Origin: Scyliorhinus canicula
Lineage: Eukaryota
Direction of reading: 5' to 3'
DNA: 64,000 nt
Assembly: GCF_902713615.1 (NCBI RefSeq)
Contig: NC_052147.1
Coordinates: forward strand, 12,225,664 to 12,289,663
In this document: one piece after another, positions 1 to 64,000 of the stretch
Layout of the letters: every line of letters starts with the position of its first letter
How positions within the stretch are numbered: position 1 is the first letter of the stretch
Notes under the pieces: generated by a model
What the model was told of the DNA's origin: nothing
Seen by the model: the letters and a program-made list of their open reading frames with translations, nothing else
Database searches by the model: none
Translations under genes and position numbers: made by a program

Positions 1-130
1 CAGGGCTAGGGCCCCAACTGTTCACAGTTTATGTCACTGATTTTGATCATGGGTCCATAGGTTTGGTTGTGAAATTTGCTGACAACAGCAAGATAGGTCG
101 GAAAGGACATTAGGCGTTTACAGAAAGATA
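1..130 (+). mobile_element. Degraded CR1 LINE reverse-transcriptase fragment
   Basis: CTAGGGCCCCAACTGTTCACAGTTTAT (LGPQLFTVY) and AAATTTGCTGACAAC (KFAD-like) resemble the RT motifs of the better-preserved CR1 at 25276-26044. Confidence 0.6.
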
Positions 131-142
131 TAGGAAGCGTGA

Positions 143-310
143 AGCCGATCCACCTAACCTGCGCATCTTTTTGGGTTGTGGGGGCGAAATCCACGCAGAC
201 ACTGGGAGAATGTGCAAACTCCACACGGACAGTGACCCAGGGCTGGGATCGAACCTGGGTCCTCGGTGCCGTGAGGCAGTTGTGCAAACCACTGCGCCGC
301 CTTGCTGCCC
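143..310 (-). mobile_element. V-SINE/HE1-like SINE, short subfamily (5' part)
   Basis: Reverse complement of the 352-516 copy: tRNA-like head plus GGGTCACTGTCCGTGTGGAGTTTGCAC core. Confidence 0.85.
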
Positions 311-351
311 GGAGATTCAAGCATTAAGTAAATTTAAGAATAAAAATGAAA

Positions 352-578
352 GGGCAGCACGGTGGCGCAGTGGTTAGCACTGCTGCCTCACGGCGCTGAA
401 GTTCCAGGTTTGATCCCGGCCCTGGGTCACTGTCCGTGTGGAGTTTGCACATTGTCCCCGTGTCTGCGTGGGTTTCCCCCCGCAACCCAAAGATGTGCAG
501 GCTAGGTGGATTGGCCACGCTAAATTACCCCTAAAAAATTGGAAAAAATGAATTGGGCACTCTAAATTTAAAAAAAAG
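352..578 (+). mobile_element. V-SINE/HE1-like SINE, short subfamily ending in an A-rich tail
   Basis: A box (GTGGCGCAGTGGTTAGC), B box (GGTTTGATCCC), V-type core, ends AATTGGGCACTCTAAATTTAAAAAAAA with no CR1 tail. Confidence 0.9.
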
Positions 579-804
579 ATTAAAAATGTAAGTGGGATAA
601 AGTAAAGAATTGGATAAAAGTGGAACTGACACGAGTTTGGGTGTTTTTGATTTGTGAATTAACGCAGCAGTAGGAAAACAAGTGTTTACCCAATCGACTA
701 GGGGGTGAACAATGGAGCATGGAATTAAGTGTTAGAACTGTGGAAGGGGCCAGTTCAAAGTGGAGAGATAAGAAAATAATTTGCACCTGTATGCTAAAAT
801 AATG

Positions 805-1301
805 GGGCGCGATTCTCCGCAAATGCGGAGAGTCGTAAAGGCTGGCGTGAAACTGGCCGTGTTTCACGGCAGCCTCCGCGCCCCCTCCCGGGACCCGATT
901 CTCCCCCCCGGGCGGGGCTAGCAGCGCGGCCCCGCGAAGCACGGCATCGCGGCCTTAGCGACGGTCGCTACGCCCGCGCGCCAAGCATCACGGTGGCTGA
1001 CGCGCACGATGACGTGGTGCGGCCATGCCAATCGGTGCCATGGTTGTCCGGAATGGCACTTTGCGGCCGTTTTCACGAACGGTGAGAGCAGGTGTGTTTG
1101 CGTTCGTGAAAACGGCCTTAAAGGCCTGGGAACTCGGCCCATCGGCCTGGGGAGAATCGCTGTTCGCCGTAAAAAACGGCGAGCAGCGATTTGTGTCGTG
1201 GGGCGGCCGTGGGGGGGGAGAATAGCGGGAGGTCGGGAAAAATGTCGGGAAGGCCCTCCCGCTATTCTCCGACCCGTCGTGGGCAGCGGAGAATCGCGCC
1301 C
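805..1301. mobile_element. CpG-rich MITE, PIF/Harbinger-like
   Basis: Perfect 16-bp TIR GGGCGCGATTCTCCGC...GCGGAGAATCGCGCCC; flanks ATG/CTG (near 3-bp TSD); opposite-orientation relative of 33646-34384. Confidence 0.8.
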
Positions 1302-1344
1302 CTGGTTCTTGAGATAGGGTAACATCAAAGGGAAAACAAACAGT

Positions 1345-1519
1345 GGGGTGAATTCTCCACTGGTAGGATTTACCCGTTCCAGCGGCAGCGCACCCCCGCC
1401 CATGGGTTTCTCACCGGCATGGATTACCAACATTGGCCGGCGGTGGGAATGGAGAATCCCACTGCCAGCGACGGCACACCGCCGAGGAACACACGGCTGG
1501 GGAGGCAGTGAATTGACCC
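1345..1519. mobile_element. Short degraded MITE of the same TIR class
   Basis: GGGGTGAATTCTCC...GAATTGACCC ends; internally similar to 8124-8290 and 59594-59781. Confidence 0.55.
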
Positions 1520-1907
1520 AGTATCCATAGCAGGGTGACTGAGTACAGAAGGAGAGGAGAAAAAGGGGAGAGCTATTTAACAGCACCTACCATAGCCTCG
1601 CCCAGCTGGACGAAGCAGGTGCTCCTGAAAACAGGTTGGTGCTGAAAGCTGCTGATTTAGAAACTCTCAAAGTGAAGAATCGCGACATTGAACTGAAGAA
1701 AGGTTCCCCCAAACTCTAAAAATAACCTGCAACACCAAGTTACCCTTCTGGCTTTTGGAACACCCTCACATATAACATCAGCGGGGTTCTGAACAATACA
1801 TGAAGAGCAAGAGAATGATTGAGGAACAGGCAAGGCCAATCAGTGACCATAGAGTTAACTTGTGTATGGAGGCACAAGATGCCGACTCTGTTCTTAATGA
1901 ATACGTT

Positions 1908-2528
1908 GGGCGCAATTCTCCCCCCCCCCCCCACCCACGCCGGGTGGGAGAATCGCGGGGGCGCCGGGCGAATCCTGCCATGCCGCCCCGGCACCCGCAC
2001 GCGATTCCCCCACACCCCCCAAAAACGGCGCGCCGGGATTTATGGATGGAGAATCAGATGGGCCGAGCGGCCTGCCCAATACGACGGGTTCACACCGGTG
2101 CCAACCACACCTGGTCGCTGCCGGCATGAACAGCGCGTGAACGCTGCGGAGGTGGCCTGTGGGGGGGGGGGGGGGAGGGAGGATCGAGCACAGAAGGGGT
2201 CTGGCCCGCGATCGGTGCCCACCGAATGGCGGGCCAGCGTCTCTGAAGGACGCACTCTTTTACTCCGCCGCCCCGCAAGATCACTCCTCCATTTCTGGCA
2301 GGGAGTCCGTGGGGAGGACGGTAACCTGCCCATGCCCGGTTGACGTCATTTACGCGGCGCCGCTTTTATGCGGCGCCAAGGCCCGGCGTACGTAAATGAC
2401 GTGTCGCCGCTCCTAGCCCCCTGGAGGTGGGAGAATAGGGGCGAGGAGCGGCCTCCGACGCCGGAGTGAAACACTCCGTTTTTCACTCCGGCGTCGGCAC
2501 TTAGTTTCCCGTTGGGAGAATCCCGCCC
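1908..2528. mobile_element. CpG-rich MITE, PIF/Harbinger-like
   Basis: TIR GGGCGCAATTCTCC...GGAGAATCCCGCCC; exact 3-bp TSD GTT at 1905-1907 and 2529-2531. Confidence 0.85.
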
Positions 2529-2779
2529 GTTGTGTCTGTTTTCACAAAAGAGAGACAAAGTAGACACTGTAGATAAGGAGGAAGAATGTAAAATCTTGGA
2601 TTGCATAAGCATAGTGAGGGAGGAAATGCGAAAGTTTTTAGCATCCTTACAAGATGATTACTCATCAGATGCAGATGAAATGTATCCTGTGACTAGCGGA
2701 AACCAGGGAAGAAATCATGGGGTGAGTCGAAGGCAGATTCAGTTGTGCCTTTCAAAAGCAGATTGGATAAGGGCCTGAA

Positions 2780-3128
2780 GGGAAAGCCTGGCATAGTGGT
2801 ACTGTCACTGGACTAGTAATCCAGAGACCCAGGGTCATGCTCGAGGGTCCCAGGTTCAAATCCTGACACTGTGGATGGTGAAATTTGAATTCAATAAAAA
2901 CCTGGGATTAAAGGTCCACTGATGACCACGAAACCATTGTCGATTGTTGTAAAAACACATCTGCTTCACTAATGCCCATTAGGGAAGGAAATCTGCCAGC
3001 CTTACCCGTGACTCCAGACCACACAGCAATGTGGGTGACTCTTAACTGCCCTCTCAAGGACAATTAGGGATGGGCAATAAAAGCTGGCCCAGTCTGCGAT
3101 GTTCACGTCCCACAAAACGAATAAGAAA
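2780..3128 (+). mobile_element. tRNA-head SINE, family B
   Basis: TGGCATAGTGGT A box, GGTTCAAATCC B box, tail CAATTAGGGATGGGCAATAAAAGCTGGCC shared with the LINE 3' end at 47650-47740; other copies at 11810, 14515, 23085, 62012. Confidence 0.8.
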
Positions 3129-4454
3129 AGGTGAAGGATTGAAATGGCAGAGAGCTGGCTCAGACCTCAAGGGCTTTCTCTGCTGTACCCATTTCATGGT
3201 TCGAATGACGCCAGTAATTAATTCCTGATTTTTAAACACTGAACCCAAATTTTCAAACAGTGGTGGTGGGATTTGAACGCGTGCTCCCTGGGTTCGTAGC
3301 CCAGATCTTTTGGATTGCTGACTTTGTTTCCACTCATCAGGCGGACGTGGGTGTCACTGGTAAACATTTATTGGCCACCTCCCCTTTGCGTTTGCCTTAT
3401 TTAATTGGCCGATTTTAAGTTAGCCCAGCTGCTCAACTGGGACTTGAACTCCTGCCTCTTGGAGTTTTAGCCCAGGACACGGGCCTGCGAGTCCGGCAGC
3501 GCGGCCTACCACACCAGCACACCAATTAGTGCTAATCGAACCCTGGCAATCTCGCAGGGCCTTTTTTTTGCCGCACAAGCATTAAAAAACTATCTCATGG
3601 TGGATGCGATCGAGCCAACTGCCCTGGAACTGAGTAAAAGAGGAATGTGTTGGCAAGTTCAAGAATGGATTGACATTTGGCAGAGGATAGATAGCAAGGA
3701 GCAATTCAAGAGCGCATGGTATTTATTTTAGCTTTGGGACTGGCCAGATGGTCTGTGGAAGTCCTGCGTGTTCCTACATTATTTATAGTGCCCAAATCCG
3801 CACAGTATTGGCATTATAGCTGATATTTTGTATCCATTTTTAATATTTTAACACCTATGATGATGACTCCAATTTCTACGTTTATTTTTAAACCTGTTTA
3901 CTGGCAGAAAGTGTCACATTACAACTTCGGCTCTGATCCCAACACCGACACCCAATGGTAAGTGCGGCTTAGAGTATCCAGAACGGTCTGACACGCGGCT
4001 TCTAATGAAAACCCTTGTCACTACAATATGCAAATCAGAAGTTGGCAAGTAATGTGCAGGCTTCGCACTGTATGATCAGTCATAGTAGACATTTGTCACA
4101 ATAGAAACTGGATGGCTGACAGTCTGTAATTTGCATTATAACTCGCGCCGACAACGACCTTCAAAGCGAGTTAGGGAAAGGCAATTCTTCAGCAACAGTC
4201 AGGCTAGTTATTAATTATGGCTTGCTTCATAATTGGGACTCGGAGGGCCTGGTGTTTGGGCGATGCGGAAGATTTAAGGAATGGAGGTGTTTTGAAGAAG
4301 GGGACTGGGGTGGCCTGGCCTGCCCCTGACCGAAAGGCCCGAGGTTGCGAGGACCACTTCAGGATCCAACAACAAAAACAAAACAGCCACTGGGTGCCGG
4401 CAAGTCAGGTGTGTGTGGGTGCTGGCCCCGCAGCCTGGTGTGGAAATCACCCAC

Positions 4455-4632
4455 AAAGTGAAAGTGAAAGTGAAAATCGCTTATTGTCACGAGTAGGCTT
4501 CAATGAAGTTACTGTGAAAAGCCCCTAGTCGCCACATTCCGGTGCCTGTCCGGGGAAGCTGGTACGGGAATCAAACTGTGCTGCTGGCCTGCTTTCAAAG
4601 CCAGCGATTTAGCCCTGTGCCAAACAGCCCCT
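4455..4632 (-). mobile_element. Short tRNA-head SINE with tail C
   Basis: Minus strand: GGGGCTGTTTGGCACAGGGCTAAATCGC head, then GGAATGTGGCGACTAGGGGCTTTTCACAGTAACTTCATTG tail ending (TTTCAC)n; close to 45803-45984. Confidence 0.8.
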
Positions 4633-4762
4633 GGGCAGCCGGCTGGAAAATAAAACACCCGCCTGGAAAAAAACACCCCCCCCCCGCCAAATCCAAAATA
4701 ATCATGGCTGGTATGAAGGTGAAAATTTCAAAATGGAGATTGACAGATTCTTTTCCGAGAGA

Positions 4763-5085
4763 GGGCAGCACGGTGACACGGTGGTTAGCACTGCTGCCTC
4801 AAAGCGCCAGGGATCCGGGTTCAATTCCAGCCTCGGGTGACTGTCTGTGCCTGCCCGTGTCGGCGTGGGTTTCCTCCGGCTGCACCCGTTTCCTCCCACA
4901 GTCCAAAGAAATGCAGGTTAGGTGAATTGGACATGCTAAATTGTCCCTTAGTATCTGCATGTGTAGATCAAGGGTGTTACGGGAATAGGGGAAGGGAGTA
5001 GGCCTAGGGAGGGTGTTCTTTCAGAGGGTCTGTGCAGGCTCGATGGGCCAAATGGCCTCCTTCTGCACTGCAGGAGTTCTATGAT
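4763..5085 (+). mobile_element. HE1-like V-SINE with CR1-type tail
   Basis: tRNA head, V core, tail CGATGGGCCAAATGGCCTCCTTCTGCACTG...TTCTATG. Confidence 0.9.
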
Positions 5086-5112
5086 AAAAAAAATTAAAAT
5101 AAAAAAAGTAAA

Positions 5113-5318
5113 AATCATCTTTATTGTCACAAATAGGCTAACATTAACCCGGCAATGAAGTTACTGTTAAAAGCCCCTAGTCGCCACATTCCGGCGCCTG
5201 TTCGGGTACACTGAGGGAGAATTCAAAATTCTCAGCTGGTATGGGAATTGAACCCGCGCTGCTGGCCTTGTTCTGCATCATAAACCAGCTGTCTAGCCCA
5301 CTGAACTAAACCAACCCT
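5113..5318 (-). mobile_element. Short tRNA-head SINE with extended tail C
   Basis: Same head as 4455-4632 but also carries the GAATTCTCCCTCAGTGTACCCGAACAGG segment seen in the tail-C V-SINE at 27982-28149. Confidence 0.75.
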
Positions 5319-6455
5319 TCTAAGCACGGGAAGGATGGTATTAAGCGATATAGAACAAAGGTAGGTAACTGGATTAAGATACAGATCAGCCACGATCTCA
5401 CTGAATAGCGAAACAGGCTTAAGGGGTTGAGCGGCCTAGTAACAGCTCAGGGAACTGACTGGGGATCGAGTGATGGGAATAACTACAAAGACATCTGTGC
5501 GCCAGTGGAAGCTGGAATTTCAGCATTGCCTTGCCAATGTATTAAGGAGATTGGCACATCTCCTCATTATTCAATGTTGCCTCATTGTGCCGATGCACCG
5601 ACGTTGTGCGAAGACCCTGCAGTTCAATAGCCTCCTCTCCATTGTGGGGGGTATGTTTGCATCGGGATATCAGTCAAGCAGCCACTTCCAGACAGCACTG
5701 CTGCCCCAGTTGGTCAGCTAGTTCAGCACAGACCCCGTGGGATCTTCCCAGTCCAGCTGGCTGAGATTCACATGGTGCAGTACATTTACCAACTGGACTA
5801 AATATTACTTTGTTTTATTAACCCATGAAGAGTAAGAGGGAATACACACCACAGAAACCAGGTCATTCTGCACAACTGGTCCATGGCTAGGTTTATGCTC
5901 TGCAGCGACCTTGACCCAGCTTTCCTCATCCAAACCCTTCAACATCTCCTTCTATCCCTTTCTCCCTCATGTGCTGAATGCCCTTAAATGCATCCATGCT
6001 ATTTTTCCAAATACCCCATGTGGTAACAGGCTCCACATTGAAATCACTCTTTGAGTAACCATGTTTTTATTTTTTGAATCCCCTATTGGATTTACTTGTG
6101 ACTGTCTTATGTTTGTGACCCTATCGTTGGGCCTGTTCCTGTGCTGTACTCTTCTTTGTTCTTTGAACTCAGCCAACCACTCGATCTTCTTGGGCTCTTT
6201 AGTCCGCACATACATGTGAACACCTGAATTAGGAGCAGGAGTAGGCCACTCGGCCCCTTGGGCCCGCTCTGCATTTAATAAGATCGTGGCTGAACAACCC
6301 CATATTCCTGCTGAGCCCGATAACCTTCCCCCCTCCCTTCCCCCTCTAACCTTTACCCCCCACCCCCTTGTTAATCAATAATCTACCTGGCTCTGCCTTA
6401 AAAACATTCAAAGACCGGAAGGCATTCAAGAACTCACCACCCTCTGAGAGACACC

Positions 6456-7927
6456 AGGCAGGATTCACTCAGCCCGGGGCCGGGCCGGAGAATACCCGTG
6501 ATCAGCGCAAATCGCGCCACGCCGCCCCGACGCCGGCGCCCAATCCCCGCAGAGCGGAGAATCGGCACCATTGGCGCCAGCGTGGTTGGCGTGGCGCTGG
6601 TCGGGATCCGCACTACACGGCCGACCCGCCGATTCTCGGCCCGGGATGGGCCAAGCGGCCGTCATAAATAACCCCGAGTCCCGTCGGCGCCGTTCACACC
6701 TGCTCTCAGCCGGCAGGACCTCGGTGTGGAAGGGTCTGGAAGCGGCCTGAGGAGGGGGGGGGCCCTCCGATGTGGCCTGGCCCGCGATCGGGGCCCACCG
6801 ATTGGTGGGCCGCCCTCTCTGGACGGAGGCCTCCTTTCTTCCACGCCGGCCCCTGTAGCCCGGCGGCATGTTGCATTGGGGCCGGCGCGGAGAAGGGAGC
6901 CACTGCGCATGTGCGCGTTGGTGCCGGTGCCATTGGGCATGCGGGTGTTGGTGCCGGTGCCATTGGGCATGCGGGTGTTGGTGCCGGTGCCATTGGGCAT
7001 GCGGGTGTTGGTGCCGGTGCCATTGGGCATGCGGGTGTTGGTGCCGGTGCCATTGGGCATGCGGGTGTTGGTGCCGGTGCCATTGGGCATGCCGCGTTGG
7101 TGCCGGTGCCATTGGGCATGCCGCGTTGGTGCCGGTGCCATTGGGCATGCCGCGTTGGTGCCGGTGCCATTGGGCATGCGGGTGTTGGTGCCGGTGCCGT
7201 TGGGCATGCGGGTGTTGGTGCCGGTGCCATTGGGCATGCGGGTGTTGGTGCCGGTGCCATTGGGCATGCGCGCGTTGGTGCCGGTGCCATTGGGCATGCG
7301 GGTGTTGGTGCCGGTGCCGTTGGGCATGCGGGTGTTGGTGCCGGTGCCATTGGGCATGCGGGTGTTGGTGCCGGTGCCATTGGGCATGCGCGCGTTGGTG
7401 CCGGTGCCATTGGGCATGCGGGTGTTGGTGGTGGTGCCATTGGGCATGCGGGTGTTGGTGCAGGTGCCATTGGGCATGCGGGTGTTGGTGCAGGTGCCAT
7501 TGGGCATGTGGGTGTTGGTGCCGGTGCCATTGGGCATGCATGTGTTGGTGCCGGTGCCATTGGGCATGCGCGCGTTGGTGCCGGTGCCATTGGGCATGCG
7601 GGTGTTGGTGCCGGTGCCATTGGGCATGCGCGCGTTGGTGCCGGTGCCATTGGGCATGCGGGTGTTGGTGCAGGTGCCATTGGCCATGCGGGTGTTGGTG
7701 CCGGTGCCATTGGGCATGCGCGCGTTGGTGCCGGTGCCATTGGGCATGTGCGGACCCCACGGCGCCCAGTTCACGCCAGGATCAGCAGTTGGATCGCTCC
7801 AGTGCTGTGGTGGGCCCCCTGTAGGGGCCAGAATTGCTGATCCTAAGGCCATGTTGAGCCCGTCGAGAAACACAACGGCGTTTCCGACGGCGTCAACACT
7901 TAGCCTCAGGATCACAGAATCCCGCCC
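6456..7927. mobile_element. PIF/Harbinger-like MITE carrying an internal minisatellite
   Basis: AGGCAGGATTC...GAATCCCGCCC ends, exact TSD ACC (6453-6455, 7928-7930), family palindrome GGCCCGCGATCGGGGCCCACCGAT at 6779. Confidence 0.8.
6899..7752. repeat. 30-bp minisatellite (GCGGGTGTTGGTGCCGGTGCCATTGGGCAT)n, about 28 units
   Basis: Direct tandem periodicity; three 29-bp units around 7091-7177 shift the register. Confidence 0.97.
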
Positions 7928-8123
7928 ACCATTCCTCCTCATCTCCGTCTTAAATGGGGGATAACCCCGTCCCGCCAGCCCCGTTTTCCGAAGCGCCGTT
8001 CCCGCAGCCGGCCTGTGGGATTTCCCATTGTGGGCCAGCCGGGATCCCGCAGACGGAGAATCCCACAGCTTATTTTTAAATAGCGATTCCCCAGTCCTAG
8101 ATTCTCCCACAAGAGGAAACATC

Positions 8124-8290
8124 GGGCTGGATTCTCCGCCAGCGGGATGCTCCCTTTTGCCGACAGCTCGGGGGTTTCCCGACGGCGTGGGGCTGCCCCA
8201 CAATGGGAAACCCCATTGACCAGCCGGCGTAATGGAGCATCCCGCCGGCCGTGCTGAAACAGAAATGTGGCGGGGCAGAGAATCCAGCCC
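8124..8290. mobile_element. Short MITE of the same TIR class
   Basis: GGGCTGGATTCTC...GAGAATCCAGCCC perfect 13-bp TIR; inserted in CR1 sequence; no clear TSD. Confidence 0.75.
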
Positions 8291-9147
8291 GGCTCTCCAC
8301 ATCCGCTCTGTCAAGACCCTTCAGGATCGTACATGTTTCAATCAAGTCGTCCCCTTACTCTTCTAAACTACAGCAGATATAAGCCCAGCCTGTCCAACAT
8401 TTCCTCATAGGACAACCTACCCAATCCAAGTATGAGTCCAGTAAACCCTCTCTGAACTGTTTCCAATGCATTTACATCTTTCAGATTAGTGCCCAAGTCT
8501 GCTCATTCTTCCTCGATAGTTGAAACGTTTCAGTTCTGGTATCATCGCCACAGATCTCGTTTTTTTTCCCCCCAAGCAAATTAGCTTCTGCCAAGAAAAA
8601 AAAAAGTTCCTTTGAATTAATTGCTTCAGATTTATGACTGATTATATGAAGACGACTTTGAGGCAACTTTATTACTTTTCATTCCAATTACATGACTGCA
8701 GTTGAGCCACTCAGGTGGCGACATTTTTGATGCTCCCCTCTTCCCTCGTGAAAAAAACCTTCATTAAAGTCGATTTTATTTAGAATGCTGAAAAAGAGAA
8801 CCCGATATCCTCGAGACAGCACAATCATTCGCTCAAGTAAACAGGATCAATGAATGCTAACTTGATTCTCCGGCCATGTCGTCTGCCTGTGGTGTTGGCC
8901 TGTGCTGTCACCTAACACAGTGAGAGCGAACGCACTCTTGAAAGACAGCATGCATGGCAGGCGGGTGGGAAATAGAGGGGGGGGGGGGGGAGGGGGCAAG
9001 AGATTTAAGGTAGTTGGCAAATGAACGAGAGGCGGGGAAATGTGGAAAAATATTTTAATGCATCCAGTTGTTCCGAAATGCCAGCAACCTCTTAAGGTTA
9101 ATCTTAAAAGGGAATTGGACAGAGGATCATAGATTACCTGACAGCGA

Positions 9148-9362
9148 GGGTGGCATCGTGGCACAACGGTTAGCACTGCTGCCTCATGGCGCTGAGGTCC
9201 CAGGTTCGATCCCGGCCCCGGGTCACTGTCCGTGTGGAGTTTGCACATTCTCCCCGTGACTGCGTGGGTCTCACCCCCACAACCCAAAGGTGTGCGGGGT
9301 AGGTGGATTGGCCCCTTAAATTGGAAACAAATAATTGGGTACTCTAAATTTTTTTTTAAAAA
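9148..9362 (+). mobile_element. V-SINE short subfamily
   Basis: Same head, core and AATTGGGTACTCTAAATT end as 352-578. Confidence 0.85.
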
Positions 9363-10032
9363 AGATTCCCTACAGGGCAGCTGAAGGCCATTCGGCCCAT
9401 CGAGTCTGCACCGACCCTCTGCTAGAGCGCCCCAGCCAGGCCTACTCCCCCCACCCTCTCCCCGTAACTCCACCTCACCTTTTGGACACCAGTGGGCAAT
9501 ATAGCCTGGCCAATCCATCTAACCTGCACATAGGGGCAGCAGGGTAGCATGGTGGTTAGCATAAATGCTTCACAGCTCCAGGGTCCCAGGTTCGATTCCC
9601 GGCTGGGTCACTGTCTGTGTGGAGTCTGCACGTCCTCCCCCTGTGTGCGTGGGTTTCCTCCGGGTGCTCCGGTTTCCTCCCACAGTCCAAAGATGTGCGG
9701 GTTAGGTGGATTGGCCATGCTAAATTGCCCGTAGTGTCCTAATAAAAGTAAGGATAAGGCGGGGTTGTTGGGTTACGGATATAAGGTGGATTCGTGGGTT
9801 TGAGTAGGGTGATCATGGCTCGGCACAACATTGAGGACCGAAGGGCCTGTTCTGTGCTGTATGTTCTATGTTCTATCTTTGGATTGTGGGAGGAAACCGG
9901 AGCACCCGGGAGGAAACCCACGCGGACAGGAGGAGAGAAAGTGCAAACTCCACACGGAAACTCCATACGGACAGTTACCCAAGGGACGGAACGGAACCCA
10001 GGTCCCTGGCGCTGTGAGGCCAACGTGCTGCC
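9363..10032 (-). mobile_element. HE1-like V-SINE split by a younger SINE
   Basis: 3' half at 9363-9531 and 5' half at 9875-10032 rejoin to the consensus AACCTGCACATCTTTGG. Confidence 0.8.
9534..9876 (+). mobile_element. V-SINE with tail B
   Basis: Head and core as HE1; tail CCGAAGGGCCTGTTCTGTGCTGTATGTTCTATGTTCTAT; near-identical to 29390-29716. Confidence 0.9.
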
Positions 10033-10274
10033 CTTGGCCTATACTTGAAGAAGAATGGGTTTGCGGGGTGGAGGGGGGGAAAGTGCGGCGTGGTCGCGGG
10101 GGGCCGGGGTGGGGGGTGAGGTGGGGATGAATTGGAGAACTTTTTTCAAAGAGCAGCCACAGGATTGAGAGGCTGTGACGGTGTTCGTCTATTAAAACCC
10201 CACAATCCATCACCCCCTCTCCACTCCAACACCCCCCCCCCCCCCCCCCCCCCCCGGCCTGTGTTTTTTTTTAC

Positions 10275-10406
10275 CTCTCCATTCACCTGAGGAAGGAGCT
10301 GCGCCTCGAAAGCTCGTGTTTGAAACAAACCTGTTGGACTTTAACCTGGTGTTGTTAGACTTCTCACTGTGCTCACCCCAGTCCAACGCCGGCATCTCCA
10401 CATCAT
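10275..10406 (+). mobile_element. Penelope-like element terminal fragment
   Basis: Contains a minimal hammerhead motif followed by AAACCTGTTGGACTTTAACCTGGTGTTG; family assignment is from memory of shark repeats. Confidence 0.6.
10284..10318 (+). ncRNA. Minimal type I hammerhead ribozyme motif
   Basis: CAC-CUGAGGA-A-GGAGCUGCGCCUC-GAAA-GC-UC-GUG: CUGANGA and GAAA cores, CAC/GUG stem I, imperfect stem II, AGCU in place of stem III. Confidence 0.6.
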
Positions 10407-36176: not shown

Positions 36177-38350
36177 CTGTCACACTGTACCCCAGTACAG
36201 CCAGTGTCGTGACAGTGTACCCCAGTACAGACAGTGCTGTGACAGTGTACTCCAGTACAGACAGTGCCGTGACAGTGTACCCCAGTACAGCCAGTGCCGT
36301 GACAGTGTACCCCAGTACAGACAGTGCTGTGACAGTGTAACCCAGTACAGACAGTGCCATGACAGTGTACCCCAGTACAGACAGTGCCGTGACAGTGTAC
36401 CCCGGTATAGCCAGTGTCGTGACAGTGTACCCCAGTACAGCCAGTGTCGTGACAGTGTACCCCAGTACAGACAGTGCCGTGACAGTGTACCCCAGTACAG
36501 ACAGTGCCATGACAGTGTACCCCAGTACAGACAGTGCCGTGACAGTGTACCCCAGTACAGACAGTGCCGTGACAGTGTAACCCAGTACAGACAGTGCCGT
36601 GACAGTGTACCCCAGTACAGACAGTGCCATGACAGTGTATCCCAGTACAGACAATGCCATGACAGTGTACCCCAGTACAGACAGTGCCGTGACAGTGTAC
36701 CCCAGTACAGACAGTGCCGTGACAGTGTACCCCAGTACAGACAGTGCCGTGACAGTGTAACCCAGTACAGACAGTGCCGTGACAGTGTACCCCAGTACAG
36801 ACAGTGCCGTGACAGTGTACCCCAGTACAGACAGTGTCGTGACAGTGTAACCCAGTACAGACAATGCCATGACAGTGTACCCCAGTACAGACAGTGCCGT
36901 GACAGTGTACCCCAGTACAGCCAGTGCCGTGACAGTGTACCCCAGTACAGACAGTGCTGTGACAGTGTAACCCAGTTCAGACAGTGCCATGACAGTGTAA
37001 CCCAGTACAGACAGTGCCGTGACAGTGTACCCCAGTACAGACAGTGCCGTGACAGTGTACCCCAGTACAGACAGTGCCGTGACAGTGTACCCCAGTACAG
37101 ACAGTGCCGTGACAGTGTACCCCAGTACAGCCAGTGCCATGACACTGTACCCTAGTACAGACACTGCCAGAACAGTGTACCCCAGTTCAGACAGTGCCGT
37201 GACACTGTACCCCAGTACAGACAGTGCTGTGACACTGTATTCCAGTAAAGACAGTGTTGTGGCACTGTATCCCAGTACAGACAGTTTTGTGACACTGTAT
37301 CCCAGTACAGACAGTGTTGTGACACTGTATCCCAGTACAGACAGTGCTGTGCCATGACACCCCAGTACAGACAGTGCTGTGACACTGTACCCCAGTACAG
37401 ACAGTGCTGTGACACTGTACCCTAGTGCAGACACTGCCATAACAGTGTACCCCAGTTCAGACAGTGCCGTTACACTGTACCCCAGTACAGGCGGTGCTGT
37501 GACACTGTATTCCAGTACAGACAGTGCCATGACAGTGTACCCCAGTACAGACAGTGCCGTGACAGTGTACCCCAGTACAGACAGTGCCGTGACAGCGTAA
37601 CCCAGTACAGACAGTGTCGTGACAGTGTACCCCAGTACAGACAGTGCCGTGACAGTGTAACCCAGTACAGACAGTGCCGTGACAGTGTACCCCAGTACAG
37701 ACAGTGCCGTGACAGTGTAACCCAGTACAGACAGTGCCGTGACACTGTACCCCAGTACAGACAGTGCCATGACAGTGTACCCCAGTACAGACAGTGCTGT
37801 GACACTGTATCCCAGTACAGACAGTGCTGTGACACTGTATTCCAGTACAGACAGTGTTGTGACACTGTACCCCAGTACAGACAGTGCTGTGACACTGTAC
37901 CCCAGTACAGACAGTGCTGTGACATTGTATCCAGTGCAGACAGTGTTGTGACACTGTACCCCAGTACAGACAGTGCTGTGACACTGTACCCCAGTACAGG
38001 CAGTGCTGTGACACTGTATCCCAGTACAGACAGTGTTGTGACACTGTACCCCAGTACAGACATTGCTGTGACACTGTACCCCAGTACAGGCAGTGCTGTG
38101 ACACTGTATCCCCGTACAGACAGTGTTGTGACACTGTACCCCAGTACAGACAGTGCTGTGATACTGTACCCCAGTACAGACAGTGTTGTGGCACTGTATC
38201 CCAGTACAGACAGTGCTGTGATACTGTACCCCAGTACAGGCAGTGCTGTGACACTGTATCCCAGTACAGACAGTGTTGTGACACTGTACCCCAGTACAGA
38301 CAGTGCTGTGACACTGTATCCCAGTACAGACAGTGTTGTGACACCGTACT
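36177..38350. repeat. 30-bp minisatellite (GTGACAGTGTACCCCAGTACAGACAGTGCC)n, about 72 units
   Basis: Direct periodicity; one 1-bp register shift near 37930. Confidence 0.98.
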
Positions 38351-38789
38351 CAAAAGAATAGTGCAGAGTCGAAATCAGAGTGAAGTATGTACTGAGGAAC
38401 AAAATTGAACAACAGATGGAATGTGCCGGAAGCTTTGGTAGTTCAGTTCGACAAAGTGATAGCAGCTGGATCACACATGGATGAAATTGGAATAAAGAAC
38501 ACAACAACACCGAAATGATATGTTATGAATAAGATTGTAAATTCTTTTGGATCTGTGTTTAAATCGTTTAATATTCCTCCATCGCCCTTATCTTTTCCTT
38601 TGCTTGCGATGCCACACAATCACTACCCAAATGAAGAACATACTTGGCTGCAGCTCTCCAGAAACATGCTTTCACATTGAGCAATCCTGTTGATAGCAGA
38701 TCTACAGGAATCCTGTTGTCACACATACTAATATTAGTGACTGATGGTGACAGATAACAGGATCCCCAGTGCTACCGTATTCCTGCCAT

Positions 38790-41700
38790 CATTATTCCCG
38801 CAGAATTATCAATCCCGCAAATTATCAATCCCGCAAAACTCTCAATCCTGCAGCATTATTAATCCCACAGAATTATCAATCCTGCAGCGTTATCATTCCC
38901 GCAGTAGCCTTGCAGAATTATACGTCCCGCAGAATTATAAATCTCGCAGCATTATTAATCCATTAGTATTCTCACAGAATTATAAATCCACAGCATTGAC
39001 AATATTGCAGAATTAACAATCCCACAGCATTCCTGCAGGATTATCAATCCCAGAGCATTATCACTGCCACAGTATTATGTAGAATTATCAATCCTGCAGA
39101 TTTATCAATCCCACAGAATTATGAATCCCACAGAATTATCAATCCTGCAGAATTATCAATCCCACAGAATTATCAATACCATAGAATTATCAATCCCGCA
39201 GGATAATCAATCCCGTAAATTATCAATCCCGCAGAATTATCAATTCTGCAGTATTTCCGCAGAATTATCAATCCCACAGAATTATCAATCCCGCAGAATT
39301 ATAAATCCCGCAGAAATATCAATCCCGCAGAATTATCAATCCTGCAGTATTTCTGCAGAATTATCAATCCCGCAGAATTATCAATCCCACAGAATTATCA
39401 ATCCCACAGAATTATCAACCCCACAGAATTATCAATCCCGCAGAATTATCAATCCCGCAGAATTATCAATCCCACAGAATTATCAATCCCACAGCAATTA
39501 TCAATCCCGCAGAATTATCAATCCCGCAGAATTATCAATCCTGCAGTATTATCAATAACGCAGTATTCCAGCAGAATTATCAATCCCACAGAATTATCAA
39601 TCCCGCAGTATTATCAATAACGCAGAATTAACAATCCCGCAGAATTATCAATCCCGCAGAATTATCAATCCCGCAGAATTATCAATAACGCTGTAGTCCA
39701 GCAGCATTATCAATCCCGCAGAATTATCAATAACGCAGTATTCCAGCAGTATTATCAATCCCGCAGAATTATCAATAACGCAGTATTCCAGCAGCATTAT
39801 CAATCCCGCAGAATGATCAATAACGCAGTATTCCAGCAGAATTATCAATCCCGCAGAATTATCAATAACGCAGTATTCCAGCAGCATTATCAATCCCACA
39901 GAATTATCAATAACGCAGTATTCCAGCAGCATTATCAATCCCGCAGAATTATCAATAACGCAGTATTCCAGCAGCATTATCAATCCCACAGAATTATCAA
40001 TAACGCTGTATTCCAGCAGCATTATCAATTCCGCAGAATTATCAATCCCGCAGTGTTCCAGCAGCATTATCAATCCCGCAGAATTATCAATAACGCTGTA
40101 TTCCAGCAGCATTATCAATCCCGCAGAATTATCAATAACGCTGTATTCCAGCAGCATTATCAATCCCGCAGAATTATCAATAACGCTGTATTCCAGCAGC
40201 ATTATCAATCCCGCAGAATTATCAATAACGCAGTATTCCAGCAGCATTATCAATCCCGCAGAATTATCAATAACGCTGTATTCCAGCAGCATTATCAATC
40301 CCGCAGAATTATCAATAACGCAGTATTCCAGCAGCATTATCAATCCCGCAGAATTATCAATAACGCAGTATTCCAGCAGCATTATCAATTCCGCAGAATT
40401 ATCAATCCCGCAGTGTTCCAGCAGCATTATCAATCCCGCAGAATTATCAATAACGCTGTATTCCAGCAGCATTATCAATCCAGCAGAATTATCAATAACG
40501 CAGTATTCCAGCAGCATTATCAATCCCGCAGAATTATCAATAACGCTGTATTCCAGCAGCATTATCAATCCCGCAGAATTATCAATAACGCTGTATTCCA
40601 GCAGCATTATCAATCCCGCAGAATTATCAATAACGCAGTATTCCAGCAGCATTATCAATCCCGCAGAATTATCAATAACGCAGTATTCCAGCAGCATTAT
40701 CAATTCCGCAGAATTATCAATCCCGCAGTGTTCCAGCAGCATTATCAATCCCGCAGAATTATCAATAACGCTGTATTCCAGCAGCATTATCAATCCAGCA
40801 GAATTATCAATAACGCAGTATTCCAGCAGCATTATCAATCCCGCAGAATTATCAATAACGCTGTATTCCAGCAGCATTATCAATCCCGCAGAATTATCAA
40901 TAACGCTGTATTCCAGCAGCATTATCAATCCCGCAGAATTATCAATAACGCAGTATTCCAGCAGCATTATCAATCCCGCAGAATTATCAATAACGCTGTA
41001 TTCCAGCAGCATTATCAATCCCGCAGAATTATCAATAACGCAGTATTCCAGCAGCATTATCAATCCCGCAGAATTATCAATAACGCAGTATTCCAGCAGC
41101 ATTATCAATCCCGCAGAATTATCAATAACGCTGTATTCCAGCAGCATTATCAATCCCGCAGAATTACCAATAACGCAGTATTCCAGCAGCATTATCAATC
41201 CCGCAGAATTATCAATAATGCAGTATTCCAGCAGCATTATCAATCCCGCAGAATTATCAATAACGCAGTATTCCAGCAGCATTATCAATCCCGCAGAATT
41301 ATCAATAACGCAGTATTCCAGCAGCATTATCAATCCCGCAGAATTATCAATAACGCAGAATTATCAATAACGCAGTATTCCAGCAGCATTATCAATCCCG
41401 CAGAATTATCAATAACGCAGTGTTCCAGCAGCATTATCAATCCCGCAGAATTATCAATAACGCAGAATTATCAATAATGCAGTATTCCAGCAGCATTATC
41501 AATCCCGCAGAATTATCAATAACGCAGTGTTCCAGCAGCATTATCAATCCCGCAGAATTATCAATAACGCAGAATTATCAATAACGCAGTATTCCAGCAG
41601 CATTATCAATCCCGCAGAATTATCAATAACGCAGAATTCCAGCAGCATTATCAATCCCGCGGAATTATCAATAACGCTGTATTCCAGCAGCATTATCAAT

Positions 41701-41890
41701 CCCGCAGAATTATCAATAACGCAGTATTCCAGCAGCATTATCAATCCCGCAGAATTATCAATAACGCTGTATTCCAGCAGCATTATCAATCCCGCAGAAT
41801 TATCAATAACGCAGAATTCCAGCAGCATTATCAATCCCGCGGAATTATCAATAACGCTGTATTCCAGCAGCACTATCAATCCCGCAGTAC
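38790..41890. repeat. Tandem array: 17-bp monomer GCAGAATTATCAATCCC grading into a 45-bp higher-order unit
   Basis: 17-bp spacing at 39423/39440; from ~39680 the unit is GCAGAATTATCAATAAC+GCAGTATTCCA+GCAGCATTATCAATCCC (17+11+17). Confidence 0.97.
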
Positions 41891-42074
41891 TCTCACCATC
41901 ATTCTCAGCATTCCTGGTGTTGATCTCACGGATGCCGAACATAAGTCATATAAACAGAGAAGGGCACGCTGAACTTCACGTGAGGGCAGTTTTTTCTCGA
42001 CAGACTGGCTGAGCAACCAGGAGGTGGAGAGCCCTTCAGGACCTCGCACACACACACACAAACATATGTATATA

Positions 42075-42202
42075 TAAAAGCTGCGGATACTGGAATCTGA
42101 AACGAAAGAGAAAATGCTGGATAATCTCAGCAAGTCTGGCAGCATCTGTAGGGAGAGACAAGAGCTAACGTTTCGAGTCCGACGACTCTTTGACAAAGCT
42201 TT
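42075..42202 (-). mobile_element. Penelope-like terminal fragment with degenerate hammerhead
   Basis: Minus strand AGCU-UUGUCAA-A-GAGUC-GUCG-GACUC-GAAA-CGUU-AGCU: stems and GAAA intact, CUGANGA core altered. Confidence 0.55.
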
Positions 42203-44230
42203 AACAGTGTTAAACAGCTTCAAGAGTGTTCCGGAAGATCCATCTTTCTTTAACAGGAGGCCCATCTTCTTTCTCCAACGGTGGGTCAGTGAAGTCGTGT
42301 GCCTTTCAAACACGGCAACCGTGTCTGACAGCAGGATGCGTGCTGTCAAGCCTGGTCCCTCCACGGAAGACGACGAGATAACCCCAGGCCCATAATTAAT
42401 TAGGCCGGGGGCATGGCTTCCCGTCGACCTCCGCAGCGGAAAACACTCCCCACCCCTGCCCCCACCAGGGGGCTTACTCCTGGATGGGTGAATTCTGCCC
42501 ATTGGTACTGAATACTGCATCTGCAGGAGGTGCTCCCCCTCATGCCGCAGCACAAATAAACACAGCCCATTGAACAAGGCCCAAAAGCCTGAACTATCCA
42601 CAGACGTTAGTTCATTCGGCTATGCCAATCAGGATCTGAATGCTTGTTTTCGAAGCCGCCACATGCCACAAGAATGATGTTCCCTGAAGCTTTCAATACC
42701 AGATGCAGTAAGGAACACCAGGTTTACATGTGGTTCAGTGCGTGCTCCTCAAAGGGACCGCCTGTTCGGAGGGAACCAACAAAGTAAGCTTTTTAAATAT
42801 CGATTCGCTCAATCATGTTGCTTGGAGGAATCGTAAGTATATCAGTTGCGCTTTGTGCCTTACCAATCAGTCCCAGGGGCTGATTCCTGCTCCTCCACCC
42901 CGCCCATGTAGCTATGAATGAGCATATTTAAATCTCTGATCCAACGTTTGCTGAACTCCAAAGTGTACAAAACGCGGCTATGTGCGGCCTTGGCCCTGCT
43001 TTCCCTGTTGAGGCCCCTCATCGAACGCGAGTCGCTATGGGACTTTGTTCCCATTTAGTAAAATCGCGCCCATAGATTCTCCCGACATATCCAACCTGTT
43101 CTCCTCGAGATCTTGAAAATTTGGATCAATTCACCAACTCCCCCTGCCTTTGGCATGCATTTAATCTCCATTTCCCTCTCCCTCCCTCAATAAACTGAAA
43201 GGCTAGCTCTGCCCAGGAGCGGAAAGGGCTGGAGGAAACGGTCAGAGGGAAGATTGGGGGGGGGGGGGTGGTGTGTGTGTGGAGGTGGGGCAGCACCCCC
43301 CACAAAGAGGAACTTGCCGGGCTGGATTTCTGAAAATTCCTGCGTTCGAACACGTTTTGTGTAAACTCTTCCAACTGTTTGTGCGGAAGCGTTAATGTAT
43401 TCAGCGAAGAAGTCGAGATCCAGACATGATGGACTCCCATTGCTCCTGCCACACTGTTTGTCTCCTCCTCGTGAGTGATTAGCAGCTTTCGATAGCCTCG
43501 CATTAACCAGCTTGGGATAACACGGCGAACACATCGGGAAAACTGGGACCGTTGGTGACAGCAGGAATTTTGCAGCAAAAAAAACAGCTTGGCCAGTAAA
43601 CAGGGTGCGATTACCAGATGGCGAATGACCATTGCACTCTCTGTCATAATTCACAGATCTCCTGATTGCCATTTACAATTGAACTGTGGTGTGAGTCAGC
43701 CTGCACCGCTGATTTGCTTTATTTATTGTAAATGAGTGACCTGCCTGTGGAACTTTCTCTTTCGACCTTGCACAGAACAGTTGTTTGAAAGATTCATTAA
43801 GAAAAAAAAAAATTAAACAAACTGACGTTCTAACTGCTCTGCTGTCATCGATGAAACAAATTTATGAGGCAATGCCGGTCCACAGCTCCATCGACACAGG
43901 CTGATGTTAAATACAGAATAATAGAAACCCATAGATGGTTATGAGGCAGCAACAATTTAATTGAGGGGGTGAGATCGTTTACCTGGGGAATAATAAATTT
44001 CTGGGAGGTATTACACGACTGCAATCCAATGAAGGGGATGCGGATGACGGGGGAAGAAGAAACACCAGGGAATGATCGTGAAGCTGTAACCGTACCATCC
44101 AGTAGGAAATTCATCCACCACAATTTGCAGCTGGAAATCAGGAAGGCAGAGGAATCATTTCGGTGAGGCCATGTTGGGTACTCCAAGGGCCTCTGAAATA
44201 CCTACCCCGCCATATTGGTCTCATCAATGT

Positions 44231-44556
44231 TCACATAGAATCATCGAATTTACAATGCAGAAGGAGGCCATTCGGCCCATCGAGTCTGCACCGGCCCTTG
44301 GAAAGAGCATCCTACTCAAGCACACACCTCCTCCACCCCATCCCCTTAACCCAGTAACCCCCCAATCAACATTTTTTGGACACTAAAGGCAATTTAGCAT
44401 AGCCAATCCACCTAACCCACACATCTTTGGACAGTGGGAGGAAACCGGAGCACCCGGAGGAAACCCGGGCGGACTCTGCACTGACAGTGACCCAAGCCGG
44501 GAATCGAACCTGGCGCTGTGAAGAAACTGTGCTAACCACTGTGCTACCGTGATGCC
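44231..44556 (-). mobile_element. HE1-like V-SINE
   Basis: Head, core and CR1-type tail, with small internal deletions. Confidence 0.88.
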
Positions 44557-45802
44557 ACATGCTCAGGTGAACCTCTTCAGTAGATGATATATTAATGATA
44601 TAAAAATTCACATCTTTGCACTCAAATTCTTCCCTGGCATTGCCTTTTCCAATCTCTTGAAACCAACTCCCCCCCCCCATCCCCATCCCCCTCCCAACCC
44701 CTCAACACGTGTTCCGAGCTGGTGGAGGCAGCTCACTACTGGCCGCCCGGGATATCTTCATATCTCGCCAATGACTGCGCCGTTGTGCGTGGCTCACCTG
44801 ACTTTCTGTCGGCAAACCCGTCTTTGGTAGGGCTGGAAGGTAGGGTCGGCGGGGAGGGCCGGAAAATCCCGCAGGAATTCCAGCTGTTGGTTGTATTCAG
44901 GGGCCTATTTAAGGGTCTTTCTGTGGAGTTGGTTGGTGCCGAACATAGCAGGTATCAAGCCTACTTAGCACCGTTCATTTGTTTCTACTACTGCCGTAAG
45001 CACTTTGGATTTAGTGCTCCACCTAACTCCATGGGGATACTGAAGGCTCATGAACACCTCCACTCCATTCCCATTCTCCTCCCAGGATCTACCTGATGGC
45101 TGCTGCTTGTGAGGAAGCTGGTGTAATATGTTCTTCTTGAACCAGCAAGTTGCCTCTGGACTAGATGACATCCACATATCGCCAGGAGAATGCTGATATT
45201 GTCTGCTATTGGTGCACACTCTCAAATATATGATTAAATATCTTATGGAAATTTGCCAATCATTTGGAAGGGTTATTCTCCGTGCAAATGGGAAAATGTG
45301 TTCAAACATTTTGCTGGTAAGTTTGTGAAGAACCCATCAAAGTCCTTAAAATGCTTTAAAAGGATCAACAATTTTATTCTCAGTAACTGAAAATTCTCAT
45401 GTCCAAAATAAGATAAAATTTAAAGATATATATATATGCTTCACAATGAGATGCCCAAAGATATGAATTGAATTGTCATCTTTGACTTGAAATATTAGTT
45501 TTTAATTTCAAGTCTCAGGCTTTCCCAAAATCTGTCCCTCCCAAAAACCAAAAAAAATAAATGATTTACTTGTTTCTCAAAAGCTTGTGATAAAAAATTG
45601 AGGGTAAACTTTGAAAGCATTGTTCAGGCAAAATTGATATTTAAATATGACAAACTGCATTGATTGCACACTGAAGGGGGGGGGGGGGGGGCTTCAGCGA
45701 TGATACCTCTTAAAACGGAATAGTTAGCATGCCACTAGAGTAGTTTTACATAAGTTACTTTATTAAGGATTGAGATGAATTATAGGACTGAGTAATCATT
45801 AT

Positions 45803-45984
45803 GAAATGAAATGAAAATCGCTTATTGTCACGAGTAGGCTTCAATGAAGTTACTGTGAAAAGCCCCTAGTCGCCACATTCCGGCGCCTGTCCGGGGAGGC
45901 TGGTACGGGAATCGAACCGTGCTGCTGGCCTGCTTGGTCTGCTTGAAAAGCCAGCGATTTAGCCCAGTGAGCTAAACCAGCCCC
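45803..45984 (-). mobile_element. Short tRNA-head SINE with tail C
   Basis: TSD CATTAT (45797-45802, 45985-45990); (TTTCA)n end. Confidence 0.85.
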
Positions 45985-47649
45985 CATTATTAACCAGGCT
46001 GCTGGCCTGTTTGGTCTGCTTGAAAAGCCAGCGATTTAGCCCAGTGAGCTAAACCAGCCCCTTTATTAACCATTAAACACGTATTTTTAGGACATAGCAG
46101 TAATAAGTAATCAAATGGGATTTAGGATAGCTAGCTTGTCTGGAAGGAAGTCACTTCTGATGTCTTGTCTTTGTGAACCAATGCAGGAAATGGGTTTTGC
46201 TGGTCCTGCTTTTCACAGACAATGCACAGCAAATTACTCGTAAGCATAGCTGTCAGGCTGAGGATCAATCATGCGCTGCTTGCAATTCTATTGGGTGAAG
46301 CTTAAACATTGGTTGCAATTCTATTGGATAAGTTTAAACGTAGCAGCTTCAGGGATTGGATCGTGTCCAACTGGCGTGGGCTATTGATTTTTAAAAATTG
46401 TATTAGCACTATGTTCTGGCCTTTATTCGGCAGAACAGATCTTGGCAGATATCCAGTCTGTTCTCCATGTACAGGTAACAAGTTTGATTAAATAGCCATA
46501 TTGTCCAGGTTGTCGATGTGTTTTTTTCCCTCTCTGTACTGAGTCGAGCCACACGGAATAACCCCACGTGGAAGCTGACTCAATACACAGGTCTTGAAAC
46601 CACTCCTACACACACCTGTTGCTGTCAAGCCCCCTACAAATTTCAGAAGGTTTATTAAATTGAGAAGGACGTATTCATACGGATTCAGCATTTCCTATTC
46701 TAACAGTAGAACATAGGACCAGGAGTATGCCATTCAGCCCCTTGAGCTTCGTCTCCCTTTCAATGAGATCGCCGCGGATTTGGTTCTTAATTCCAATCTT
46801 GGTTCCAATAATCTAAATATTCCCGCCTGGCAAAAATTGATCAATCGTGAGTTTCAACTGATCGACTGGCCTCCAGACAACAGTTTTTAAGAGCACCTGC
46901 CACTGACCGTCGTTCGTGGGTTCAACACTGCTAAACCCCACCAATCGTGTCGCAAAGCTTGCAAAATCCCAAATCACCACCCGATGCAGCTAAACCTCCA
47001 CACCCCAGTGGTAGGTAGCGCCAAAGGGAAGATACCTAAAACCAGCTGGTGCATCATGTCACACCACCGTGGAATAGCAGTTCATTGCTGTAACCACATA
47101 GCCACTCTGTCCCAGGGGGGAAAAAAAGAAACACCCAGGCAGCCAAGAAGCAGCAAGGCCTCTCTGTTACAGCTCTGACCAAATAATTAGATCACAATGT
47201 TATAATCTGCAATATACTGCCTGCAAGGCTGGTGGAATTAGATTCAACAGTAACCTTTCCGGGGGCAATTTGGTGTATAAATGAAAGGACGAACCAATTG
47301 CAGGTCTGTGGCTCAAAGAGTGTGGGGGGAGTGGGAGAAAGCACGTGCTGAGAGCCAACACAGGTAGGACGGGCTAAATGGCCTCATTCTGTGACGCATG
47401 GTTCCATCAAACACCAGTGCAAACCCAGAATTTCATTTCAAACAAATGGAATTTGACTTATTCAGTCACAGTGCTCAGACCTTATTTCATAAATACTTCA
47501 TTGTATATTACAGAAGTATTGGACTCATTACACAGTGATCGGCTGCTGTAATAAATATATCATTGACATATCACTTATTGGAGAGATTTTTATGATTTAT
47601 GCGTACAATAATGGAAGTATCAACAAGGGTTTTAAGTATTTAAATGAAT

Positions 47650-48970
47650 TAATTCATTCAATGATTGTGGCCGTCACTGGCAAGGCCAGTATTTATTGCC
47701 CATCCCTAATTGCCCTTGAGAAGGTGGTGGTGAGCCGCCTTGTTGAACCCCTGCAGTCCATGCAGTATAGGTACACCCACAGTGCAGTTAGGGAGGGAAT
47801 TCCAGGATTTTTACCCAGCGCCAGCGAAGGAATGGCCGATGGATATTTCCAAGTCAGGATGGTAAGTGGCTTGGAAGGGAATTTGTTCCCATGCATCTGC
47901 TGCCCTCGTGCTTCTGGTATTAGCGGCCACTGTTTGGAAGAACATAGTACAGTGCAGAAGGAGGCCATTCAGCCCATCGAGTCTGCACCGACCCACTTAA
48001 GCCCTCACTTCCACCCTATCCCCGTAACCCAATAACCCCTCCTAACCTTTTTGAACACTGTGGGCAATTTATCATGACCAAATCCACCTACCCTGCACGT
48101 CTTTGGACTGTGGGAGGAAACCTGAGCACCCGGAGGAAACCCACGTAGACACGGGAAGAATGTGCAGACTCCGCACAGACAGTGACCCAGCGGGGAATTG
48201 AACCTGGGAACCTGGCGCTGTGAAGCGACAGTGCTATCCACTTGTGCTACCGTGCTGCTCCTAGGTGCTGTACAGGGAGCCTCAGCAAGATGCTGCAGCA
48301 CACATTGTAAATAGTGCATATTGCTGTTACTGTGCACCAATGGTGGAGTGAGTGAATGCTTAAAGTAGTGGATGGGGTGCCAATCAAGCAGGTTGCTTTG
48401 CCCTGAATGGTGTCAAGCTTTTTAATGAAATGCACTTTATTCAGGTAAGTGGAGGCCATTCCAGCCCGGCTTATCCCTTTCAGCTGGTGGACAGACTATG
48501 TGAAGTCTGGAGTGAGTCTTTCATTGTAGAATTCCCAGCCTCGGGCCCCTTCTTGTAGCCACAGTAGCTATAGGACTGGTCCGGTTCAGTTTCTGGTCAA
48601 CAGTGATCCCTGAGGATGTTGATGGTGGGGATTTGATTAGGCTAATGCTGTTGAATGTCAATGGGGGATTGTTAGATTCCCTCTTATTGGAGATAGTCAT
48701 TGCCCAGCGCCCGTGCAGCGTCAATATTGTCCGGGTCTTATTGCACATGGGCACGGACTGCTTCAGTATCTGAGGAGTATATGGTACTGAACATCAGTGA
48801 ACATCCCACTTCTGACCTTGTGATGGAAGGAAGGTCACTAATGAGGCAGCCGGGGGCACGGCCCAGAGGAGCCCCTGCAGCGAAGCCCTGGAGCTGAGAT
48901 TCTTGGCCTCCAATAACCGGCGCCATCTTCCTTCTCACTAGCGATGACTCAAGCCAGTGGGGAACTTTAG
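47650..48970 (-). mobile_element. Jockey/CR1-group LINE (family 2) 3' portion, interrupted by an HE1-like SINE at 47939-48258
   Basis: GITVDQKLNRTSPIATVATRRGPRLGILQ (ORF 48521-48754), KKLDTIQGKATCLIG (ORF 48247-48459); 3' end matches the family B SINE tail. Confidence 0.8.
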
Positions 48971-49794
48971 TTAAAGGGTACAAATTAAACAGGAATTCAG
49001 ATAATATGGACAGAGAATGACAAGGTCCTGAGGTATCACCATCGAAAAGGCAAAGCAGGCATTGGAAATCAAGGAGCTGTTCCTCAGAATCTGAAGATTG
49101 TCGTCATGAAATCTATTGGAGCTTGTGTTATTGTTTCCAATGCACAGCTTTAGTTTTATGTCCTTTTTTTTATTCCGTATTGGCCTGTTTATGTGATGGC
49201 AGCATCTGCCAACCTGGAACAACTGTTAGAATGTTCCATGTCCTTGAAACGTGGCGATCCTCACAGGAGAGATTAACAATGTTGACATAGCAGATTTACC
49301 AAAATGTAATCTGCGTTTAATTGCAGGCAAGGTCTGCTTCAAGTAAATACACTCTCCTTAATTCTGAGCCACAGAGTTTGACATATCTGAAAATTTCCAC
49401 TTCCTTAGATCACTAATTTGTCACATTACTGCGTCATTTACAACGCTTAGGTTAATCGTTGCACAATTCAATTACTTGCAGCAGCGAGAATTATTCTGAC
49501 TTATCGGGAGCAGGTCGCAGACACTGGGTCACGGAATATCCTGAAAACCGCAGCAGTGATAACTATAAACCATTTGTGTTCTTTCGTGATCATCAAGGAC
49601 ACTGGAGCTCACTTGTGGCTATCATGTTCATTGACAATGCGCACTTGACTAGCAGCAGGGTAATCACCATTTTATGTTTGTTCTTACTTGTTGATTAGTA
49701 GCCAGGCTAACTGAATTTATTTTTTGCCTATATCACATCGTTGTTCTGCAGAAATTACATGGACAAGTATAATGAGTGAGCACCTCTTCTGCTG

Positions 49795-49949
49795 GTGACA
49801 CTGTAAACACAGTGATAAGGCTTCCTCTGGTCTGTATTGTGACACTGTAAACATAGCGTGAAGACTCCCTCTGGCCTGTATAGTGACACTGTAGACACAG
49901 TGATAAGACTCTCTCTGGTCTGTATTGTGACACTGTAAACACAGCGATC
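49795..49949. repeat. 44-bp tandem repeat, about 3.5 diverged units
   Basis: GTGACACTGTAAACACAGTGATAAGGCTTCCTCTGGTCTGTATT and variants at 44-bp spacing. Confidence 0.85.
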
Positions 49950-50013
49950 TTCACTTGAAACTAGCTCCACTGGGCAGGACATGTTGGCCAGAGTGCTCTG
50001 GTGATTGGCATTC

Positions 50014-50190
50014 TAATAATAATAATAACTTATTGTCACAAGTAGGCTTCAATGAAGTTACTGTGAAAAGCCCCGAGTCGCCACATTCCGGCGCCTGTTC
50101 GGGGAGGCCGGTACGGGTATTGAACCCGCGCTGCTGCCTTGTTCTGCATTACAAGCCAGCTGATTAGCCCACTGTTGTAAACCAGCCCCT
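50014..50190 (-). mobile_element. Short tRNA-head SINE with tail C
   Basis: Same tail as 4455-4632, (TTA)n end. Confidence 0.85.
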
Positions 50191-51019
50191 GCGTAGAAGA
50201 GCAATGGCTGTGGGCGGGTGATCCAATACGGGTCATTCAATCTACGGCAGCGTTTGATAGGGTGGACCTGAGAGCAGAGGCAATGTTTCCATCCGTGGGG
50301 GGGGGGAGTGTCAAAAACTAGGGGTCAACAACGTAAGACAGTCGCTGACAAATCCAAGACGGAATTCAAGAGAGACCGTCTTCCTCGGAGAGTGGAATGG
50401 TTGAGGCGAATGGGGTGGAAGCACTGAATGAGGAAGAAGGGAATTGAAGGCGGCGATGAGGAGGAATGGGGAGGAGGCTCGTGCGGAACATAAACACCGG
50501 GATTGACCTGTTTTTCTGCTGTGCACACAGTGTGATTCTATGTTACAACTGCAGATGTGAAGTCTTGTCAGCTCAGAATGTGATTTGCTCATCTTGTTGC
50601 CAAAGGGTCTGTAGCAATTTGCTTCCATTTTGCTTCCCTATATTCTCCTCCATTGAACTGGAAGTGCGCATAAGTGAACTGCAAATGCCTCCACAGCTTG
50701 GTACCCGATGTCACTCTGTATTATCAACTTTTGCCTGGCAACCCAGGAAAAGAAAGTCCAGCCTCTGTACTGTTGTGAGGCACAGTATTCACATCATATT
50801 TTATATCATGCACAGTAATTGATTGGATATTTTGTTAGTTACATTCCTCAAACCAGTAATAAACCGCTAAAGAAAATGCAGCTGTCAGAACAAAGGAACA
50901 ATTGTGAATAAATGCTTATCACTCAAATCGGGATAACTTAACCATGTGTGAATAATACCCATCGAATCATCAAAGCTGTCTATTTGGAGCTGCAATGAGT
51001 GTCACCAAGGAGTCAGAGG

Positions 51020-52280
51020 AGGAGGAAACGAGGGCAAAAACAAAAGACAGGAAGAGGAATAAAAAAAGTGATCGGCAGAGAAACCAAGGGCCAGATTCAA
51101 ACAGGGCCAGGGTGAAAAATACTGGGAGCGAGACAGTAATGTTAAAAAGACAAGCTTAAAGGCTTTGTGCCTTAACGCGCGGAGCATTCGCAATAAAGCA
51201 GATGACCCCACCGTGCAAATAGATGTAAAAGGGTACGATATGATCAGGATTACAGACATGGCTGCAGGGTGACCAGGGATTGGAGCTGAATGGACGGGGT
51301 ATTCAGTGTTTAGGAAGGACAGACAAAAAGGAAAAGGTGGTGGGGTTGCATTGTTGGGTTAATGAGGAAATTAACTGAATAATGAGTAAGGATATTAGCT
51401 CTGGCAATGCGAAATCTGTATGGGTAGAGCTGAGAAACACCAAGGGGCAAAAACATTAGTGGGCATCGTATATAAACCCCCTAACTGCAGTGGTGAAGTT
51501 GGGAATGGCATTAAACAGGAAATTTGTGCTGCATGCGCTAAAGGAACATCTGTAATTATGGGTGATTTTAATCTGTAAATAGATTGGACAAATCAAATTA
51601 GCCACAATATCAATATCAGTAGAGAAATGGTGTTCATAGAATCACAGAATCCTTATTGTGCAGAAGGAGGCTATTCGGCCCATCGAGTCTGCACCAACGC
51701 TCTGAAAGAGAACCCTACCTAGGCCCATACCCCTGCCCTATCCCCATAATCCCACCTAAACATTTGCACACAGAGGGGCAATTTAGCATGGCCAATCCAC
51801 CTAACCTGCACATCCTTGGACTGTGGGAGGAGACTCCCGGAGCACCCGGAGGAAACCCACACAGACACGGGGAGAACGTGCAGACTCCACACAGACAGTT
51901 ATCCAAGGTCGGAATTAAACTGGGGTCCCTGGCACTATAAGGCAGCAGTGTTAACCACTGTGCCACCATGTTGGGGAAATTGATAGGATTGAAGGCAGAT
52001 ATATCCCCAGGGCCTGATAATCTACATCCCAGAGTACTGAAGGAAGCGGCTCTGGAAATAGTGGATGCATTGGTGGTCACCTTCCAGGATTCTATAGACT
52101 CTGGAACAATTCCTGCAGATTGAAGGGTAGCTAATATAAACCCACTATTTAAAAAGGGAGGTAGCGAGAAAACAGGGAACTATAGACCAGTAAGTCTGAC
52201 GTCCGTAGTGGGGAAAATCCTACAACCGATTATCAAAGATTTTATAGCTGAGCACTTAAAAACAGTGACAGAGATCAATT
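51020..52280 (+). mobile_element. CR1 LINE ORF2 fragment (endonuclease joined to pre-RT), with an HE1-like SINE at 51635-51968
   Basis: ALCLNARSIRNKAD (~51163), MGDFN (51558), then SPGPD (~52004) and YRPVSLTS (52181). Confidence 0.85.
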
Positions 52281-52397
52281 TGGACGGGCAGTAGGTACTG
52301 GCCTCACCCACATCCCATGGATAAATTTAAATAAAATATGAGCCGATACACTATGGTGCTTAGAAGAATAAGAGGCCACCTTGCTGAAACACACAAG

Positions 52398-52874
52398 GGG
52401 AGCGATTCTCCGCTGCCCAGGCCGGGTGGGAGAATCGTGGGAGGGCCGCTCTGGCACCCCCCCCCCCCCCCCCCCCCCGGAGGATGGGCCGAGCGGCCTG
52501 CCGTTCCCGACCTGTTCACGCCGGCGGCAACCACACCTGATCGCTGCCGGCGTAAACACAGCGCAAATGGTGAGTATGGGGCCTGTGGGGGGCGGAGAGG
52601 GGAGCGAGCATCACGGCCCTGCTCGGGAGGGGACTGGCCCGCGATCGGTGCCCACCGATCGTCGGGCCCACGTCTGCAAGAGACGCACTCTTTCCCCTCC
52701 GCCGCCCCGCAAGATCAAGCCGCCACGTCTTGCGGGGCAGCGGAGGGGTCGCTCCTAGCCCTCTGGGGGGGGGGAGAATAGGGGGCGAGGAGCGATGAGG
52801 TGTGGCGCCTCCGACGCCGTTGTGAAACACTCCGGGTTTCACAACGGCATCGGGCGTTGCGAAGAATTCCGCCC
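52398..52874. mobile_element. PIF/Harbinger-like MITE
   Basis: GGGAGCGATTCTCCGC...GCGAAGAATTCCGCCC; exact TSD AAG (52395-52397, 52875-52877). Confidence 0.85.
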
Positions 52875-53612
52875 AAGATTCGGGAGGGGTTTGATGGGCC
52901 AAATGGTCTACTCCTCCTCCTATTTCTTTTCTCACTGACTTGGGAACGCTTGAAGGTAACAATAGGTGACAGAAATAAACAAAGAAGTTGACTGGCTGAC
53001 GTAGGTATCTCCGATATTGACAAATGCCTTTCGAAATCCCCCACCAAAAAAAATTATTTAGTGTGCAAGCGATATATCCCCTTTCCATGTATAAAGATTG
53101 CTTTCATGTTGACTGAAATTTTATTCACACGTGATGAAACATGGCGAGTGAGATGCGCAGCCGCTTGTGATGGTACTTTATTTTTCTATTCCTTCAGCTT
53201 CACTCTTGTGAAAAATTGGAGCGTTTCTGTGAAATGATGTCACATTAGTTTCAGCCTGACATCCAGTCTCCACCAACCAAAGAACCAAAGGCAAGCTAAC
53301 AGAATGCGTAGAAACTACTGTTGCCGATAAAAGCAAATGAAAGCTTGAGACATCTTGCACGACACTCATCTTGTCCTCAATTTAATTGCAAGAATTAACC
53401 TGTTTTTTTTTTATAAACAGGAGGGGCTTGAAATATTGGGATTACGTGCACCGGAGGTGTCTGAGGGTTGGCTGACTAAAGGGTTTTGGAAATTATGAAG
53501 GATTTTGAATAGCGAGAGATCATTTTGTGCTGTTGGGGAGTCAGAGGTCATCGATTTAATAGTGTCACTGAGAGAAGGTGAAAAGAGAAGAGAAATGTCC
53601 TTTTTTCATTAA

Positions 53613-53959
53613 GGGCAGCACGGTAGCATGGTGGTTAGCACAATTGCTTCACATCTCCCGTGTCCCAGGTTCGATTCCCGGCTTGGTTCACTGTCTATGC
53701 GGGTTCTGCACGTTCTCCCTGTGTCTGCGTGAGTTTCCTCCGGGTGCTCCGGTTTCCTCCCACAATCCAAAGATGTGCAGGTTAGGTGGATTGGTCACGC
53801 TAAATTGCCCTTCGTGTCCAAAATTGCCTTTAGTGTTGGGTCGGGTCATTGGGTTATGGGGAGAGGTGTGGAGGTGTGGGTTTGGGTCGGGTGCTCTTTC
53901 AAAGAGCCGGTGCAGACTCGATGGGCCGAATGGCCTCCTTCTACACTGTAAATTCTATG
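53613..53959 (+). mobile_element. HE1-like V-SINE
   Basis: Full-length head, core and tail. Confidence 0.9.
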
Positions 53960-54369
53960 AGCGAGTCATCGGAGCGTGGGATGTTTAGCCGAAAGAAACA
54001 GTCGAGATATAGACCATTACGCCATTTGAAGGAAAACTGAGTACATTTTCCCCTCTATCCTCCTGAAGCAGAAAGCAGTTACATGGCCATGTGACGATAG
54101 CAAAACACTGGGATTAACCAGGTTTCTCTGGTGAGTAGCTGGACCTGGCATGATGAATCCTATGGTCTCTCTTCTATCCTGTAGAGTTCAGGATTTCTTT
54201 GATATTCAAGCAGAGAAAAGGATGTGACATGAATGTAATAGATGAAGCCATTTGTGTTGCGTATTTTATAAATTTAATTTGCCTCACATAAATGCAGATT
54301 TGACACCTGTATCTAAGTGCACGGAACTTTAGTTACAGAGTTTTATGCAATGCTTTAAAATGTCTACTC

Positions 54370-54825
54370 ATAAGTTCAGGAGATATAGGAGCAAGATTAG
54401 GCCATTCGGCCCATCGAGTCTGCTCCGCCATTCTATCAAGTCTGATATGTTCCTCATCTGCCACCTACAGTGGCACAGACCAAGAGCTGGATTGTGAAAT
54501 TAGCCAGAGCATCTCCTCCCTAGAACACATGACCCAGGAGCGGGAATTGGCAATTTAGCCTCCCAAGCCTAACACCCTCAATGTGATCATGGCTGATCCC
54601 ATCCTGGCCTCAACTCCCACCGTCCTGCCCGTTCTCCATAACCCTTCACCCCCATTACCGATTAAAAGTCTGTCTAATCCTCCTTAAATTTACTCAATGT
54701 CCCAACATCCACCGCACTCTGGGGTGGCGAATTCCACAGATTCATAACCCTTTGGGAGAAGTAGTTTTTCCTCAAATTTGTTTTTAATTTGCTACCTCTT
54801 ATTCTAAGATCATGACCTCCACCCA
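54370..54825 (-). mobile_element. CR1 LINE 3' fragments
   Basis: ATAGGAGCAAGATTAGGCCATTCGGCCCATCGAG tail and GAATTCCACAGATTCATAACCCTTTG. Confidence 0.7.
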
Positions 54826-55109
54826 TCCAGCTCAACTTTCAGTTGCTCCTGTGTTGATCTCTGAGTCAACATCCAAGCTAAACCAATCGAACACTGTGAG
54901 CAATGATCAGTTACCAGACTCACTAATCAAATACAGGGCAATTGAAGAATTGAACATCACAATTTGCATCGTATAATGCAGGAGTGGTGTTCCAGCATTT
55001 TTTTTACAAAATTAGAAAAGTAACCTGTATTCCACTTGCATCGCCTTTATTTTCCAAAATATAATTAGCATTTTCCCTCATCTGATTTCCTGTCTTCCTC
55101 CTATCTTCC

Positions 55110-55912
55110 TCATCTGTAATCTGGTTGCTGTTGTCGGAGCTTGCTGGGTGCAATGGAATTCAATCCGGATAAGCGTGAGGTGGTGTTCATGGGCAGGACA
55201 AACGATGCATGGGAATATACAATAAACAGCAGGATCCTGGAAGCACCAAGGATCAGAGGGATCCTGGTGTGCATGTATACCGATCCCTTAAAGTAGCAGA
55301 GCCGGTGGATACAGTGGTTGCCTTTCTTAACCGAGGCGTCGAGTAGGAGGTTATGCTAGAACTGTTTAAAACGTTGGTTAAGTCACAGCTAGAGTATTGT
55401 GTGCGATTCTGGAATCCACATTATAGTGAGGGGGGCGGGGGGGGGGGGGGGGGTGGAAGCGGTGATGTGATAGCGCTGGAAAGGGTGCAGAGGAGATTTA
55501 CCAGGCTGTTGCATGGGCTGGAGGGTTTGAGTTATGAAGAGAGACTGGACACAGAAGTTACGAAGAGAGACTGCCAAGAACACACTTCCTGAAAGAGTGG
55601 TGGAGGCAGAGACCCTCGTAACATTCAAGAAGTATTTAGATGTGCATTTGGGATGCGACAAAGCATTCAAGACCATGGGCCAAGTGCTGGAAAATGGGAT
55701 TAGAATGGTTAGATGGTTATTTTTGACCTTGATACAATGGGCTGAAGGGCCTTTTCTGTGCTGTAGACCTTGGTCACTCTATGACTCTATAAATTGGCGG
55801 CTGCATTTCCCACATTACAGCAATGACTGCACTTCAAAGTTGAGACTTTCCATTGGCTACAAAGGGAATTAGGAAGCGAGAAAAAGGCAGTAGATAAATA
55901 CAACTTCTTTCT
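55110..55912 (+). mobile_element. Deu-domain SINE remnant split by a CR1 fragment (about 55152-55790)
   Basis: GGAGCTTGCTGGGTGCAA and AAATTGGCGGCTGCATTTCCCACATTACA rejoin to the Deu consensus; insert encodes LEYCVRFWNPHY...LERVQRRFTRLL. Confidence 0.7.
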
Positions 55913-56841
55913 TCCGGACTTCTTCAAACCGCTCAGCTTCCAAACTATTGCTGTCCTGCGCCCTGTGATGTGCGCAGGGCATGGGGGATAGGAATCAGTC
56001 AGTGATTATAACCCATTACAGATCGGTCTGTAAGTAAACAGGAATGATGTTTAATGAGGACTCGCAATCAGAACTGATCTTTAAAATGGACCATTCAGGT
56101 CGCTGGCCAATCTATGCATCTGTGAGCACATTTCCCAAAGAATTACCTTCATAAAAGAGTGACCTCTTGGTGTGTGGTTCTGCATTATCTATGACGAAAG
56201 CTGATGTTTGCAAGTGTACAGTAAATTACAACCTCAATCATACTACACTGATGCAGTCAGTCATTGCAAGGTGCCAAGAACCAGTATCTCTGGGAAGAAG
56301 AAATGGGGGAGTTGGGGGTGTGTGGGGTGGTAGTTATAAATACCTGTCAAGCTCATTACTATAATTTTATAGCTGAGTTCACAATAATAGAAAAATTGTG
56401 ACAAAGGGATGCATTCGCAATATGATGTTCTGAATTGCACCGCTCGAGTGTCCCTCTTTATCTCTCTCTCACACACGCACACTCGCTCTCTTCAAAATCA
56501 GAATTCTATTCATGTAAATCACTCCTCGGATTTTGGCTGGTGAAAAAAAAAAGACAAGAGATAATGATTCATAATTACAAGTAATAGCAGCCAAAGTGGG
56601 GAACAAGTGAGTTAAATTGCAGCCTGCTCCCACTGGATCCCACAGCGAGGGGTCTAAGCGAGTCAGCTGGAACTACCCAAAGCCTTTGATCAAACTCCCT
56701 TGTGATTCTGTTTCAGGTTTCCAGGCGGCCATTCACACCACGCACAGTCCTGGCTGGAAACAGGGATAGTCACCAAAGGAAGACGGGATACAAATAGTCA
56801 CTTCGCAGTGCGGAACATGGGCACTGGCGAAAAAGAAGAGA

Positions 56842-56880
56842 CATGTCGAAGCTTTTCGTCTTCCACTCATCAGGGCACAT
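56842..56880 (-). ncRNA. Minimal type I hammerhead ribozyme motif (family P2, intact core)
   Basis: Minus strand UGCC-CUGAUGA-GU-GGAAG-AC-GAAA-AGCU-UC-GACA; one mismatch in stem I relative to the UGUC/GACA of sister copies. Confidence 0.6.
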
Positions 56881-56989
56881 CGCAGGAATTCCAATCTGTT
56901 CCCAACTCGCTGCGACCCCACGCTGTGGGCTCAAGTGGCTCCAATTCAACTCACTTGTCCCCCCCTCTCTGGCCGCCATTACTGGTCGC

Positions 56990-57085
56990 TTTCCCCCTTA
57001 TGTCAGTATTCTTGCCAAGTGTCCTGCTAAGTGCAAAATGAAAAGCTTTGACAGGTCTCTTTATTTGCAGCAATACCAAAGGAAG
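56990..57085 (+). mobile_element. Family P2 fragment, inverted relative to 56810-56900
   Basis: TGTCCTGCTAAGTGCAAAATGAAAAGCTTTGACAGGTCTCT. Confidence 0.55.
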
Positions 57086-58314
57086 AAGGGGGCTGGGTGC
57101 TTCCTAACCGCTGCCAGGCCCCCACAACTGCAGCGCAGAAAGACCGAGCACTTTATGCTCACCAGCTAAGGACTGAGCTGAACCGACGCCGAAAGACCTT
57201 CCTCCCACCTCCATCCACCCCACCCATTCCCGTTGGAAAACTTAGAAAAACACACACAGTAATCTTAAACATTCCTTTGTTTTTCACCTGAGTCGCTGTC
57301 AGACTGAATTACCCTCCAATTGCTGGAATCCCAGGTCGATCCTTGACAGCGCTGTCTCCAAAAGTTACCCGATACCTCTTTGAAACTGCCTTAAACCCCA
57401 CAAAGATGCAAGCATTTTTTTCTCAAAGAAAATTCTTGCTGCAGTAAAAGCCCTTTCTTCCCTGACAGTTTCCCAAAAAACTGAAAAATTATATTATACA
57501 TATATTGTACAAGTAACAGGTCGATCGTGAAATTGTTAATAATAACAGGGAAGGGAGAGAGAGAGAGAGACAACTTCCGATCGTCAGCTGCAAAGATTCT
57601 AACAGCAGTTTCCGCAGTACTTGCAAGAAATGCAAATTGAAGCTAAGTGCGAAGGAAATAGGGGGAAGAAATCTCCAGGACCCTGCAAAACTGGAGGATT
57701 TCGAACGCGACAGACGAGTACCAGTGTATTCTTAGCAAGTGTGTGATGTTGGACATGCCTCAGTTGTTACCATTCACGCCTCTGGGTGCTGAGCACCGAG
57801 GGAGTGCTGCACCGTAGGCAGTGATGTCTTTCGGAGGAGATGCTAAGCCAAGGCTGTTGTATATTTTACGCCTCACAGAGCAGTGCAGGGATGACGCTAG
57901 CTTCTAAATGTGCAACATGTTTATTTACAAGGGCTTTAAAATATCTCCGCAATCTCAAAAGGTCTGCGCCAGCTTGAGGTGTGAGTAGCTTCTGTGGCGT
58001 CTTGTTTGATTTGCTGAGTCCACACCCAGACTTAACCAATCGTGCACTGTGAGCACAGATCAGTTATCAGACTAGCATAGTCAAACACAGAACACTTGAA
58101 CCATTAAGCACTACAGAGGCTCCATCTGCCCACTCAAGTGGACATCAATTATCTCATTGCACTACGTTTCACAGTAACTTCATTGCTGTGTTAATGTATG
58201 CTTACTTGTGACAGTAAAGATTGTTTTTATTATTATTACGAAGAAGAGCACCACTTGGTGTCCTGGCCAATGTTCATCCCTCAACCACCAACACATCAAA
58301 ACAAAGCTATGTGT

Positions 58315-58780
58315 TTACCATTGAAGGTTTGTCTTAGGAGGAAAGACTGAGGAGATTCAGCCGATATTTATTGGAGTTTAGAGGTGACCTACTTGAAACA
58401 TATCAGATTCTGAGAGATTCTGAGCAAAAGCATCCCCGCCCCCACTCCCGCAACCTGGTGGGGAAGTCTAGAAGGAGGGGGCACAGTTTCAGAATAAAGG
58501 AACTCCCATTTAAGACAAGAATAAGGAGGAACGTTTCTTTCTCAGAAAGTCGTTGCTGTTTGGACTTCTCTTCCCCAGAAAGGCGTGGGGGCAATGTCAT
58601 TGAACATATTCAAGGCTAAGTTAGACAGGGCATTCATTGATCTGTAAGGGAGTCGAGCGTTATGTGCGGGGCAGTCAAGAAAGTGGAGCTGACGCTATGC
58701 CCGGATCATCCATGATCTTATTGAACGGCGCAGCAGGCTCGAGGGAGCGAATGGACATTCCTGCTCCTTTGTTTTCATGT
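58315..58780 (+). mobile_element. Degraded CR1 LINE 3' fragment
   Basis: EFRGDLLETYQILR...GHSFRIKELPFKTRIRRN (ORF 58371-58619). Confidence 0.75.
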
Positions 58781-59593
58781 GTTTATGTCTCACATTATTG
58801 TTCTGGGAGCTGGTTTTGAGCAAACTGGCTGTCACCTTTATTTATTTTATTATTTTATTTGCTACATTACGCCAGTTGCTACACTTCAGGAGTTACCGCA
58901 TTGGCTTACTTTGTTGCATTCAGTACTTAGGTTGTACTTAGGACTACAGGTGGTATCAAGTTTCTGGTGAATCCCTCGATGAATATGGACATTGGTGAGG
59001 GGATCTCATAGCCATTTGCGGATTTCACACATCAAGGGCGGGATTCTCCCGCAACTGGACGGATGGCCCGATGCCGGCGCCAAGAGTGGCGTGAACCACT
59101 CCGGCGTCAGGAAGTTGCGGAATCCTCCGTTTCACACTGGACAAAGGGGAAAATCAAAACTCAATGGCCACCACCAACTTCCCATTGTATCACGATTGAC
59201 TCCTACATCTAAACTGGACTGAATGGACCTCATACATGTTAACCCAGAGGTCATTTGATCACAACGGTTTTCCACGACTGCACCGTCATTACTGCAGGCC
59301 CCGACAGATTCATTACTACCATCAGTCACTGCCGGTTCGGAGAACCAGAGCCCAAAACTAGCTGCCGGTCATCAAGCAGCCAAAGTACAAAACCTGTCCC
59401 AGTTTCAATGTTTACCTGAGAACCAGCCTCATAGATATTCGACTGCCAAGAAACTTTGCAACCTGTCGTGAATCCTTCCTTTTACAAGTCCCTCATTTCA
59501 ATTTTAAACCACGGAATCCATTCATGAAGCCACAGGAGAGATTGGGAATCATGAATCGGAGACTGAATTAACTCTAATCTGTAAAAATGCACT

Positions 59594-59781
59594 GGGCTGG
59601 ATTCTCCATCGGCAGAATCCTCCGTTTCACTCGCTGCGTACTCACACCCGTGGATTTCCTGAAGGCGTGGGCGTGCCCACAATGGGAAACCCCATTGGCT
59701 GGCTGCCGGGACAGAGAATCCTGCTGCCGGCGGGGAAGCACCACAGCAGAAAAAGGGTGTGGCAGGATGGAGAATCCCACA
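59594..59781. mobile_element. Short MITE of the Harbinger-like TIR class
   Basis: GGGCTGGATTCTCCATC...GATGGAGAATCCCAC; CCCACAATGGGAAACCCCATTG shared with 8124-8290. Confidence 0.7.
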
Positions 59782-60263
59782 TCCTGTCTTTATCAGTATC
59801 CAGTCAGTATGTGGATATGTGTGTGTGCATGCATATTCATGTGTGTGCGCTTGTGTCCTTGTGTACGTGTGCACATGTGTGTGTGCATATGCGTGCATGT
59901 GTGTGTGTTTGTGCACGTGGCTGAGTATGTGATTTTGCATTTAGGGTAAGTATATAAGAATAAATAATCTTCATTATTTTAAACTCACAAAAGCTTGCTG
60001 CTGAATTAATTAATTGGAACACACCCTCCAAAAGCAAGAAGAAATATGCCTTTCCCATATAAAATATACCGATTGGAGGCAGTAAGAGAGAAGATACCTT
60101 CTACTTGTGATATGAGTGAAATTCTTATCATCACCTGAATTGTTCAGCCATACTGCCCAATCGCAGAATCACATCTTACATTAGCCATTATACCCCGAGT
60201 TTTGGAATTTCCAGTTCCATTTTCTTGAGGCCGTAGACACCATCTCTAAAGGCATCAACACTT

Positions 60264-60596
60264 GGGGCAGCACGGTAGCACAAGTGGCTAGCACTGAGGT
60301 TTCGCAGCGCCAGGGTGCCAGGTTCGATTCCCGGCTTGGGTCACTGTCTGTGCGGAGTCTGCACGTTCTCCCCGTGTCTGCGTGGGTTTCCTCCGGGTGC
60401 TCCGGGATCCTCCCACAGTCCAAAGCCGAGCAGGTTGGGTGGATTGGCCATGTCAAATTGCCCTTAGTGACCAAAAAGGTTAGGATGGGTTATTGGGTGA
60501 CGGGGATAGGGTGGAAGTTGGGGCTTAAGTGGGTCGGTGCAGACTCGATGGGCCGAATGGCCTCCTTCTGCACTGTTTGTTCTATGTTCTATGTTC
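60264..60596 (+). mobile_element. HE1-like V-SINE
   Basis: Full-length, (GTTCTAT)n end. Confidence 0.9.
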
Positions 60597-60829
60597 CAGC
60601 CAGTGGTGCAGTCTTGCACTTGCCAACGTTCCACACACCCCTCAGCAATGTGTGTGAGTTAGAGAGTCAGTGTACCGACCTGTGCAGTCCTGTGCCATAC
60701 AGATAAAGCAGGGTCTGTATTCAGTTAGCTAATCTTCAGGAGCAGCATGCACGGTGTTGCATTTGAAACCGGGCCCTCCTCAACCAGGAAGCATGCAAAT
60801 CATTCTGGGCTCCTGGTTGTTACCCAATG

Positions 60830-60970
60830 ACAACAAAGAACAAATAACAAAGAAAAGTACAGCACAGGAACAGGCCCTTCGGCCCTCCAAGCCCGTGCCG
60901 ACCATGCTGCCCGACTAAACTGCAATCTTCTACACTTCCTGGGTCCGTATCCCTCTATTCCCAACCTATC
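60830..60970 (-). mobile_element. CR1 LINE 3' end, tail-B type
   Basis: GTACAGCACAGGAACAGGCCCTTCGGCCCTC is close to the reverse complement of the tail of the SINEs at 9534 and 29390. Confidence 0.7.
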
Positions 60971-61226
60971 CTGGCGGAAATTCCAGGTCTATGAGCCAAG
61001 CGCTGAAAAATAGGATGTGCGTAGCCAGATCTTTGTTGACCGGCGTGGTCACGATGGGCCGAATGGCCTCCCTCTGTGCTGTAAAATCATCTATCAATCG
61101 AGACATCTCTACGTTGAGAATGTGTGTATCCGTGGGTCTGGGGGGGGGCAGCAGTCTGATGCGGTCTGGACTTTCCTGTACATCCTTAAATAGAAATGGT
61201 GCTTACCTATAGGGAGTGGGGGGGGG

Positions 61227-61259
<33 letters not shown>

Positions 61260-61287
61260 GGTGGGGGGGGTGTGCTGTGAAAGTCAA

Positions 61288-61649
61288 CAGAATCATAGAA
61301 TCATACAATTTACAGTGTAGAAGGCGGCCATTCATCCCATCGAGTCCGCACCGGCCCTTGGAAAGAGCACCCTAATTAAGCCCACGACTCCGCCCTATCC
61401 CCGTAACCCAGAAGCCCCACCTAATCTTTCGGACACTCAGGGGCAATTTAGCATGGCCGATCCACCTAACCACATCTGTGGGAGGAAAGCGGAGCACCCC
61501 CGGAGGAAACTCACACAGACACGGGGAGAAAGTGCAAACTCCACACACATACACACACACACACACACACAGAGTCACCCAAAGCCGGAATTCAACCCGG
61601 GTCCCTGGAGCTGCGTGGCAGCAGTGCTAACCACTGCGCCACCATGCCG
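61288..61649 (-). mobile_element. HE1-like V-SINE containing a (CA)n microsatellite (about 61542-61571)
   Basis: Head, core and tail; the CCACACAGAC site is expanded to (CA)n. Confidence 0.88.
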
Positions 61650-62011
61650 CTCATTCTCTTTTCCAAGACAAAGATTTATTACCAAATTACAAATGGTACG
61701 CTGAATAAAACATAATAAAACATAATAAAGTGGTATTAAAATAGATTTGTTTTCCCCTGATTCCGCTGTGATGATTTAGCTCCACATTAGTTAACACAAA
61801 GGAATGATCATAATAGAACAGGACTTGTTACAGCTCTCAGAGATTTCGTAAGGTACAATTAATTCTTCTGAATTCCAAGCAATTCCAACAGCTAATTTTA
61901 CAAAGCATGATCTCACAAAAAAGCTGTGAGGTGGTTGACCAATTAATCTGTTTTAGTTGGTATTAATTCAGGAAATGGGAGGTCTGGCGACGCAGTTTGC
62001 GTCCCTACCTT

Positions 62012-62365
62012 TTTTTCTTATTTGTTCATGGGATGTGGGCATCGCTAGCAAGGCCAGCATTTGTTGCCCATCCCTAATTGCCCTTGAGGGGGCAGTTAAG
62101 AGTCAACCACGTTGCTGTGGGTCTGGAGTCACATGTAGACCAGACCGGGTAAGGACGGCAGATTTCCTTCCCCAAAGGACATTAGTGAACCAGATGGGTT
62201 TTTACGACCATCGACAATGGTTTCATGGTCATCATTGGACTTTTAATTCCAGATTTTTTAAAAATGGAATTCATATGTCACCATCAGCTATGGTGGGCCC
62301 TCAGAACATGACCCCAGGTTTCTGGATTACCAGTCCAGTGAGAATACAATGACGCCACCGCCCCT
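62012..62365 (-). mobile_element. tRNA-head SINE family B, near full-length
   Basis: Reverse-complement match to 2780-3128. Confidence 0.85.
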
Positions 62366-62615
62366 GGGTTTAAGTCCCACTTCAGGACTTCAGGACTTCA
62401 CAAATTCACAACATCCCTGTTTTCTGAAGGTGATAGATTCCCCCGCAAAAACGGGCACATGATGCATTGCCCACAAAAATTGGTAAGAGCAGAATAGCAA
62501 GAGATGTTTCAGTCTGTGATGAAGGGACATGGGGAGGTGGAAGCACATTTTTCAATGTTTTATTCAGTGAATAGGCAGTGCAGAGTTGCACTGTTTAATA
62601 ATTATTGAACTACAC

Positions 62616-62945
62616 GGGCAGGGTGACACAGTGGTTAGCACTGCTGCCTCACAGCGCCAGGGACCAGGGTTCAATACCGGCCTTGGGTGACTGCCTCTGC
62701 ACGTTCTCCCCGTGGCTGCGTGGGTTTCCTCCGGGTGCTCTGGTTTCCTCCCACAGTCCAAAGACGTGCAGGTTAGGTGGATCGGCAGTGCTAAATTGCC
62801 CTAGTGTCCAAACGTTAAATGGGGTTACGGGGTTACAGGGTAAGGGTGGGGGAGTGGGCCTGGGTCGGGTGCTCTTTAAGAGGGTCGGTGCAGAATTGAT
62901 GGGCCGAATAGCCTCCTTCTGTACTGCAGAGGTTCTACGATTGAA
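62616..62945 (+). mobile_element. HE1-like V-SINE
   Basis: Head, core and CR1-type tail. Confidence 0.9.
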
Positions 62946-63817
62946 TTTCTGTTTCGCTGATGAGACCATATTTGTAGGTGCTGCAAATTTAAATCAGATG
63001 CTGTAGGCTGTCATAATTATGTTCTTTTGTGTTGAATTAGTAACTCCTTCTTTCCCTTAATACAGTTCATTTCTAAAAAAAGATTCCCGGAACAAAAAAA
63101 AAACGCCGTGTGTCTGCACCTTTCATTTCTCCCCTCCACCCAAACTGTTGCCCACCTGCTGTGACTATCATTGCTAAAAATCTTAGGTTAGCCAATGCTG
63201 TTGAAAGAGGGATTGGATTTTTGGGGGTGCTGAGAGGGAGAGAGGATGGAGGTGTGCAGAAATATTCACAGGTCTGCTTGATTCACAGGAGGCTGAGCCG
63301 GTGCAAGCGGAAGCCTTGGGTGGATAGGAGATGTCTCAATATGGCAGTCACGCATGGATTGCAGCGATGCACCTTTTCGTGGCATCATTATCAGGCTTGC
63401 AATACTTTCAGAAGGCAAGATGGGTTTGAATCGCTGGCATGGATTATCAGCAAGGAATTTTGCGCTGCCGAATATCGGGGTCAACGCGATGATGAATTCA
63501 TGTGGATTTGTAATCACCAGACCCGCAGGGGAGAATGCAAACTCGTGTAGCACTAAAAGCTATGAAATAAGTTTGCACTGATGTTTATTTTTGTTTTACT
63601 GAGGTCTATTACAAGCACAACAGGCACATTTAATGCAGATCCCTTGTTGTGCACAAGTGCACCGTGGAGGAATGCTAAACTGCCTGATTCACCCTTTGCC
63701 ACAAGCCAATTGCTCCCAATGACAAAAAAATAAGGATAAAATGTTCCAGGCCTGTTCCACCAGAGGCTGAAAGAATTGCTTTGCATTCTTAATTATGTGC
63801 GTAGCGTTAACGGTATA

Positions 63818-64000
63818 GGGGGGGATTCCCCATCTCGCCGCACCTGTTTTCTGGTACAGTGCACCCCCCCCCCCCCCCCCCCCCACCCCCCCCCCCCCCC
63901 CCCCCCCACCCCCGCCGCTAACAGAGGGATCCTCCGTCCTGCTAGCCGGCCAATGGGGCTTTCTATTGTGGGCGGGCACCCCCACGCCTTCGGGAAATTC
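63818..64000. mobile_element. Short MITE running off the window edge, with a long poly-C tract
   Basis: GGGGGGATTCCC start; CAATGGGGCTTTCTATTGTGGGC shared with the short MITEs at 8124 and 59594. Confidence 0.55.

Follow-up and report, generated by a model that had tools for sequence, protein, structure and literature searches.

Internal palindromes with covarying arms in an abundant non-autonomous DNA transposon family of Scyliorhinus canicula

The window analyzed here is a stretch of 64,000 nucleotides of the Scyliorhinus canicula genome (contig NC_052147.1, positions 12,225,664 to 12,289,663 of the forward strand). Positions 1908 to 2528 of the window are one complete copy, 621 bp long, of a non-coding transposon (copy B), with a GC content of 67% compared with about 45 to 50% in its surroundings. 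The copy begins with GGGCGCAATTCTCC, ends with the inverse of GGGCGGGATTCTCC, and is flanked on either side by GTT. The 14-bp end repeat, GGGCGSRATTCTCC, is inverted between the two ends. With up to two mismatches allowed it has 28 matches in the 64-kb window, where 1.3 are expected, and its core, GGAGAATC, occurs 29 times compared with 2.4 expected. Pairing of the ends gave seven complete elements in the window, designated A, B, C, D, E, G, and H. In a self-comparison of the window, copies A (in reverse), B, C, D, and E were collinear with 65 to 77% identity, and three fragments, F, J, and K, were also collinear with copy B. The mean column identity over the five full copies was 61% in a MAFFT alignment (A1). 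The copies, the related elements, and the hairpins (H) of copy B are as follows.

805..1301, reverse strand: copy A, 497 bp, which lacks H6 to H9 through an internal deletion; its H5 is at 1065-1117
1908..2528, forward strand: copy B, 621 bp; its inverted ends occupy 1908-1921 and 2515-2528, and the duplicated target GTT is at 1905-1907 and 2529-2531
2086..2133, forward strand: hairpin H5 of copy B, partly decayed, with the invariant loop core CACACCTG
2201..2237, forward strand: hairpin H7 of copy B, a palindrome whose sequence is conserved in copies B, C, D, and E and in fragment F, with no covariation
2342..2402, forward strand: central nested palindrome of copy B, with the CRE-like GACGTCA within its outer arms and an inner hairpin GGCGCCGC/GCGGCGCC
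2406..2452, forward strand: hairpin H11 of copy B, a 14-bp stem with the end-like motif GGAGAAT in its loop
2455..2497, forward strand: hairpin H12 of copy B, a perfect 17-bp stem
6440..6900, forward strand: fragment F, a partial and diverged copy in which H4, H5 (6676-6722), and H7 are present
7850..7927, forward strand: fragment J, from the right end; an H12-type hairpin occupies 7854-7896 and the end repeat 7914-7927
11149..11697: complete element G, with ends of the same type and a 3-bp duplication; its body is unrelated
13588..14228: complete element H, with ends of the same type and the duplication CTT; its body is unrelated
33646..34384, forward strand: copy C, 739 bp, the most complete copy, with target duplication GCT; its H5 is at 33844-33897
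34762..35444, forward strand: copy D, 683 bp, inside another repeat; its H9 is at 35146-35184 and its H12 at 35370-35412
52398..52874, forward strand: copy E, 477 bp, without H2 and H3, with target duplication AAG; its H9 is at 52694-52748 and its H12 at 52811-52853
59036..59140, reverse strand: truncated copy K, with an inverted end at 59036-59049 and a rearranged H12-type hairpin at 59068-59110

The hairpin modules follow the same order in all copies, namely H1, H2, H3, H5, H6, H7, H8, H9, a central block, H11, H12, and H13. A sequence-only reading of this DNA had stated that divergent copies keep the same ordered stem-loops, and the collinearity of the five full copies in alignment A1 bears this out. 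The terminal hairpin H1 consists of the end repeat and an inverted end-like copy of it. H5 is a long stem enclosing the loop CAAMCACACCTGNTC, and H7 is the palindrome GGCCCGCGATCGGT-GCCC-ACCGATCGCGGGCC. The central block, between H9 and H11, contains CRE-like and NRF1-like palindromes, of the TGACGTCA and GCGCATGCGC types. The end motif GGAGAATC recurs inside the element with alternating orientation (H1, H2, H11, and H13), and GGAGAAT lies within the loop of H11. In columns 1 to 110 of A1 (e.g., 33646-33745 and 1210-1301), the end repeat, an inverted end-like GGAGAATMGCG, and a third copy, ATTCTCC, alternate in orientation and thereby amount to a right-end-like/left-end-like junction within the element. 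The pair beside the end motif in these columns is A:T in copies A and C and C:G in copies B and D. Long poly-C/poly-G tracts lie at conserved places within the elements (1919-1933, 2161-2177, and 52455-52478) and could take part in long-range pairing or form other non-B DNA.

Elements B, C, E, and H have perfect 3-bp target duplications (GTT, GCT, AAG, and CTT, respectively), and those of A, D, and G match at two of the three positions; the TWA target, TAA or TTA, is absent from all seven. Judged by its ends and its 3-bp duplication, together with its size and copy number, the family is probably a Tourist/Harbinger (PIF/Harbinger) MITE that does not follow the TWA rule. No transposase domain was found in the ten scanned open reading frames (ORFs) of at least 160 amino acids that lie outside the elements in the window. 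The longest ORF internal to the elements had no relatives, and a 181-amino-acid ORF inside copy D, searched as a route to gene calls on other assemblies, had no match. Elements with the same ends but only about 120 to 190 bp long are also present, at 8124-8290, 59594-59780, and about 1345-1465, and share a common core, ..CCCACAATGGGAAACCCCATTG... The window further contains three large minisatellites, at 36182-38343 (72 copies of a 30-bp unit), 39652-41887 (50 copies of a 45-bp unit with a 180-bp higher order), and 6899-7748 (28 copies of a GC-rich 30-bp unit); an ORF running through the 45-bp array gave zinc-finger Pfam matches, which are spurious. Dispersed through the window are also about 20 copies of a repeat of about 340 bp (e.g., 136-581, 27008-27318, and 60261-60606), which has a SINE-like look and no Rfam match.

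The abundance of the family was estimated from the contigs of two DNA sequencing runs, placed on positions 33300 to 35800 at a likeness of at least 80%. About 20,000 and 14,600 contigs, respectively, were placed on this region. The summed word depth was 4 x 10^4 to 4 x 10^5 over copies C and D and about 10 to 100 on the unique flanks; this 10^3- to 10^4-fold excess is a sum of contig depths and not a calibrated copy number. These data show that the hairpin-chain family is very large. Copy D sits in another high-copy repeat (34554-34761 and 35449-35567), and several DNA contigs join 34761 directly to 35449; they represent paralogous versions of the host repeat without copy D. The bases skipped at these empty sites number 687, that is, the 683 bp of copy D plus a few flanking bases, and the joint thus supports the boundaries of this copy. 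A covariance model of H12 found two extra diverged copies in the window and, beyond these, only reverse strands of known palindromes. An exact scan of metagenome contigs for the conserved core of H7 gave no match.

Hairpins of at least 10 pairs, with at most one mismatch and a loop of 3 to 24 nucleotides, were counted in each element and in dinucleotide shuffles of it. Copies B, E, D, C, and A contained 4, 4, 2, 10, and 6 such hairpins, respectively, while the shuffles averaged 0.17 to 0.28 with a maximum of 2, so that hairpins are 15 to 40 times commoner in these copies than in shuffled sequence. Many of the stems are long and near-perfect, and some of the loops are only 3 to 5 nucleotides. 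The single-stranded DNA fold gave z = -8.4 for copy B and z = -22.2 for copy C. Copies A to E, which make up 4.7% of the 64-kb window, contain 24 of its 29 hairpins with 11 or more pairs, and the rest of the window showed no hairpin excess. Elements G and H contained zero and one hairpin of at least 10 bp, respectively, without enrichment. Since they carry the same ends and are not hairpin-rich, the hairpin excess is specific to this one family. G and H thereby form a natural control, in which the ends were mobilized without hairpin chains. A global RNAalifold consensus of the whole alignment gave long-range pairs of ends and homopolymer tracts, which were judged not to be meaningful, and the structures were therefore analyzed module by module. 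Automatic choice of the main hairpin in each block often took small inner helices, and duplex energies of half-blocks were used instead.

To compare the arms of the hairpins free of any alignment, the 5' half of each copy was combined in turn with the 3' halves of all copies for eight modules, and the best DNA duplex (with no G·T pairs) was computed. The duplexes formed by arms of the same copy summed to -637.5 kcal/mol, compared with -520.8 ± 19.6 kcal/mol for permuted partners, and none of 20,000 permutations reached the observed value. Because independent decay of a shared perfect ancestor gives no such difference between arms in cis and in trans, what was measured is coordinated change. 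The statement of the sequence-only reading that the stems co-vary is thus confirmed above chance for the modules as a whole. The comparison set comprised the five full copies and three fragments, and the independent compensatory events number perhaps 15 to 20, with phylogeny uncontrolled.

Three hairpin comparisons had been put forward in that reading, and their sequences were all found exactly where it had placed them. The first, H12 of copies B (2455-2497) and E (52811-52853), was described as a replacement of GA:TC by TT:AA on both arms with the loop CACTCCG kept; the replacement and the common start of the loop were confirmed. In alignments A2 and A7, 86 to 88% of the H12 cells were paired and both sides had changed in 7 of 17 pairs. 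The covariation score was 0.382 to 0.388, compared with 0.16 to 0.17 ± 0.04 in shuffles, none of which (0 of 500) reached it, and slid controls gave at most 0.14. Two adjacent pairs of H12 (columns 10 and 11) occur in five states in the five copies, GA, TT, TC, CC, and GC, each with its complement barring one mismatch in copy A. The second comparison, H5 of copies A (1065-1117) and C (33844-33897), differs by C:G versus T:A, and here too the covariation exceeded chance. Over six copies, 81 of 103 H5 cells were Watson-Crick pairs, compared with 57.6 ± 3.9 in shuffles (0 of 2,000 reached the observed count), and 13 of the 18 stem columns showed at least two Watson-Crick pair types. These counts include a manual register shift of two columns for copies A and C, whose 3' arm was misregistered by MAFFT. 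The third comparison, H9 of copies D (35146-35184) and E (52702-52740), does contain the proposed swap of G:C for C:G around an identical 13-nucleotide loop, but the single swap is not evidence above chance; H9 has two pairs with both sides changed, and 153 of 500 shuffles reached the same number.

Between close copies (B-E, E-D, and C-A, in one direction each), 11 pairs with both sides changed were still paired, compared with about 2.4 expected, and four with both sides changed were broken. One-sided differences that break a pair outnumbered compensated ones by about 5:1. Arm sequence changed with complementarity kept in H5, H12, H3, and H11. These results support the conclusion that something keeps the arms complementary while their sequence drifts, and the copies compared show pairing that has survived 25 to 40% sequence divergence between subfamilies through coordinated change. 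It is scarcely credible that this pattern arose by chance or as an alignment artifact, with GC-rich repeats folding anyway and five sequences mimicking covariation. The H9 comparison alone would fit such a reading, as would the manual register shift in H5, but it is rejected by the dinucleotide shuffles, the slid-partner controls, and the alignment-free duplex test.

The behavior of H7 differed. Its arms paired equally well in cis and in trans in the duplex test, indicating that its sequence is simply conserved. This is what would be seen if the palindromes were two-fold symmetric protein sites that form no fold and bind the transposase, a Myb-like partner, or factors of CRE-/NRF1-like promoter sites from an autonomous parent. 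The excess and alternating orientation of GGAGAATC inside the element and the palindromes of its central part also agree with this. For protein sites, however, sequence should be conserved, yet the arms of the four modules named above change with their complementarity kept, and stems of 13 to 24 bp with loops of 10 to 19 nucleotides are atypical of dimer sites. Protein binding would thus account for H7, for the GGAGAAT repeats, and for the CRE/NRF1-like motifs of the central block but would leave the covarying stems unexplained, and as a reading of the whole chain it is quite unlikely.

The loops were compared with the stems and linkers by their mean column identity, which was 0.69 for stems, 0.68 for loops, and 0.57 for linkers. 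The loops were as conserved as the stems and more conserved than the linkers (P = 0.002), in line with the conserved loops claimed in the sequence-only reading, but strong conservation was limited to H5 (0.86), whose core CACACCTG is invariant in six copies, and H7 (1.0). The H12 loop, which had been offered as a conserved one, had an identity of 0.46 across five copies and is common only to B and E, the two closest copies. In H12 of copies B (2455-2497) and A (836-878), the loop nearly duplicates the start of the 3' arm (CACTCCG and CACGGCC, respectively), so that two alternative pairings are open to the 5' arm. In H12 of copy E, both arms have changed and the loop still has the old sequence.

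Covariation of this kind defines RNA families, with H12 and H5 exceeding all shuffles and H9 not, and sequence of this family was found in RNA-type libraries. Pairing could accordingly have been selected at the RNA level, in an element transcript or in small-RNA precursors, and an internal RNA fold was among the structures proposed from the sequence. No Rfam match at gathering score was obtained in the whole 64-kb window. In one oligo-dT RNA library, 386 reads were placed on a 2.5-kb stretch, on both strands at a similarly low depth (0 to 27) and mostly from other copies, and no discrete, strand-specific transcript was seen. Only 3 of the 386 reads were at least 99% alike, about 60% ran on into unrelated sequence, and the sole pile-up of read starts, at 35475, is outside the element. 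The presence of both strands, of reads from other copies, and of run-on sequence indicates passive co-transcription of other copies. Stem mismatches comprised 11 G·T and 9 A·C, which is no excess of G·T and no strand bias, and wobble accounted for about 20% of one-sided changes, not above expectation. Loops of 3 to 5 nucleotides and perfect palindromes such as H7 also suit DNA palindromes better than a structured RNA. Complementarity is thus kept, as had been proposed, but a fold at the RNA level is without support, its reading is weakly contradicted by these data, and we consider it very unlikely.

The fate of the hairpins after insertion was studied at 21 positions in copies C or D, taken from the best-supported 40 of 418 variant rows, at which nearly all family contigs carry another letter. 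The family letter was put into the local sequence (±45 nucleotides), which was refolded as DNA. In this sample, the family letter stabilized the fold by at least 1.8 kcal/mol at nine positions (33707, 34072, 34111, 34130, 34221, 34322, 35116, 35265, and 35376) and destabilized it at one (33968, with a loss of 1.1 kcal/mol). At the remaining 11 positions, the change was neutral (at most 0.6 kcal/mol); these lie in loops or linkers or are positions 35324 and 35364. None of the 21 sampled private changes in C or D was accompanied by a private change at the partner position. The stabilization by family letters indicates that the source elements had better-paired stems and that inserted copies decay uncompensated. 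Pairing is therefore maintained only along the propagating lineage and not in inserted copies. CpG decay was considered as the main cause of the private stem-breaking changes and rejected; about four of the first six fit, and across the stems (45 mismatches in total) only 6 of 20 transition-type mismatches were in a TG/CA context.

Self-complementarity can also be maintained by mutation without selection, when one arm is copied from the other through intrastrand template switching or through repair synthesis templated by the hairpin, so that quasi-palindromes become perfect once more. Template switching creates and maintains perfect stems and can produce apparent compensatory substitutions in one step (PMC8794818). 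The stems of this family are long and perfect, and many of the compensated changes are adjacent dinucleotides (GA:TC, TT:AA, and TC:GA in columns 10 and 11 of H12; CC:GG versus AA:TT in H5 and H3) or register shifts, which give some copies replacement hairpins (H3 of D and H9 of B). Such clustering speaks against selection and looks more like segmental copying than stepwise selection. The near-duplication of the 3' arm in the H12 loop of B and A and the mobility of elements that have the same ends and no hairpin chains also favor template switching. Its most plausible setting would be the gap-repair synthesis that restores the donor after excision, which would track propagation and would also make new, register-shifted hairpins. 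Against it, the resting copies are not corrected; in the sample of private changes, nine weaken hairpins, one strengthens, and none is compensated. A general mutational process would also leave unexplained why the rest of the window and elements G and H show no excess, and a neutral process does not predict the conservation of two loops and several short blocks above the linkers. The sequence-only reading had named neutral template-switch correction as an alternative; the present data leave it viable if it is coupled to propagation, whereas slow correction in place fits poorly by itself. On balance, we regard maintenance by mutation alone as possible, if on the unlikely side.

The explanation that we tentatively prefer, although we would not yet call it probable, is that the copies belong to one very abundant family of non-autonomous cut-and-paste DNA transposons whose body consists of about a dozen ordered DNA palindromes and whose source elements are selected for self-pairing at the DNA level. 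The palindromes would act either on DNA that is transiently single-stranded, by snapping back into hairpins, or on supercoiled DNA, as cruciforms, and some of them may present short conserved motifs, such as CACACCTG in H5 and the end-like GGAGAAT in H11. Loss of pairing would make source elements less easily mobilized or recopied, and the stems would be preserved by selection on the element rather than on the host. Because the arms change together between copies and private changes do nothing but break pairs, it is only the line still copying itself that retains self-complementarity; the coordinated change, the unmaintained resting copies, and the family specificity together tie maintenance to propagation. 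The hairpins are not needed for mobilization as such, since G, H, and the short elements have the same ends, intact, and target duplications without hairpin chains. The transposase does not appear to need the palindromes strictly; they look like a feature, peculiar to this family, that enhances amplification.

How MITEs, moved by a cut-and-paste enzyme, come to number tens of thousands of copies has long been a puzzle, and the sequence inside them is generally regarded as dispensable. A family that keeps a dozen internal palindromes paired across about 25 to 40% divergence, yet decays once inserted, offers a testable handle on this puzzle. The alternatives are that DNA secondary structure amplifies transposition in cis and that palindromes are written into elements by repair synthesis linked to transposition. 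Either outcome would be informative both for transposon biology and for how large vertebrate genomes acquire hairpin-forming, fragile, or regulatory DNA. A more specific proposal, which we consider unlikely, is that this is a vertebrate DDE (Harbinger-type) cut-and-paste family that relies on internal DNA hairpins or cruciforms to spread. These would be structure-specific cis elements whose stem sequence is free and whose loop motifs are fixed, much as in the bacterial REP/IS200-type systems. If correct, the proposal would place a structure-dependent step in eukaryotic MITE amplification. To our knowledge, no such step is known for the DDE transposases of the PIF/Harbinger superfamily, and our literature search found no paper giving one for Harbinger-type enzymes.

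Three kinds of known systems resemble the elements described here. The quasi-palindromes made by template switching share the perfect stems, the clustered multibase compensatory changes, and the appearance of new stems in one step, but they were described in RNA genes and in genomes at large, whereas the effect seen here is confined to one transposon family and is unseen in its resting copies (PMC8794818). The bacterial REP/BIME elements, which are mobilized by RAYT, and the subterminal hairpins of IS200/IS605 are likewise clusters of GC-rich imperfect palindromes whose stems drift while pairing and a short motif are kept. In these systems, HUH/Y1 enzymes recognize the structure, a hairpin with a conserved tetranucleotide, specifically on single-stranded DNA. 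They have neither inverted ends nor a target duplication, whereas the copies described here have both, as DDE cut-and-paste elements do, and lie in a repeat-rich eukaryote, and the bacterial systems are therefore an analogue only and do not include this family. Tourist-like PIF/Harbinger MITEs, such as mPing and the Angel-type elements of zebrafish, are short, non-coding, and present in high copy number with a 3-bp duplication, have inverted ends starting with GGG or GGC, and carry end-like motifs that recur near the ends. The secondary structure of a classical MITE is essentially the fold-back of its two ends. In the literature covered, outside which most subscription journals lie, no covarying internal hairpin chains in eukaryotic MITEs and no direct precedent of a shark Harbinger MITE were found. 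The present family differs from the Tourist-like MITEs in its duplicated targets, which are GTT, GCT, CTT, and AAG rather than their usual TWA, and in its body, an ordered set of about a dozen distinct palindromes with arms that co-vary between subfamilies. What is new here is the copy-to-copy comparison of these palindromes and the read-based evidence of their decay.
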